From a bacterium (GTDB taxonomy: Bacteria > Patescibacteriota > Minisyncoccia > UBA6257 > GWB1-50-10), in the NCBI GenBank assembly GCA_021824045.1, contig JAKALR010000002.1:1-57923 (forward strand): a DNA stretch of 57,923 nt. The letters run 5' to 3'. The translations under genes and the position numbers were made by a program. Numbering within the stretch: the stretch's first letter is position 1; every line of letters begins with the position of its first letter. Below, in pieces: positions 1-57,923 of this stretch. The notes beneath the pieces were generated by a model. It did no database searches. It saw only the letters and a program-made list of their open reading frames with translations, and was not told the DNA's origin.

Positions 1-800
1 ATGTTGATGAACTCAATGAGATACGAGATGAGGAGCAGGTTCAAAAGGATGGGAATCGCGATCCGTATGCCGCCGCCAATCTCTTTCATGAAATGCCTGG
101 CGTCGTCTTTCATCCGCCCCATCGCCGTCCTCTCATCAGGCTCCCGGGAGTTCATGATGATTTCGATCATGTTCGTGATGATGAATACGCCGAAAGCGAT
201 ATAGACCAGCGCGACGACATCGACGCTCCAGCTCCTCGATTCCTTGAGGACGAAGTTGAGATAGAACCAAAAGAGATTCTCCTTCGACGCGGGGAAAATA
301 TTTGAAAAATTCAGGAAGAGCGCGATGGGTGCCATGGCGAGCGCGGCGAGATAAAGGATTTTCTCGGTTTTCCTGAGAACGGTCGTTCCCGCCGGCCTCT
401 CCCGAATGATGCTGGTGTGGTATTTGTCCGGCCGGTGGGGAGGGAGGACAAAAAGTTCCGGCACCGGATTGAATCCGGCGAGTTCTTTCTCGAGCTCGGC
501 CCTGAGCGGCTCCTGGTCGTATCCGAGGGCAATCACGTCGGGCCGCTCCCCTTTCGCCGCCGCCCACGTCCCAAGTTCGGCATCCCCCGGCACGACCCGG
601 TCCGCGGCGCCGGACGACAGGATCATCTGGGATCGCTCCGCGAAATCCGCGTCGGGCCGCCGACCCTTCAATTTTTCGACGATCACATCCTGCGCCAAAA
701 CGACAACGAGCTCGTCGCCGAGCTTTTTCGCCTGCTTCAGGAACTTGCGGTGCCCCCGGTGGAGGCCGTCGAACACGCCGAAAACCAGAACTTTTTTCAT
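1..800 (-). CDS. Cytidylyltransferase-like (HxGH nucleotidyltransferase) protein with hydrophobic C-terminal region; partial, its 3' end runs off the window
   Basis: Hand translation of the minus strand from ATG 800-798 gives MKKVLVFGVFDGLHRGHRKFLKQAKKLGDELVVV..., then hydrophobic segments (ILYLAALAMAPIALFL, VVALVYIAFGVFIITNMIEII). The frame stays open to position 1. This ORF is not in the supplied track. Confidence 0.6.
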   Translation of the reverse strand, partial: MKKVLVFGVFDGLHRGHRKFLKQAKKLGDELVVVLAQDVIVEKLKGRRPDADFAERSQMILSSGAADRVVPGDAELGTWAAAKGERPDVIALGYDQEPLRAELEKELAGFNPVPELFVLPPHRPDKYHTSIIRERPAGTTVLRKTEKILYLAALAMAPIALFLNFSNIFPASKENLFWFYLNFVLKESRSWSVDVVALVYIAFGVFIITNMIEIIMNSREPDERTAMGRMKDDARHFMKEIGGGIRIAIPILLNLLLISYLIEFIN

Positions 801-804
801 AGAG

Positions 805-885
805 TGGGCAGGGAGGGGGTCGAACCCTCATGCCTTGCGGCGCTGGCTCCTAAAACCAGTGCGTCTGCCATTCCGCCACCTGCCC
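805..885 (-). tRNA. tRNA-Leu (anticodon TAG), class II with long variable arm
   Basis: Hand fold of the reverse complement: acceptor GGGCAGG/CCTGCCC+A, anticodon stem CTGGT/GCCAG, loop TTTAGGA, T arm GAGGG-TTCGACC-CCCTC. Confidence 0.85.
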
Positions 886-916
886 GTACCCCTTATAGTA
901 TCAAATCGGTTATGGT

Positions 917-945
917 TTGACAAATTGGATAAAATATTGTAATAT
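917..945 (+). promoter_or_regulatory. Sigma70-like promoter (TTGACA, 17 nt spacer, TAATAT)
   Basis: TTGACA at 917-922, 17 nt spacer, TAATAT at 940-945. It lies about 110 nt upstream of the ORF at 1058. Confidence 0.45.
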
Positions 946-1057
946 ATACATAAGCTTTTAAAGAAACAGCCCCCATAGTTTTCGGGGCTCATACCGGGCA
1001 AAAGAGTATTCGGTATCGAAATAAAAATCCAAAAAGTTTAAGAAGGAGAAGAAAAAA

Positions 1058-1690
1058 ATGGCTAAGCAACAACAGCAACAAACTGGCCAACAGCAAAATC
1101 TCTTTGTGTTGGCGATGGAATTTCTCGAGCCACAGCTTCAAAACAGTTCGTACATTCAGAGGGTGATGGTGCTCGCAATGACGCCGAACAATACCCCAAT
1201 CTACGGTAAGGTTATCCAGTTTCAGTTGGATGGCGTAGATTACGGCGGACCAGTCTCTTTGTCGCCTCAGGGCAGGGTAATGAAAGAAATAGTCGGTTTA
1301 ACGGCTGGCAAGGCGTATAACTTCGGAGCCCTGCTTTATGGTACATCTGCATCGGTCTCAGAGCCCAGGTTAATGCCAGCTTTGCCGCAGGAGAAACAAA
1401 AGAAGAAAACTCCGGCGGAACTCGTTGTCGATCCCGCGAGAGTGGGCAATAAGATAAGCCTATTTTTGCGAGTTCTCGATGAAGAAAAAGAGGGAGTTCC
1501 CTTAGCCAAACTCACCATAGTCGACAGTAAGAAGGGCATACAAATCAAGAAAACTGACGAGCGTGGAGAGTTTGAGTACAAAATAGCGCTTGAGGAAGAT
1601 GAAGAGCGTGAAATTCAAATCGTGGTCGCCGGCTACGGAGATCAATCCTTCCGCCGCACATTCAGAGGAAGAAGGCTGGAGGAAAAATGA
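1058..1690 (+). CDS. Hypothetical protein with Gln-rich N-terminus
   Basis: ORF with AAGGAG RBS 8 nt upstream. N-terminus is MAKQQQQQTGQQQ. I recognised no family motif. Confidence 0.6.
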   Translation: MAKQQQQQTGQQQNLFVLAMEFLEPQLQNSSYIQRVMVLAMTPNNTPIYGKVIQFQLDGVDYGGPVSLSPQGRVMKEIVGLTAGKAYNFGALLYGTSASVSEPRLMPALPQEKQKKKTPAELVVDPARVGNKISLFLRVLDEEKEGVPLAKLTIVDSKKGIQIKKTDERGEFEYKIALEEDEEREIQIVVAGYGDQSFRRTFRGRRLEEK

Positions 1691-1739
1691 AATGATTGGA
1701 AAAAATTTTTGAAGCAGTGAAAGAAAAAGGAGCTTAAAA

Positions 1740-2507
1740 ATGGAGATTCAAAACGTTCTCATGGTCGTTGTTCTGGTTTTAGGGACAGCGATCCTCTCAA
1801 TGCTTACCATGATTGCCGCAGCGGCTGTGCGCATTATTTCGAAAAAGAAGCGAATGGAAGCTGCGACGGTTATGAAACAAGCGCCTGAGAGGCCGAAAAA
1901 ACATTGGCTGAAAGAACTGCCTCTAGTTTCCTTCGGATTTCTAAGGAAAATGGCATCGCCGGAATGGAACAATTGGGTTTTGGGCATATTCTGGTCTGTA
2001 ACTTTTGTTCTATTCTTCTTTGCTATTTTTGCGAAACATCCCACGGGGTTTACTGCGTGGAATGATTTAACCAGTCCTCCGAAGGACCCATACTCGTCCT
2101 CTATTAATTATCTTGTGAGCGGGGGCACTGAGTTAGAATCCGTGCACATGCGTAATGAAGGTACTTATGGCTGGTTAATTGCTTTCGGAATTTCTTTATT
2201 CGTCTCACTCACCTGGATACCTATTGCTTTTAGGGACGAAGCGAGAGCCGCCTTTGATAAGGCAGCGGATCTTTGGGAACAAAGATCCGAGCGGATAAAA
2301 CTTACCGAGGAGGTTAAATCTCCCGTCGTATCCCCACAACCCGCAACCCAGTCGGCGACGATTATTGATGGTGCCGGTGGTAAATCGGGCGGCAAATTCT
2401 GGAAACGTTTCAAGGCTTTTCTGCCCGTTGAGATAACGGGAGAAATCATCGGTGAAACCGTGGAACATTTCGGAGCGGCGGTACTCAAAAAAGTGATTAA
2501 GAGGTGA
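1740..2507 (+). CDS. Hypothetical membrane protein
   Basis: ORF with AAGGAG-like RBS and several hydrophobic helices (VLMVVVLVLGTAILSMLTMIAAAAV, WVLGIFWSVTFVLFFFAIF, WLIAFGISLFVSLTWIPIAF). Confidence 0.6.
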   Translation: MEIQNVLMVVVLVLGTAILSMLTMIAAAAVRIISKKKRMEAATVMKQAPERPKKHWLKELPLVSFGFLRKMASPEWNNWVLGIFWSVTFVLFFFAIFAKHPTGFTAWNDLTSPPKDPYSSSINYLVSGGTELESVHMRNEGTYGWLIAFGISLFVSLTWIPIAFRDEARAAFDKAADLWEQRSERIKLTEEVKSPVVSPQPATQSATIIDGAGGKSGGKFWKRFKAFLPVEITGEIIGETVEHFGAAVLKKVIKR

Positions 2508-2511
2508 GAAA

Positions 2512-3354
2512 ATGAGAAAATTCTTTACGTTTGGCGCACTGTTGGTGCTCTTCAGTCTCTTTGTGATGCAATCGGTGTGGTGGCTTATTGTTGCGGCGGT
2601 AATCATGATGATGTGGAAGTTTTTCTTATCCACATTTCCTGATCATGCCCGGCTCATCAATTTCGCCGCCAAAACCCTTGTAGTATTGGCAATCGTGGGC
2701 GGTGTTTATAACCGCTATGTCGCTCCCAATACAGTGCTCACCAGAGCAGCTCTCTATCATGCGATGAAGGATGGAGATTTTCGGACTTTTCTGAAGATCG
2801 AACCCAAACTCATGGATGCAGATATGAATGTGGCCAATACCACAAAGAGGGTTGAACGCCTTTACACAGAGAGATCGGGTATTTCTTTATTGGAGATTGT
2901 AAATGCCTACGATTCAGGCAAGGTCTCAAGTGACTCGGTTATGGCGTTTCTCTACTCAAAAGCCGAACAGAACCGAAGAATGAGGAATAAAGAGGATTCG
3001 ATTTATACGAAGATTTCAGGGGCGTCAGCCAAGGTCCGGCCGGTTTCCTATCAGCCGGAAATTCAACCACCCCAACCTCAACCCATTTCTTCTACTCCTA
3101 CTCAGATGGCAGTTACTGTCTCCCATGGTGAAGTAAAAACCATCACGGTGGGAAAGGGGTTCACGGAAATTGAGAAGGTAGGCAACATTGGCATAAATTT
3201 CATGCCTTCCGATTCCATCTACGTCGTGAACGCCGATGGGAGCGGGCCGCACATCTCGACGCCGACCAGCCGTGCCAGTATGCCCTCATCGGATCGCTTT
3301 TTCATGCGATCCCTGAGCGGCAATCCGGTGGAGGTTACTCTCTCCGGATACTAA
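2512..3354 (+). CDS. Hypothetical membrane protein
   Basis: ORF starts 4 nt after the previous stop, with a GAGGTGA RBS. N-terminal TM helices are followed by a soluble C-terminal part. Confidence 0.6.
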   Translation: MRKFFTFGALLVLFSLFVMQSVWWLIVAAVIMMMWKFFLSTFPDHARLINFAAKTLVVLAIVGGVYNRYVAPNTVLTRAALYHAMKDGDFRTFLKIEPKLMDADMNVANTTKRVERLYTERSGISLLEIVNAYDSGKVSSDSVMAFLYSKAEQNRRMRNKEDSIYTKISGASAKVRPVSYQPEIQPPQPQPISSTPTQMAVTVSHGEVKTITVGKGFTEIEKVGNIGINFMPSDSIYVVNADGSGPHISTPTSRASMPSSDRFFMRSLSGNPVEVTLSGY

Positions 3355-3362
3355 AGATTCAA

Positions 3363-3394
3363 AAGCGCATCCAAGAAATTTCTTGGATGCGCTT
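3363..3394. terminator. Perfect 32 bp palindrome between convergent genes (bidirectional terminator candidate)
   Basis: AAGCGCATCCAAGAAA/TTTCTTGGATGCGCTT, with an A-run upstream and T-rich sequence downstream. Confidence 0.6.
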
Positions 3395-3412
3395 ACTGTT
3401 TTATAGTCAGTT

Positions 3413-3688
3413 TTACTGGAGAAGTTGCTGGACTAATGTCACGATGCCGGTTGCTAGAATGCCGATCGCGACTGCGACGGCTGCGTAGATGATTTGTTTT
3501 TTCCCCTTTTCGAATTTTTTCGCGTCGTCGCCCGCCGTGAGTATCTGAAAGGCGCCGATCAAGATGAAGAGGACTGCGAGGACCAGGAGGATCGAATACA
3601 GGATCCCTCCCAGCCGGGTGATGGCATCGATGACCCCCTGGGGCGTCGTTATCGAGCTTGTGGCGTAGGCCGTGTTTATCAAATTCAT
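3413..3688 (-). CDS. VirB2/TrbC-like (T4SS pilin-like) small membrane protein, paralog P1
   Basis: 91 aa with a two-helix hairpin: LLVLAVLFILIGAFQILTAGDDAKKFEKGKKQIIYAAVAVAIGILATGIV. It shares this core with four neighbouring ORFs. Confidence 0.7.
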   Translation of the reverse strand: MNLINTAYATSSITTPQGVIDAITRLGGILYSILLVLAVLFILIGAFQILTAGDDAKKFEKGKKQIIYAAVAVAIGILATGIVTLVQQLLQ

Positions 3689-3791
3689 CCCGTTAGAAAT
3701 AAACTAAATAACCCAGTTGACGAGAAAGGGTTTTGCGTTTCATCGCTTCATAGTGACGGTGTAAATTGATTGCGCGTTTATTTCTAACGGG
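3689..3791 (-). mobile_element. Family-1 TIR element, subtype A (103 bp), abutting the P1 start codon
   Basis: 16 bp TIRs CCCGTTAGAAATAAAC / GTTTATTTCTAACGGG, flanked on both sides by ATTCAT (ATGAAT on the coding strand) at 3683-3688 and 3792-3797. Confidence 0.75.
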
Positions 3792-3820
3792 ATTCATGGT
3801 TTTATTATATCAAAAGAAAT

Positions 3821-4420
3821 CTATTGAGGCTCTTGGCAGGTATGCAAAATTGCATCGCAATATCCGGAATAGCATTCTGTGGGGCTGCCGCACTGCTGGC
3901 CGATTCCCTTCTGGCACTCACCCGTTGTCTGGTTGCATATCTGGCCGGGCAATACGCAGCCGCTCACATTGCATCCTGAGACGAGCGGGGCCGGCGGTAC
4001 CGGATTTATGGAACCGTACGTCGTTGTCGGTACACCGCCGCTCGGCGTCGTACCGGAATTCGTCGCTGTGTCGAAGAACGAGGTCACGAGGAGAATGACG
4101 CCGCCGCAGAGGATGCCGATCACGAGCGCGATAATGGCATTTTTTATGATACCCCTCCCTTTCTTAATTTTGTTGTCGTCGCCGCCCGCAGTGAGAAAAT
4201 TGAATGCCCCGATTAAAATGAAAACGACGACGACGGCGAGCAGAATGCCGAAGAGCCAGTTCCTCGCCAGGTTTATGGTGCTGATGACGGCGCTCCAGCC
4301 GCTCTTTGAAATGCTGGTCTGCGGAGGGGCCGAGGCGATTTGCGCAAAAACCGATGCCGCCCAAGTGAGCGGCATCAAGGTTGTTACGATGAAAATTATT
4401 TTACGAACCAATTTGAGCAT
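3821..4420 (-). CDS. VirB2/TrbC-like pilin paralog P2 with Cys-rich C-terminal extension
   Basis: Signal-like N-terminus. Core is ILLAVVVVFILIGAFNFLTAGGDDNKIKKGRGIIKNAIIALVIGIL. C-terminal tail contains 8 Cys (GCNVSGCVLPGQICNQTTGECQKGIGQQCGSPTECYSGYCDAILHTC). Confidence 0.7.
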   Translation of the reverse strand: MLKLVRKIIFIVTTLMPLTWAASVFAQIASAPPQTSISKSGWSAVISTINLARNWLFGILLAVVVVFILIGAFNFLTAGGDDNKIKKGRGIIKNAIIALVIGILCGGVILLVTSFFDTATNSGTTPSGGVPTTTYGSINPVPPAPLVSGCNVSGCVLPGQICNQTTGECQKGIGQQCGSPTECYSGYCDAILHTCQEPQ

Positions 4421-4438
4421 CGCCGGCTTCAGATTGTA

Positions 4439-4819
4439 TTAGCCTTGGTTAAACGGATTGGTTGGGGTAGATCCGGCACTCTGACCCATAAAGGTTATGA
4501 TCAAGGACACGATGCCTTTCGCGAGTAAGCCCAACACGACGGCGATGATAGCGAACGTGATCATTGACTTCGCTTTCTTGACTTTCGCGTCGTCGCCGCC
4601 CGCGGTGATATAGCTGAAAGCCGCAATGAGGATCAGGACGACCGCGGCAGCGAGCAAAATGCCGAGAATCCAACTTGCGATGGTGCTGATGATCTGGATG
4701 ATGCCGCCGTAGGTCGTTATGCCCGACGGGACCGTGACCTGCGCCAATGTCAAAAGCGGCAAAGCGCCAACGCCGTATGCCAATACTTTAATGAACTTCT
4801 CTAAATTTAGCTTTTTCAT
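4439..4819 (-). CDS. VirB2/TrbC-like pilin paralog P3
   Basis: Signal-like N-terminus plus core ILLAAAVVLILIAAFSYITAGGDDAKVKKAKSMITFAIIAVVLGLL. Confidence 0.7.
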   Translation of the reverse strand: MKKLNLEKFIKVLAYGVGALPLLTLAQVTVPSGITTYGGIIQIISTIASWILGILLAAAVVLILIAAFSYITAGGDDAKVKKAKSMITFAIIAVVLGLLAKGIVSLIITFMGQSAGSTPTNPFNQG

Positions 4820-4882
4820 GATGTTATTTTCTTATCCCCCATGAGGATGTACGACCTTTTCTCTGCTTATCTAAACAGGAGA

Positions 4883-5272
4883 TTAACCGCTGAGTATCTT
4901 CTGTACGATGCTTATTATACCACTTCCTACGAGGATTATACCATAGCCCACTGCCGTGTAAAGAATAGTTTTCTTGCCTTTTTCGAACTTCGCGGGCTCG
5001 CCGCCGGAAACCAATATCTGAATGCCACCCACGATGACCATGAAAGCGGCAATCGGCGATCCGGCCATAATGAGCCACTGCATGATGTTCTGCAAAACAC
5101 TTCCGATATCGCTGTTGGCGCTCCCCAGAGGATTGATAAGGGTGATATTGACAGCGCTCGGACTCGGCGGATTGAGATCGGCGAGAACGATACTGCCCGA
5201 GGTGAAGATGAAGATGACGGCAATGAGAAACGCGAATTTTTTTATCCCGTTAGAAACAAAAAGTTTCTTCAT
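4883..5272 (-). CDS. VirB2/TrbC-like pilin paralog P4. Start is placed at the ATG inside the upstream repeat element; the ORF stays open to 5365
   Basis: MKKLFVSNGIKKFAFLIAVIFIFTSGSIVLA reads as a signal peptide. Core is FMVIVGGIQILVSGGEPAKFEKGKKTILYTAVGYGIIL. There is no ATG directly after the element (ATA instead). Confidence 0.6.
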   Translation of the reverse strand: MKKLFVSNGIKKFAFLIAVIFIFTSGSIVLADLNPPSPSAVNITLINPLGSANSDIGSVLQNIMQWLIMAGSPIAAFMVIVGGIQILVSGGEPAKFEKGKKTILYTAVGYGIILVGSGIISIVQKILSG

Positions 5273-5350
5273 AAGCCATTGCTTACGAAGCGCGGTTGAC
5301 TCGACTTCTTTTGTAATCATTTTTTCCATAGGTTTGTGGTTTCTCACGGG
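5246..5350 (-). mobile_element. Family-1 TIR element, subtype B (105 bp), in frame with P4
   Basis: TIRs CCCGTGAGAAAC (coding-strand upstream arm) and GTTTCTAACGGG (gene-proximal arm). The internal sequence is homologous to copies 6188, 7607 and 29320. Confidence 0.75.
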
Positions 5351-5380
5351 ATTCATTGATTTCATTATACCAAAAGAATA

Positions 5381-6187
5381 TTACCAAGAACCCTCCGCTC
5401 CGCCGAATGGACCGGAATGTGCTCCGTTGGTGGACATCTGAATGCAGGAACCATTCGCCTCGCAATCGGCCTGAGTCGTATAACAAGTATAAATCGTTGA
5501 GCTGCCAAAGGTAACAGACGAGGTTTGAACTGCCCAAACCTGCTCTGGGGAAACGGCCGGCTTGCCGCATGCCGACTTCGACCCCGCATATATCGCCGCA
5601 TTGCTACAGAATGTTCCCGAAAAGTCGCTCAAGCTCCACGTGACTCCGGTATTTGAGCAGGCGTAATTGCCATTGCCGGCAACCTTCATATAGGTGCTTG
5701 AGGAGTTTTGAAGACCAGGCGCGGAATTGATCGGCTGGAGCTGCTGGTTGTGCGTGCAGGAGATTTGATCCCACGGAAACGCGGAGCTGCCGGTCAAGAA
5801 CCGGATTACCGTCGAGACGATGATCCACGAAAGGAGAGCGATCGCGACGCCCGTCACCGCTTTGATGAGGGTTTTCTGCCCCTTCTTGAACGTATTCTCG
5901 TTTCCCGTCGCGATGATCATCGTGATGCCGCCGATCACGATCATGAGAGTTCCGATGACGAGGGAGAACTTGAAGAGCATCTGGATGATGTTGTTCGTGA
6001 CGATGATGGCGTCGCAGAAATCGCAGGGGCCCACCGGGCCGCCCGTCGTGCTCTGGGCCGCGCAGCTCGTGTTGGTCCAAATGCCCGTGCCCTGGGCAAG
6101 CGCGAGTCCGGAACTCGACAAAAAGAGAATTATAAAAAATCCGAAAGCGGATGTGATTGCCAGTTTTGCTGTGAACCTTCTCTTCAT
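5381..6187 (-). CDS. VirB2/TrbC-like pilin paralog P5 with Cys-containing N-region and long Cys-rich C-terminal extension
   Basis: Signal-like N-terminus. Core is LVIGTLMIVIGGITMIIATGNENTFKKGQKTLIKAVTGVAIALL. The roughly 135 aa tail has multiple Cys. Confidence 0.65.
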   Translation of the reverse strand: MKRRFTAKLAITSAFGFFIILFLSSSGLALAQGTGIWTNTSCAAQSTTGGPVGPCDFCDAIIVTNNIIQMLFKFSLVIGTLMIVIGGITMIIATGNENTFKKGQKTLIKAVTGVAIALLSWIIVSTVIRFLTGSSAFPWDQISCTHNQQLQPINSAPGLQNSSSTYMKVAGNGNYACSNTGVTWSLSDFSGTFCSNAAIYAGSKSACGKPAVSPEQVWAVQTSSVTFGSSTIYTCYTTQADCEANGSCIQMSTNGAHSGPFGGAEGSW

Positions 6188-6293
6188 CCCGTTAGAAATA
6201 AAACACTTTCTTCATAAGCAATTGCCTATGATGCATGATTAGCTCGACTTGATAAATGGCCATCTTTTTCATAAGGTTGTGATTTCTTACGGG
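6188..6293 (-). mobile_element. Family-1 TIR element, subtype B (106 bp), fills the SBP-P5 spacer
   Basis: TIRs CCCGTAAGAAAT / ATTTCTAACGGG. The upstream ATGAAT overlaps the SBP stop (TAATGAAT). The gene-proximal TIR abuts the P5 ATG at 6187. Confidence 0.75.
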
Positions 6294-6298
6294 ATTCA

Positions 6299-7606
6299 TT
6301 AGAATCCGCTATTCATTATACTCGTCACCTGGCCTTCTGCCTGCTTCACGGCGTTTTCCGGGGTGCTTTGGCTGGTTACGTACGCATCGATCATTTGTGA
6401 GAGAACGTTATTAATTGAGCTCCGTTGCGGCCCATACCACGACCGGGCGTAGAGAGCCTGCTTCGCGAAAACCGAAAGAGACGGATCATTCAGGGAGGCG
6501 TTGATTAGGGAAAGGAGCGCCGGAGGATTGCCGGAAGCTTTCAGATATAAGTCGGCGGAAGTTTGGTTGGCGGCCATGAATTGTATGAACTGCCAATCCA
6601 GCGTTTGGTATCTCGACTGGCGGGACACCACGTAGCCGGAATAGTTCGGATACGCGACGTAGACCGTGGATGACGCCGGCTGGGGCATCGGCGCGACGCC
6701 GTAATTCAAGAACGAGTTCTTCGCCTTCAACTGGCTCAGGGCCGATTCATAATCAAAAATCATCGCGACTTTGTTTCCCGCGAACGCGTCCAAGGAGTCA
6801 GGCATATTGTAATTCCAGGTATAGAGTTTGTTTGTGGGATTTGAGAATTGCGCGTAGAACTGCAGGGCACTAAATCCCGTCGGGGAAGCGAACGTCGCCT
6901 GGTTCGTCGAGGGATTCGTCATCGCCGTGCCGGTCTGGAGCATGAGGAGCGACAGGAGATCGGGAGCGTGGTCGATGTTCACGGCGGATGTTCCGATGGC
7001 CGCCGCCGACTGGTTCACGGTGCCGGTCGAAGAAATCTCTGTCAGGGACGGGATTATGCTGTCAAAGCTTTGCCAGGTTGTCGGCGGATAGACGATACCC
7101 GCCTTAGCGAAGAGATCCTTGTTATACAAAAGAGCCATGGTATCCACGGAAAGCGGCAGCCCGTAGACATATCCTCCGGAGACGAAGTCCTGCGAAACCA
7201 CCTGCGGGAAGTATTGCTGCAGCATGAAGGGTGAAAGTTGGGCCGGGTTTGCGGGGACGATCTTGTTCAAATACGCGGGAAGTTCCGTCGAGGGAATCAT
7301 GAAAATATCCGGCGATTGCCCCGACGCCATGGCCTCGAGGAGCGCCTGGGAATAGATCGTGTAATCACCGAATGACCGGACGTTCACCTTGACGTTGGGA
7401 TAGGTCGCCTTGAAAGAAGATATGATTTTGTCGTAGAAGGATGGCTGGTCGCCGTACACCCACATCGAGAGATTTCCCGCGATGTTCGCCGGGTTCGTCG
7501 TTGAGGTCTTCGCGCCCGGGAGGATACCCGCGAGAATGAGGAGGAGAACGATAACGCCGAGGCCGATGCCTCCGAAAATCAACAGTTTTGTTTTTGAGAG
7601 ATTCAT
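6299..7606 (-). CDS. Extracellular solute-binding protein (ABC-type, family 1-like)
   Basis: 435 aa with an N-terminal TM/signal. Overall resembles sugar-type SBPs. No permease or ATPase gene is adjacent. Confidence 0.6.
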   Translation of the reverse strand: MNLSKTKLLIFGGIGLGVIVLLLILAGILPGAKTSTTNPANIAGNLSMWVYGDQPSFYDKIISSFKATYPNVKVNVRSFGDYTIYSQALLEAMASGQSPDIFMIPSTELPAYLNKIVPANPAQLSPFMLQQYFPQVVSQDFVSGGYVYGLPLSVDTMALLYNKDLFAKAGIVYPPTTWQSFDSIIPSLTEISSTGTVNQSAAAIGTSAVNIDHAPDLLSLLMLQTGTAMTNPSTNQATFASPTGFSALQFYAQFSNPTNKLYTWNYNMPDSLDAFAGNKVAMIFDYESALSQLKAKNSFLNYGVAPMPQPASSTVYVAYPNYSGYVVSRQSRYQTLDWQFIQFMAANQTSADLYLKASGNPPALLSLINASLNDPSLSVFAKQALYARSWYGPQRSSINNVLSQMIDAYVTSQSTPENAVKQAEGQVTSIMNSGF

Positions 7607-7712
7607 CCCGTTAGAAATAAAGCGCCTTTTCCATAAGAGATTGCCTATGATGCGCGACCGACTCGACTTCTTTCGTGACCATCCTTTTCATAAGTTTGCG
7701 ATTTCTCACGGG
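7607..7712 (-). mobile_element. Family-1 TIR element, subtype B (106 bp), fills the gyrA-SBP spacer
   Basis: TIRs CCCGTGAGAAAT / ATTTCTAACGGG. The element begins 2 nt after the gyrA stop and ends at the SBP ATG (7606). Confidence 0.75.
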
Positions 7713-7714
7713 AT

Positions 7715-10159
7715 TTACAGGCATACAATGCCGACGAGCTTATCTCCTTTGTCCAAATTCATAATCTTGACTCCTTGGGTCGCTCTCCCGAGGATGCGCA
7801 CGTCTTTGAGGGGTATCTTGATGGCCTGTCCTTTCGAAGAGAAGGCGAGGAGTTCCATAATGTCGTCTCCCACGACGTGGGCGCCGATCACGACGCCGGT
7901 TTTTTCGGTGATATTCGCCGTCTTGATCCCGGAACCTCCCCTCCGTTGTATTTTATACTCCTTGAGGTTGGTTTGCTTGCCGAAGCCGTTCGCGGTCACG
8001 ACCAAAAGTTTCGACGTGGCAATCGATTTCGTGGGCACGATATCGGCGCCGCTCACGGTGTCGCTCTTCTTGAGACTGATGGCTTTCACGCCGCCGGCGG
8101 TTCTCCCCATGCTCCGGATGTCCTTTTCCTTGAATCGGATTGCTTGGCCCGAAGTCGTGGTGAGAATCACCTCGTCGTTTCCTTCGGAGAGTTTTACCCA
8201 GAGAAGTGCGTCGTCGCCTCCGAGCTTCACGGCAATGATGCCGGTCCGCCGGACGTTTCCGAAATCCCCGAGAAGCGTTTTCTTGATGATCCCCTTTCGG
8301 GTGATCATCACAAGGAAGCCTTCCGTCGTGTCTTTGGGGTAAGAAATAATCGCGCTCACCTTCTCGGTCGTCGGCACCTCAAGGAAGTTATAGATTGATT
8401 TCCCCTTCGAAGTGCGCGACGCTTCCGGTATCTCGTATGCCTTGGTCTGGAAAGCCCTCCCCTTGTTGGTGAAGAAGAGAATGTTGTCGTGCGTGGAGGC
8501 GTAAATAATCTGGGAAATCTTGTCTTCTTCCTTTAATTCAGCGCCAATGAGCCCCTTCCCGCCCCGCTTCTGGGCGCGGAACGTTTCTGGCGGCATCCGC
8601 TTGATGTAGCCGTCTTCGGAAATGGCAACAATGGAATCGCCTTCGGGAATGAGATCTTCCTCGTTGAACTCCTTGAGTCCTCCGGCAACCAGTTTTGTTT
8701 TCCGTCCGCTCACGAACGTTTTTTTCAGGTATTCCAAATCAGCTTCGATGATGGCGAGAATTCGCTTCGGATCCTTGAGGATGATCTTGAATTCCGCGAT
8801 CATTGTTTTCTTTTCCTTGAGTTCGTCTTCGAGTTTGATCCGCTCCAGGGCGGCCAGGGATTGCAGTTTCATTTCCAGTATCGCGTCGGCTTGGAGCGCC
8901 GAGAGTTTGAAATTTTTCATCAGGTTCACCTTGGCGGTTTCCCGGTCCTTGGATTTTTTGATTGTCGCGATGATCTTGTCGATGACATCGAGCGCGGTGA
9001 CCAATCCTTCCAGGATGTGCGCCCGCTCCTCCGCTTTCCTGAGATCGAACTCGGTCCTCCGCTTGATGATTAATTTTCGATGGTCGAGATAGTATGCCAG
9101 GACGTCTTTCAGGGAAAGCACCTGCGGCTGGATGCCTCCGACGAGGGCCAGCATGTTGTAGTAGAAATTCTTCTGCAGCTCGGTGTATTCGAAGAGCTGG
9201 TTCAGGATTTTTTGGGGGTTCGCGTCGGTCTTGAGTTCGATGACGATTCGAAGCCCTTCCCGGTCCGATTCATCCCGCACATCCCGGATGTTTTCTATTT
9301 TCTTTTCCTGCACCAGGTCGGCGATTTTCGTGATGAGATCCGATTTATTGACCTGATACGGGATCTCCGTGATGATAATTTGAAAACTCCCGCTCTTTCG
9401 CTCTTCAATCTCTGCCTTGGCGCGCATCGTGATGGATCCTTTGCCGGTTGAATACGCTTCTTCGAGTGATTTCTTGCCGTAGACAATTCCTCCCGTCGGG
9501 AAGTCGGGTCCCTGAATGAATTGCATGAGGTCTTTCACGGTCGCGTCCGGGTGCCGGGAGAGATGGATGACTGCGTCGGCAACTTCGCCGAGATTGTGGG
9601 GCGGGATTGAAGTCGCCATGCCGACGGCGATGCCGACGGTGCCGTTCAGGAGCAAATTGGGAAGTTTCGCGGGGAGGAATTGCGGCTCCTCGCGGGTCGA
9701 GTCATAGTTGGGTATCCAATTAACCGTTTCCTTCTCGATGTCCTCGAGCATTTCTTCGGCGATCCGCGAGAGCCGCGCTTCGGTGTATCGCATGGCGGCC
9801 GGGCTGTCGCCGTCGACGGATCCCCAGTTCCCCTGGCCGTCGATCAGCGGGTAGCGGAGGGAAAAATCCTGGGCCATGCGGGCCAGGGCGTCGTAGACCG
9901 CCATGTCGCCGTGCGGATGGTATTTGCCGAGTACTTCTCCCACGACATTCGCGGATTTTTTGAATTTGGCGCTGTGGGTGAGGCCGATGTCCCACATTGC
10001 CCAGAGGATTCTCCGTTGCACCGGCTTCAATCCGTCGCGGACATCCGGCAACGCGCGGGAAACGATGACGGACATCGCGTAATCGAGATAGCTTTCGGAA
10101 AGTTCCGCGGTTATTTCCTTATCTTCTATTTTTCCTTGTTCCCTTTTTTCGTCTTCCAT
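7715..10159 (-). CDS. gyrA: DNA gyrase subunit A
   Basis: 814 aa. N-terminus has [26 protein letters not shown] and KYHPHGD, with C-terminal beta-pinwheel repeats. Confidence 0.95.
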
Positions 10160-10253
10160 GCCGAGTATTTCCTCTTTCCCTTATTATCGGCGATTGCAGC
10201 CGAAGAATCAATATCAAAACAAGAAAAATACGCTGAGCGATGACTCGGAAAGA

Positions 10254-10313
10254 CGAAAAAGTGGGTAAGACTTGGCCAAGCGGCCCGGAGCGCACACTTT
10301 TTCGGCTTGCCGG
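10254..10313. repeat. 60 nt palindromic repeat, copy 1 (second copy at 18466-18526)
   Basis: CGAAAAAGTGGGTAAGAC..GGCCAAGCGGCC..GAGCGC.CACTTTTTCGGCTTGCCG. Outer stem is CGAAAAAGTG/CACTTTTTCG. Confidence 0.7.
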
Positions 10314-10321
10314 GCAGCGCC

Positions 10322-10804
10322 CTACGGCAGCGGCGTCGGGGGGACCGCTTCCAGGGTTCCGGTCGCCGGTTCGGTATCGGCGGCGGACGTCGTCGTTTCA
10401 TTCCCCTTTTGGATGCTGAAGGTGTTCGTTTTTTGCAGTTCTTTCCGGAGGCCGCTCCCCAAATTCGAGAAGAAATCGTCTATGTGGCCGAACGCGCTCC
10501 CGGCTCCGCCGGCAGCTCCGTTGTAGACCGCGGAAAATCCTCTTCCCAGCGTGGCAAAGAAAGAATTTCCGCTCGGTTGCGGCGTTTGCTGCGGAAGGTA
10601 GTTTATGGTCGTCGTTGTCGTGGTTGATGCTCCGCCGCCCGCGGTTTCGGCCGGCGGGATCGTGAGATTCAGATACGCGATCCACAGAGCGATGATGACA
10701 ATCATGGAAATCGACGAGGCGACGACGAGGTAGATCCGCTTCGTTTTTTCTTCTTTTCCCTGGAGTTCTTTTATGAAGTCTTTCGCCTTGCTTATTTTTG
10801 ACAT
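10322..10804 (-). CDS. Hypothetical membrane-anchored protein
   Basis: 160 aa with a single TM (IYLVVASSISMIVIIALWIAYL) and a low-complexity Thr/Gly/Ala-rich tail. Confidence 0.5.
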   Translation of the reverse strand: MSKISKAKDFIKELQGKEEKTKRIYLVVASSISMIVIIALWIAYLNLTIPPAETAGGGASTTTTTTINYLPQQTPQPSGNSFFATLGRGFSAVYNGAAGGAGSAFGHIDDFFSNLGSGLRKELQKTNTFSIQKGNETTTSAADTEPATGTLEAVPPTPLP

Positions 10805-10817
10805 GGAGAAACGGTGG

Positions 10818-11387
10818 TTATGCGATGAGCCACTTGACCGTCATTGCCTTGGGGGAAATATCTTTCTTCTTCAGGGTTAACTTTTCTTCCGGCTTGGCGT
10901 TTTCCTGTCCCAACTCCTTCAGGAGATCTTTGGGATTTTTAGCGAGGGACGGAATGACGATTCCCGGTTCGGTCTGCCGCACAATCTTCCCCACCGCGGA
11001 GGCGCCGAGATACGGTTCTCCCCCGCTCGGCACGATCAAGATGTCGCAGTCCTGGAGAATTTCCAGCGCTTTTGCATCGGGATCTTTTTTAATCGGGCCC
11101 AGAACGCCGATCACGATATCGTCGAAGTCGATCCGATAAACCGTTTTTTCGCCGTCGTCCTCGTGGGCGGCGGTCCTGCTTTCGATTCGTATCTCGGAAA
11201 TGTCATATTCGCCCTGGCTGTCGATGAAGAACGGGCCGTTCTCCTCGGGGTTTGTCGGAGAAGGCTTTACGGTGCTCAAGACCAGAAGCGATCCTTTGAA
11301 CGACCGCTGATTGTCGGGATCGATCAATATCGATTTTTCTCCGGATTGGAGTTTGAAGTAACTCCCGCCGTTGTACGTTATCACCAT
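10818..11387 (-). CDS. MBL-fold-like protein (UPF0173-like) with the His motif apparently degenerate
   Basis: N-terminus (ITYNGGSYFKLQSGEKSILIDP) resembles the metallo-beta-lactamase fold family. I could not find an HxHxDH motif. Confidence 0.4.
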   Translation of the reverse strand: MVITYNGGSYFKLQSGEKSILIDPDNQRSFKGSLLVLSTVKPSPTNPEENGPFFIDSQGEYDISEIRIESRTAAHEDDGEKTVYRIDFDDIVIGVLGPIKKDPDAKALEILQDCDILIVPSGGEPYLGASAVGKIVRQTEPGIVIPSLAKNPKDLLKELGQENAKPEEKLTLKKKDISPKAMTVKWLIA

Positions 11388-11518
11388 ATGGGTACATTTT
11401 AGCAGGAACTAGTAACAAGGAACAAGTAATGAGTAACTAATTACTGTTTACTTGTTATCGGTTATCTGGTATTATTTCTTCGCTTGGTGCCCTATCAACG
11501 GCATGCGGGCTCAAAAAA

Positions 11519-12616
11519 ATGGCGATCAACACGAAAGAAGAAGGAGGTCTCATTGAGCAGATTCTGAAAACGAATCACGCGTTTTTGCCGACGCTTCGGA
11601 TCGGCGATTTGGTCGAGGGGAAAGTTTTGGAGAAAAGTTCGGCAAAGCTTTTCATTGACCTCGGCAAGTACGGGACCGGCGCGGTATACCGCGGCGAACT
11701 CCAGAATGCGAAAGAGTACATCAAGAATCTCGCGGTGGGCGACGAAGTCCACGGCAAGGTCATCGATATCGACAACGACGAAGGTCTCGTTGAACTCTCG
11801 CTTTCCGAAGCTGACAAACAGAAGTCATGGACTGAGGCTCAGGAATTAAAAGAAAAGGACGAGGTATTGAAATTGAAGATAACCGGCTTCAATAAAGGCG
11901 GACTCATGACCGACATCAAGGGACTTCCCGCGTTCCTGCCGGTGTCGCAGCTCTCGCAGGAGCACTATCCCAAGGTGAGCGAAGAAGAGAAATCGAAAAT
12001 CGCCCAATCGCTCCAGCTTTTGGTCGGATCCGAGCTCGAGGTCAGAATCATCGATGTGAATCCCCGGACCTCCAAGCTCATCGTTTCCGAAAAGGCGGCT
12101 CAGGAAATGAGCGCGCGGGACTTGGCCAAAAACTACGCCGTCGGCCAGGTGGTTGAGGCCATTATTTCCGGCGTGGCGGATTTCGGCGCGTTCCTCCGAT
12201 TCACCGACAACCCGGCCGTGGAGGGCTTTGTGCATGTTTCTGAAATAGACTGGCGGATTATCGAAAATCCCAAAGAGGTCTTGAAAGTGGACGATGTAGT
12301 GAAGGCCAAGATCGTCGACATCAAGGACGGCAGAATCTCGCTTTCTCTGAAAGCGTTGAAAGAAGATCCGTGGACCGTCGTCGGCGAATACTTCAAAGAC
12401 GGCGAAGAAGTAACGGGCATGGTATACGTCCTGAACCAGTTCGGCGCCATCGTGAACCTGGATCACGATTTCCAGGGAGTTATCAGAATCACTGAATTCG
12501 GCGGTGTGGCGGAAATGAAAAAAGAACTCTCGCAAGGCGAAACATATTCCTTTATAATAGAAAATGTGAAGCCGGCGGAACGGAGAATTAATCTAAAACT
12601 AAAGAAAAGCGTTTAG
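11519..12616 (+). CDS. rpsA: 30S ribosomal protein S1-like (multiple S1 RNA-binding domains)
   Basis: 365 aa with repeated S1-domain signatures (GDLVEGKV, VHGKVIDID, VEAIISGVADFGAFLRF, VTGMVYVLNQFGAIVNL). Confidence 0.8.
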   Translation: MAINTKEEGGLIEQILKTNHAFLPTLRIGDLVEGKVLEKSSAKLFIDLGKYGTGAVYRGELQNAKEYIKNLAVGDEVHGKVIDIDNDEGLVELSLSEADKQKSWTEAQELKEKDEVLKLKITGFNKGGLMTDIKGLPAFLPVSQLSQEHYPKVSEEEKSKIAQSLQLLVGSELEVRIIDVNPRTSKLIVSEKAAQEMSARDLAKNYAVGQVVEAIISGVADFGAFLRFTDNPAVEGFVHVSEIDWRIIENPKEVLKVDDVVKAKIVDIKDGRISLSLKALKEDPWTVVGEYFKDGEEVTGMVYVLNQFGAIVNLDHDFQGVIRITEFGGVAEMKKELSQGETYSFIIENVKPAERRINLKLKKSV

Positions 12617-12672
12617 GGTTCGGGGGTTAGGGCATGGATCGAAAAAATCTATACCCCATACCCACACCCTAT
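12613..12672. repeat. G-rich arm / C-rich arm hairpin (TTAGGG-like motifs)
   Basis: TTAGGGTTCGGGGGTTAGGGCATGG ... ATACCCCATACCCACACCCTAT, located between the S1 stop and the ftsH start. Confidence 0.5.
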
Positions 12673-12690
12673 ATTCTATACTCTAAAACT

Positions 12691-14532
12691 ATGAACAAGT
12701 TTGTCAGGAGTTTCCTTATTGCCATCGCGATTCTGTTCACGGTCTCTTTTATATTCTCGTTTTTCACCGCTACCTCGGGACCGGCGCCGAAGAACGTGTC
12801 GATCGGTACGCTCGCGACCGACATCAGCGCCGGGAAAGTGAAAAGCATCACGGTGAACGGGAGTGATTTGAAGGTCGGCTTGTCGGACGGCAGTTCGGCC
12901 GTGTCCCAGAAAGAAACTGAGACCGGCGTCGTGGAAACGCTGAGGAGCTTGGGAGTTTCTTCCACGTCGCTTGCCGCGGTGAATATCACCGTCGAGAATC
13001 AGAGCGGGTTCAATTACTGGATGAGCATCATCGTCCCGCCGCTCCTCACGATCCTTGCCATGGCGGTACTCTTTTGGCTCATCTTCAGGCAGGCGAAAAA
13101 CGGAGCCAACCAAGCGTTCAGTTTCGGCAAGGTGAATATCCGCTTGTTTTCTTCTGACAAAGATAAAGTCACGTTCAAGGATGTCGCGGGACTCAAGGAG
13201 GCCAAGGAAGAATTGACGGAAGTCGTCGACTTCCTGAAGCACCCGCAAAAATTTTTGGAGATCGGCGCGCGGATTCCGCGGGGCGTCCTTTTGGTCGGCC
13301 CGCCGGGGACCGGCAAGACACTCCTCGCGCGCGCGGTTGCCGGCGAATCGAATGTTCCCTTCTTCCACATCTCCGCCTCCGAATTTGTTGAAATGTTCGT
13401 CGGGGTCGGCGCTTCCCGCGTGCGGGATCTTTTCCAGACGGCGAAAAAAGCAGCTCCCTCCATTATTTTCATCGATGAAATCGACGCCGTCGGCCGTGAG
13501 CGCGGCTCGGGTCTCGGCGGCGGACACGATGAGCGGGAGCAGACGCTGAACCAAATTCTTGTCGAAATGGACGGCTTCGACCGGGACACGAACGTCATCG
13601 TCGTGGCGGCCACGAACCGGCCCGATATCCTGGATTCGGCACTCCTCCGCCCCGGCAGATTCGATCGGCGCGTGGTTTTGGACGCCCCCGATATCAACGA
13701 CCGGGAAGAAATTTTAAAAATACATCTCAAGGGGAAAAAGTTGGACAAAAGCGTCGAGCCGCGGACCGTCGCGGTTCGGACGCCGGGATTCTCCGGTGCC
13801 GATTTGGCTAATCTCGTGAACGAAGCGGCGATTCTCGCCGCTCGGAAAAATCAAAAAGTCGTTCTGCAGCAGGATCTCCTTGATTCGATCGAAAAGGTGA
13901 TGCTCGGTCCCGAACGGAGAGGCCGGGCGATCTCCCAAAAGGAAAAAGAGGTGACGGCGTACCACGAGGCGGGTCACGCGCTCGTTGCCGCGATGCTCAA
14001 AGACGCTGATCCGGTCCACAAAGTTTCCATCATATCCCGGGGTATCGCCGGCGGCTACACCTTGAAACTCCCGCTCGAAGAACATCGCTTGAGAACTCGG
14101 TCGCAGTTTCTGGCAGATCTCGCGGTTTCGTTCGGCGGATATATCGCCGAGATGACCGTCTTCGGCGATGTGACAACCGGCTCTTCGTCGGATATCAGGA
14201 ACGCCACGGAAACGGCGAAGGAGATGGTGACGAACTACGGCATGAGCGAACTCGGCCCCCGGACATTCGGCAGAACGGAGGGGATGGTTTTTCTGGGGAG
14301 AGAAATTTCGGCCGAAAAGGATTACTCCGATGAGGTGGGGAATAAAATAGACGAAGCGGTGAACAACTTCGTCAAGAAGACGTTCGACGCCGCGAAAGGC
14401 ATCATTGTGAAAAATAAGAAAGCGTTGGATAAAATCGCCCAGGTTTTAATGGAAAAAGAGACCCTGGAGAAAGACGACTTCTACGCCATCGTGAAAAGTT
14501 TTGGCTTGAAACCGATAAGCATAAAGATATAG
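12691..14532 (+). CDS. ftsH: ATP-dependent zinc metalloprotease FtsH
   Basis: Walker [12 protein letters not shown] region, and HEAGHA zinc motif. Start is set at MNKFVRSF because the upstream extension runs through the repeat hairpin. Confidence 0.93.
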
Positions 14533-14547
14533 AATACCTGCGGAGAG

Positions 14548-14620
14548 CGGCACGTAGCATAGCGGCTAATGCAACGAGCTTATACCTCGTGGATCGTAGG
14601 TTCGAGTCCTACCGTGCCGA
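14548..14620 (+). tRNA. tRNA-Ile (anticodon TAT)
   Basis: Acceptor CGGCACG/CGTGCCG+A, anticodon stem ACGAG/CTCGT, loop CTTATAC, T arm GTAGG-TTCGAGT-CCTAC. Confidence 0.8.
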
Positions 14621-14633
14621 CTTGCCGGAATCA

Positions 14634-14705
14634 GGGCAGTTAGTTCAATGGTAGAACGTCTGTTTTACACACAGAAGGTTGTAGGTCCGATTCCTACACT
14701 GCCCA
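14634..14705 (+). tRNA. tRNA-Val (anticodon TAC)
   Basis: Acceptor GGGCAGT/ACTGCCC+A, anticodon stem TCTGT/ACAGA, loop TTTACAC, T arm GTAGG-TCCGATT-CCTAC. Confidence 0.85.
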
Positions 14706-14711
14706 CAAAAA

Positions 14712-14748
14712 CCTCCCGAGCGCCCCTGGTGCTCGGGAGGTTTTTGTT
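14712..14748 (+). terminator. Rho-independent terminator after the tRNA pair
   Basis: Stem CCTCCCGAGC/GCTCGGGAGG followed by TTTTTGTTT. Confidence 0.75.
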
Positions 14749-14807
14749 TATTGAGGAGGATTGCATGAGGGAAGTTTTTCATTGACAAAGGCAGTCCGCG
14801 GATTTAC

Positions 14808-14907
14808 CCCGTTAGATTTTGCGGCTTTTTGTTTTCGGGGCAAAGTTGAAAAGTGAGCTTTGTTGTGGTTCAATGAGAGCCATACCCCCGAAGGGAAATC
14901 TAACGGG
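14808..14907 (+). mobile_element. Family-1-related TIR element, divergent subtype D (about 100 bp)
   Basis: TIRs CCCGTTAGATTT / AAATCTAACGGG, flanked by TTTAC on both sides. It ends about 20 nt upstream of the ATG at 14928. Confidence 0.6.
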
Positions 14908-14927
14908 GTTTACCTTGAAAGATACGC

Positions 14928-15440
14928 ATGAATGAAAAAGACCTGAAATTCAATACCTCATACGGCCTCCAGGTGGATCTCGCTTCCGTCGCGGACGAGA
15001 TCGTCGCGTTCATGGAAGGAAAGCCGAAAGCGTCGTATCGGGTGACTATCGGCAGTGATTCGGAGCTTCTGGAAGACAAGATGGCCGATTTCGTGACCGC
15101 CGTTGTCGTTCACCGGATCGGAAACGGGGGAAGATATTTTTGGCGGCGCGTGAGGCTCGGGAAGTTCTATAATCTGCACGACCGGATTGTGCAGGAAGTG
15201 ATGTTTTCGATCGACGCGTCGAACGTCTTTTTGAACGTCTTGAAGACCAAGATACAATCGAAGGCAAAAGACGGGTTGAATTTCGATTGGAATTTCGAGA
15301 TCCACATCGATGTCGGCGAGAACGGTCCGACGAAGACACTGATTCAGGAGGTGGTCGGCATGGTCCGAGCGCACAATTTCGAACCGAAAACGAAGCCGGA
15401 GAGCTACGCCGCCTCGAACGTTGCGGACATTTATGCTTAG
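14928..15440 (+). CDS. YkuK/DUF458-like RNase H-fold protein
   Basis: 170 aa. The pattern ...VTIGSDSE...VTAVVVHRIGNGGRYFW... resembles the YkuK family. This is a from-memory assignment. Confidence 0.45.
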   Translation: MNEKDLKFNTSYGLQVDLASVADEIVAFMEGKPKASYRVTIGSDSELLEDKMADFVTAVVVHRIGNGGRYFWRRVRLGKFYNLHDRIVQEVMFSIDASNVFLNVLKTKIQSKAKDGLNFDWNFEIHIDVGENGPTKTLIQEVVGMVRAHNFEPKTKPESYAASNVADIYA

Positions 15441-15513
15441 GGATTAGGGTTTGGGGAATAGGGTTTAGGACAACCAATCGAACCCTATGCCCTAATCCCC
15501 CTACCCCATTCCC
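15437..15513. repeat. Telomere-like G-rich arm (G-quadruplex motif) plus complementary C-rich arm
   Basis: TTAGGGATTAGGGTTTGGGGAATAGGGTTTAGG ... AACCCTATGCCCTAATCCCCCTACCCCATTCCC. Four G-runs of 3 or more are separated by 3-4 nt. Confidence 0.6.
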
Positions 15514-15522
15514 TCGTAATCC

Positions 15523-16086
15523 ATGGATACCCTGGTCATCGACATTGAAACAAAAAATTCCTTCCAAGATGTCGGAGGAAGAGAAAACCTCAAGGATTTG
15601 GATATTTCCGTGATTGGGGTGTATTCCTATGCGGCAGATGAATACCGGGCTTTTGAAGAACACGAGTTCGCCGATCTCGGGAAAATGCTCCAGAAAACAC
15701 AGCTCATCGTGACGTTCGCCGGCAAACGCTTCGATCTCCCGGTCATGGAGAAATACTTCGCTTTCGACGTTCAGGCCATACCGCACTACGATATTTTGGA
15801 GGAAATCGAGGAAAAATACGGCCGCCGCATCGGTCTCGGGATCCTCGCCGAAGCCAACGTGGGAGCCGGAAAAACCGGCCACGGCATGGAGGCCATAGAG
15901 CTGTACGCGAAAGGAGAACTGGACAAGCTGAAAAATTATTGCCTGAATGATGTAAAATTAACCAGAGGATTGTATGAGCTGATCAAGAAGCAGGGGCATC
16001 TCTGGATCCCGCAGCGGGATTCCAGCGAAATGGTGAAAGTCGAAATCGCCCCCGCGGAAGAATCGAACCAACATCAACTGATTTAA
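15523..16086 (+). CDS. DnaQ-like / RNase H-superfamily 3'-5' exonuclease domain protein
   Basis: N-terminal VIDIET (ExoI-like DxE) and a later NDV.. motif. 187 aa. Confidence 0.55.
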   Translation: MDTLVIDIETKNSFQDVGGRENLKDLDISVIGVYSYAADEYRAFEEHEFADLGKMLQKTQLIVTFAGKRFDLPVMEKYFAFDVQAIPHYDILEEIEEKYGRRIGLGILAEANVGAGKTGHGMEAIELYAKGELDKLKNYCLNDVKLTRGLYELIKKQGHLWIPQRDSSEMVKVEIAPAEESNQHQLI

Positions 16087-16088
16087 AA

Positions 16089-16415
16089 ATGTTCAAATTA
16101 AAAAACAATCGGGTCGTGGTCGTGACGTTCGCGGTTATCATGGTTCTCTCGGTCATGGCTATTTATATTCCCCTCCTCTTCCCCTCCCCGAACCAGAATC
16201 TCGGGGCGCCGGCGGACACCGCGGGCGGATTCTCCATTTCGACCGGCACGGAGAGCGCCGCCGTCGCCGCAACGTCATCGACATCGACGCCGAACAAAAA
16301 AGTCACCGCGCCATCGACGTCGACTCAAAACCTCCCCTCCAGTTTGCAGGGCCTTTCGAGCGATGAGAACGCCCTGAATGATATTCAAAACAGTCTGCAG
16401 AACGGAAGTAAATAG
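16089..16415 (+). CDS. Hypothetical small membrane-anchored protein
   Basis: One TM (VVVVTFAVIMVLSVMAIYIPLLF) and a Ser/Thr/Ala-rich tail. Confidence 0.45.
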   Translation: MFKLKNNRVVVVTFAVIMVLSVMAIYIPLLFPSPNQNLGAPADTAGGFSISTGTESAAVAATSSTSTPNKKVTAPSTSTQNLPSSLQGLSSDENALNDIQNSLQNGSK

Positions 16416-16448
16416 ACACCGCGGATAGTAACGGATAAAAAGACAGCA

Positions 16449-17627
16449 ATGAAAGACAAGGAAATTGAAAAACTTATAAAGGAGGAGGGAGTGAGAGAGC
16501 GGAAAGTCGTGAATTTGATCGCTTCGGAAAATTTTGCCTCGGACGACGTCCGGGAAGCGCTCGGTTCTGTTTTCACGAATAAATACGCGGAAGGATATCC
16601 CGGCGGACGCTACTACGGCGGAACCGCGGTGGCGGACAAATTGGAAAATCTCGTGCGAAAGAGAGCTCTTGCAGTATTCAAACTATCGCCCGAAAAATGG
16701 GCGGTGAATGTGCAGCCGTATTCGGGATCGCCGGCGAATCTGGCGGTTTATCTGGCTCTCGTCTCTCCCGGCGAGAAAATCATGGGTATGAGTTTGAACA
16801 TGGGCGGACATCTGACGCACGGCCAGAAAGTCAGCATTACCGGAAAAATTTGGCACCAGATCCCCTACGGCGTTTCTCAAAAAACGGAAACTCTGGATTA
16901 TGGCGAGATCGGAGAAATCGCCGAAAAGGAAAAGCCTCGAATCATAGTAGTCGGATATACCGCCTATCCGCGCGTGATTGATTTCGGCAAGTTCAGGAAA
17001 ATAGCCGATAGCGTCGGAGCGATCCTCATGGTTGATATGTCGCACTTCGCGGGTCTCGTTGCCGGCGGTGCGTATCCGACGCCCTTTCGATACGCCGACG
17101 TCGTCATGACGACGACGCATAAAACGCTCCGCGGTCCGCGCGGCGCGATGATCTTTGCGAGGAAAATCAAAATAAATTCGAAATTGACGATTGCGGAAGC
17201 AATCGATAAGGCCGTGTTTCCGGGACTTCAAGGCGGACCGCACCTGAACGCGATCGCGGCGATCGGCGTCGCGCTCCGCGAAGCGGGACAGCCGTCGTTC
17301 AAAACATACGCGAAGCAAATCGTGAAGAACGCGAAAGTCCTCGCCGAAGAGCTGAAAAAACTCGGATGGAAAATCGTCTCCGGCGGAACCGACACCCACC
17401 TTCTCCTCGTCGATACCATGTCCCGCGGCATCGGAGGGAAGGAAGCGGCGGAAAAATTGGAGCGCGCGGGAATTATCGTGAACAAGAACGCCATTCCCTA
17501 TGATACGCGGAAACCGTCCGATCCTTCCGGCATCCGCCTCGGCACGCCGGCCGTGACGACGCGCGGCATGAAGGAAAAAGACATGAAAAAACTCGCGGCG
17601 AGAATTGATAATATCCTCAAAAGGTAA
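16449..17627 (+). CDS. glyA: Serine hydroxymethyltransferase
   Basis: NLIASENF, YPGGRYYGG, and the PLP-lysine region TTTHKTLRGPRG. Confidence 0.95.
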   Translation: MKDKEIEKLIKEEGVRERKVVNLIASENFASDDVREALGSVFTNKYAEGYPGGRYYGGTAVADKLENLVRKRALAVFKLSPEKWAVNVQPYSGSPANLAVYLALVSPGEKIMGMSLNMGGHLTHGQKVSITGKIWHQIPYGVSQKTETLDYGEIGEIAEKEKPRIIVVGYTAYPRVIDFGKFRKIADSVGAILMVDMSHFAGLVAGGAYPTPFRYADVVMTTTHKTLRGPRGAMIFARKIKINSKLTIAEAIDKAVFPGLQGGPHLNAIAAIGVALREAGQPSFKTYAKQIVKNAKVLAEELKKLGWKIVSGGTDTHLLLVDTMSRGIGGKEAAEKLERAGIIVNKNAIPYDTRKPSDPSGIRLGTPAVTTRGMKEKDMKKLAARIDNILKR

Positions 17628-17635
17628 TATTGCTT

Positions 17636-18463
17636 ATGGTGATCGATGGCAGGAAAATAGCGGCGGAGATCGTCGCGAAACTGAAACAAAAACCCGTGCC
17701 GCAGAAGTATCTGGCAGTTTTTTTGGTCGGCAGTGACCCGTCATCGGTAGGCTTCATCAAACAAAAGGAAAAGCTGGCCAAAGAACTTGGTGTCGATTTT
17801 CGCCTCTATAAATATAATGAGTCGACAACGCAGGACGAGCTCCGGAAAGAAATCCATAAGATCGGCGACGGGAAACCGTGCGGCGGCATTATTGTGCAGC
17901 TCCCGCTTCCCGGCTCGGCCGATCCGCAGTACGTTCTCAACGCCATGCCGCGGGAAAAGGATATTGACGTTTTGGGCGAGCGCGCTCTCGGCGCATTTTA
18001 CGCCGGCAGAAATATCATTTATCCTCCGTCCGTTGAGGTGGTGAAGGAGATAGTGGAAATTGAAAATTGCAAAATTGAAAATTGTACTGTTGCCGTAGTC
18101 GGCTTGGGCAAGCTTGTCGGCAAGCCCGTCCAAACGTGGCTCACGGGAAGATCGAAAGAAATCTCCCTCATCGATGAAGGGGGAAACTTTGATGTGTTAA
18201 AAAACGCCGATATCGTTGTTTGCGGTACGGGTGTTCCGGGACTCATCAAGCCCGAGATGCTCAAAGAGAACGCGCTCGTCATAGACTTCGGGTACGGTCT
18301 GAGCAGCGGAAAGCCCTCCGGCGATTTCGATGCCGACGAATTAAAAATTAAAAATGTAAAACTAAAAATTAGTTACACGCCGACGCCGGGTGGCACCGGC
18401 CCAATCTTGGTGGCGAAGATTTTCGAAAACTTCTATTCCCTAACCAAGGAGAAGACTCGGTAA
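17636..18463 (+). CDS. folD: Bifunctional methylene-THF dehydrogenase / methenyl-THF cyclohydrolase
   Basis: VIDGRKIA..., LPLP, VVGLGKLVGKP, TPTPGGTGP. Start is set at ATG 17636 rather than the TTG at 17630. Confidence 0.9.
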   Translation: MVIDGRKIAAEIVAKLKQKPVPQKYLAVFLVGSDPSSVGFIKQKEKLAKELGVDFRLYKYNESTTQDELRKEIHKIGDGKPCGGIIVQLPLPGSADPQYVLNAMPREKDIDVLGERALGAFYAGRNIIYPPSVEVVKEIVEIENCKIENCTVAVVGLGKLVGKPVQTWLTGRSKEISLIDEGGNFDVLKNADIVVCGTGVPGLIKPEMLKENALVIDFGYGLSSGKPSGDFDADELKIKNVKLKISYTPTPGGTGPILVAKIFENFYSLTKEKTR

Positions 18464-18465
18464 GG

Positions 18466-18526
18466 CGAAAAAGTGGGTAAGACCGGCCAAGCGGCCTTGG
18501 AGCGCGCACTTTTTCGGCTTGCCGAG
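18466..18526. repeat. 60 nt palindromic repeat, copy 2
   Basis: Near-identical to 10254-10313. It lies between the convergent folD and recA genes. Confidence 0.7.
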
Positions 18527-18534
18527 TTTTCTTG

Positions 18535-19584
18535 TTATTCCCCCTCGGTTGATTCGGATCCGGGCGCGCTCACAATGGGTTTCTTTTCAGCTGCCACCGA
18601 AGCGGCTTTTTTGATTTCGTTGAGAAGTTTTTTGTCTTCCTTGAGTTTTTCGCGGACATTGTCGAATCCGTTTCCGAGCTTCTCGCCGTTCATGGAGTAG
18701 CTCGCCCCGTTCTTGGAAACGACGCCGTACTTCACGGCGGTGTTCAGAACATCGGCTTCGTAGGAAATCCCCTCGCCGAACAAGATGTCGAATTCCGCTA
18801 TCCTGAAGGGCGGCGCCACTTTATTTTTGACCACTTTCGCTTTCACGCGGTTCCCGATGCTTTCATCTCCCTTCTTGATTTGGGCGATGCGCCGGATGTC
18901 GATCCGGACCGATGAATAGAATTTCAAAGCCAAACCGCCGGGTGTCGTTTCGGGATTCCCGAACATGATGCCGATCTTCATTCTCGTTTGATTGATGAAT
19001 ATGACGATGGTCCCGGATCGCGCGGCGACGGCGGTAATTTTCCTGAGCGCCTGGGACATCAAGCGCGCCTGGAGGCCCATTTGCTGCTGACCCATCTCCC
19101 CCTCTATTTCGGCGCGGGGCGTGAGGGCCGCGACCGAGTCGATGACGACGACATCGATAATCCCCGATCGAACGAGGCTTTCCATGATATTCAAAGCCTC
19201 TTCACCGCTGTCCGGCTGTGAGATGATGAGGTCTTTTACCTTAGCACCGATCCGTGCCGCATATTCCGGGTCGAGGGCATGTTCGGCGTCGATGAATGCA
19301 ACTTTGCCCCCCTTCTTCTGCGCTTCCGCGACGACGTGGAGCGCGAGCGTCGTCTTCCCCGAGCTTTCAGGTCCGAAAATCTCAACGATTCGTCCCTTCG
19401 GCAAGCCGCCGACGCCGAGCGCGATATCAAGCGAGAAAGAGCCGGACGAAATGACGTCGACGTTCGTTTTCTTGACGTCGCCGAGTTTCATGACCGACCC
19501 TTCGCCGAACCTCGACTGGAGCGACTCGAGGAGGGAATCAACGTTCTCCGATTTTTCTTCTTTTGCTTTTTTTGCTTGCGCCAT
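18535..19584 (-). CDS. recA: Recombinase RecA
   Basis: [12 protein letters not shown] Walker [20 protein letters not shown]. Confidence 0.96.
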
Positions 19585-19586
19585 AA

Positions 19587-20306
19587 TTATGGTTTTTGTT
19601 GCATAGTCGACGTTGTCGTGATGGTGGATGGTGTCGATGTCGGGAATGCCGCAGATGAGCTTCCTTCGAGTTGGAAGTAAACCTGCTTCGTCGTTGAAAA
19701 GGTCTTCCCGAGAATCTTTGACGCTTCGAAGTCGAAGGTGTTGAATCCCGGATTCAAAACGACTGCTTTTTCAAAGGCACCGTTCTTGTCGACGGTCATT
19801 GCTTCGCCGTTCATGGCTAAGCTGTCGCCGTTTCCGAGAACGCCCGTGATGGTGAAATTCTGATCTTTCGTCACCGTTATCCCGCCGGAGAGATCGCCGA
19901 ACGTGATGGTGGGAGTTCCGAGAATACTCGGCAGCCGCAGGGCGCCGTAGATCAGTACCACAACCACTCCCAGTATAACACCGGCGATTTTTTTATTCAC
20001 CCTGGGAATTTCGAACCGGTTGGGCGGTAAAACATCCCATTCTCCTGATTTCCTGATCTCGTCTTTTTCGCTCAAATACTCTTTCCAGACCCGCTCTCCG
20101 TCGAGATCCAGTGCTCCGCTGATCTTCATGAGGTAGCCGTGGATATACGGGGCCGCCGGCAGCTTGTCGAATTTTTCGTTAATCAAGAGGCCGATCACGT
20201 TCTCGGGGACGCCGGTCGTCTGCGACAGCTTTTCCACCGAGATGGATTTCATTTTGAGCGCCTCGATGAGAATATTCGCGAAATTTTTTCGGCCTTCGTC
20301 ACTCAT
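19587..20306 (-). CDS. RodZ-like HTH membrane protein
   Basis: N-terminal Cro/C1-type HTH with ...[16 protein letters not shown], a single TM, and an extracellular C-terminal domain. Confidence 0.55.
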
Positions 20307-22398
20307 GGTCGTCGTTGGTATAGAATACTTCCCGCGGCTTTGCGCCGTCGCCCGGCCCGATGATCCCCCGCTCCTCCATCATGTCGAGGAGCCGTGCAGC
20401 GCGGGCATAGCCGACCTTGAGGCGCCGTTGGAGGAGTGACGCGGAGGCCTTTCGGGCGGCCTTGACCGTTTCAACCGCTTCATCGAGAAGTTCGTCGTTG
20501 TCGTCATCGTTTCCCAACGCGTCGAAATCGAGGTTTGGTTGGCCGTCTTCTTCCCCCTCCTTCCCGCCGCCGCCGAATTCCAGTTCTTCGCCCGCGGTCT
20601 CGTTATTCTTACTGATAAAGTTTGAAACTTTTTTAATTTCCTCCTCCGAAATGAAAGCCCCCTGTACCCGGAGCGGTTTCGAAAGTTCGGCAGAGATGAA
20701 AAGTGCGTCTCCGTGGCCCAGGAGTTTTTCGGCGCCCGGCGTGTCGAGAATTGTGCGCGAATCGATTTGGCTCGCGACCTGGAGCGCGATTCTCGATGTG
20801 ATGTTTGCCTTGATGAGCCCGGTAATGACCTCGACGGACGGCCGCTGGGTCGAGACGATGAGGTGAATGCCCGTGGCCCGCGCCATTTGCGCGAGACGGA
20901 TGATTGATCCCTCGACCTCCCTGCCGTAGGATGTCATGAGGTCGGCTAATTCATCGATCACGATTACGATGTACGGCATCGATCTCCCGCCGCTGTTGTA
21001 GCTCTTGATGTCGCGGGAACCGGCCTCGAGGAGCAATTGGTAGCGTCGGTCCATTTCCTGGATCGCCCATCGGAGGACGCCGATGGATTTTTTGTTTTCG
21101 GTGATGACCGGCGAGAGGAGATGCGGGATACCGTCATAAACGGAAAGCTCGACGCGCTTCGGATCGATCATGAGGAGTCGGAGCGTCTCGGGAGAATTTT
21201 TAAAAAGCAAAGACAAGATGAGCGAATGAATCATGATGGATTTCCCGCTGCCGGTCGCGCCGGCGATCAAAAGGTGGGGCATCTTGGCGACGTCCTTGAA
21301 TATCGGTTCGCCGGAAACGTTCCGGCCGAGGGCGAATCCCAAGGGGCCGCTCTTCCCGAAGTCTTCGTAGAGGAGAAGGCTCCCGAGCCGCACGACGGCA
21401 GCCGATTTGTTGGGGACTTCGATGCCGACGAGCGATTTCCCCGGGATGGGGGCCTCGATGCGAATCGGATGCGCCGCCAAGGAAAGCGCCAGGTCCTGGT
21501 TCAGCGACGTGAGGCGCGAGAGCTTGATGCCCTCCGCCGGCTTCAGGGTGTAGCGCGTGACCGTCGGTCCCACGTTGATCTCCCCCATCTCGACGGGAAT
21601 GCCGAAACTTTCGAGCGTCCGCTTGATCACGTTCGCGTTCGCGCGGAGATCGCCGATCGTCGGTTTGTCCACCTGCGACGCGAGGAGGTTCAGGGGCGGC
21701 GCCACGTAATTTTTGAATTGTTTTGCGGAAGAAGTTTTGAGTTCCGGGATGCTGTCTTCGTGCGTTTTGATTTCCAATTCCTTCTCTTTCCGGTTCTTCG
21801 GTTTTTCTTCCTCGATTTTTTGCGGTTCCGGCGCCGAAGGAGCGGTCACGATTGTTTCTTCCATTTCCCCTTCCTCTGCTTCGGCCTTCTCCCGCTTCGG
21901 CAAACGGAGCGGTTTGTTCATAATCATGAGGAACGAGATCACCATGATGGTTATGGTTATGACGATACCGCCCGGCACGCTGAACGGCGTCTTGATTGCT
22001 CCCGCGATGCCGCCAACAATGCCGCCGTTCCCCGGGCTCACGATATCGATGAACCCCAGCGCCGAAAGGATGAACAGCGCGCCGCCGATGAGGGAAAATC
22101 CAATCACTTCTTTTTTATCCCTGGAGAGGAGCGTCGCCGCGATGAGAAGTGAAATAGCCGGCAAGAGGTAGTAACCGATACCGAAGAGCGTCGTGAAAAA
22201 TCCGAAGATACCGTTCCCCCACGGCCCCGCGAGTTTCAGCGCCGAGAGCAAAAAGATGACCGTGAGCGCGATGAAGACAATGGACCAGATGCTCTGCTTG
22301 GTTTCTGGATGGAGCGGAGATTGTCTCCCGTACTCCCCCCGTTCTTTTTTATCCCTCTTTTCAATCCGCCTTTTCTCCGTATTGGATTTTTTTGCCAT
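20299..22398 (-). CDS. ftsK: DNA translocase FtsK/SpoIIIE
   Basis: N-terminal TM helices, Walker A GATGSGKS, and a C-terminal gamma winged-helix (LLQRRLKVGYARAARLLD). Confidence 0.93.
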   Translation of the reverse strand: MAKKSNTEKRRIEKRDKKERGEYGRQSPLHPETKQSIWSIVFIALTVIFLLSALKLAGPWGNGIFGFFTTLFGIGYYLLPAISLLIAATLLSRDKKEVIGFSLIGGALFILSALGFIDIVSPGNGGIVGGIAGAIKTPFSVPGGIVITITIMVISFLMIMNKPLRLPKREKAEAEEGEMEETIVTAPSAPEPQKIEEEKPKNRKEKELEIKTHEDSIPELKTSSAKQFKNYVAPPLNLLASQVDKPTIGDLRANANVIKRTLESFGIPVEMGEINVGPTVTRYTLKPAEGIKLSRLTSLNQDLALSLAAHPIRIEAPIPGKSLVGIEVPNKSAAVVRLGSLLLYEDFGKSGPLGFALGRNVSGEPIFKDVAKMPHLLIAGATGSGKSIMIHSLILSLLFKNSPETLRLLMIDPKRVELSVYDGIPHLLSPVITENKKSIGVLRWAIQEMDRRYQLLLEAGSRDIKSYNSGGRSMPYIVIVIDELADLMTSYGREVEGSIIRLAQMARATGIHLIVSTQRPSVEVITGLIKANITSRIALQVASQIDSRTILDTPGAEKLLGHGDALFISAELSKPLRVQGAFISEEEIKKVSNFISKNNETAGEELEFGGGGKEGEEDGQPNLDFDALGNDDDNDELLDEAVETVKAARKASASLLQRRLKVGYARAARLLDMMEERGIIGPGDGAKPREVFYTNDDHE

Positions 22399-22473
22399 TA
22401 CGCGTCTATTTTACCCCATTTGTCGCTTCTCTTCAATGAAAATAATCGCTCATCCCGCAGATGAATGTGGACA

Positions 22474-22502
22474 TTGACAATAAATAATAATTATGATACT
22501 AT
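22474..22502 (+). promoter_or_regulatory. Sigma70-like promoter (TTGACA, 17 nt spacer, TACTAT)
   Basis: Spacing counted by hand. It lies upstream of the ORF at 22553. Confidence 0.4.
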
Positions 22503-22552
22503 ATGAAATCTAAGAATAGCACACAAACAAAAAAAAGAATGGAGGCATCAAA

Positions 22553-22870
22553 ATGGAACTCGTCGGATTTTTCTTCTGCGTCGCAGCACTTCTCCTCACC
22601 GGTTCGTCTTATTACGACGTCAACCTTGAGGAGGGCCAGGTGGAGGCGGTGAAAAAAATACAACGGCGATTCGTCGTAATGCGGATCGCGTTCATTTTTT
22701 TCACGACCGGATTCCTCATTGTCATGGGAACCTGGAGTTTCAAAAGTGCTCCATTCCCCTTCCACGCCTTCACGACGATGGTCGTGGTGGGGCTGGCCAT
22801 TGCTTATGGTCAATACTCGGCGAGGATGGAATTCCTCGCGTGGCGGAGAGGAGAGAACGGGATGGGATAG
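22553..22870 (+). CDS. Hypothetical small membrane protein
   Basis: GGAGG RBS. 105 aa with three hydrophobic helices. Confidence 0.5.
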   Translation: MELVGFFFCVAALLLTGSSYYDVNLEEGQVEAVKKIQRRFVVMRIAFIFFTTGFLIVMGTWSFKSAPFPFHAFTTMVVVGLAIAYGQYSARMEFLAWRRGENGMG

Positions 22871-23058
22871 TCCCAAGGTTTTTAGGGCACGAATCATAAT
22901 CATGATCCGTGCCCTCTTTCTTATCCCCAGACGTTAGGCCCCCCGCTCTCCTTTAAAGCCCCCGGGGGGCCAAAATTTTGGGGATAACTTTTGATGGAAA
23001 ACTGGGAAAGGGGGGGAAAGCTCAAAAAACTCGGAAAACCCGATAAACCCGGTAAATT

Positions 23059-23100
23059 GAAAAACCAGCCTGTAAAACACTCAAAATGTTTTACAGGCTG
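23059..23100 (-). terminator. Rho-independent terminator downstream of the LAGLIDADG ORF
   Basis: 14 bp stem CAGCCTGTAAAACA/TGTTTTACAGGCTG, followed on the minus strand by GTTTTTC. Confidence 0.6.
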
Positions 23101-23173
23101 ATAATGCGATGAAACCTACACTTTTCATTTTTCGATGAAAATTTTGTAATTCGTGAAACATTTTGAAACAAAT

Positions 23174-23617
23174 TTAAGGTACAAAATTTCTGTTAAAAAA
23201 ACCACTTTTGTATAACCTATGAAGAAATTTAGTCTTTTCGCTCGTATCTTCGTCTCCCATTTTTTCGAGCCATTCCTTGAACTGCTTGCCCTTGTTCCCA
23301 TGCAATTTGTTATAAAAGAATGGAATTATTATGTTCTTGATTTGCGGGAATTCTCTAACTATAAGCATTGCCTGGCTGCCATGGTTTGGTTTCCTGGTTG
23401 ATGGGGAATAATAGTTATAGACTCTATTTGTTAATCCAAGCTTGTTTCTGACGGATTTTATCAGATCTTCGTCGCGTTCATGCATCTTTAGTGCAAACGC
23501 AGGGACTTTAACTTTTTTAATAGTTCCATCTTTTAATCTTGTGCTGGTTGTGGAGAAAGTAAAAGTACCTTCGCCTTCGACGAGACCTCTGATATATTCA
23601 TCGCTCAAAACCCCCAT
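23174..23617 (-). CDS. LAGLIDADG-family homing endonuclease-like protein (single motif), free-standing
   Basis: 147 aa. YIRGLVEGEGTF matches the LAGLIDADG motif. The gene sits in visibly AT-richer DNA than its neighbours. Confidence 0.65.
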   Translation of the reverse strand: MGVLSDEYIRGLVEGEGTFTFSTTSTRLKDGTIKKVKVPAFALKMHERDEDLIKSVRNKLGLTNRVYNYYSPSTRKPNHGSQAMLIVREFPQIKNIIIPFFYNKLHGNKGKQFKEWLEKMGDEDTSEKTKFLHRLYKSGFFNRNFVP

Positions 23618-23787
23618 TTACCCCGCACCGAGCCGAGCACTACAACGCCCTTTTGTATTTTTACTATTTTCATCGCAGTTGAAATAATTCTGTAAATTAG
23701 TTGCGGATTATTCTGCCAATTTAGGGCGCTGGAAGCGAAGTGCTTGATCTGGTGACGGGGTTTATTTAATTATAACTCTTTGGGATA

Positions 23788-24159
23788 ATGGGTTTAATGA
23801 CATATCGCCAAGACGTTGGCAGGAAGGGGGAAGATTTTGCGGTGGAGTATTTGAAAAAGAAGGGATATCGGATTATCGGAAGAAACGAGGAGAAGAAGTG
23901 GGGAGAACTCGATATCATAGCCATAGCTCCGGACAAGACGCTGGTTTTCGTCGAGGTGAAGACGGTAGGGGGATGGGACGTTGAGGCGGAGGAGCAGATG
24001 ACCGAATCGAAGATAAAAAAGTTTACGAGGGCAGCCGAGATATACGCGGGCGTGCACGAAGAACTGATTGATGATAAAAAGGGATGGCGCCTCGATGTCC
24101 TGGCGCTCACCGAGAAGGATGACGGGAAATTCAACACGAATCATTATGAAAATATCTGA
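23788..24159 (+). CDS. yraN: YraN-family endonuclease (UPF0102)
   Basis: GRKGEDFAVEYLKKKGYRIIGRN...GELDIIA...VFVEVKT. Confidence 0.85.
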   Translation: MGLMTYRQDVGRKGEDFAVEYLKKKGYRIIGRNEEKKWGELDIIAIAPDKTLVFVEVKTVGGWDVEAEEQMTESKIKKFTRAAEIYAGVHEELIDDKKGWRLDVLALTEKDDGKFNTNHYENI

Positions 24160-24784
24160 AAACGAAATTTTCGCGGTGTGGAAACCGAAAGGACCGACTT
24201 CAGCGCATTTTCTGAATTCTTTGAAGAAAAAATTGGGCGCGCAAAAAATGGGCCACGCCGGAACTCTCGATCCCTTGGCGTCCGGCATCCTCGTTGTCGG
24301 CATCGGGAAGGGGACGAAGAAATTGAAGGAAGCGGCGGGAGCCGAGAAGGAATATGTCGCGAAGATAAAATTCGGCGAACGGAGCGCGACGGACGACGGG
24401 GAGGGGGAGAAGGAAATCTGCGCAGTGGAAGAAATCCCGAAACTCGACGATGTCGAACGAGCGATCGGAAAATTCATCGGCAACATTGACCAAGTGCCGT
24501 CGGATTACAGCGCGGCGAAAGTGGGCGGTGTCCACGCGTATCGGCTGGCGAGGAAAGGAAAAGAAACTCATTTGCAATCGCGCGCGGTGAAAATTTTTTC
24601 AATTGAGATCATGAAATACGACTGGCCGTTTTTGGATGCGCGGGTTGTGACCGGCCCCGGGGTGTACGTGAGAGCTCTGGCGCGCGATTTGGGCGAAGCG
24701 CTCAGCGTCGGCGGCTACATCGCTGAACTCACGAGGACGAGAGTGGGGGATTTCACGAAAGAAGATACGGCGGATATACCATAG
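24146..24784 (+). CDS. truB: tRNA pseudouridine(55) synthase TruB (short form)
   Basis: KPKGPTSAHF, GHAGTLDPLASGILVVGIG. Start is set at MKISENE, giving a 14 nt overlap with yraN. Confidence 0.85.
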   Translation: MKISENEIFAVWKPKGPTSAHFLNSLKKKLGAQKMGHAGTLDPLASGILVVGIGKGTKKLKEAAGAEKEYVAKIKFGERSATDDGEGEKEICAVEEIPKLDDVERAIGKFIGNIDQVPSDYSAAKVGGVHAYRLARKGKETHLQSRAVKIFSIEIMKYDWPFLDARVVTGPGVYVRALARDLGEALSVGGYIAELTRTRVGDFTKEDTADIP

Positions 24785-24858
24785 AGACAGAGTGGATAGA
24801 GATAAATGCAAAGAGAAAAAATAAACAGAGATAGGCAGATACCCATAGAAATTATACA

Positions 24859-24915
24859 GGCGCTTCGATTAATCGAAGCGCCTCACTTTTTCCCGTACGG
24901 GCAAAAGTGAGGCGC
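24859..24915. other. Two overlapping near-perfect palindromes (24 bp and 38 bp) that share GCGCC
   Basis: GGCGCTTCGATTAATCGAAGCGCC at 24859-24882. GCGCCTCACTTTTTCCCGT/ACGGGCAAAAGTGAGGCGC at 24878-24915, with one mismatch. Confidence 0.6.
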
Positions 24916-25036
24916 GTGCTAAAAATGTGTCCGGCCCCACGATTCCGCGATTATCCCCCTTATTCGCTATAGCGGATAAGGGGGACAGATGAAAAATCAA
25001 GATCAAAAAACCCAGTACTTGGATTCGTTCTTTGTA

Positions 25037-25065
25037 TTGACAAATACTTGAAATTGATGTACAAT
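25037..25065 (+). promoter_or_regulatory. Sigma70-like promoter (TTGACA, 17 nt spacer, TACAAT)
   Basis: Spacing counted by hand. It lies about 70 nt upstream of the Nudix ORF. Confidence 0.5.
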
Positions 25066-25135
25066 GCAAAACATAAAGAGTTTGTTCTTTAAGAAAGTTT
25101 TTTCAAAAACAAAAAAATAAAGAAGGAGGTCTGCC

Positions 25136-25528
25136 ATGGCAAAGGGCCATGCGACTGCAGTGATGATTATTGCCCCCGAAGGGATTCCGATGGTGCGGGA
25201 TCCCAAGAAACAGCCGCCGCTGTTCTGGAAAGTCCCCGGTGGCAGGGGGGATGCAACCGAAACGGCAAGGCAGTGCGCTTGCCGGGAGATTAGAGAGGAG
25301 CTTGGTATTACTCTTCAGGAAAGCGATCTTAGTATCGCTTATGAAGAGGATAAGGGGAGTCACCTGCTCACCCTCTTCGTAGTAAGACTGCCCGTCCTCC
25401 CGAAATTAAAGGAGGTCGGGAATGAAGGAGAAGAAATAAAAATTTTCTCTCCGCGCCAACTCCTCGGTATGATTGATTTTTTCCCGAATCACCGGAGGGT
25501 TTTTGAGAAGTATCTCAGAAATCTTTAG
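25136..25528 (+). CDS. Nudix hydrolase
   Basis: Nudix box GGRGDATETARQCACREIREELGI (GX5EX7REUXEEXGU). Confidence 0.85.
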   Translation: MAKGHATAVMIIAPEGIPMVRDPKKQPPLFWKVPGGRGDATETARQCACREIREELGITLQESDLSIAYEEDKGSHLLTLFVVRLPVLPKLKEVGNEGEEIKIFSPRQLLGMIDFFPNHRRVFEKYLRNL

Positions 25529-25576
25529 TCGGATGGCCTGAGCATGCCCTTGAAAACTGCTCTTTTTTGTTACTTG

Positions 25577-25636
25577 CCAGGTAGTGAAAACTCGATTAGC
25601 TACCGCATGAAGTGAAATCGAGCTTCTACTACCTGG
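25577..25636. mobile_element. Family-2 inverted-repeat element, short copy (60 bp), possibly acting as a terminator hairpin
   Basis: Ends are CCAGGTAGTGAAAA...CTTCTACTACCTGG, with CTTG on both flanks and TCTTTTTTG on both sides. Confidence 0.5.
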
Positions 25637-25792
25637 CTTGTCTTTTTTGCGGGGTTGTGGTAGAGTATATACATCAAGGCCGCTCATTCGAGTGGCTGTC
25701 GTTTTTAAAGGTCCTTCCAGTTTGAAAATTTGGTCATTGAAAATTGATTAAAAATTAAAAATTGGAGATTAAAAATTTTTAACGCTATGGAT

Positions 25793-25914
25793 CCCGTTAG
25801 AAATCGCGGACGCGGATCAAATAAGAAATATGAATAAAAAATCAAATAAAAAGGTCAAAATCAAAAACAATGGATGTGATGCGCTTTGCGCGTCCGCGTC
25901 CTATTTCTAACGGG
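25793..25914 (+). mobile_element. Family-1 TIR element, subtype C (122 bp), abutting the nusA start
   Basis: TIRs CCCGTTAGAAAT / ATTTCTAACGGG, extended by GGACGCGGA repeats. ATGGAT is present at 25787-25792 and 25915-25920. Confidence 0.75.
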
Positions 25915-27219
25915 ATGGATTTAAAAGAATTAGCAAGCGCGGTCGAGCAGATATCGGCCGAAAAAGGAATCGCCCCCGAGAAAGTTCTCGGAGCGATTGA
26001 ATCGGCTATCGCCGCCGCGTACAAAAAGGAGTATCGGAAGAAGTCGGAAGTCATTCGGGCCAAGTTCAATCTGAAAACCGGAGAACTGGAATTCTTCCAG
26101 GTGAAAGCCGTCGTTGATCCGTCGGAGGTTACAATCGTCGAAGAGGAGGAGGGACCGGTCGAAAAGCCCGCCGACGCTAAGGCTGTGGCGGATAAGCCCG
26201 AAAAGGCAGAGGGGGAAGAAACACTCCCGCGCTTCAACGCGGATCGGCAGATCCTCGCGGAGGACGCGAAGAAAATAAAAGCGGACGCTAAATCCGGCGA
26301 CGAGCTGGAGTTCCCACTCGAGGGGAAGAGCGACTTCGGTCGCATCGCGGCCCAAACCGCCAAGCAGGTGGTTCTGCAGTCCATTCGCGAAGCGGAGCGT
26401 TCTTCCATTAAGGATGAGTTCTCGAGCAAGGAAGGAGAAATCATGAGCGGGCAAATCCAGCGGTTTGAGCGCGGGAACGTGTACGTGAACCTCGGACGCG
26501 CCTTGGGAATTATGTATCCCAATGAAAGCATCCCGGGAGAACATTACCGGGTCGGCGATCGAATGCGGTTCTATGTCCTGGCCGTTCAGGATGACGCCCG
26601 GCGTCCGGGCATCGTTTTATCGCGTTCGCACCCGAACTTCGTCAGGAAACTTTTCGAACTTGAAGTTCCGGAAATAGCGGACGGAACCGTCGTTATTAAG
26701 GAGATTTCACGGGAAGCGGGTTCGCGCACCAAAGTCGCCGTCGCCTCCAATGAAGAGGGCATCGATCCGGTGGGAGCCGCCGTCGGCCAGCGGGGGACGC
26801 GGGTGATGGCGGTCACGAACGAACTTGGCAATGAGAAAGTTGATGTCATCGAATGGTCCGATGATCCGGCGAAATTCATCCCGAGTGCTCTCTCGCCGGC
26901 GAAGGTGAAATCAATCGAGGTGTTGCCGAGGAGGGAAGCGAGGGTTCTGGTCCCCGAGGATCAGTTGAGCTTGGCTATCGGCAAGGGCGGGCAAAACGTC
27001 CGGCTCGCCGCGAAATTGACCGGCTGGAAAATTGATGTCCGCTCTCAATCAAATCCGGAAGAAGTCCAGGAGGGCGGTATCGCGGCCAGTGAGGTAAAGC
27101 ACGGGGGAGGAGAAGAAGCGGCGAGTGAAGCGATCGAACCCGCCGCCCACGATGACGAAGACGAAGACAATCCGAAACTGGACGTTGAAGTTTTAAATAA
27201 GGCAGTCGAAGAAAAATAA
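25915..27219 (+). CDS. nusA: Transcription termination/antitermination factor NusA with acidic C-terminal tail
   Basis: [19 protein letters not shown], an S1 domain, and KH domains ([22 protein letters not shown]). Start is set after the repeat element. Confidence 0.92.
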
Positions 27220-27229
27220 TACAACCACC

Positions 27230-29197
27230 ATGAATTACTTGATTTTCGGTCCCATTGTTCTCGCGGTGCTCTACACCGCCTATCTGTCGTTCTGGCTGAA
27301 GAAGCAGGATTCGGGGAATGAAAAAATGAAAGAGATATCGAAGGCAATCCAGGAGGGATCTTCGGCGTATCTCGGCAGGCAGTATAAGACGGTCGGCGTG
27401 GTCGCGCTCGTCCTCTTTGCGGTCATTTATTTCGCGCTCGGATGGCTCACGGCCCTCGGATTCTTTGTCGGCGCGGCCGCTTCGGCCCTCGCCGGATTCC
27501 TCGGTATGGGCGTCGCGGTTCGTTCGAATTCGAAGACGACAAGCGCGGCGAGTCGGGGACTCAAACCGGCTCTCTCGCTGGCTTTCAAAGCCGGTTCGGT
27601 AACCGGTTTTCTGGTTGTCGCGCTGGGCCTTCTCTCGGTCTCGGGATTTTTTCTTTTGACGCACGACGTGAGGGCTTTGATCGGCCTGGGATTCGGCGCG
27701 AGCTTGATTTCGGTCTTCGCCCGCCTCGGCGGTGGCATCTTCACGAAGGCGGCTGACGTCGGTACGGATTTGGTCGGGAAAGTCGAAGCCGGCATTCCGG
27801 AGGACGACCCGCGGAATCCGGGTGTTATCGCGGACAACGTCGGCGACAACGTCGGCGATTGCGCCGGCATGGCAGCCGATCTTTTCGAAACGTATGCGGT
27901 GACCCTGACCGCCGCTATCTTGATTGGGAGCGCCCTGGCTCTTTCGGGAGCTCAGCTGATCTTTCCGCTTGTCTTGGGCGGTCTCGCCATCATCGCGTCC
28001 ATCGTCGGAAGTTTCTTCGTGAAATTGGGGAAGAGCGGATCGATCATGGGGGCGCTCTACAAGGGACTCATCGCGGCCTTGATCGTTGCGGCGATCCTCT
28101 TCTATTTCGCGGCTGAAGTTTTCATGGCGGGGAACTCATTGAATATATTCTTCTCGAGCGTAATCGGGTTGGCCGTGACGGCCCTGATGGTCGTCATCAC
28201 CGACTACTACACGTCAAAGAAATACCGGCCGGTCAAAAGCATCGCTGACGCTTCGAATTCCGGTCACGGGACGAACATCATTATCGGCCTTTCGGTCGGC
28301 ATGGAAGCGACCTTCCTCCCGATCCTCGTCATCGTCGGCGGCATCGTTGGATCGTATCTCCTCGCTGGCATTTACGGCGTCGCGATTGCGGCGGTTTCCA
28401 TGCTCTCCGTCGCGGGGATTATCATTTCCATCGATTCCTTCGGACCGATTACCGACAACGCCGGCGGGATTGCCGAGATGTCCGGAGCTTCGGAAGACGT
28501 GCGGAAAATAACCGACGCCTTGGATGCCGTTGGGAATACCACGAAAGCGGTGACCAAGGGATATGCCATCGTATCGGCGGGCCTTGCGGCTCTGGTGCTC
28601 TTCAGCGCGTATACGGACGCGATTGCGAAAATTTCGTCTCATGTCGCTTTCGACATTCAGAATCCCTATGTCTTGATCGGGCTCATTTTGGGGGCGGCCG
28701 TCCCGTACCTCTTCGGGTCCATGGCGATGCGGTCGGTCGGGAAGGCGGCCGGGTCCATCGTTGAAGAAATTCGGAGGCAATTCCGGGAAATCCACGGGCT
28801 CTTGGAAGGATCGGCGAAGCCGGATTACAAAAAAGCTGTCGATATCGTGACGAAATCGGCGCTTCGGGAAATGATCGTTCCGGCGCTTTTGCCGATCGTG
28901 ATGGTCCTCCTCGTCGGATTCATTTTCGGAAAAGAAGCGCTCGGCGGATTCCTGATCGGCACAATCGTCTCGGGGCTCTTCGTCGCGATTTCCATGACCT
29001 CCGGCGGAGCGGCGTGGGACAACGCCAAGAAATACATTGAGTCCGGCAACCACGGCGGTAAGGGATCGGAAGCTCACAAGGCAGCCATAACCGGCGATAC
29101 CGTCGGCGACCCGTACAAGGATACCGCGGGTCCGGCGATCAATCCGCTCATCAAGGTTATCAATATCGTTGCCCTCCTCATCGTCCCGTTTTTATAG
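27230..29197 (+). CDS. hppA: Membrane-bound proton/sodium-translocating pyrophosphatase
   Basis: [21 protein letters not shown] and [22 protein letters not shown]. 655 aa and polytopic. Confidence 0.95.
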
Positions 29198-29240
29198 ATT
29201 CCGGGAGAAGATTATTGTCTTCTCGTTGTGATGATAAAGC

Positions 29241-29278
29241 AGACAGGTGGTATACTATAGTATACCACCTGTCTTTTA
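29241..29278 (+). terminator. Rho-independent terminator (perfect 34 bp palindrome plus T-tract)
   Basis: AGACAGGTGGTATACTA/TAGTATACCACCTGTCT followed by TTTT. Confidence 0.8.
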
Positions 29279-29319
29279 TGCGTCGGATTCTTTAGTATAG
29301 AAGGTAATACGCTATAGAT

Positions 29320-29425
29320 CCCGTTAGAAACCGCAAACTTATGGAAAAAATAATTACGAAAGAAGTCGAACTAGCCGCGCATGATGCGCCATCGCTTGCG
29401 AAGAATGCGTTTTGTTTCTAACGGG
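29320..29425 (+). mobile_element. Family-1 TIR element, subtype B (106 bp), abutting the murD start
   Basis: TIRs CCCGTTAGAAAC / GTTTCTAACGGG. The internal sequence is homologous to copies 5246, 6188 and 7607. Confidence 0.75.
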
Positions 29426-30871
29426 ATGAATTTCAAGGACAAGAAAGTTTTAGTGATGGGGCTCGGGACCCTGGGCGGCGGGATCGCCGCGGCAAAGTGG
29501 TTTGTGCGGCAGGGCGCGCGGGTCACCGTGACCGACACGCGGCCGGAGAAGAATCTCGCGGCCTCGGTGAGGGCGCTCGGCGGAGCGGCGAAGAAAATCA
29601 CCTTCATTTTCGGAGAACATCGGGAAGAGAATTTCAAGGAAAATGATGTCATTGTCGTGAACCCGGCCGTTCCGCGGGAAAGCAGATATCTCGCGATCGC
29701 GAAAAAAAACCGGAAACTCCTGGTGAACGACGCTCGGGTTTTTTTTGATGTCGTGAAAAACCCCGTCATCGCGGTCACGGGGACCCGGGGGAAAACGACG
29801 ACGACGAACTGGATAGCCCATTTTCTAAAAGTGAAAAACGGGAATGTCGTCGCGGCCGGGAATTCTTCCGATGTCGCTCTTTTGGATCTCGCGGATAAGC
29901 TGAACGATAAAAAAGAGCCGGTAGTCGTCGAGCTTTCGTCGTGGCAATTGGAGCTTTTGCCGGGAGCACGGCGCGCGCCCGACATCGCGGTTATCACCAA
30001 CCTCCATCCGGACCATTTGAACCGGTATCACGGGATTAAAGCGTACGCCCTCGCCAAGGCGAATATTTTCCGGGGACAGAAGAGGAGCCAAAAATTGATC
30101 CTGAACGGCGACAGTCCATGGACGGAATTCTTTTTGCGATTGCGGCCGAAATCGTCGATCTTTTTCTTTTCTCTCCGGCAGTTGCCGAAAAACAGGAACG
30201 GAATTTTCCTGAAAGAGGGAGTAATTTTCTTCCGGTTCGGGGGAGTGTCCGCGCCGGTGGTCGCGAAAGAAGCCGTCTCGAGTGTCGCGGGGAAAGGGGA
30301 GCATAACGTCGCGAATTTCATGGCCGCAGCGCTTGCCGCGCATCTCGCGGGCGTTCCGTGGTCCGCGATAGCGCGAGCGGCGGGAAAACTGCCGCAGATA
30401 CGATATCGAGAGGAAATTGTTGTACAAAAAAAGAATTTCACGGTGGTAAACGACTCCACAGCCACTTCGCCCGACGCCGTCATTGCCGCCATCCGCCGCT
30501 TTAAGAGCCGAGGTGATTTGATTCTCATAACCGGCGGGACGGATAAAAATCTCGATTTTGAACAACTTGCCGAAGAAATAAAAAAGACGCTCCCGCCGGA
30601 AGACGTTTTTTTGTTGAACGGCAGCGCCACAAGAAAACTTGTAACTGAGTTGAAAAAGATGAAGTATTTTAATGAACAAAAACCTCAGCTTTTCGAAAAC
30701 CTCGAAGATATTCTAAGGGAAATTAAGTCCCTATACGCTATACCCCACACCCTAACCTCTCGTATCATTCTCTTTTCTCCCGGTGCCGCGAGTTTCGAAA
30801 AATTCAAGAATGAATTCGACCGCGGGGAAAAATTCGATGGATACGCGAAAAAGGTATTCAGACAGAAATAG
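29426..30871 (+). CDS. murD: UDP-N-acetylmuramoylalanine--D-glutamate ligase
   Basis: VMGLGTLGGGIAAAKWF and TGTRGKTTT. Start is set at MNFKDKK after the repeat element. Confidence 0.88.
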   Translation: MNFKDKKVLVMGLGTLGGGIAAAKWFVRQGARVTVTDTRPEKNLAASVRALGGAAKKITFIFGEHREENFKENDVIVVNPAVPRESRYLAIAKKNRKLLVNDARVFFDVVKNPVIAVTGTRGKTTTTNWIAHFLKVKNGNVVAAGNSSDVALLDLADKLNDKKEPVVVELSSWQLELLPGARRAPDIAVITNLHPDHLNRYHGIKAYALAKANIFRGQKRSQKLILNGDSPWTEFFLRLRPKSSIFFFSLRQLPKNRNGIFLKEGVIFFRFGGVSAPVVAKEAVSSVAGKGEHNVANFMAAALAAHLAGVPWSAIARAAGKLPQIRYREEIVVQKKNFTVVNDSTATSPDAVIAAIRRFKSRGDLILITGGTDKNLDFEQLAEEIKKTLPPEDVFLLNGSATRKLVTELKKMKYFNEQKPQLFENLEDILREIKSLYAIPHTLTSRIILFSPGAASFEKFKNEFDRGEKFDGYAKKVFRQK

Positions 30872-30934
30872 ATAAAAACTGATACCTACGGATAGTATCT
30901 CCTTATCTCTATTTATCTCCACTCCGTATCCGTC

Positions 30935-31408
30935 CTAGTCCGCTGCCTTTACTTTCAATTTCTTTGCCTTGGAACGGTTGAGCTTCGGCATCCGGATCGT
31001 GAGAACCCCCTTTGAGAGATTGGCCGTCGAATGGTCCGGATCGACTTCCTGGGGAAGGATAATCGATCGCGAGAATGTCCCCCAGAAAAGCTCCTGGTAG
31101 AAATAATTTTTCTCTTCCACCTTCTTTTCCTGTTTTCTCGTTCCCTTCACGGTTACCGATTCGGTTGTGATGTTGATCTCGAGGTTGTCGTCGTCGACGC
31201 CGGCAACGGTCGATTGGACGACGATGTCATCTCCGTCGTCGTAGACGTCAACGGTCAACGTCCCCTCGCCTTCATCGGAAGCAACAAGTTTCCCTTTTTC
31301 CTCCCGGTCTTCTTTTTCATTTTCCTCGATTTTGATGGGAACCGGCTCGCTCTTCACCTTCGCCAATTCCACGAAAATATCGTTATCTTTGTTTTCAAAA
31401 TTTTCCAT
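30935..31408 (-). CDS. Hsp20/alpha-crystallin family small heat-shock protein
   Basis: Alpha-crystallin domain ...FSRSIILPQEVDPDHSTANLSKGVLTIRMPK. Confidence 0.85.
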   Translation of the reverse strand: MENFENKDNDIFVELAKVKSEPVPIKIEENEKEDREEKGKLVASDEGEGTLTVDVYDDGDDIVVQSTVAGVDDDNLEINITTESVTVKGTRKQEKKVEEKNYFYQELFWGTFSRSIILPQEVDPDHSTANLSKGVLTIRMPKLNRSKAKKLKVKAAD

Positions 31409-31529
31409 AGTTTTAGTACCTTGAAACTTTTCTCAATTATAGCACAAGAAAGAAGGGATAGGGATGGAAATAAGTAGAGGTAGGTAGATAGGGATTATAA
31501 CGGCCCTCCCCGTGTACATCTAGTTATCT

Positions 31530-32234
31530 CTATTGTGTATCCGTTGACTTTCTCTTCAATTTCTCGAAATCCGTGAGCACCCAGAAGGCGATAAATACCA
31601 GGAAAAAGGTCGGATAGAAAATGTCGGTTGTCTGGAATTGCACCACGAAAAAGTTGAATATCGCATGCACCGCGACGGCGATGAGGAGGCCGATCCAGAT
31701 AGCGTTTTTGGATTTTTTGAAAAAGCTGAGCGCCCAGGAGTAGCCGACGATGCCGGAGGCGAGCGCGTGGAGAAGTGTCGCGCCGATGAATCGCAGAGAA
31801 ACGGCGTTCAGCATATCGAAGATCGTTTTGAGCGTTACGACGTCGAGGCTGTTTTTGACGACAAAGAAATTTTCAATTGTGGCGAATCCGAGTGCTGCCG
31901 TGATCATGTAGATCATGGCGTCCACCGGTTCGTCAAAATACCTGCTCTTCTCATTCACGAGGTATGCCGCCAGGAATTTGAAGATCTCTTCGATAATCGC
32001 GATGCCGATGATGAACAGGAGAAAGCTGTGGAGCGGCGTGACGGCTATTTTTTGAAATACCAACTCGAGGAACAAGACGGGGATGCTCGAGAGTATGCCC
32101 ATGAGGAATGTCAGGGCAAGCATCCTTTTCGGCTCCGGATGCATATCCTCCCTGATGAAGAAGAGAAGCCAAATCAGCGCCGGAATCGCGGCGATGACGA
32201 ACGCCAGGATGATGTTCAGGTAATTGGTTACCAT
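31530..32234 (-). CDS. prsW: PrsW-family intramembrane protease
   Basis: IIEEIFKFLAA (EExxK), ALGFATIENF, and ATLLHALASG motifs. Polytopic. Confidence 0.75.
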   Translation of the reverse strand: MVTNYLNIILAFVIAAIPALIWLLFFIREDMHPEPKRMLALTFLMGILSSIPVLFLELVFQKIAVTPLHSFLLFIIGIAIIEEIFKFLAAYLVNEKSRYFDEPVDAMIYMITAALGFATIENFFVVKNSLDVVTLKTIFDMLNAVSLRFIGATLLHALASGIVGYSWALSFFKKSKNAIWIGLLIAVAVHAIFNFFVVQFQTTDIFYPTFFLVFIAFWVLTDFEKLKRKSTDTQ

Positions 32235-34432
32235 GCGGTTATCATGAGAAATTCATCCCCCGCGCTCTTGAGGTTTTGATGGATCGCTTCGGTCACGAAC
32301 GGCATGAAGGGATGGAGGAGGATGAGGGATTCCCCGATCGTCGCGGTGAGGATGGCCTTCGTCGTTTCTTCCGTGTCTTTGTTCGCCAGCTGTTTTTTCG
32401 ATTCTTCCAGATAAACATCGCAGAAATCGTGCCAGAAGAAATCGTAAAGATTCTGGAGCGCTTTCGCGAATTCGAATTGTTCTATGGATTTTTCTGTTTC
32501 TTTTTTAATTTTCGCCAGCTTACCGAGAATCTCTTTGTCGGCTGTCGTTTGAGGTTTAGCATTGCCCCCTTTCGCCAAGGCTGCGGAGGATGGCTCGTTT
32601 TGCAGGACAAAACGAGCCGCGTTCCAAATTTTGTTGCAGAACTTGCGTCCCGCCGCGACTGCCGCCTCATCCCAATGGATATCCTGACCGGTCGCCTGCC
32701 AGACGACGGCAAAGCGGGTTGCGTCCGCGCCGTATTGTTCGATGTATTTCAGGGGATCAACGCCCGTTCCCAGACTCTTCGACATTCGCCTGCCGTCCTT
32801 CGTGAGGATGGTTCCGTTGATGAAAACATCACTGAAGGGAACTTTCCCCATGAATTCGATGCCGGAGAATATCATGCGGGTGATCCACGGGTTGATGATA
32901 TCGCGGGCCGTGATGACCGCGTTGCCGGGATAGTACTTCTTCCGGTCGCTTGCGGAAAGTCCGGCGAACGGCCAGAGCGCGGACGAGAACCAGGTATCCA
33001 AAACATCGACCGACTGAACCATGTCGCAATTTTTACAAATTGGACACGCTGCCGGTTTTTTCACGGACACCACGAAATCTTCGGCCGATGAATTTTTAAT
33101 TTTTAATTTTAAATTTTTATTGGAAATTGGAAATTGAGAATTGGAAATTTCAGTTTGATTTTTACAGAACCAAACCGGCAACTGATGCCCCCACCACAGC
33201 TGGCGCGAGATTGTCCAATCGCGGATGTTGAGGAGCCAGTCAAAATACGTTTTCTCGAAGTTTTCGGGGCGGATTTTCACCTTCCCGCTCTTCGCGGCTT
33301 TCACGGCATTCTTGGCGAGAGTTTCCATTTTGAGAAACCACTGCGTCGAGGGGATTGGTTCAATCACGTGGCCGCAGCGGTAGCAGACAGCGACGTTATG
33401 CGCGTACGGTTCCTTGTTCTCTAAGAATCCGCCGTCCTGCAATTTCGCCGCGACCGCCGCGCGGGCCTCTTCCGTTTTCAGGCCGGCATATTCGCCGGCA
33501 TTCTCATTCATCTTTCCCCGGTCGTCGATGACTTGGATTGTTTCGAGATTGTGCCGCTGGCCGATCTCGAAATCGAGGATGTCGTGAGCCGGCGTGACCT
33601 TCACGGCGCCCGTTCCGAAGCTCGGGTCGATCTTCAAATCTTCGACGATCGGTATTTCACGGCCCGTGAGCGGAAGTTTCACCGTTTTGCCGACAAGCTT
33701 CGCATACCGCTTGTCTTTCGGATTCACCGCAACGGCCGTGTCGCCGAGCATCGTTTCGGGACGCGTCGTGGCGACGACGATTGATCCGGATCCGTCCGCG
33801 AGCGGATATTTTAAATACCAAAGCGTTCCCTGATCTTCCCGGTGTTCAAGCTCGAGTTCCGAGAGGCTGGTGCCGCACCGGGGGCACCAATTCACGGTGC
33901 GGAGACCGCGGTAAATCCAGCCCTTGTCGTAGTAATGAACGAAGGCGGCAAGAACATCCTTCGCGTACGCTTCATCCATGGTGAAGCGGAGCCGCGACCA
34001 ATCGGCCGAAACGCCGAGTTTTTTGAGCTGGTCCAGGATGATTCCGCCGTATTCCTCCTTCCATCGCCAAACATGTTCGACAAACTTCTCGCGGCCGAGT
34101 TCGAAGCGTGAGGTATCTTTTTTCCGCAATTCTTTTTCCACCTTGTACTGGGTGGCGATACCGGCATGGTCGGTTCCGGGAAGCCACAGCGTTCGATACC
34201 CCCGCATGCGATGGTAGCGGACAATGATGTCCTGGAGCGTGTTGTTGAGTGCGTGCCCCATATGGAGCGTCCCCGTCACGTTCGGGAGGGGCATATACAC
34301 GATGTAATTTTTAATTTTTAAACTTTTAATTTTTAAATTATCCGGATTGAAATAACCGGAATCGAGCCATTGCTGGTATATCTCCGGCTCAACCAGTTTC
34401 GGATCGTACGGTTTCGAAAAATCAGTTTTCAT
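32228..34432 (-). CDS. valS: Valine--tRNA ligase (compact, 734 aa)
   Basis: PNVTGTLHMGHAL (HIGH-type) and RMSKSLGT (KMSKS-type). Confidence 0.93.
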   Translation of the reverse strand: MKTDFSKPYDPKLVEPEIYQQWLDSGYFNPDNLKIKSLKIKNYIVYMPLPNVTGTLHMGHALNNTLQDIIVRYHRMRGYRTLWLPGTDHAGIATQYKVEKELRKKDTSRFELGREKFVEHVWRWKEEYGGIILDQLKKLGVSADWSRLRFTMDEAYAKDVLAAFVHYYDKGWIYRGLRTVNWCPRCGTSLSELELEHREDQGTLWYLKYPLADGSGSIVVATTRPETMLGDTAVAVNPKDKRYAKLVGKTVKLPLTGREIPIVEDLKIDPSFGTGAVKVTPAHDILDFEIGQRHNLETIQVIDDRGKMNENAGEYAGLKTEEARAAVAAKLQDGGFLENKEPYAHNVAVCYRCGHVIEPIPSTQWFLKMETLAKNAVKAAKSGKVKIRPENFEKTYFDWLLNIRDWTISRQLWWGHQLPVWFCKNQTEISNSQFPISNKNLKLKIKNSSAEDFVVSVKKPAACPICKNCDMVQSVDVLDTWFSSALWPFAGLSASDRKKYYPGNAVITARDIINPWITRMIFSGIEFMGKVPFSDVFINGTILTKDGRRMSKSLGTGVDPLKYIEQYGADATRFAVVWQATGQDIHWDEAAVAAGRKFCNKIWNAARFVLQNEPSSAALAKGGNAKPQTTADKEILGKLAKIKKETEKSIEQFEFAKALQNLYDFFWHDFCDVYLEESKKQLANKDTEETTKAILTATIGESLILLHPFMPFVTEAIHQNLKSAGDEFLMITAW

Positions 34433-34527
34433 TGGTTTTATTATGGCCGATTTTCACTTTAAAATGAAGCTCCCCGGGCCAATACCCGGGGTATTCTCGC
34501 GTAAGCGGGTAAGGTTTTGAATGAGGA

Positions 34528-35598
34528 TCAGAGACTGAGGTTCGCCTGGGCGGTGATGCGGCGATTCTTCTTTTTGAGTGTTTGAATGTATGCGGCGGCG
34601 GCGATCATCGCGGCATTATCGGTGTTGTATGCCATGGGCGGCGCGAAGAAATTCACGCCGAGTTTCTTGCTTTCGGCGGTGAGCGCTTCCCGAAGCGCTT
34701 GATTGGCGGCAACACCCCCGGCCAAAATGATGGATTTCGCCTTGCATTCTTTCACGGCGCGGGCCGTTTTATATACCAAGGTCTCGACAGCGGCGGCCTG
34801 GAAACTTGCTGCAATATCCTCGATGAAATTTTTGTTCCTTGATTGCCCCCTATGATCTCTTATATAGTAGAGCACCGACGTTTTGAGGCCGGAGAAGCTG
34901 AAGTCATAGTTTTTATCCTTCATCATCGGGCGGGGAAAATTCACGGACGTCGGGTTTCCAAGGGCGGCCGCTTTTTGGATCTCCGGTCCGCCGGGATAGG
35001 GGAGCCCCAACATCCGCGCAACTTTATCGAATGCTTCTCCAACGGCATCATCCCGCGTTTCGCCGAGTTTTTTCCACGTCGTAAGCGATTTGAGGAGCAG
35101 GAGGATCGTGTGCCCCCCGGAAACCACGAGGCCGATGGCCGGATACATCTTGGAATTTGTAATTTGCTTGCCCTCCGAAGCTTTAGCGAAGGAGGGGAAT
35201 TGAGCTTTTTGCATAAGCAAAAAGCTGTAGAGGTGTCCTTCCATGTGATTTACGCCGACGAGCTTGGCTTTCGGAAAGTAGTTCTTGTGGATTTCTTTCG
35301 CGAAATTGACGCCGGTCCAGAGCGCCGGCTCGAGGCCGGGGCCTACCGTCACGGCGACAACATCGGGGGATAGGGAATGGAGTTTAGGGTATAGGGCATT
35401 GAAGATCAGCGGTAAATTTTTCAGGTGTTCCCGTTTCGCGATGTTGGGAACCACGCCGCCGAATGGCGCGTGGAGCGCGATCTGCGAAGAAACGATATTT
35501 TTCAAAACGGTAAAGCTCGGATTTTTCATTCCGCCGGACGCCTCCACGAGCGCCAGGGCCGTTTCGTCGCAACTCGTTTCTATCGATAAGATTTTCAT
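34528..35598 (-). CDS. tsaD: tRNA N6-adenosine threonylcarbamoyltransferase TsaD
   Basis: IETSCDETA, VSGGHT, and GLPYPGGP motifs. Confidence 0.92.
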   Translation of the reverse strand: MKILSIETSCDETALALVEASGGMKNPSFTVLKNIVSSQIALHAPFGGVVPNIAKREHLKNLPLIFNALYPKLHSLSPDVVAVTVGPGLEPALWTGVNFAKEIHKNYFPKAKLVGVNHMEGHLYSFLLMQKAQFPSFAKASEGKQITNSKMYPAIGLVVSGGHTILLLLKSLTTWKKLGETRDDAVGEAFDKVARMLGLPYPGGPEIQKAAALGNPTSVNFPRPMMKDKNYDFSFSGLKTSVLYYIRDHRGQSRNKNFIEDIAASFQAAAVETLVYKTARAVKECKAKSIILAGGVAANQALREALTAESKKLGVNFFAPPMAYNTDNAAMIAAAAYIQTLKKKNRRITAQANLSL

Positions 35599-35668
35599 GA
35601 AGGGTGAATAATAGGTAAGGTACCAAGGAACTGGAAATCGGTAAAGAGGAGAGGTATACTATCCGCAT

Positions 35669-36073
35669 ATGATTCAATTTTTACTGATTTGGAGCGATTG
35701 GGGGATCTTGCTCGTGAGAGTGGTTTTGGGCTTGATTCTCATGGGGCACGGACTGCCCAAATTAAAAAATCTGAAGGCAGCCGGTGAAAACTTTCAAAGC
35801 ATGGGATTCAAACCGGGACCTTTCTGGGGGACGCTCGTCGCGCTCCTCGAAGTTTTCGGCGGGCTAGCCCTAATACTCGGCTTCCTCACCCAAATATTCG
35901 CCGCGTTCGTCGTGATCGAGTTCATCGTGATTCTCTCGACAATCAAGCGGAAGAGCGGATTCGTCGGCGGGTACGAGCTTGATCTTCTCATCTTAGCCGT
36001 GGCGGTGCTTCTGGTTTTCGTGGGGAGCGGGTCCGTGAGCATCGATAACATGCTCGGTCTTCTCATCTTTTAA
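35669..36073 (+). CDS. DoxX-family membrane protein
   Basis: 134 aa with four TM helices. RVVLGLILMGHGLPKL is typical of DoxX. Confidence 0.7.
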   Translation: MIQFLLIWSDWGILLVRVVLGLILMGHGLPKLKNLKAAGENFQSMGFKPGPFWGTLVALLEVFGGLALILGFLTQIFAAFVVIEFIVILSTIKRKSGFVGGYELDLLILAVAVLLVFVGSGSVSIDNMLGLLIF

Positions 36074-36078
36074 CGGTT

Positions 36079-37557
36079 ATGCGGATCTTTGAATTGATCC
36101 CCGGTGCGGCCGCTTGGATCACCTTATTGGGTTTGATTTTTCTCTCCTGGAAATTGCCCCAAGTGGTGGTCATTTTTATATTGCTCTACGACCTGTATTG
36201 GCTGCTGAAGCTGTTTTACCTCTTTTTGCATCTCCGGTACGCCTTTTCGAAGACGAGAAAAAATCTGCGCACCGATTGGTTGCGGAAATTGAAGGCGGAA
36301 GGCTTGGATTGGGAAAGGATTCGTCATCTCGTCATTCTCCCCACGTACCGGGAGCCGTATGTGGTGGTCGAAAAAAGTTTCGCGAGTCTCGCGGCGGCAA
36401 ATTATCCCCAGGAGAACATGCTGGTCGTTCTGGCTTCCGAAGAGCGGGGCGGGGTGGGCGATCGGGAAACGGCGGCGAGAATCCGGGAAAAATTCGGCGG
36501 AGTGTTCGGCGGCTTTCTCCTGACGTTTCATCCGGCGGGCATCGCGGGCGAACTGCCGGGGAAGGGATCGAATGAAACCTGGGCCGCGCGGAGGGGAGTT
36601 GAAGAACTGATCGACCGGCGGGGAATCCCGCACGAAGATGTCATCGTCTCGGTTTTTGATGTGGATACGAGGACCGAAAAAGATTACTTCGGAGTCTTGT
36701 CCGATTCATTTCTCAGGGCCGAACATCCGCTCCACTCGAGCTATCAGCCGATACCGCTTTTTACGAATAATTTGAAAGAAACGAAATTTTTCGCCCGCCT
36801 CATCGGCTTCTCGTCGACGTTCTGGCAGTTGATGCAGTCGTCGCGGCCCGAACAGCTCGTCACCTTCTCGTCGCACAGCATTCCGCTCCCGGCTTTGATC
36901 GACGTCGGATTTTGGGAAACGAACCTCGTCTCCGAAGATTCGCGGATATTCTTCCAGTGCCTCGCGCATTACAACGGTGACTGGCGGACCGTGCCGCTCT
37001 TCTATCCGGTTTCCATGGACGCCGTGGTCGGCAAAACGTTCTGGGAATCGATGAAAAATCTCTACCGGCAGCAGCGGCGGTGGGCGTGGGGATCGGAAAA
37101 TTTTGCGTATCTCATGAGAGATCTTAAAAAGAATAATAAAATACCACGGAAGGTAAAACGGTTTTGGACGTGGACGATGTTCGACGGATTCTATTCGTGG
37201 TCGACCAGCTCATTTATCATATTCTTGTTCGGCCTCCTGCCGAACGTTTTGGGGAACGAACATTTCAAGAGTTCGCTTCTGTCGTATAACCTGCCGCGGA
37301 TGACCGGCATTATTTTGAATTTGAGTACCATCGGCATCATCGTGTCTGCGGTTTTGAGCCTGATTCTTATGGCTCCGCGGATTGAGGGCTTCAAGAAACG
37401 CCACTATCTCTACTATCTCGTTGAGTGGGCGCTGATGCCGCTTGTTTTCATCTTTTTTGGAGCGATTCCGGCCCTTGATGCCCAAACCAGACTGATGATC
37501 GGCGGCAAGGCGCGCCTCGGTTATTGGAGAACCCCCAAGGCGACAAAAAACAGTTAA
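36079..37557 (+). CDS. Family 2 glycosyltransferase, membrane-embedded (processive-type QxxRW)
   Basis: ILPTYREP, VFDVDT, and QQRRWAWG motifs, flanked by TM helices. Confidence 0.7.
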   Translation: MRIFELIPGAAAWITLLGLIFLSWKLPQVVVIFILLYDLYWLLKLFYLFLHLRYAFSKTRKNLRTDWLRKLKAEGLDWERIRHLVILPTYREPYVVVEKSFASLAAANYPQENMLVVLASEERGGVGDRETAARIREKFGGVFGGFLLTFHPAGIAGELPGKGSNETWAARRGVEELIDRRGIPHEDVIVSVFDVDTRTEKDYFGVLSDSFLRAEHPLHSSYQPIPLFTNNLKETKFFARLIGFSSTFWQLMQSSRPEQLVTFSSHSIPLPALIDVGFWETNLVSEDSRIFFQCLAHYNGDWRTVPLFYPVSMDAVVGKTFWESMKNLYRQQRRWAWGSENFAYLMRDLKKNNKIPRKVKRFWTWTMFDGFYSWSTSSFIIFLFGLLPNVLGNEHFKSSLLSYNLPRMTGIILNLSTIGIIVSAVLSLILMAPRIEGFKKRHYLYYLVEWALMPLVFIFFGAIPALDAQTRLMIGGKARLGYWRTPKATKNS

Positions 37558-37575
37558 CCCTTTCAATTTTGAACT

Positions 37576-38115
37576 ATGTCAGAATATGTCACCAGGGCCA
37601 TCGTTCTCGGCTTCCGGGACAGTAAGGAGCACGATAAAGTCTTCGATCTTTACACGGAAAGCTTCGGGAGAATACGGGTCAGGGCGCCGGGAGGAAGGAA
37701 GATCGTCTCAAAACTCTCTCCGCATTTGGATGTCATGAATCTCGCGACCGTGAAGGTGGTGGAGAAAAACGCGTTAACGCTGACCGACGCGATTCTGGAA
37801 AATAATTTTCAATCATTGAAGAGCAATCCCGTTTCCTTCGGGAAGGCGCTCCGGGCGCTCCGGGCGCTTTCGTTTCTCTCTCCGGAAGCCGTTCCCGATC
37901 AGACACTCTGGAATTTTCTTCTGGATTCGCTCGGCGCCGGAACAATGAATCCCGTCGAGATGGTCTCTGTTTTGGGATACGATCCCCGGCACGCTTCCTG
38001 CGAGCTGTGCGGCGGGAAAGACGTCGCGTTCTTCGACGAGGGGAATCAGGGATTCCTGTGCGAACCATGCAGTTCAAAAGTGAAGGGAAATCATTTACTA
38101 TATTTAGAACGGTGA
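37576..38115 (+). CDS. recO: DNA repair protein RecO (short)
   Basis: OB-fold N-terminus (AIVLGFRDSKEHDKVFDLYTESFGRIRVRAPG) and a C-terminal CxxC...CxxC. Confidence 0.75.
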   Translation: MSEYVTRAIVLGFRDSKEHDKVFDLYTESFGRIRVRAPGGRKIVSKLSPHLDVMNLATVKVVEKNALTLTDAILENNFQSLKSNPVSFGKALRALRALSFLSPEAVPDQTLWNFLLDSLGAGTMNPVEMVSVLGYDPRHASCELCGGKDVAFFDEGNQGFLCEPCSSKVKGNHLLYLER

Positions 38116-38124
38116 AAAATCTCC

Positions 38125-39924
38125 ATGTCCCTCTCCACCATAGAAAAAAGATTGAAAAAATATAAAAAATTCGGCGCGGCGAAAAGCGATTACCTGCCCG
38201 GTTGGCTCCGGAAGGTGCTCTGGGGGAGTATCGTCGTGGGACTCGCCGTCATCGTCGCGGGCGTCGCGTTCATTTTCTACTCCGTGAATCAGTCGAAGGG
38301 AGTCGATTTGGAGGTTTCGTCGCCGACCGACGTTTCGCGGGGCGTTCCCTTCGAACTCGATGTGAATATCACGAATCTGTCGGGCACTCCCGTCAATAAC
38401 TCGTCGCTCACCATCACCTTGCCCAGCGGACTGCTGCTGTGGGGTCCGTCGGTGAACGGGAGCGTTTATTCCGAGAGTATGGGGAACGTGGTTGCCGGGA
38501 ATTTGTACCGGAAGAATTATAAAGTTGTCGCGGTCGGCGATCTGCATTCCACGCAGACGCTCGAGGTTTCGTTCTCGTATTTCAACCAAACCGGAAGCCG
38601 CTTTGAAGTCAAGCAGGAAGTGCCCGTCACCATTACCGATTCGGTCATCGCCATGAGTGTTTCGAAGCCGGATCAGATTTTGAACGGATCGTCATTCTCT
38701 TTCAACGTCGATTACGCCAACAATTCCGATTTCGATTTTCCCAGCATGATTCTCGAGGCCGATTTTCCCAGCTCGTTCCAGTTCGATTCGTCGTCGATCC
38801 CGCCGGCGTCACTCGCGAACACCTTTGCGCTCGGCCCCGCACTCGCGAACGCGACGGGCACGATAGCCATCAAAGGTGAATTCGCCGATTCGAGCGTTTC
38901 TTCATTCACCATACCCCTGAAACTCTACGCAGTCCTGAACAACCAAAACTACGAAGTGGCCGACTACGATGCGACGTTTTCCCTCTCGCCGTCGCCGATC
39001 GGTATCAGTGTTTCCGTGAACGGTTCGGACAGCTATATCGCGAAGCCGGTAGATACGCTGAATTATTCCATTCAATACCTGAACCAGAGCGGCATTGCTC
39101 TCAAGGATGTCGTCGTGAAAGCGGTTTTGAGCGGTTTCGCGAATTGGTCGGATGTGAAGACCGACGGTGTCTACCATCCGTCGATGAGGACGGTCACCTG
39201 GGATTCGTCGACGACCCCCGCGCTCGGATTCGTTGAGCCGGGAGCGGTCGGGAATTTGAATCTGAACCTCACGACCAGCCTCAGCGCCCCAACGTCTCTC
39301 CAGGGATTGTCGAATAAAAATCTGTACGTCAAGGCGGACATTTCCTTGTCGTCGCCGTCGGTGCCCTATTACCTTTCAGGCAATCAAACGTTCGCCGAAA
39401 CGGTGAAGGAAACGAAAATCGCGAGCCTGATTTATTTCAACACGAAAGCGTACTTCCGCGACCCGGCCGGGAAAATAACAAACACAGGTTCCTTTCCTCC
39501 GGTTGCCGGCAGTCCGACGGAGTACACGGTCCATTGGCAAATCAGCGATTTCGGAAACGATCTGAGCGATGTGACGGTATCGGCCCCGCTCCCCCCGGGC
39601 GTTACGTTCACGGGAGTTTCTTCCAACACCGTCGCTTCGTCGTCGATTGCCTATGACACGTCGACCGAGAGTGTGGTGTGGAATATCGGGGACTTGTTTG
39701 CGGGGAGCGGTTTCTTGAACGGGCCAATCGAAGGAGTGTTCCAGATTGCGGCAACTCCCGACGCGGGCGGAGTCGGCTCCTATGAGAATCTTTTGGGAGC
39801 GAGTACGCTCCAGGCGACCGATAACTTCACGGGGGGCAGTGTGAATATCTCCAGTGATCCGGTAACGACGCTCCTGCCGGACGACCCGACGGTTGCTTCC
39901 GGCGGCGGAATCGTCGGCCAGTAG
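38125..39924 (+). CDS. Hypothetical large membrane-anchored extracellular protein (beta-rich, repetitive)
   Basis: 599 aa with an N-terminal TM. Ser/Thr/Asn/Val-rich repeats suggest stacked beta-sandwich domains. Confidence 0.55.
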   Translation: MSLSTIEKRLKKYKKFGAAKSDYLPGWLRKVLWGSIVVGLAVIVAGVAFIFYSVNQSKGVDLEVSSPTDVSRGVPFELDVNITNLSGTPVNNSSLTITLPSGLLLWGPSVNGSVYSESMGNVVAGNLYRKNYKVVAVGDLHSTQTLEVSFSYFNQTGSRFEVKQEVPVTITDSVIAMSVSKPDQILNGSSFSFNVDYANNSDFDFPSMILEADFPSSFQFDSSSIPPASLANTFALGPALANATGTIAIKGEFADSSVSSFTIPLKLYAVLNNQNYEVADYDATFSLSPSPIGISVSVNGSDSYIAKPVDTLNYSIQYLNQSGIALKDVVVKAVLSGFANWSDVKTDGVYHPSMRTVTWDSSTTPALGFVEPGAVGNLNLNLTTSLSAPTSLQGLSNKNLYVKADISLSSPSVPYYLSGNQTFAETVKETKIASLIYFNTKAYFRDPAGKITNTGSFPPVAGSPTEYTVHWQISDFGNDLSDVTVSAPLPPGVTFTGVSSNTVASSSIAYDTSTESVVWNIGDLFAGSGFLNGPIEGVFQIAATPDAGGVGSYENLLGASTLQATDNFTGGSVNISSDPVTTLLPDDPTVASGGGIVGQ

Positions 39925-39975
39925 AGCCGCTTATTGGCGGATTTTTATTTTTCATGTACCATTGAGTAAATGGAT

Positions 39976-40078
39976 CCCGTTAGAAATAAACACGCAATTT
40001 ATTTATATCGTTATTATGAATCGGTTCAATGCAACAGCTTTTCCAGTCGGCCGAGTTATTTAGTTTATTTCTAACGGG
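39976..40078 (+). mobile_element. Family-1 TIR element, subtype A (103 bp), abutting the glyQS start
   Basis: The 16 bp TIRs are identical to those of copy 3689-3791. ATGGAT is present at 39970-39975 and 40079-40084. Confidence 0.8.
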
Positions 40079-41416
40079 ATGGATATTGGGGAAAAAATAA
40101 CTGCTCTCGCGAAGCGCCGGGGGTTCGTATACCCGGGTTCCGAGATCTACGGCGGGCTTGCCGGCACGTGGGATTACGGGCCTTTGGGCGTCGAATTGAA
40201 GCGCAATTTGAAGAACGAGTTTTGGAAATCGATGGTGCAGGAGCGGAGCGATATCGTGGGACTCGACGCCGCGATCATCATGAGCCCGAAGGTGTGGGAA
40301 GCCTCCGGCCACTTGACGTCGTTTTCCGATCCGCTCGTCGAGTGCAAAAAATGCCATCACCGTTTCCGCGCTGATACCCTGATTTCTAAACCCGGAACCC
40401 CAAACCCTGTGGCTTGCCCCGATTGCGGCGGGGAACTCACCGCCCCCAAGCAGTTCAATTTGATGGTGGAAACCTATCTCGGCGTCATTGAGGGAGAAAA
40501 ACTGAAGACATATCTCCGGGGAGAGATTACGCAAGGCGTGCACGTCAATTTCAAAAACATCCTCTCGTCCACGCGCGTCAAAATTCCCTTCGGCGTCGCG
40601 CAAATCGGCAAAGCATTCCGGAACGAGATAACACCCGGCGGTTTCACGTTCCGATCGCGCGAGTTCGAACAAATGGAACTCCAGTACTATGTGAAGCCGG
40701 ACATGAAGGAATCCATGAAGCAGTTTGAGTATTGGAAAAAGGAAAGGATGGCTTGGTATGTCTCGCTCGGCATGAAGAAGGGGAACTTGCGGTTCAAGGA
40801 GCATGCCAAGGACGAGTTGGCGCATTATGCAAAAGCCGCTTTTGATATCGAGTACTATGCCGAAGGGGAATGGAAAGAAATGGAAGGAATCCACCACCGC
40901 GGCGACTGGGACGTGCGGCGCCACCAGGAGTTTTCGGGCGAGGATATGACGTACCTCGACGAAGAGGCCAAGGAAAAATTCCTTCCCTTCATCATTGAAA
41001 CATCCGGCGGCGTCGATCGGGCGGCGCTCTTCTTCCTCATGGACGCCTATGAAGAGGAAAAAACAAAAGATGGGGAAACGAGGACGGTGCTCCATTTGCA
41101 TCCCAAGCTTGCGCCGTACAAAGTTGCCGTGTTTCCGCTCTTGGCGAATAAACCAAAGCTCGTCGACGTCGCAAGGAAAATTTATGACGATCTGAAAAAA
41201 GATATGATGGTTGCCTGGGACGACCGGGGGAACATCGGCAAGCGGTACCGCGCGCAGGACGAAGCCGGTACCCCCTATTGCGTTACCGTCGATTTCGACA
41301 GTTTGGAAAGTCCGCCGGCCGGCGGAGATGTCACGGTCCGCGACCGCGATACCATGAAACAGGAACGGGTGAAGATTAAGGCACTCGGCGATTATTTGAA
41401 AGAAAAATTAATATAA
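40079..41416 (+). CDS. glyQS: Glycine--tRNA ligase (dimeric class II type)
   Basis: RRGFVYPGSEIYGG, FRNEITPG..FRSREFEQME, and GGVDRAALFFL. Confidence 0.93.
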   Translation: MDIGEKITALAKRRGFVYPGSEIYGGLAGTWDYGPLGVELKRNLKNEFWKSMVQERSDIVGLDAAIIMSPKVWEASGHLTSFSDPLVECKKCHHRFRADTLISKPGTPNPVACPDCGGELTAPKQFNLMVETYLGVIEGEKLKTYLRGEITQGVHVNFKNILSSTRVKIPFGVAQIGKAFRNEITPGGFTFRSREFEQMELQYYVKPDMKESMKQFEYWKKERMAWYVSLGMKKGNLRFKEHAKDELAHYAKAAFDIEYYAEGEWKEMEGIHHRGDWDVRRHQEFSGEDMTYLDEEAKEKFLPFIIETSGGVDRAALFFLMDAYEEEKTKDGETRTVLHLHPKLAPYKVAVFPLLANKPKLVDVARKIYDDLKKDMMVAWDDRGNIGKRYRAQDEAGTPYCVTVDFDSLESPPAGGDVTVRDRDTMKQERVKIKALGDYLKEKLI

Positions 41417-41421
41417 AACAA

Positions 41422-42690
41422 ATGACAAAACCGCAGAAATTCAAGTTGAAGAACGGTCTCCGGGTGATTTTGGTGCCGGAGCCGCAGAACCTGACGACGA
41501 CCGTCATGGTTTCCGTCGAAGCCGGTTCGGAATACGAGACAAAGAATATCAACGGCCTCTCGCATTTCCTGGAGCACATGTGCTTCAAGGGGACGCACAA
41601 GCGGCCGACGGCGATGGATATCGCTTCCGAGCTCGACGGGCTCGGGGCTCAGTACAACGCATTCACGTCCCAGGAGTTCACGAGTTACTACGCCAAGGCG
41701 AAGAACGAAAATGCCGGCGAGATACTGGACGTTGTCGCCGATATGTATCTGGACCCGACGTTCGAACACGGCGAGATAGAGAAAGAACGCGGCGTCATTA
41801 TTCAAGAGCTCAATATGTACGAAGACACCCCCATGCGGAAGGTGGCAGATCTCTTCATGGATGTCGTCTACGGCGATCAGCCGGCCGGATGGGATATCGG
41901 CGGAAGCAAGGACGTTATCAGGAAACTTACCCGGGATGATTTCGTCAAGTATCGAAGTAAGCACTACCTCCCGCAATCGACAGTCGTGACGATTTCCGGC
42001 GGCCGCGCGACGAAAGAATTATTGCAGAAAGCCGAAGGGTACTTCAAGGAATTGCCGAGCGGGAAAAAGGGGACGAAGCCGAAAACGAAAGAATCGCAAA
42101 AAAAGCCGGCGGAACTCGTCTCGTTCAAGGATGTTGATCAATCACATTTGGTTTTGGGATTCAGGGCATTCGATGTGTACGACGAGCGGAAATATGCCCT
42201 GCAGGTTGCCGCCGATATCCTGGGCGGCGGCATGAGCTCGCGGCTGTTCCAGAAGGTGCGGGAAGAACTCGGCGCCGCGTATTACGTGCGGGCCGACGCA
42301 GACCTTTATCTCGACCACGGCCTCTTTGCAATGGCTGCCGGCGTGGAGCATGAGAAAATCGACATGGTATTGAAAGCGACGTTGAAAGAATTTGACCGGT
42401 TGAAAGAAGAAAAAGTTGGCATTCAGGAATTGAAGCGCGCCAAGGAACATCTGATCGGGAATTTATTCATGTCCCTCGAAGGATCCGATGAGCTGGGATC
42501 CTTCTACGCGGCCCAGGAGATCTTTGGTTTAAAACTCTCGACGCCGCAGGAATTCGCGAAAAAGATCGACCGGGTGACGATAGATCAAATCCAAAGCGTT
42601 CTGCGGCAGATTGTGAAGAGGAATCGGCTGAACTTGGCCGTCATCGGACCCTTTAAGAAACGCAGTTTTCTTGATATATTAAAAGGGTGA
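41422..42690 (+). CDS. M16-family (pitrilysin-like) zinc peptidase
   Basis: HFLEHMCFKGT (HxxEH inverted zinc motif). 422 aa. Confidence 0.88.
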   Translation: MTKPQKFKLKNGLRVILVPEPQNLTTTVMVSVEAGSEYETKNINGLSHFLEHMCFKGTHKRPTAMDIASELDGLGAQYNAFTSQEFTSYYAKAKNENAGEILDVVADMYLDPTFEHGEIEKERGVIIQELNMYEDTPMRKVADLFMDVVYGDQPAGWDIGGSKDVIRKLTRDDFVKYRSKHYLPQSTVVTISGGRATKELLQKAEGYFKELPSGKKGTKPKTKESQKKPAELVSFKDVDQSHLVLGFRAFDVYDERKYALQVAADILGGGMSSRLFQKVREELGAAYYVRADADLYLDHGLFAMAAGVEHEKIDMVLKATLKEFDRLKEEKVGIQELKRAKEHLIGNLFMSLEGSDELGSFYAAQEIFGLKLSTPQEFAKKIDRVTIDQIQSVLRQIVKRNRLNLAVIGPFKKRSFLDILKG

Positions 42691-42832
42691 CCAGGTAGTA
42701 GAAATGCGATAAGATTAAATTCAAATCGTGCTTAATGCCTGGATTACCAAACAATGGAAAGGTCTTCAATTCATGATTTGTGTTTGCAAGCGAATTTAAT
42801 CACGATTTGCAATCGCATTTTCACTAACCTGG
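42691..42832. mobile_element. Family-2 inverted-repeat element (142 bp) with 5 bp GGTGA target-site duplication
   Basis: Ends are CCAGGTAGTAGAAATGCGAT ... ATCGCATTTTCACTAACCTGG. GGTGA is present at 42686-42690 and 42833-42837. Confidence 0.75.
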
Positions 42833-42833
42833 G

Positions 42834-43865
42834 GTGAGTCAGTCACCGCAAAAATTAGAAGTCAGCTGGACGGCGCTCTGGCGTGTTTTCATTTTCGTTG
42901 GATTCGGACTCCTCTTGTATTTCGCGCGGGACGCTTTCGCGGTCTTTCTCGTCGGCGTCGTTTTGTCGCTTGGCATGGAACCAGTCGTCGGTTTTTTGAG
43001 CGATAAGTTGAAACTGGGGAGGATTCTCGGCACGATCGCCGTTTTCTTCCTCTCGGTTTCTTTCGTGGGCCTCTTCCTCTATCTCATCATTCCCGTCCTC
43101 ATTGTCGAATTTACCGGCTTCGTCGCGCGGCTGAACCAGATCATCCCCACGCTGCCGGGGATCAAGTTCGTGCTCCCTTCCGTTCAAAACGTCCAATCGG
43201 GATTGGGCCAGATCTCCACGTTCCTCTCATCGGTTAATTTTTCCGTCACGGCGACATTTTGGTCGCTCATCACGAATATCGTTCTCGTTTTCTCCGCCAT
43301 CATCGTCACGCTGTACCTGTCGGTGGAACGGCATGGCGCCGAGCGGATGCTCGAAGTCATCCTGCCCGACTCCTACGAACGTTCGGTGATGACCGTTTTC
43401 AAGAATTATGAGCAGAAGATGAGGAGATGGTTCGCGACTCAGCTGACCTTGAGCATTTTCGTCGGCACAGCCGTTTTTCTCGGTATGTTTATGATTGGTG
43501 TCAGATATCCGATTCTCTTGGGCGTTATCGCCGGCGTTTTGGAGATCGTGCCGATCGTCGGTCCAATCATCACGGGACTTCTGGCGTTCGTCATTGCCGC
43601 ATCAGATTCCGTCAGTATCGCCATCTACGCGGTTGTCTTCTTTCTGCTCGTTCAACAGCTGGAAAACCATGTTTTAATACCGCTCTTCGTCGGCAAAGGT
43701 ATGCGGGTGCACCCCGTGATTGTCCTAGTCTCGGTTCTCGCGGGAGGCGAGATTGCCGGATTCACGGGGGTGCTCCTTTCAGTGCCCATCGCGGTCCTCG
43801 TTCAGGAGATCTTCAACTACCTCGCCGAGCGCAAATCGAAGCGGCTGGAATTAGACCTTGAGTAA
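42834..43865 (+). CDS. AI-2E family transporter (PerM-like)
   Basis: 343 aa, polytopic, GTG start. The C-terminal LSVPIAV.. region is typical of the family. Confidence 0.8.
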   Translation: MSQSPQKLEVSWTALWRVFIFVGFGLLLYFARDAFAVFLVGVVLSLGMEPVVGFLSDKLKLGRILGTIAVFFLSVSFVGLFLYLIIPVLIVEFTGFVARLNQIIPTLPGIKFVLPSVQNVQSGLGQISTFLSSVNFSVTATFWSLITNIVLVFSAIIVTLYLSVERHGAERMLEVILPDSYERSVMTVFKNYEQKMRRWFATQLTLSIFVGTAVFLGMFMIGVRYPILLGVIAGVLEIVPIVGPIITGLLAFVIAASDSVSIAIYAVVFFLLVQQLENHVLIPLFVGKGMRVHPVIVLVSVLAGGEIAGFTGVLLSVPIAVLVQEIFNYLAERKSKRLELDLE

Positions 43866-45353
43866 ATGGACAAAAAGAACTTTTATCTTACCACCACACT
43901 CCCGTATGTGAATGCGGCGCCGCACATCGGTTTTGCCCTGGAACTCGTCCAGGCGGACATTATCGCTCGCTGCCGCAGAAAAGCGGGCGATGATGTCGTC
44001 TTCAATACCGGCACGGATGAGCACGGGCAGAAGATCTATCAAAACGCCGAGAAGGAAGGGAAAAACGTGCGGGACTACGTGCGGGAGAATGCCGAGAAGT
44101 TCAGAGAGCTGGCGGAGAAGCTCGACATCAGCTTCACGAATTTCATCCGGACGACCGATGAGTCTCACATGAAAGCAGCGCAGGAGTTTTGGCGTCGGTG
44201 CGACGCGACGGGAGATATCTACAAGAAGAACTACCAAATAAAATATTGCGTCGGATGCGAGTTGGAAAAAACGGAATCCGAACTCGTGGACGGCAGGTGC
44301 CCAATCCATCCGAATATGAAGCTTGAAATCATCGAGGAAGAGAACTATTTCTTCCGGTTTTCAAAATACCAAAACCAACTTCTTGAATTGTACGAGAAGT
44401 ATCCGGATTTCATCGTGCCGGCCCACCGGCTGACGGAAATGAGGAATTTCGTCACGGCGGGACTCCAGGATTTCAGCATTTCACGCCTGAAGAGCAAGAT
44501 GCCGTGGGGCGTGCCGGTGCCGGGCGACGACAACCAGGTGATGTATGTCTGGTTCGATGCGCTCGTCAATTACGTTTCGACGCTCGGCTGGCCCCCCTCC
44601 GCCGAGGCTACGGAGGGCAAACTGTCCCCATTTGAGAGATTTTGGGGGACGAAAGAACATCCGAACGCTTTCCAGGTCGCGGGCAAGGATAATTTACGCC
44701 AGCAGGCGGCAATATGGCAGGCAATGCTTCTGTCGGCCGGCCTTCCGACGTCGCGGCAAATTTTAATCCACGGGTTTATCAACTCAAACGGCCAAAAAAT
44801 GTCAAAGAGCTTGGGAAACGTCGTCGACCCGTTCGAGGTCATCGCAAAATACGGCACGGACGCTCTCCGCTTCTGGCTCGCGCACGACTTAAATCCTTTT
44901 GAAGACGGTGATTTTACGTGGGACAAGTTCAAGGAAAGTTACAATGCCCATCTTGCAAACGGCTTAGGTAATTTCGCTGCGCGCGTTTTGACGCTCGGAG
45001 AGAAAACAAAGATTGACCGTTTAATGTCCTTAACTCCGGTTGTGGATCAGAACATTTCTCAAGCAAGGCGAACGGTGGAAGAAAAAACGGGGGTATATAA
45101 ATTCAATGAAGCATTGGAAGCAATCACAAATCTCGTTTCATTTGGAGACGCTTACGTGAACGAAAAAAAACCGTGGGAAACGTCGGATATCGCGGTGCTA
45201 TTCGACTTGATATCCATTTTAGATAACGTTGCGGCGATGCTCGAACCCTTCTTGCCGGGAACGGCTCAAAAGATAACGAAGAACATTCAGTGGGACAAGA
45301 GCGGCACGGTGAAAGTAAAGAAGGGAGAAATTCTTTTTCCGCGGATCAAATGA
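43866..45353 (+). CDS. metG: Methionine--tRNA ligase
   Basis: [14 protein letters not shown] (HIGH-type), KMSKSLGN, and a CxxC...C..H knuckle. Confidence 0.93.
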
Positions 45354-45354
45354 T

Positions 45355-46296
45355 ATGGAGGTAAAATTTTTCGATGCACACACGCACGCCCATTTCGCCG
45401 CGTTCAAAGATGATTATAGAGAAACAATCCGCCGGGCGCTCGTCACCGGTATTGGCTTGGTGAACGTGGGAACCCAGCGGGACACGTCGCGCCGCGCCGT
45501 CGAGGTAGCGCATGAATTCGAGAACGAGCCGGTTTATGCCGCGATAGGTCTCCACCCTATCCATACCGCGAAGTCGCATCACGACGAGAACGAACTCGGC
45601 GGCGGCGAATCGGCGAAAGCGTTTACGAGCCGGGGCGAAGAGTTCGATTATGAGTATTACAAAAAGCTGGCACTCGATCCGAAGACAGTCGCAATTGGGG
45701 AATGCGGACTCGACTATGCCGCTTTTGTCCGCGAGGAACACGAGCGGCTACAAAAGCGAGCATCCGCCGAAGCCTCGCGCGAAGGCGGATTAACTGATGA
45801 TGAGATAAAACTACGGAAGGAAAAACAAATCGTTGCCTTCATTGAGCAAATAAAACTGGCGCATGATGTCGGGAAACCCCTGATGATCCATTGCCGGGAC
45901 GCCTTTAAGGATTTAATCGATATGCTCACCGCTAATCACCAAATACTGAATACCAATAACCCCGGTATCATTCACTTCTTCACCGGGACGACGGACGACG
46001 CGAAAAAACTTTTGGATTTAGGATTCAGTTTCACATTCGGCGGCACGGTGACGTACCCGCCGAAGGCCGGGATGCCGGACTATAGAGCGCTCGTAAAATA
46101 CCTCCCCCCCGACCGGATCCTCTCGGAAACCGACGCGCCGTACGTCGCTCCCGTCCCGCACCGGGGGAAGCGGAACGAACCCGCATACGTCGTGGAAACG
46201 GTGAAGAAACTTGCTGAGATTAAAGGAATTTCCCTCGAAGCAATGGCGGGGCAGATTTTGAAAAACGCGGAGCGGATTTTCGGAATACAAAAATAA
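45355..46296 (+). CDS. tatD: TatD-family metal-dependent hydrolase
   Basis: FFDAHTHAHF, GECGLDY, IHCRDA, and SETDAPY. Confidence 0.88.
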   Translation: MEVKFFDAHTHAHFAAFKDDYRETIRRALVTGIGLVNVGTQRDTSRRAVEVAHEFENEPVYAAIGLHPIHTAKSHHDENELGGGESAKAFTSRGEEFDYEYYKKLALDPKTVAIGECGLDYAAFVREEHERLQKRASAEASREGGLTDDEIKLRKEKQIVAFIEQIKLAHDVGKPLMIHCRDAFKDLIDMLTANHQILNTNNPGIIHFFTGTTDDAKKLLDLGFSFTFGGTVTYPPKAGMPDYRALVKYLPPDRILSETDAPYVAPVPHRGKRNEPAYVVETVKKLAEIKGISLEAMAGQILKNAERIFGIQK

Positions 46297-46373
46297 AAAA
46301 GCGACGTATTACTACGCCGCTCAATTGCTTATTCCTCACTACTTGCCGACTTTTCCCGGTCGGTACGGTTTTA

Positions 46374-46715
46374 TTAGTGACTGTTTGCCACAATTAACAG
46401 TACAACGAAAATCACTATCGGAAATAGGAAAAGGGAAAAACCTATACCGCGGATCATGGCCGATGTCGGTTTTTGATCGGTTACCTCATACGGAATGTTT
46501 CCGCTACCGGTTCTCTCCCAGTGTGTTACAGCGTACTTCGTCGAGGTCATACTCATAATGAACCCCGTGAACCACGCCACTAATAATGCCGTAAGTGCAA
46601 TCCCGGAAAGGTCCTGACTTTGATATATCACCCCCGAATACACGCCTGCCGCAAGAAGCAGTACGACTAGAGCCCCCACTAGCCATCCTTTCCAAAAGCC
46701 AGAGAGTTTCATCAT
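46374..46715 (-). CDS. Hypothetical small membrane protein
   Basis: 113 aa with four hydrophobic helices and AT-rich flanks. Confidence 0.5.
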   Translation of the reverse strand: MMKLSGFWKGWLVGALVVLLLAAGVYSGVIYQSQDLSGIALTALLVAWFTGFIMSMTSTKYAVTHWERTGSGNIPYEVTDQKPTSAMIRGIGFSLFLFPIVIFVVLLIVANSH

Positions 46716-46862
46716 AACCTCCTTAAATTATTAATTAATATAGAAGAAAATTTTAATTTTATATTTCCCCTAATTTTCTAGGTAAATTTTAACACAAAAG
46801 AACATTAAAGTCAATATGTAAATATCCTCATCAATGCCGCATAATACGGTGGATATACAACT

Positions 46863-47534
46863 ATGCAGGCAGTCATTTTAGCCGCCGGTTTGGGAACCCG
46901 GATGCGAGAGCTTACATCCTCGACGCCGAAGCCGCTCCTCAAAATCGGCGATAAGACGCTCTTGGAATACAAGCTCCAGAATCTTCCCGACGAGATCGAC
47001 GAGGTAGTCATGGTCATCGGATACCTCGGCGACCAGATCAAGTCGACCTTCGACGGAGTGTACGCCGGCAAAAAAATAACCTATATTGAGCAAAAGGAAC
47101 TCAAGGGTACGGGCCATGCTCTTTCGCTTTGCCAATCCTTATTGAAGGGCAGGTTTCTCGTTTTGATGGGGGATGATTTATATGCCAAAGAAGATCTGGA
47201 AAAACTGGTAAGCTATCCCTTGTCCGTTTTGGCGTGCGAACTCGACCGAGATATCCCCGGCGAAAAGAGAGCCGAGATAAAAGTCGATTCTTACGGAAGG
47301 GTCATTGAGATAAATGAAAGCGCGCTGGCGCTTAAGGGAATACTTGAAAACGCGGCGGCCTACGTCTTGGACAAAAGCTATTTCGATTATCCGCTTAAAC
47401 CGGCCGATTCAAACTCGAAGGAGTTCGGTTTGCCGCAGACCATGACTCAAATGGTTAAGGACGGCAAAGACATCAAGATAGTTAAAGCGACGTGGTGGAA
47501 GAAGGTGAGCGCGCCGGAAGACCTCACCTTCTAG
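46863..47534 (+). CDS. Sugar-phosphate nucleotidyltransferase
   Basis: MQAVILAAGLGTRMRELTSSTPKPLLKI (GxGTR...PK signature). Confidence 0.8.
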   Translation: MQAVILAAGLGTRMRELTSSTPKPLLKIGDKTLLEYKLQNLPDEIDEVVMVIGYLGDQIKSTFDGVYAGKKITYIEQKELKGTGHALSLCQSLLKGRFLVLMGDDLYAKEDLEKLVSYPLSVLACELDRDIPGEKRAEIKVDSYGRVIEINESALALKGILENAAAYVLDKSYFDYPLKPADSNSKEFGLPQTMTQMVKDGKDIKIVKATWWKKVSAPEDLTF

Positions 47535-47757
47535 ATTACCGAGCGCCTCCGCGTTGTTCAAATTTCTCGCAGACCCGCGTCGGTCCGCCCCAGCCGGCGG
47601 CCCGCGCTTATCCTCGACCTCGCTCCCCTTCGACTTCGCTCAGGGACCATGCCCGCTCGGTCTCCGAATGGTCCGCTCGAAACTTGAGTAACGCGACGGC
47701 AATAGGGGCATGGGAATCCTTTTAAAAGAGGTCTTTTTTGGTTACTATAGTTAAATC

Positions 47758-50589
47758 ATGGCGAAGTACGATTTCAAGAAGATAGAGAAAAAGTGGCAGA
47801 AAGAATGGGAACGGCAGAGTATCGGGAAAGCTGTCGATTTCTCCAAGAAGAAAAAGTGGTATTCGCTCATCGAGTTCCCGTACCCGTCCGGCCAGGGGCT
47901 CCACATCGGCCATATCCGGAGCCTTACGGCCATGGATATCATATCTCGGAAGCGGCGGATGGAAGGATATAACGTGCTCTATCCGATCGGATGGGACGCG
48001 TTCGGACTCCCGACGGAGAACTATGCCATCAAGACCGGCGTCGATCCGCGTGTTGCGACGAAGAAAAATACCGACACCTTCCGGAAGCAGCTGAAGGGGT
48101 TGGGATTTTCATTCGATTGGAGCCGCGAAGTGAATACGACTGATCCGAAGTATTACCGGTGGACACAGTGGCTCTTCCTTCAATTTTTCAAAAAAGGTTT
48201 GGCGTACAAAGCGGAGATCGACATCAATTGGTGCCCGAATGACAAAATCGGCCTCGCGAACGAGGAGGTGATCGGAGGCAAATGCGAACGGTGCGGCGCG
48301 GAAGTCGAAAAGCGGAAGAAGGCGCAGTGGATGCTCAAGATCACGGCATACGCCGATAAGCTCCTGAAGGGCTTGGAGAAGGTGGACTACTTGGACGAAA
48401 TCAAGGCGCAACAAATAAACTGGATCGGCAAATCGGAAGGAGCTCTCATTGACTTCGAGTTACCGGATGCAAGTTACAAGATACAAGTTTTCACAACAAG
48501 ACCCGATACGCTCTTCGGGGCGACGTACCTTGTTTTGGCGCCCGAGCATGAGCTCGTCGCGAAACTCAAAAATCACATTTCAAACTTCAAAGAAGTCGAG
48601 GCGTACGTGAAAACCGCGAGAAAAGAAACGGAAGAGGAGCGAACGGCTGAAAACAAAGAAAAGACCGGCGTGGAACTCAAGGGCGTGAAAGCGGTGAATC
48701 CGGCGACCGGCGGGGAGTTGCCGGTTTGGATCGCCGACTATGTTCTCGCCGAATACGGCACGGGCGCCATCATGGCGGTTCCCGCGCACGACGAGCGCGA
48801 TTATGATTTTGCGAAGAAATTCAATTTGCCGGTCACGTATGTCATTGCTCCATATTTTCTCGACGAGAAAGATCCGCCGCGGAAGGGAATGCCCATGGTA
48901 TTCCGGAAAGCGGTGAACTGCTACATAAAAAACCCGAAGACCGGAAAATATCTTTTTCTCGAGTGGAAAGCAACGTCGTGGAAAGGGCCGGTTTCGGGTG
49001 GCATCGAAGAGGGCGAGGATGCCGTTGGAGCAAGCTTGCGCGAAATCCGCGAGGAAACCGGCTACACGCACCTGAGATTTAAGCGATATCTCGGGAGTCC
49101 CATCCGTGCCGATTTCTATCATCCTGCCAAGAAGGAAAACCGCGCTGCGGAATTCATCGGCCTCTTGTTTGAGCTTGAGGATGAAACACGCGAAGCGGTC
49201 GAGGATGGCGAAAGAGATCGCCATGTGCCGGTATGGATTCCCGAAGAAGAAGCCTTGAAATTTCTGAATACCGGCATGACCTTCTTTGAAAGAATTTTCG
49301 AGCACAATCTCTGTTATACCGACGGCGGAAGATTGGTGAATTCAGGAAAATTCTCCGACATGGATTCCGAGAAGGCCAAAGGAGAAATCACGAAGTTCGT
49401 CGGGGGGAAGAAAACGGTGAACTATCACCTGCGCGACTGGGTCTTTTCGCGCCAAAGGTACTGGGGCGAGCCGATTCCAATCATTCACTGCGAAAAATGC
49501 GGGTATGTCCCCGTGCCGGAAAACAATCTGCCAGTTGTTCTTCCGTCCGTCAAAAACTACCAACCCCGCGACGACGGTGAATCGCCCTTGGCGTCTGTCT
49601 CCTCGTGGGTGAATGTGAAATGTCCGAAGTGTAAGAATCCCGCAAAGCGCGAGACGGACACGATGCCAAACTGGGCCGGATCGAGCTGGTATTTCTTGCG
49701 GTATGCGGATCCGAAGAATTCCAAAGAATTTGCTTCCATGAAAAAACTGAACTACTGGATGCCGATCGACTGGTACAACGGCGGCATGGAGCATGTAACA
49801 CTCCATCTGCTCTACTCGCGTTTTTGGAATATCTTTCTCCACGACCAGGGGCTCGTCCCAACAAGCGAGCCGTACCGGAAGCGGACGGCGCAGGGGATGA
49901 TTCTCGGGGAAGGAGGGGTCAAAATGTCCAAATCGAAAGGCAACGTCGTGAATCCCGATACCATCGTTCATGCCTATGGCGCGGACGTTGCGCGGATCTA
50001 TGAAATGTTCATGGGGCCTTTCGATCGGGCAATCGCCTGGGATGCAAAAGGGATCGAAGGAGTGAAGCGGTTCCTGTGGCGCGTGTGGGATATCGCCCGC
50101 GGCGAGAAGATTTCGAGAACGAAGAATGAAAAACTCGAGAAGCTTCTCGCCGCCACGGTGAAGAAGGTCGGGGAGGATATCGAGAAGATGGCTTTCCACA
50201 CGGCCGTGAGTGCCATGATGATTTTTATCAACGCCGCTGGCGACGAAGAAATCATACCCGTCCGCGTGTGGAGTGATTTCTTGAAAATTCTCGCCCCCTT
50301 CGCGCCGCACCTGGCAGATGAATTGTGGTACGAGCTGAAGAATAAGAAATCGGTGCATCTCGAATCGTGGCCCGCGTATGATCCAAAATTATTGAAGGAA
50401 GATACCGTTGAGATCGTTGTCCAGGTGAACGGTAAGCGGCGGGGAAGTGTCTTCGCGGCGGCGGATGCCGGCGAGGATGAAGTGAAAAAAGCGGCTTTGG
50501 GACTTCCGAACGTCGCAGCTGCGCTCGGTGGAGCCGCAGTGAAAAAGGTGGTATACGTTAAAGGGAGGATTATCAACCTCGTTATGTAA
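47758..50589 (+). CDS. leuS: Leucine--tRNA ligase with an inserted Nudix-like domain
   Basis: PYPSGQGLHIGH, an editing domain (TTRPDTLFGATY), and VKMSKSKGN. 943 aa. An extra segment at about 48850-49320 carries GGIEEGEDAVGASLREIREETGY. Confidence 0.93.
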   Translation: MAKYDFKKIEKKWQKEWERQSIGKAVDFSKKKKWYSLIEFPYPSGQGLHIGHIRSLTAMDIISRKRRMEGYNVLYPIGWDAFGLPTENYAIKTGVDPRVATKKNTDTFRKQLKGLGFSFDWSREVNTTDPKYYRWTQWLFLQFFKKGLAYKAEIDINWCPNDKIGLANEEVIGGKCERCGAEVEKRKKAQWMLKITAYADKLLKGLEKVDYLDEIKAQQINWIGKSEGALIDFELPDASYKIQVFTTRPDTLFGATYLVLAPEHELVAKLKNHISNFKEVEAYVKTARKETEEERTAENKEKTGVELKGVKAVNPATGGELPVWIADYVLAEYGTGAIMAVPAHDERDYDFAKKFNLPVTYVIAPYFLDEKDPPRKGMPMVFRKAVNCYIKNPKTGKYLFLEWKATSWKGPVSGGIEEGEDAVGASLREIREETGYTHLRFKRYLGSPIRADFYHPAKKENRAAEFIGLLFELEDETREAVEDGERDRHVPVWIPEEEALKFLNTGMTFFERIFEHNLCYTDGGRLVNSGKFSDMDSEKAKGEITKFVGGKKTVNYHLRDWVFSRQRYWGEPIPIIHCEKCGYVPVPENNLPVVLPSVKNYQPRDDGESPLASVSSWVNVKCPKCKNPAKRETDTMPNWAGSSWYFLRYADPKNSKEFASMKKLNYWMPIDWYNGGMEHVTLHLLYSRFWNIFLHDQGLVPTSEPYRKRTAQGMILGEGGVKMSKSKGNVVNPDTIVHAYGADVARIYEMFMGPFDRAIAWDAKGIEGVKRFLWRVWDIARGEKISRTKNEKLEKLLAATVKKVGEDIEKMAFHTAVSAMMIFINAAGDEEIIPVRVWSDFLKILAPFAPHLADELWYELKNKKSVHLESWPAYDPKLLKEDTVEIVVQVNGKRRGSVFAAADAGEDEVKKAALGLPNVAAALGGAAVKKVVYVKGRIINLVM

Positions 50590-50594
50590 AGCAC

Positions 50595-51524
50595 ATGGGA
50601 AGATATTTATTTTTAGCCATCGTCCTCATTGTGATCGCCGTCGCCCTGGTGGATGTCGCGGCCCAGTTGAAAGGTTCCTTCAAGTTGGAGAACCTGAGTT
50701 CAATTTTCAAATTCCAGGCACCGTCGGTACAGAACAACGGGACACCCTCGGTGTCGATTGGGAAAAACACGACAACGAGCGGCGCCAGTTATATCAGTAG
50801 GAATTCCGCGCCGACGTCAAAACCCGTGGCGCCGGTTGCGCCGGCGCCCCAGCCGCCCGCCGGATTCACCGTCGCGGATCTTTCCCCGTTTTACGGAAAA
50901 ATCAGGATAGGGACAGTGTACGTTTCATCATATGGGACAAACCAAGTTTCTTTGACCGCTTCATACGGCGGATCGCCGATTGACGTGACCGGTTGGAAAA
51001 TAAAATCAAACAGAGGAGAAATTTTGATTCCGCAGGCTGTCGCCGATTTCAATCCCTATGGATTCGGATTGGATGGGGATATTGTGCTCGGCTCCGGAGG
51101 CCGCTTGGATATTTACAGCAGCGTAAGCCCCATCAGTAAAAATTTAGAGATCAACGAATGCATGGGATATTTGAATAATACGTATCAGTTTACCCCCCGT
51201 CTTCAATGCAGCTCGGTCAACATGTATGATCGTTCCGAAATATCGGCGTTCTCTGGCGCCTGTCAAAACTACATCATGTCCCTTGGGAACTGCAGTGTGC
51301 CCACGCCCGATAAATTGAATTCTTTCTCAAACGAACCGGCGTGCCAATCATTCCTGCAGAGATTCAATTACGCCGGATGCTATAACTTAAACAGAAGTTC
51401 GTCAGACTTTTTTACCGGTAGGTGGATCGTGTGGATGCCGGGAATTTGGTCTTTTGACCAAAGCCACGATAGGGTGCTTCTCCTTGATCAGAACGGGCTC
51501 CTCGTCGATGAACGCGTGTATTAA
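50595..51524 (+). CDS. Hypothetical membrane-anchored secreted protein with Cys-containing C-terminal half
   Basis: N-terminal TM (YLFLAIVLIVIAVALVDVAA). I recognised no motif with confidence. Confidence 0.5.
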   Translation: MGRYLFLAIVLIVIAVALVDVAAQLKGSFKLENLSSIFKFQAPSVQNNGTPSVSIGKNTTTSGASYISRNSAPTSKPVAPVAPAPQPPAGFTVADLSPFYGKIRIGTVYVSSYGTNQVSLTASYGGSPIDVTGWKIKSNRGEILIPQAVADFNPYGFGLDGDIVLGSGGRLDIYSSVSPISKNLEINECMGYLNNTYQFTPRLQCSSVNMYDRSEISAFSGACQNYIMSLGNCSVPTPDKLNSFSNEPACQSFLQRFNYAGCYNLNRSSSDFFTGRWIVWMPGIWSFDQSHDRVLLLDQNGLLVDERVY

Positions 51525-51529
51525 TCGCT

Positions 51530-52564
51530 TTATTTCCTTTCCGTGAGAGTGACGTTCGTTTCGAATTCCTTGCCGTTTCTCACGATTTTCAGCTTCACCT
51601 CGTCGCCGACGTTCGAATTTTCCAAAAGTTCCTGGACGGAATCATTCCGTATCGGCTTGCCGTTCCATGTCACGATGATGTCCCTTTCCCGAATGCCCGC
51701 CAGGGAGGCCGGGCTTCCCGATATCACTGCCTCATCCATCGGATGTTCTTTGGTGACATACACGCCGTGATCCAGCGCAAGGTGCATGGTGCGGCTCACG
51801 TCGTCGTCCAAGACCACGTAGCGGATGCCGAGAAGCGGTCGGCGTATCCGCCCGAACTTTTTAAGATCCTGGACATCGCGTTTCGCGGTGTTGATCGGTA
51901 TGGCGAAGTTGATGTTCTGGGCTCCGGCGACAACGGCGGCATTGATGCCGATGACGCGCCCCGCCGCGTCAACGAGCGGGCCTCCCGAATTCCCGGGATT
52001 GATGGCGGCATCGGTTTGGATGAGCCCTCGCATTTCTTGGGCGGGTTTTTGAGGGTCGGGTTTCGCCTTGACCGATCGCGAGAGCCCGGAAATGATTCCC
52101 ATGGAAACCGTGTTTTTGAAAATACCCAAAGCGTTCCCGATCGCGAGAACGGTTTGCCCGAGATCGAGATTAGAAGAATCGCCGAGTTTTAAAAAGGGAA
52201 ATCGTTCTCCGCCGGTATTCTCGATTTTCAATATGGCGACGTCGTTGATCGGATCGCGCGCGACAAGTTCCGCATCGAAAGTTTTTTCGCCGTCGGTCGT
52301 CACTTTGTAGGTGACGTTCGATTCGGCGATGACGTGCTTGTTGGTGAGGACGATGCCGGAAGCATCGACGAAGAATCCCGAACCGCCGCCGATTTCGACG
52401 GTGCCGTCCGAAGTTATTTTATCTTCCGGTATGGTAATGTTCTTTTTCCCGAATTTGCCGCCTCCCAGTTCTTTTTTCAAATCATCGACGTTCTTGGAAA
52501 GGATGATTGAAACGACCGCCGGCATCGTCTTCTTTATTATTTTGATTGTTTTCAGATCGTTCAT
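51530..52564 (-). CDS. HtrA/DegP-family serine protease with PDZ domain
   Basis: TNKHV, D..ILKI, and GNSGGPLVD catalytic triad regions, with a C-terminal PDZ domain. Confidence 0.9.
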   Translation of the reverse strand: MNDLKTIKIIKKTMPAVVSIILSKNVDDLKKELGGGKFGKKNITIPEDKITSDGTVEIGGGSGFFVDASGIVLTNKHVIAESNVTYKVTTDGEKTFDAELVARDPINDVAILKIENTGGERFPFLKLGDSSNLDLGQTVLAIGNALGIFKNTVSMGIISGLSRSVKAKPDPQKPAQEMRGLIQTDAAINPGNSGGPLVDAAGRVIGINAAVVAGAQNINFAIPINTAKRDVQDLKKFGRIRRPLLGIRYVVLDDDVSRTMHLALDHGVYVTKEHPMDEAVISGSPASLAGIRERDIIVTWNGKPIRNDSVQELLENSNVGDEVKLKIVRNGKEFETNVTLTERK

Positions 52565-52596
52565 GGTTCTTAATTCTATTTTATCAGAAATCGCGG

Positions 52597-52632
52597 ATAA
52601 AAAATAACCACCCCGCTTTGGGCGGGGTGGTT
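52597..52632 (-). terminator. Rho-independent terminator (minus strand)
   Basis: Stem AACCACCCCGC/GCGGGGTGGTT, followed on the minus strand by ATTTTTTA. Confidence 0.7.
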
Positions 52633-52643
52633 AAAGAAGCAGT

Positions 52644-52724
52644 CTATCTCCTTTTGCTGCTTTTCTTGGCCTTTTTCGAAGACTTCTTTTTCGTCGTCTT
52701 CTTGGCCTTTTTCTTTGCTGCCAT
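52644..52724 (-). CDS. Candidate 26-aa lysine-rich micro-protein
   Basis: Hand translation gives MAAKKKAKKTTKKKSSKKAKKSSKRR*. A terminator follows directly. No obvious SD. The ORF is below the ORF-track size cutoff. Confidence 0.35.
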   Translation of the reverse strand: MAAKKKAKKTTKKKSSKKAKKSSKRR

Positions 52725-52878
52725 TGTTTTTTTGTTTTTCGTTTACAAAACGCAATGTTGGACTGTCGACTCCTCAATCGCCTTGCGTTTCTTTATCTCT
52801 ATTCATTATAGAGTTTTTTGTTGGAAAAATCTGTGGATAACTCCGAAAGACGAATTTTTAGTTTAAAATTTTTAATTT

Positions 52879-53289
52879 TTATGACTCGCCGAAGAGACGA
52901 TAATGGTGGACGAGTTCGAGATACGCGAAGGCGCACAGGAAAAACGCGAGAAGGCCGACACCGATCGCGGCCTTCGATCCGATCTTCGGCGCGAGGATCG
53001 CGACCAAAACCATGTAGGGGACCCAGGAGACGATGGTGCCGATAAGCACGAACCAGGCGTGCTGTCCGACGGCCGCGCCGCCTCTCGACTCGCCGATGAA
53101 GAAGTAGGCGACAAGCGTGAAGACGGGGATCAGCGTCGCGAATCCGGAAAGGAGACGCTCGCCGTTCTCTTCAAGCGCGACGATGAGCGTGGTGAAGATG
53201 CCGCCCGTCAGGAAATAAATCCCGTAACTTTTTATGAAATGCCACATATGGTTATTGTATTGCACGATGCTATAATGAAGCAACTTCAT
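52879..53289 (-). CDS. Hypothetical small membrane protein
   Basis: 136 aa with four hydrophobic helices. The true start may be the internal MWHF at 53247. Confidence 0.5.
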   Translation of the reverse strand: MKLLHYSIVQYNNHMWHFIKSYGIYFLTGGIFTTLIVALEENGERLLSGFATLIPVFTLVAYFFIGESRGGAAVGQHAWFVLIGTIVSWVPYMVLVAILAPKIGSKAAIGVGLLAFFLCAFAYLELVHHYRLFGES

Positions 53290-54706
53290 GGGAATATTTC
53301 GCCACCCCGTGCCCCTATGGGCAGTCGTTGTAACCCTCGTAATCGTTGCGGGGATTTTATTTGGAGCGTTCGCGTTCTACCGCGAGATCGTCTACAACTA
53401 CGAAATCAGCCTTCCTGCGGGAACGCCCGGCGGCATCGTGTTCCACTATGGTTCTTGGCCGGCTCTTTCGAACGCGAATTTTTACGAACAGGTCCTGGGA
53501 ACGCTCGTCGACGAGAAAGCGACATTCATCTACGTCAACCTCTCAACGATGCAGTTGCAATTCTATGAGAACGGCGTTGTCGCGGAAAACGTGCCGGTGC
53601 TCTCGAAGGGGAAGCCGGGATCGTGGTGGGAGACGCCGACGGGTTTGTACAAAGTTGAGGCGAAAATTCCAAGCGACTACTCGAGCATCGCGCATGTGTA
53701 TAGCCCCTGGGCCTTGGATTTTCAGGGGAACTTTCTGATCCACGGCTGGCCGTACTATCCGGACGGCACGCCGGTCGGCTCGACGTATTCCGGCGGATGT
53801 ATCCGCCTCTCGACTGACAATGCGAAAACGCTCTACGATGCCGTCCCCGTCGGGACGCCGGTCTTGGTCGTGAGCGACGATTTCAAAAGCGATAACTTCC
53901 AGGAATCGGTGCAGGGGCCGCCAATCGGCGCCCGGAGCTATCTTGCGGCCGATCTCGAGAGCAACTTTGTGATGTCGGAGAAGAATCCCGACGAAGTGCT
54001 CCCCGTCGCGTCCTTAACGAAGCTCATGACCGCGCTCGTTGCGGTGGAATACGTAAACATCGAGCACACGATCACGGTCGCGCCCCCCATGATCGTTCCG
54101 ACATCCATCCCGCGACTTGAAGTCGGCGAAATACTTTCCCTGTATGATCTTTTGCAGCCGCTCCTCAAAGAATCGTCGAATGAGGCAGCTGTCGCGATTT
54201 CCTATTTCCTCGGGCCGAAGTACTTTGTGAATTTAATGAATCAGACCGCCCAGTCGATCGGCATGACGCAAACGCATTTCGTGGACGTCTCGGGGAGCGA
54301 CTGGGGCGACGTCTCGACGGCGCATGACCTCTACCTCTTCGCGCGGTATCTCTACAACAACCGGAGTTTCATTTTGAAGATGACGACGGACAATAACGAT
54401 TCCAACGCGTACGGGCCGAGTGCCTTCCCGAACCTCCAAAACTTCAATATCTTCGCCGACAACCCCGATTTTGTGGGCGGGAAGGTCGGCCAGAACGGCG
54501 CCGCGAGCGGAACTATCATCTCGATATTCAACGGGGCATTCCCGATCCTCAATGCGACAACATCGGCAACTTCTGCCGTAACGTCCACGGCTACATCGAC
54601 TGCTCCAACAGAAGACCGGCCGTATGTCATCATCGTTCTCGGATCGGGCGACTATGCGAAAGACGCCGAGAATCTCCTTTCGTGGATTAAGACGACGTAT
54701 CAATAA
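53288..54706 (+). CDS. Fusion protein: L,D-transpeptidase (YkuD) domain plus D-alanyl-D-alanine carboxypeptidase (S11) domain
   Basis: N-terminal TM. YkuD motif is FLIHGWP...YSGGCIRL. S11 motifs are SLTKLMT (SxxK), SSNEA (SxN), and GKVG (KTG-like). Confidence 0.8.
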   Translation: MGIFRHPVPLWAVVVTLVIVAGILFGAFAFYREIVYNYEISLPAGTPGGIVFHYGSWPALSNANFYEQVLGTLVDEKATFIYVNLSTMQLQFYENGVVAENVPVLSKGKPGSWWETPTGLYKVEAKIPSDYSSIAHVYSPWALDFQGNFLIHGWPYYPDGTPVGSTYSGGCIRLSTDNAKTLYDAVPVGTPVLVVSDDFKSDNFQESVQGPPIGARSYLAADLESNFVMSEKNPDEVLPVASLTKLMTALVAVEYVNIEHTITVAPPMIVPTSIPRLEVGEILSLYDLLQPLLKESSNEAAVAISYFLGPKYFVNLMNQTAQSIGMTQTHFVDVSGSDWGDVSTAHDLYLFARYLYNNRSFILKMTTDNNDSNAYGPSAFPNLQNFNIFADNPDFVGGKVGQNGAASGTIISIFNGAFPILNATTSATSAVTSTATSTAPTEDRPYVIIVLGSGDYAKDAENLLSWIKTTYQ

Positions 54707-54717
54707 GAAAATTCTGT

Positions 54718-54747
54718 ATTTGCGGAGGGTACAGGATTGGAATCTGT
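54718..54747 (-). pseudogene. Duplicated 3' fragment of tRNA-Ser(CGA) (T-arm, acceptor 3' strand and 5 nt of trailer)
   Basis: 28 of 30 nt identical to 54896-54925. No matching 5' tRNA half lies upstream on the minus strand. Confidence 0.6.
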
Positions 54748-54863
54748 CGCGAGTCGCTCTACAGCAACTCACTCCCTGACACCTTGCGGTTTCAGTACTT
54801 CCACAACGGGAAAACTCCCGTTTTCCCGACCCCTTTCCCAGGTTCAAATCCTGTCCCAAAACC

Positions 54864-54894
54864 AAAACGAGGCAGCATAAAGTTACCTCGTTTT
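54864..54894. terminator. Bidirectional terminator-like hairpin
   Basis: AAAA-CGAGG...CCTCG-TTTT, with A/T tracts on both sides. Confidence 0.55.
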
Positions 54895-54900
54895 GATTTG

Positions 54901-54987
54901 CGGAGGGTACAGGATTCGAACCTGTGAGGGGATCTCTCCCCAAGCGCATTTCGAGTGCGCCGCACTAGACCACTATGCGAACCCTCC
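54901..54987 (-). tRNA. tRNA-Ser (anticodon CGA), class II
   Basis: Acceptor GGAGGGT/ACCCTCC+G, anticodon stem GCGCA/TGCGC, loop CTCGAAA, long variable arm, T arm ACAGG-TTCGAAT-CCTGT. Confidence 0.85.
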
Positions 54988-54999
54988 GTTTAATGCCGG

Positions 55000-55071
55000 T
55001 GCCCTCGCGAAGAATCGAACTTCGATCCGCGCGTTAGGGGTGCGCTGTTCTGTCCGTTGAACTACGAGGGC
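55000..55071 (-). tRNA. tRNA-Arg (anticodon CCT) with apparent C33
   Basis: Acceptor GCCCTCG/CGAGGGC+A, D arm GTTC..GAAC, anticodon stem GCGC(A)/(C)GCGC, loop CCCCTAA, T arm CGAAG-TTCGATT-CTTCG. Confidence 0.65.
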
Positions 55072-55694
55072 GCTATTTCTTCTGTTATTTTATCAATAAT
55101 CGCAGAAAATTTCTTAAGAAGCAAGCCACTCTTACGGACGCGGATTCGGCACATCCCGTACTTTAATTTCCCATTTTTGGATCCCTTGAGGACATTTACG
55201 CTCGTTTTTCTCGTTGTCAGATTAACGCCGGTTACTTGCGACCAATAGGTGAGGCAAACCTTTTTGTCCAAGTCCTCGTAGATGCGGAGTGATATTTTTA
55301 GATCGTCGTTTGCAACTTGAAAAATATCTTTCAAAATAGTGATGAAAACTCGAACCATTCGAGAATCGGTGTTTGAAAACGTAAAATCCCGTTTGGCACC
55401 CTCAGCCCAGTAGAGAGAAACTCCAATAAGTGACAGTTCTTTTCTTGTGAGTTTATTCACCAAGGCATCGGCGGTTTCTCTGGCTTTCTCCCAGTTTCTT
55501 TCGGACATAATTTTACTGGTATTACGGCGTTCTAGCCATCTTTTTAGATGTTGTTTCTTTATAATAATGCCCCTAATGTATCGGGATGCTGTTGCGGGAG
55601 AAATCCTACATTCCTTACTAATCTCTGAAATACTATGGCCCGTTACCCGCAATCTCTTTATTTTGGATACCATCTCTCTGTCTATAGGTTTCAT
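55062..55694 (-). CDS. HTH plus LAGLIDADG-like domain protein (paralog A)
   Basis: N-terminal HTH (GHSISEISKECRISPATASRYI) and LYWAEGAK (LAGLIDADG-like). The 3' end overlaps the tRNA-Arg 5' end by 10 nt. Confidence 0.6.
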   Translation of the reverse strand: MKPIDREMVSKIKRLRVTGHSISEISKECRISPATASRYIRGIIIKKQHLKRWLERRNTSKIMSERNWEKARETADALVNKLTRKELSLIGVSLYWAEGAKRDFTFSNTDSRMVRVFITILKDIFQVANDDLKISLRIYEDLDKKVCLTYWSQVTGVNLTTRKTSVNVLKGSKNGKLKYGMCRIRVRKSGLLLKKFSAIIDKITEEIAPS

Positions 55695-55776
55695 ACACTT
55701 TCATTATAATGGAATAGACAATATCGTCCAAATACTGCTTTGGATGTATCAATGAATTTTATGATACCATGATTCC

Positions 55777-56094
55777 ATGGCCATTAGGCGGGAAATGCCC
55801 GAGCGGGAAGGATTAAAGATCTCCCGGGAAACCGAAGAAAAAGTGAAGCGAACTATCGCCCGGCTGCGGGATGAAGGATTTGAATTCGACTTCGACGAAA
55901 CGCCGGACACCTACATCATCACAACGAAGGACGAGAACGGAAGGGAAAAGAGCACCCACCTCATGAAGTTGGGCAGCGTCTTGCCGTCCGGAAGTTCTTC
56001 ATATGATATCGAAGGATTCATCGAAGCCCGCTTGCGCTATCCCGATGATGACATTAATATAGCTGTTAGGAAATTGAAGGAAGAAAAGGAATAG
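55777..56094 (+). CDS. Hypothetical acidic protein
   Basis: 105 aa ORF with no recognised motif. Confidence 0.4.
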   Translation: MAIRREMPEREGLKISRETEEKVKRTIARLRDEGFEFDFDETPDTYIITTKDENGREKSTHLMKLGSVLPSGSSSYDIEGFIEARLRYPDDDINIAVRKLKEEKE

Positions 56095-56099
56095 TATAT

Positions 56100-56171
56100 G
56101 CGCCCATAGCTCAGTGGTAGAGCGTTTGCACGACACGCAAAAGGCCCAAGGTTCAATCCCTTGTGGGCGCA
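56100..56171 (+). tRNA. tRNA-Val (anticodon GAC) with apparent C33
   Basis: Acceptor GCGCCCA/TGGGCGC+A, D arm GCTC..GAGC, anticodon stem TTTGC/GCAAA, loop ACGACAC, T arm CAAGG-TTCAATC-CCTTG. Confidence 0.7.
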
Positions 56172-56217
56172 CACCAAGGTGTTTCACATTGATACCCTCT
56201 ATGGTACAATATAATCA

Positions 56218-56901
56218 ATGGAGAGGAAGGTGCTGCGACAAAAAGCAGTGCAATTACGAAAAGAGGGGAAGACATATACCGAGATCCGGAAAATCACCGG
56301 CGCTTTTAATTTGTCTAAAAGCACACTTTCATATTGGTGTGGTGGAATTCCTTTAACTGAGGAGCTCAAAAGAAAAATTGATTCACTGCGAGCCGAGGGT
56401 TCGAGGCGAGGTAGAACGAAAGCAATTGTGACTAATAGGGTTAGGCGGGAGGTTTATTTAAAATCAATCGAGAATAGAATTAGTCATCTTGCTAAGTCTT
56501 TATCTGGGGTGGATACTAAGAAACTTCTCTTGGCCATGCTTTACCTTGGCGAGGGAGCGAAGTGGCGATCTCATCGCAGCTTGCAACTTGGAAATGCAAA
56601 TCCAGAAGTTATTAAACTCTACCTCAATCTTCTAGAAAACTGCTACGGGGTAGATAGGAAAAAATTGAGCGCTATGATTTTTCATAGAGCAGATCAAGAT
56701 TTAACCAAGCTCATTGAGTTTTGGTCCGATACGTCGGGCATACCGATAAAGAATTTTTATTGGAACAAACCGGATTCACGAACGATTGGAAAACCGACGA
56801 CAGCTAACTATTATGGCGTATGCGCCATTTTCGGTCCCAATACGGATATCCAACTGGAATTAGAAGCAATTGCTAAAATGTTCTTTAATGTTTTAAACTA
56901 A
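56218..56901 (+). CDS. HTH plus LAGLIDADG-like domain protein (paralog B)
   Basis: N-terminal HTH (GKTYTEIRKITGAFNLSKSTLSYW) and LYLGEGAKW. Same architecture as 55062-55694. It is sandwiched between two tRNA genes. Confidence 0.6.
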   Translation: MERKVLRQKAVQLRKEGKTYTEIRKITGAFNLSKSTLSYWCGGIPLTEELKRKIDSLRAEGSRRGRTKAIVTNRVRREVYLKSIENRISHLAKSLSGVDTKKLLLAMLYLGEGAKWRSHRSLQLGNANPEVIKLYLNLLENCYGVDRKKLSAMIFHRADQDLTKLIEFWSDTSGIPIKNFYWNKPDSRTIGKPTTANYYGVCAIFGPNTDIQLELEAIAKMFFNVLN

Positions 56902-56908
56902 TCCACAT

Positions 56909-56980
56909 GGGCCTATAGTAAAATGGCTATTACGGGTGCATGGCATGCACCAGGTCGGGGTTCGATTCCCCGTAGGTCCA
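56909..56980 (+). tRNA. tRNA-Ala (anticodon GGC)
   Basis: Acceptor GGGCCTA/TAGGTCC+A with a G3:U70 pair, anticodon stem GGTGC/GCACC, loop ATGGCAT, T arm CGGGG-TTCGATT-CCCCG. Confidence 0.85.
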
Positions 56981-56990
56981 CAAAAACAAA

Positions 56991-57018
56991 ACACCCCGTC
57001 CTTCGACGGAGTGTTTTG
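56991..57018 (+). terminator. Rho-independent terminator after tRNA-Ala
   Basis: Stem CACCCCGTC/GACGGAGTG with one mismatch, followed by TTTT. Confidence 0.55.
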
Positions 57019-57031
57019 GTATAATCAATCT

Positions 57032-57406
57032 ATGGAAGAAAACAAACATATCGTCGCGGCGTCGGGATGGTCGTGGGGAGCGTTCCTCTTCAGTGTGCCC
57101 TTTTTGGTCGGCATTAAAAAATACAAGATGCTTTGGTGGTATCTCCTCGCGCTTGTTCCGTTCGTGAATGTCGCGTTCTGGATCATCTTCGTGGTGTATC
57201 TCGGGGTGAAGGGTCACGATCTTGCGGCAAAGAGCCCGCAGTTCAGTCATCAAGCCGAATATGATGGATTCTTTAAGGTATTCGATCACGCGGGGAAGAT
57301 CCTTGTCGTGGTTGTGGTAATCATTCTCCTTGTCTTCGCCATTTTGAGCATTGCGGGCATCGCCGGGACTTTCTTTGGTCGCTTCGGCTATCACCGCCCG
57401 TTCTAA
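57032..57406 (+). CDS. DUF2628-like small membrane protein
   Basis: Start is set at MEENKHIV. GWSWGAFLFSVPFLVGIKKYKMLWWYLL resembles DUF2628. The upstream part of the track ORF overlaps tRNA-Ala. Confidence 0.5.
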   Translation: MEENKHIVAASGWSWGAFLFSVPFLVGIKKYKMLWWYLLALVPFVNVAFWIIFVVYLGVKGHDLAAKSPQFSHQAEYDGFFKVFDHAGKILVVVVVIILLVFAILSIAGIAGTFFGRFGYHRPF

Positions 57407-57454
57407 GAACTTTTCTTGATATCGTTCTCTGGCTGATTTATCATACCCAGCACT

Positions 57455-57530
57455 GGGAGGCGTGCGCGAGCGGGTTCGATAACGCCGAACGGGTTCTAAA
57501 AAAGAACCCCGGGCAACCCGAGCGCACACA
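57455..57530 (+). other. Hairpin/terminator-like structure whose 5' arm duplicates the first 16 nt of tRNA-Ser(TGA)
   Basis: GGGAGGCGTGCGCGAG at 57455-57470 equals 57576-57591. The outer stem GTGCGC/GCGCAC is followed by ACAGTTTTTT. There is no T arm. Confidence 0.5.
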
Positions 57531-57576
57531 GTTTTTTGATCGAGGCTCTGCCGAGGAAACTGAAGGTTTACAATAG

Positions 57577-57666
57577 GGAGGCGTGCGCGAGTGGTTGAAA
57601 CGGACGGTCCTGAAAACCGTTATGCCCGCAAGGGCATCGAAGGTTCGAATCCTTCCGCCTCCGCCA
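57577..57666 (+). tRNA. tRNA-Ser (anticodon TGA), class II, CCA encoded, apparent C33
   Basis: Acceptor GGAGGCG/CGCCTCC+G+CCA, anticodon stem ACGGT/ACCGT, loop CCTGAAA, variable arm ATGCCCGCAAGGGCATC, T arm GAAGG-TTCGAAT-CCTTC. Confidence 0.75.
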
Positions 57667-57923
57667 AAATTGGAAGTCCGAATCGGAAGCCGAAATTGGG
57701 TCGGCGCGAAGCGCCGACACAGAGGCATTCCCGCCAAAAATTCCCGAATCCAAAAGGTTTTTCCACGCTCCGCGTGGCTCAAAAAGTACGGTTCGATCCT
57801 TAATTTGAAAGTTCGAACCGACTTTTTTGAACAAATGAAGATTTTCTTCATTTGTTCGGTCGTTTGCCAATTCCATATTGTATTTCAAAAACTTTTCGGT
57901 AAGTTCGAACCGATTATTCGCTT

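Follow-up and report, generated by a model that had tools for sequence, protein, structure and literature searches.

Two open reading frames (ORFs A and B) that stand among the tRNA genes of a 612-kb patescibacterial genome are probably free-standing, tRNA-gene-specific, homing-endonuclease-like selfish genes; this is the account we favour without regarding it as settled, and both the nuclease and the DNA-binding activity are inferred, neither having been shown for any member. The ORFs have the attributes by which free-standing genes of this kind are recognised, i.e. they lie outside any intron or intein, they are present in some genomes and absent from others at the same syntenic site, and their occurrence is sporadic, with decayed copies and a phylogeny incongruent with that of the hosts. 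They belong to a very large unannotated superfamily, which comprises 9,833 clusters at 50% identity. The stretch of DNA analysed, hereafter the window, is 57,923 nt long and corresponds to positions 1-57,923 of contig JAKALR010000002.1 (assembly GCA_021824045.1).

The two ORFs and the tRNA genes beside them

The features of the region, in the order of their coordinates in the window, are as follows.

54998..55071, minus strand: tRNA-Arg(CCU) with C33 (Infernal, 55.7 bits)
55062..55071, minus strand: 10-nt overlap of ORF A and tRNA-Arg(CCU), read directly from the sequence
55062..55694, minus strand: ORF A (P0001), 210 aa, helix-turn-helix (HTH) plus LAGLIDADG-like domain; tRNA-Arg(CCU)-linked family
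55392..55415, minus strand: LYWAEGAK, the LAGLIDADG-like motif of ORF A (residues 94-101)
55563..55679, minus strand: N-terminal three-helix HTH of ORF A (about residues 6-44)
55703..55730, minus strand: promoter-like site of ORF A, TGGACG-16-TATAAT (10/12 matches; consensus match only)
56100..56172, plus strand: tRNA-Val(GAC), not preceded by a paralog in this genome
56183..56210, plus strand: promoter-like site of ORF B, TTCACA-16-TACAAT with extended TG (10/12 matches; consensus match only)
56218..56901, plus strand: ORF B (P0002), 227 aa, HTH plus LAGLIDADG-like domain; tRNA-Ala(GGC)-linked family
56224..56352, plus strand: N-terminal HTH of ORF B (about residues 3-45)
56539..56562, plus strand: LYLGEGAK, the LAGLIDADG-like motif of ORF B (residues 108-115)
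56909..56981, plus strand: tRNA-Ala(GGC), 7 nt after the stop codon of ORF B

Both genes were first pointed out in a sequence-only reading of the window, which described them as paralogs sharing an N-terminal HTH followed by a LAGLIDADG-like motif, and this description holds: both ORFs are confirmed at the positions it gave, with an alternative GTG start at 56230 for ORF B, and each combines an N-terminal HTH with a LAGLIDADG-like domain. Compared pairwise the two proteins are only weakly similar (BLASTP E 1e-6, 22% identity), and the profiles of the two families are clearly homologous (hhalign probability 99.6%, E 1e-23). Among the conserved blocks that had been listed, LY(W/L)(A/G)EGAK is found in both proteins and YG(M/V)C occurs as YGMC in ORF A and YGVC in ORF B, but the block given as YWS for both reads FWS in ORF B. 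Four residues of the first block, i.e. Y95, E98, G99 and K101 in the numbering of ORF A, are invariant across the five paralogs of this genome and both families.

The end of ORF A lies inside the first 10 nt of a tRNA gene on the same strand, as had been noticed. Bases 1-10 of tRNA-Arg(CCU), which starts at 55071, are at once the last codons and the stop codon of the ORF, whose TAG at 55064-55062 coincides with tRNA positions U8-A9-G10. The spacing proposed for ORF B is also correct, since the gene starts 45-46 nt after tRNA-Val(GAC) and ends 7 nt before tRNA-Ala(GGC). The tRNA under ORF A was called 'Pyl CTA' by ARAGORN; we reject a pyrrolysine or suppressor tRNA, since in the Infernal alignment positions 34-36 read CCU, preceded by C33, and A31 is mismatched with C39, and the counterparts at the syntenic sites of congeners are ordinary tRNA-Arg(CCU), which bears out the identity originally assigned to it. 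The idea that C33 variants of the tRNAs are escape alleles was rejected as well, for they show no consistent relation to the presence of a paralog. A search with Rfam found no intron in this region of the window.

The two best promoter-like sites of the region are those directly upstream of ORFs A and B, ending 8 nt and 7 nt before the respective ATG. On the strength of this short distance, the match to the consensus suggests a leaderless or near-leaderless mRNA for ORF A. Three metatranscriptome runs from the study that produced the genome gave no reads on the window, which counts neither for nor against expression.

The genome encodes five paralogs in all, which together make up ~0.6% of its DNA, and the end of each falls in the interval from -18 to +7 nt relative to the first base of a tRNA gene on its own strand, the tRNAs being Arg-CCU, Ala-GGC, Lys-CUU, Met-CAU and Tyr-GUA. 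The chance that a single random ORF end falls in such a position is 40 x 26 / (2 x 611,871), or ~8.5e-4, and by our own arithmetic from this value the chance that all five do so is ~4e-16.

Domain structure and fold

The AlphaFold models of ORFs A and B have pLDDT values of 93.9 and 93.0, respectively. When the C-terminal domains were compared with solved structures by VIA-align, LAGLIDADG domains were the top neighbours of both, the best being I-DmoI (Z 6.9 over 83-84 residues, rmsd 2.9-3.1), followed at Z 5.6-6.8 by WhiA, an intein endonuclease domain, E-DreI and I-Tsp061I. Z values of 6-7, i.e. below 8, fall in the range for which the tool itself speaks of possibly 'a common arrangement'. 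In both models the first helix of the domain bears the motif at its C terminus, and the motif glutamate, E98 in ORF A and E112 in ORF B, is followed by glycine. DSSP assigns an additional helix and strand between core strands 3 and 4, relative to the alpha-beta-beta-alpha-beta-beta-alpha core. At the sequence level, hhalign comparison with 17 true PF14528 domains scored 25.4 and 26.6 (P 9e-4 and 5.5e-4), against at most 15.8 in 40 shuffled controls, and the motif glutamate aligns to the canonical aspartate of bona fide LAGLIDADG_3 (PF14528) domains.

Several other searches returned nothing for this domain. The Pfam models LAGLIDADG_1, _2, _3 and WhiA had no match at E <= 10 in the five paralogs or in 70 family members, NCBIfam gave nothing above cut-off, a profile search of the sequences of solved structures yielded HTH matches only, and Foldseek, run with both whole models against the PDB, yielded no match at E <= 0.001, the rows that did appear being weak ones to OmpA-like proteins and IspF. 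The sequence-only reading would have been refuted by a lack of support for a LAGLIDADG fold, and this is not the case: the structural neighbours and the profile score above all 40 shuffled controls speak for it, but no Pfam LAGLIDADG model recognises the proteins. We regard the support for the fold as moderate, and because the Pfam models do not match in the 70 family members, 'LAGLIDADG-like' is the right wording.

In the N-terminal domain, HTH_3 and HTH_23 match P0001 below threshold, and matches among family members reach 1.2e-8 for HTH_38 and 3.4e-7 for HTH_7. By structure, the HTH of ORF A resembles the HTH domains of IstA, Tc3 and resolvases (Z 5.2-5.5), and that of ORF B the DNA-binding domain of the Tc3 transposase (Z 6.2, rmsd 1.8).

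Such a domain raises the question of whether each ORF is a minimal insertion sequence, with the protein as its recombinase and tRNA genes as attachment sites of a transposase- or integrase-type element. tRNA genes are classic targets of integration, the HTH is like those of IS21 IstA, Tc3, Sleeping Beauty and serine-recombinase proteins, and an Atlas look-alike domain lies inside a tyrosine-recombinase cluster. We nevertheless find this reading hardly tenable: no DDE, serine- or tyrosine-recombinase domain was detected; neither a repeat search nor blastn-short turned up terminal inverted repeats, duplicated target sites or tRNA remnants beside any of the five copies; and the ORFs are inserted 5' of the tRNA, whereas integrases use its 3' end.

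Linkage to tRNA genes and distribution among genomes

The sequence-only reading would have been undermined had homologs elsewhere shown no linkage to tRNA genes, and the survey found this linkage to be nearly universal and specific to the type of tRNA. Among loci from named Patescibacteria assemblies, 76/80 of family A abut tRNA-Arg(CCU), and 69/76 informative metagenome loci of family B abut tRNA-Ala(GGC); in every tRNA-abutting locus of the two families the tRNA is of the cognate type. The -10 geometry of ORF A, with U8-A9-G10 of the tRNA read as the TAG stop, recurs at 22/76 family-A loci and 35/69 family-B loci and is the commonest geometry in other genomes. In a tree of 29 members, maximum likelihood places each tRNA type represented by at least two members in a single clade with 99-100% support. 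One of these types is tRNA-Val(GAC), in front of which a Val-specific paralog stands in genomes G007 and G017, a copy from G002 belonging to the same clade.

The one-to-one pairing of protein clades with tRNA species could also be expected of an RNA-level helper, which would bind the adjacent pre-tRNA and aid its folding, its processing or the splicing of a group I intron within it, much as LAGLIDADG maturases assist the splicing of organellar introns. One copy in G005 (locus L026) is indeed followed by a tRNA with a group I intron (Rfam RF00028, 53.2 bits), and several tRNAs of the cluster are odd in having C33. We consider such a role most unlikely, as none of the five paralogs of this genome adjoins a tRNA with an intron, G001 has the identical tRNA-Arg although it lacks the protein altogether, and the N-terminal domain resembles the DNA-binding HTHs of transposases and resolvases.

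The distribution of the genes is patchy. Three congeners (G001, G003 and G004) have kept the cluster Ser(CGA)-Arg(CCU) / small ORF-Val(GAC)-Ala(GGC)-Ser(UGA) with both ORF A and ORF B absent, G005 carries only ORF A, and G007 carries ORF A together with the Val-specific copy and is without ORF B. In congeners that lack ORF B, tRNA-Val(GAC) is followed by tRNA-Ala(GGC) after 2-31 nt, and the site of the Met-linked paralog (ORF D) is empty in 5/5 congeners. A match to the superfamily was found in 16/31 relatives; the closed genome of G001 (99% complete) has no copy. In a phylum-wide sample of 301 Patescibacteria genomes, each at least 90% complete, the superfamily is present in 77 (26%), with 1-9 copies each. 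Several copies have decayed, with 1-6 internal stops. The divergence between empty and filled sites is too great for the precise borders of insertion to be resolved, and no co-conversion tract was seen.

The protein tree disagrees with the taxonomy, which points to horizontal movement. The Arg copy of G007 groups with that of another genus (G010, genus g3; support 100/99) and not with those of its congeners; its identity to ORF A is only about 57-59%, while the flanking gene is 82% identical in DNA. Intact copies are under constraint, as expected of a working protein, with dN/dS of 0.05-0.13 in five pairs, the value between ORF A and its ortholog in G005 being 0.13. Such strong purifying selection over deep divergences would also fit a protein that is useful to the host.

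This last point bears on the choice, left open by the sequence-only reading, between selfish elements aimed at tRNA genes and domesticated factors tied to tRNA expression. A domesticated protein might be a non-cutting DNA-binding factor similar to WhiA, with a degenerate LAGLIDADG scaffold, that regulates its own downstream tRNA gene through the promoter or 5' region, any selfishness lying in the past. One of the best structural neighbours (Z 5.6-6.8) is WhiA, itself a transcription factor that derives from a LAGLIDADG protein and has an HTH; the lineages are deeply conserved and have the dN/dS values given above, and the gene always occupies a position from which the tRNA promoter could be regulated in cis. 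WhiA (DUF199; PDB 3hyi, 3hyj, 8dy9) is broadly conserved in its host lineages, the Gram-positive bacteria, and is without the catalytic acidic residues. Although it shares with ORFs A and B a LAGLIDADG-type scaffold combined with an HTH, it has two LAGLIDADG domains and a C-terminal HTH, whereas ORFs A and B have one domain, an N-terminal HTH, an invariant glutamate and a patchy occurrence. The Glu-Gly-x-Lys signature never varies, a constraint for which a purely structural scaffold has no need; moreover, a closed genome of the same genus does without any copy, three congeners retain the tRNA cluster without the ORFs, only about one in four of the high-quality genomes sampled in the phylum has a copy, and decayed copies exist. 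We therefore think a WhiA-like factor unlikely. Empty syntenic sites, presence in 26% of the sampled genomes, decay, and the conflict of tree and taxonomy all favour the selfish elements.

A possible mode of spread and its relation to known systems

Each protein has a Tc3/IS-type HTH tethered to a single divergent LAGLIDADG-like domain, which presumably acts as a homodimer, and each protein lineage is tied to the gene of one tRNA species, directly upstream of which its ORF resides in the same orientation. If ORFs A and B are tRNA-gene-specific selfish genes, the enzyme would recognise, in genomes without the ORF, DNA at or beside the 5' end of the cognate tRNA gene and cut there, and repair from an ORF-bearing allele would copy the ORF in, as in intron-less homing. 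Comparison of empty and filled sites shows that the inserted ORF replaces the tRNA's own promoter and leader. The ORF runs straight into the tRNA, often ending on U8-A9-G10 read as TAG; it also appears to bring its own promoter-like site, for which a consensus match is the only evidence. The tRNA would then be made as the 3' part of the ORF transcript, and the host would rely on the promoter of the element for that tRNA. RNase P would separate ORF and tRNA, with loss of the stop codon in the overlapping cases. That RNase P would cut the stop codon off a co-transcript had been suggested for ORF A from the outset; it remains an inference from the geometry, as does its possible effect, that less nuclease is made owing to the loss of the stop codon.

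How an occupied allele would escape cutting poses a difficulty. The tRNA-Arg sequences of G000, which carries the ORF, and of G001, which does not, are identical, so immunity through differences in the tRNA sequence is ruled out for Arg. As the tRNA body offers no such protection, the upstream flank would have to form part of the target, and this flank is poorly conserved, which is awkward for a homing site.

The closest parallel in arrangement is SegB of phage T4, a free-standing homing endonuclease encoded in the T4 tRNA gene cluster and capable of intron-less homing (PMC2330249). Like ORFs A and B, it lies outside any intron or intein, among tRNA genes, and is present or absent between related genomes; both are presumed to spread by cutting the ORF-less allele, with co-conversion of the flanks. 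SegB, however, is a phage enzyme of the GIY-YIG type, whereas ORFs A and B are LAGLIDADG-like and are carried on the chromosome of ultra-small bacteria, with an activity that is only inferred. The present family further differs from SegB in abutting base +1 of one tRNA exactly, often borrowing U8-A9-G10 as its stop, and in comprising many lineages, each with one tRNA species. LAGLIDADG homing endonucleases are the nearest solved folds (Z 5.5-6.9), the similarity to PF14528 being weak yet above controls, and in I-DmoI, I-Tsp061I, I-Vdi141I, I-CreI-type enzymes and the enzymes of CPR rRNA introns (PMC11270868) the motif helix ends in an acidic residue followed by glycine, as it does in ORFs A and B. 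Unlike these enzymes, ORFs A and B have no Pfam match, contain an insertion of a helix and a strand between core strands 3 and 4 and an added N-terminal HTH, and are free-standing rather than encoded in introns or inteins; their would-be targets are the 5' ends of tRNA genes, not rRNA or protein genes.

A bolder possibility, which we put forward only tentatively and which may well prove wrong, is that these genes represent a new class of mobile element, in which each of about a dozen or more lineages of endonuclease has become co-specialised with a single tRNA species, invades the exact 5' boundary of that tRNA gene, seizes its transcription and uses tRNA processing to control its own expression. 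RNase P would here free the tRNA and remove the borrowed stop, leaving a non-stop mRNA to be rescued and degraded. Were this so, the host would depend on the element for an essential tRNA, and such elements could account in large part for the turnover of tRNA genes, and for the odd tRNA variants, of ultra-small bacteria.

For the tRNA-gene-specific selfish genes as we understand them, occupying a tRNA leader, replacing the promoter and borrowing a stop codon would be a novel means by which a selfish gene maintains itself in a minimal genome. If the proteins are active, they would form a very large family of sequence-specific nucleases in which the natural target class of each lineage is the 5' end of one tRNA gene, of relevance to the biology of mobile DNA and to the engineering of meganucleases. 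We found no description of tRNA-abutting LAGLIDADG-like genes in Patescibacteria in the literature, of which our coverage was incomplete, and the existence of one is not excluded. In current annotation the genes, carried by about a quarter of the sampled Patescibacteria genomes, are all labelled 'hypothetical', and gene callers extend them into the tRNAs, the C-terminal tails of the family sequences being translated tRNA sequence.

ORFs A and B within their tRNA cluster

The window is contig C28 of the source genome (G000; 611,871 bases in 32 contigs, 97.7% complete), which, judged by the homologs of its proteins, belongs to the Patescibacteria/CPR. The sequence-only reading had placed two ORFs among the tRNA genes of this contig, and their coordinates and strands were confirmed:

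ORF A: 55062-55694, minus strand, 210 aa
ORF B: 56218-56901, plus strand, 227 aa

The positions that it had assigned to them relative to the tRNAs also held. The TAG stop of ORF A occupies 55064-55062, and its final codons and stop lie inside bases 1-10 of the same-strand tRNA starting at 55071; ORF B starts 45-46 nt past tRNA-Val(GAC) and stops 7 nt ahead of tRNA-Ala(GGC). The tRNA under ORF A was called 'Pyl CTA' by ARAGORN, but two observations identify it as the tRNA-Arg(CCU) that had been proposed: Infernal aligns CCU to positions 34-36 (next to C33, and with A31 and C39 mismatched), and the syntenic tRNAs of congeners are ordinary Arg(CCU) tRNAs that have U33.

Three tRNAs of this cluster carry C33 in place of the near-universal U33:

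54998-55071: tRNA-Arg(CCU)
56100-56172: tRNA-Val(GAC)
57577-57666: tRNA-Ser(UGA)

The Arg and Val variants are not assembly errors, since identical ones occur in the closed congener genome G001, and no consistent link between C33 and the presence of a paralog was seen. A 105-aa ORF at 55777-56094, without a Pfam match and with 71-76% DNA identity in four congeners (G001, G003, G004 and G007), stops 5 nt before tRNA-Val(GAC) and seems to be another small gene, unrelated to the paralogs, that crowds the start of a tRNA. Elsewhere in the window, a tRNA-Ile at 14548-14621 with the anticodon TAT (UAU), an unusual bacterial route to reading AUA, adjoins tRNA-Val(TAC); in a relative (G017), a superfamily member abuts tRNA-Ile(TAT).

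Linkage of the superfamily to tRNA genes

The source genome holds five paralogs, each of which was placed directly 5' of a same-strand tRNA by a whole-genome tRNA scan with reading-frame tracing; for five of five we calculate a chance probability of ~4e-16. The arrangement of a broken tRNA plus its replacement was not seen at any of the five copies.

Paralogs in the source genome, the tRNA that each abuts, and the distance from ORF end to tRNA start
ORF A: Arg-CCU, 10-nt overlap
ORF B: Ala-GGC, 7-nt gap
C29:11400-12131: Lys-CUU, 0-nt gap
C29:15714-16403: Met-CAU, 10-nt overlap
C21:1696-2322: Tyr-GUA, 18-nt overlap

Linkage of homologs to tRNA genes, without which the original proposal would have failed, is borne out in other genomes: measured from the end of the ORF, tRNA-Arg(CCU) begins between -51 and +23 nt in 76 of 80 family A loci, and tRNA-Ala(GGC) between -29 and +21 nt in 69 of 76 informative family B loci, the tRNA being of the cognate type in every linked locus. 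An offset of -10 is the most frequent, seen at 22 family A and 35 family B loci, and there the stop is almost always TAG, the tRNA's own U8-A9-G10. This accounts for the unusual C-terminal tails of the aligned family members, which are translated tRNA sequence. Among 31 relatives, superfamily members were also found upstream of Gly-GCC, Asn-GUU, Gln-UUG, Trp-CCA, Ile-UAU and Val-GAC tRNAs, and in a maximum-likelihood tree of 29 members each tRNA type with at least two members formed one clade with 99-100% support. No published description of the superfamily was found in a literature search, and the CPR literature found covers rRNA-intron endonucleases without mention of tRNA.

At locus L026 (G005:C2), a group I intron (RF00028, 53.2 bits; 2228-2451) directly follows a superfamily ORF ending at locus position 2184; the abutted tRNA is probably interrupted by this intron, and was missed by ARAGORN for that reason. 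A well-supported clade of four members (L025, L030, L031 and L034, from G009, G010, G013 and G005, respectively) has tRNA-Trp(CCA) 560-850 nt downstream, and no tRNA could be detected where the ORFs stop; the interval may hold a tRNA whose divergent intron hides it from ARAGORN and Rfam.

Relatedness and predicted fold

Pairwise similarity between ORFs A and B is weak (BLASTP E 1e-6), and the alignments of their families match with an hhalign probability of 99.6% (E 1e-23). Each has hundreds of homologs in CPR metagenomes, labelled 'hypothetical', and the superfamily profile, searched against 1.84 billion representatives, retrieved 9,833 clusters at 50% identity with E <= 0.001. Pfam and NCBIfam gave helix-turn-helix (HTH) matches only, sub-threshold in the two ORFs and clear in relatives (HTH_38 at 1.2e-8, HTH_7 at 3.4e-7).

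The claim of a LAGLIDADG-like domain stands in part: structural and profile comparisons give it moderate support, although Pfam LAGLIDADG models matched none of 70 superfamily members. Within the motif LY.(A/G)EG.K, the residues Y, E, G and K are invariant throughout the superfamily alignment. AlphaFold models made from the family alignments were confident (pLDDT 93.9 for ORF A and 93.0 for ORF B), with a predicted N-terminal three-helix HTH resembling those of Tc3, IS21 IstA and resolvases (Z 5.2-6.2, rmsd 1.7-2.5). Foldseek with the whole models returned nothing significant; an exhaustive VIA-align search ranked LAGLIDADG domains top for the C-terminal domain of both models independently.

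VIA-align neighbours of the C-terminal domains
I-DmoI: Z 6.9, 83-84 residues, rmsd 2.9-3.1
WhiA: Z 5.6-6.8
Intein endonuclease domain: Z 6.4
E-DreI: Z 6.0-6.1
I-Tsp061I: Z 5.9-6.0
I-Vdi141I, I-MsoI, I-CeuI: further neighbours of model A

As a Z under 8 may reflect a common arrangement, a sequence test was added, in which both C-domains were compared with 17 true PF14528 domains extracted from relatives. The C-domains scored 25.4 and 26.6 in hhalign (P 9e-4 and 5.5e-4), the best of 40 column-shuffled controls reaching 15.8, and the motif Glu (E98 in ORF A, E112 in ORF B) fell on the canonical motif Asp. The DSSP order of the models, helix-strand-helix-strand-helix-strand-strand-helix, is that of a predicted LAGLIDADG-type core in which one more helix and one more strand separate core strands 3 and 4. 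We thus describe the protein as 'LAGLIDADG-like, remote', and not as a member by curated models.

Distribution, selection and a proposed mechanism

The superfamily is matched in 16 of the 31 relatives, and in 77 of 301 evenly drawn genomes of the phylum (at least 90% complete), with 1-9 copies each, some decayed with up to six stops. The syntenic tRNA cluster is kept in all congeners compared. No superfamily match was found in G001 (closed, 99% complete), G003 or G004, whose clusters lack both ORFs, with a Val-Ala spacing of 2-31 nt and a promoter-like leader of its own before tRNA-Arg; that of G005 has ORF A only, and that of G007 has ORF A and a Val-specific copy without ORF B. The Met-linked copy occurs in the source genome alone, the five congeners having a 62-125-nt spacer with divergent promoter-like boxes. 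The Arg copy of G007 clusters with another genus (100/99 support), and its divergence from ORF A is far above that of the flanking gene. Intact copies are under strong purifying selection (dN/dS 0.05-0.13). Between selfish elements and domesticated factors, both of which had been put forward, the empty sites, patchiness and decay favour the former: presence and absence, decay and purifying selection are what one would expect of active homing-endonuclease genes, which invade, are maintained as long as they spread, and then decay and disappear, and not what one would expect of a housekeeping factor, homing and cleavage being themselves inferred.

In the homing step, the empty allele would be cut and the ORF then copied in by repair, an inference from the analogous free-standing endonucleases of phages, for example SegB of the T4 tRNA cluster (PMC2330249). 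One difficulty for homing is that the tRNA-Arg sequence is identical in the occupied source genome and the empty G001, so that self-immunity would have to stem from the poorly conserved upstream flank that the ORF replaces.

Comparison of empty and filled sites shows that the ORF has taken the position where the tRNA would have its promoter and leader. Each ORF is directly preceded by one of the region's two best promoter-like sites, with the ATG 7-8 nt past the -10 box, which suggests, from sequence, leaderless mRNAs for both. The final 300 nt of ORF A showed no promoter-like site, and the ORF-tRNA junction is too tight for a terminator. We infer that ORF and tRNA are transcribed together and that RNase P would free the tRNA, cutting off the stop codon of ORF A and thereby limiting nuclease output; the host would then depend on the element's promoter for that tRNA.

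Two further observations concern the congeners' tRNA genes. A ~55-nt perfect hairpin (CCCCACACCTAAGCTGCAT...ATGCAGCCTAGGTGTGGGG) is inserted between two divergent tRNA-Met genes in G007 only (L234; G007:C41, about 11717-11842). The tRNA-Ser(CGA) beside tRNA-Arg(CCU) occurs in two clearly distinct sequence types (L037, L040-L044), whose distribution is at odds with that of other genes and hints at recombination within the cluster.
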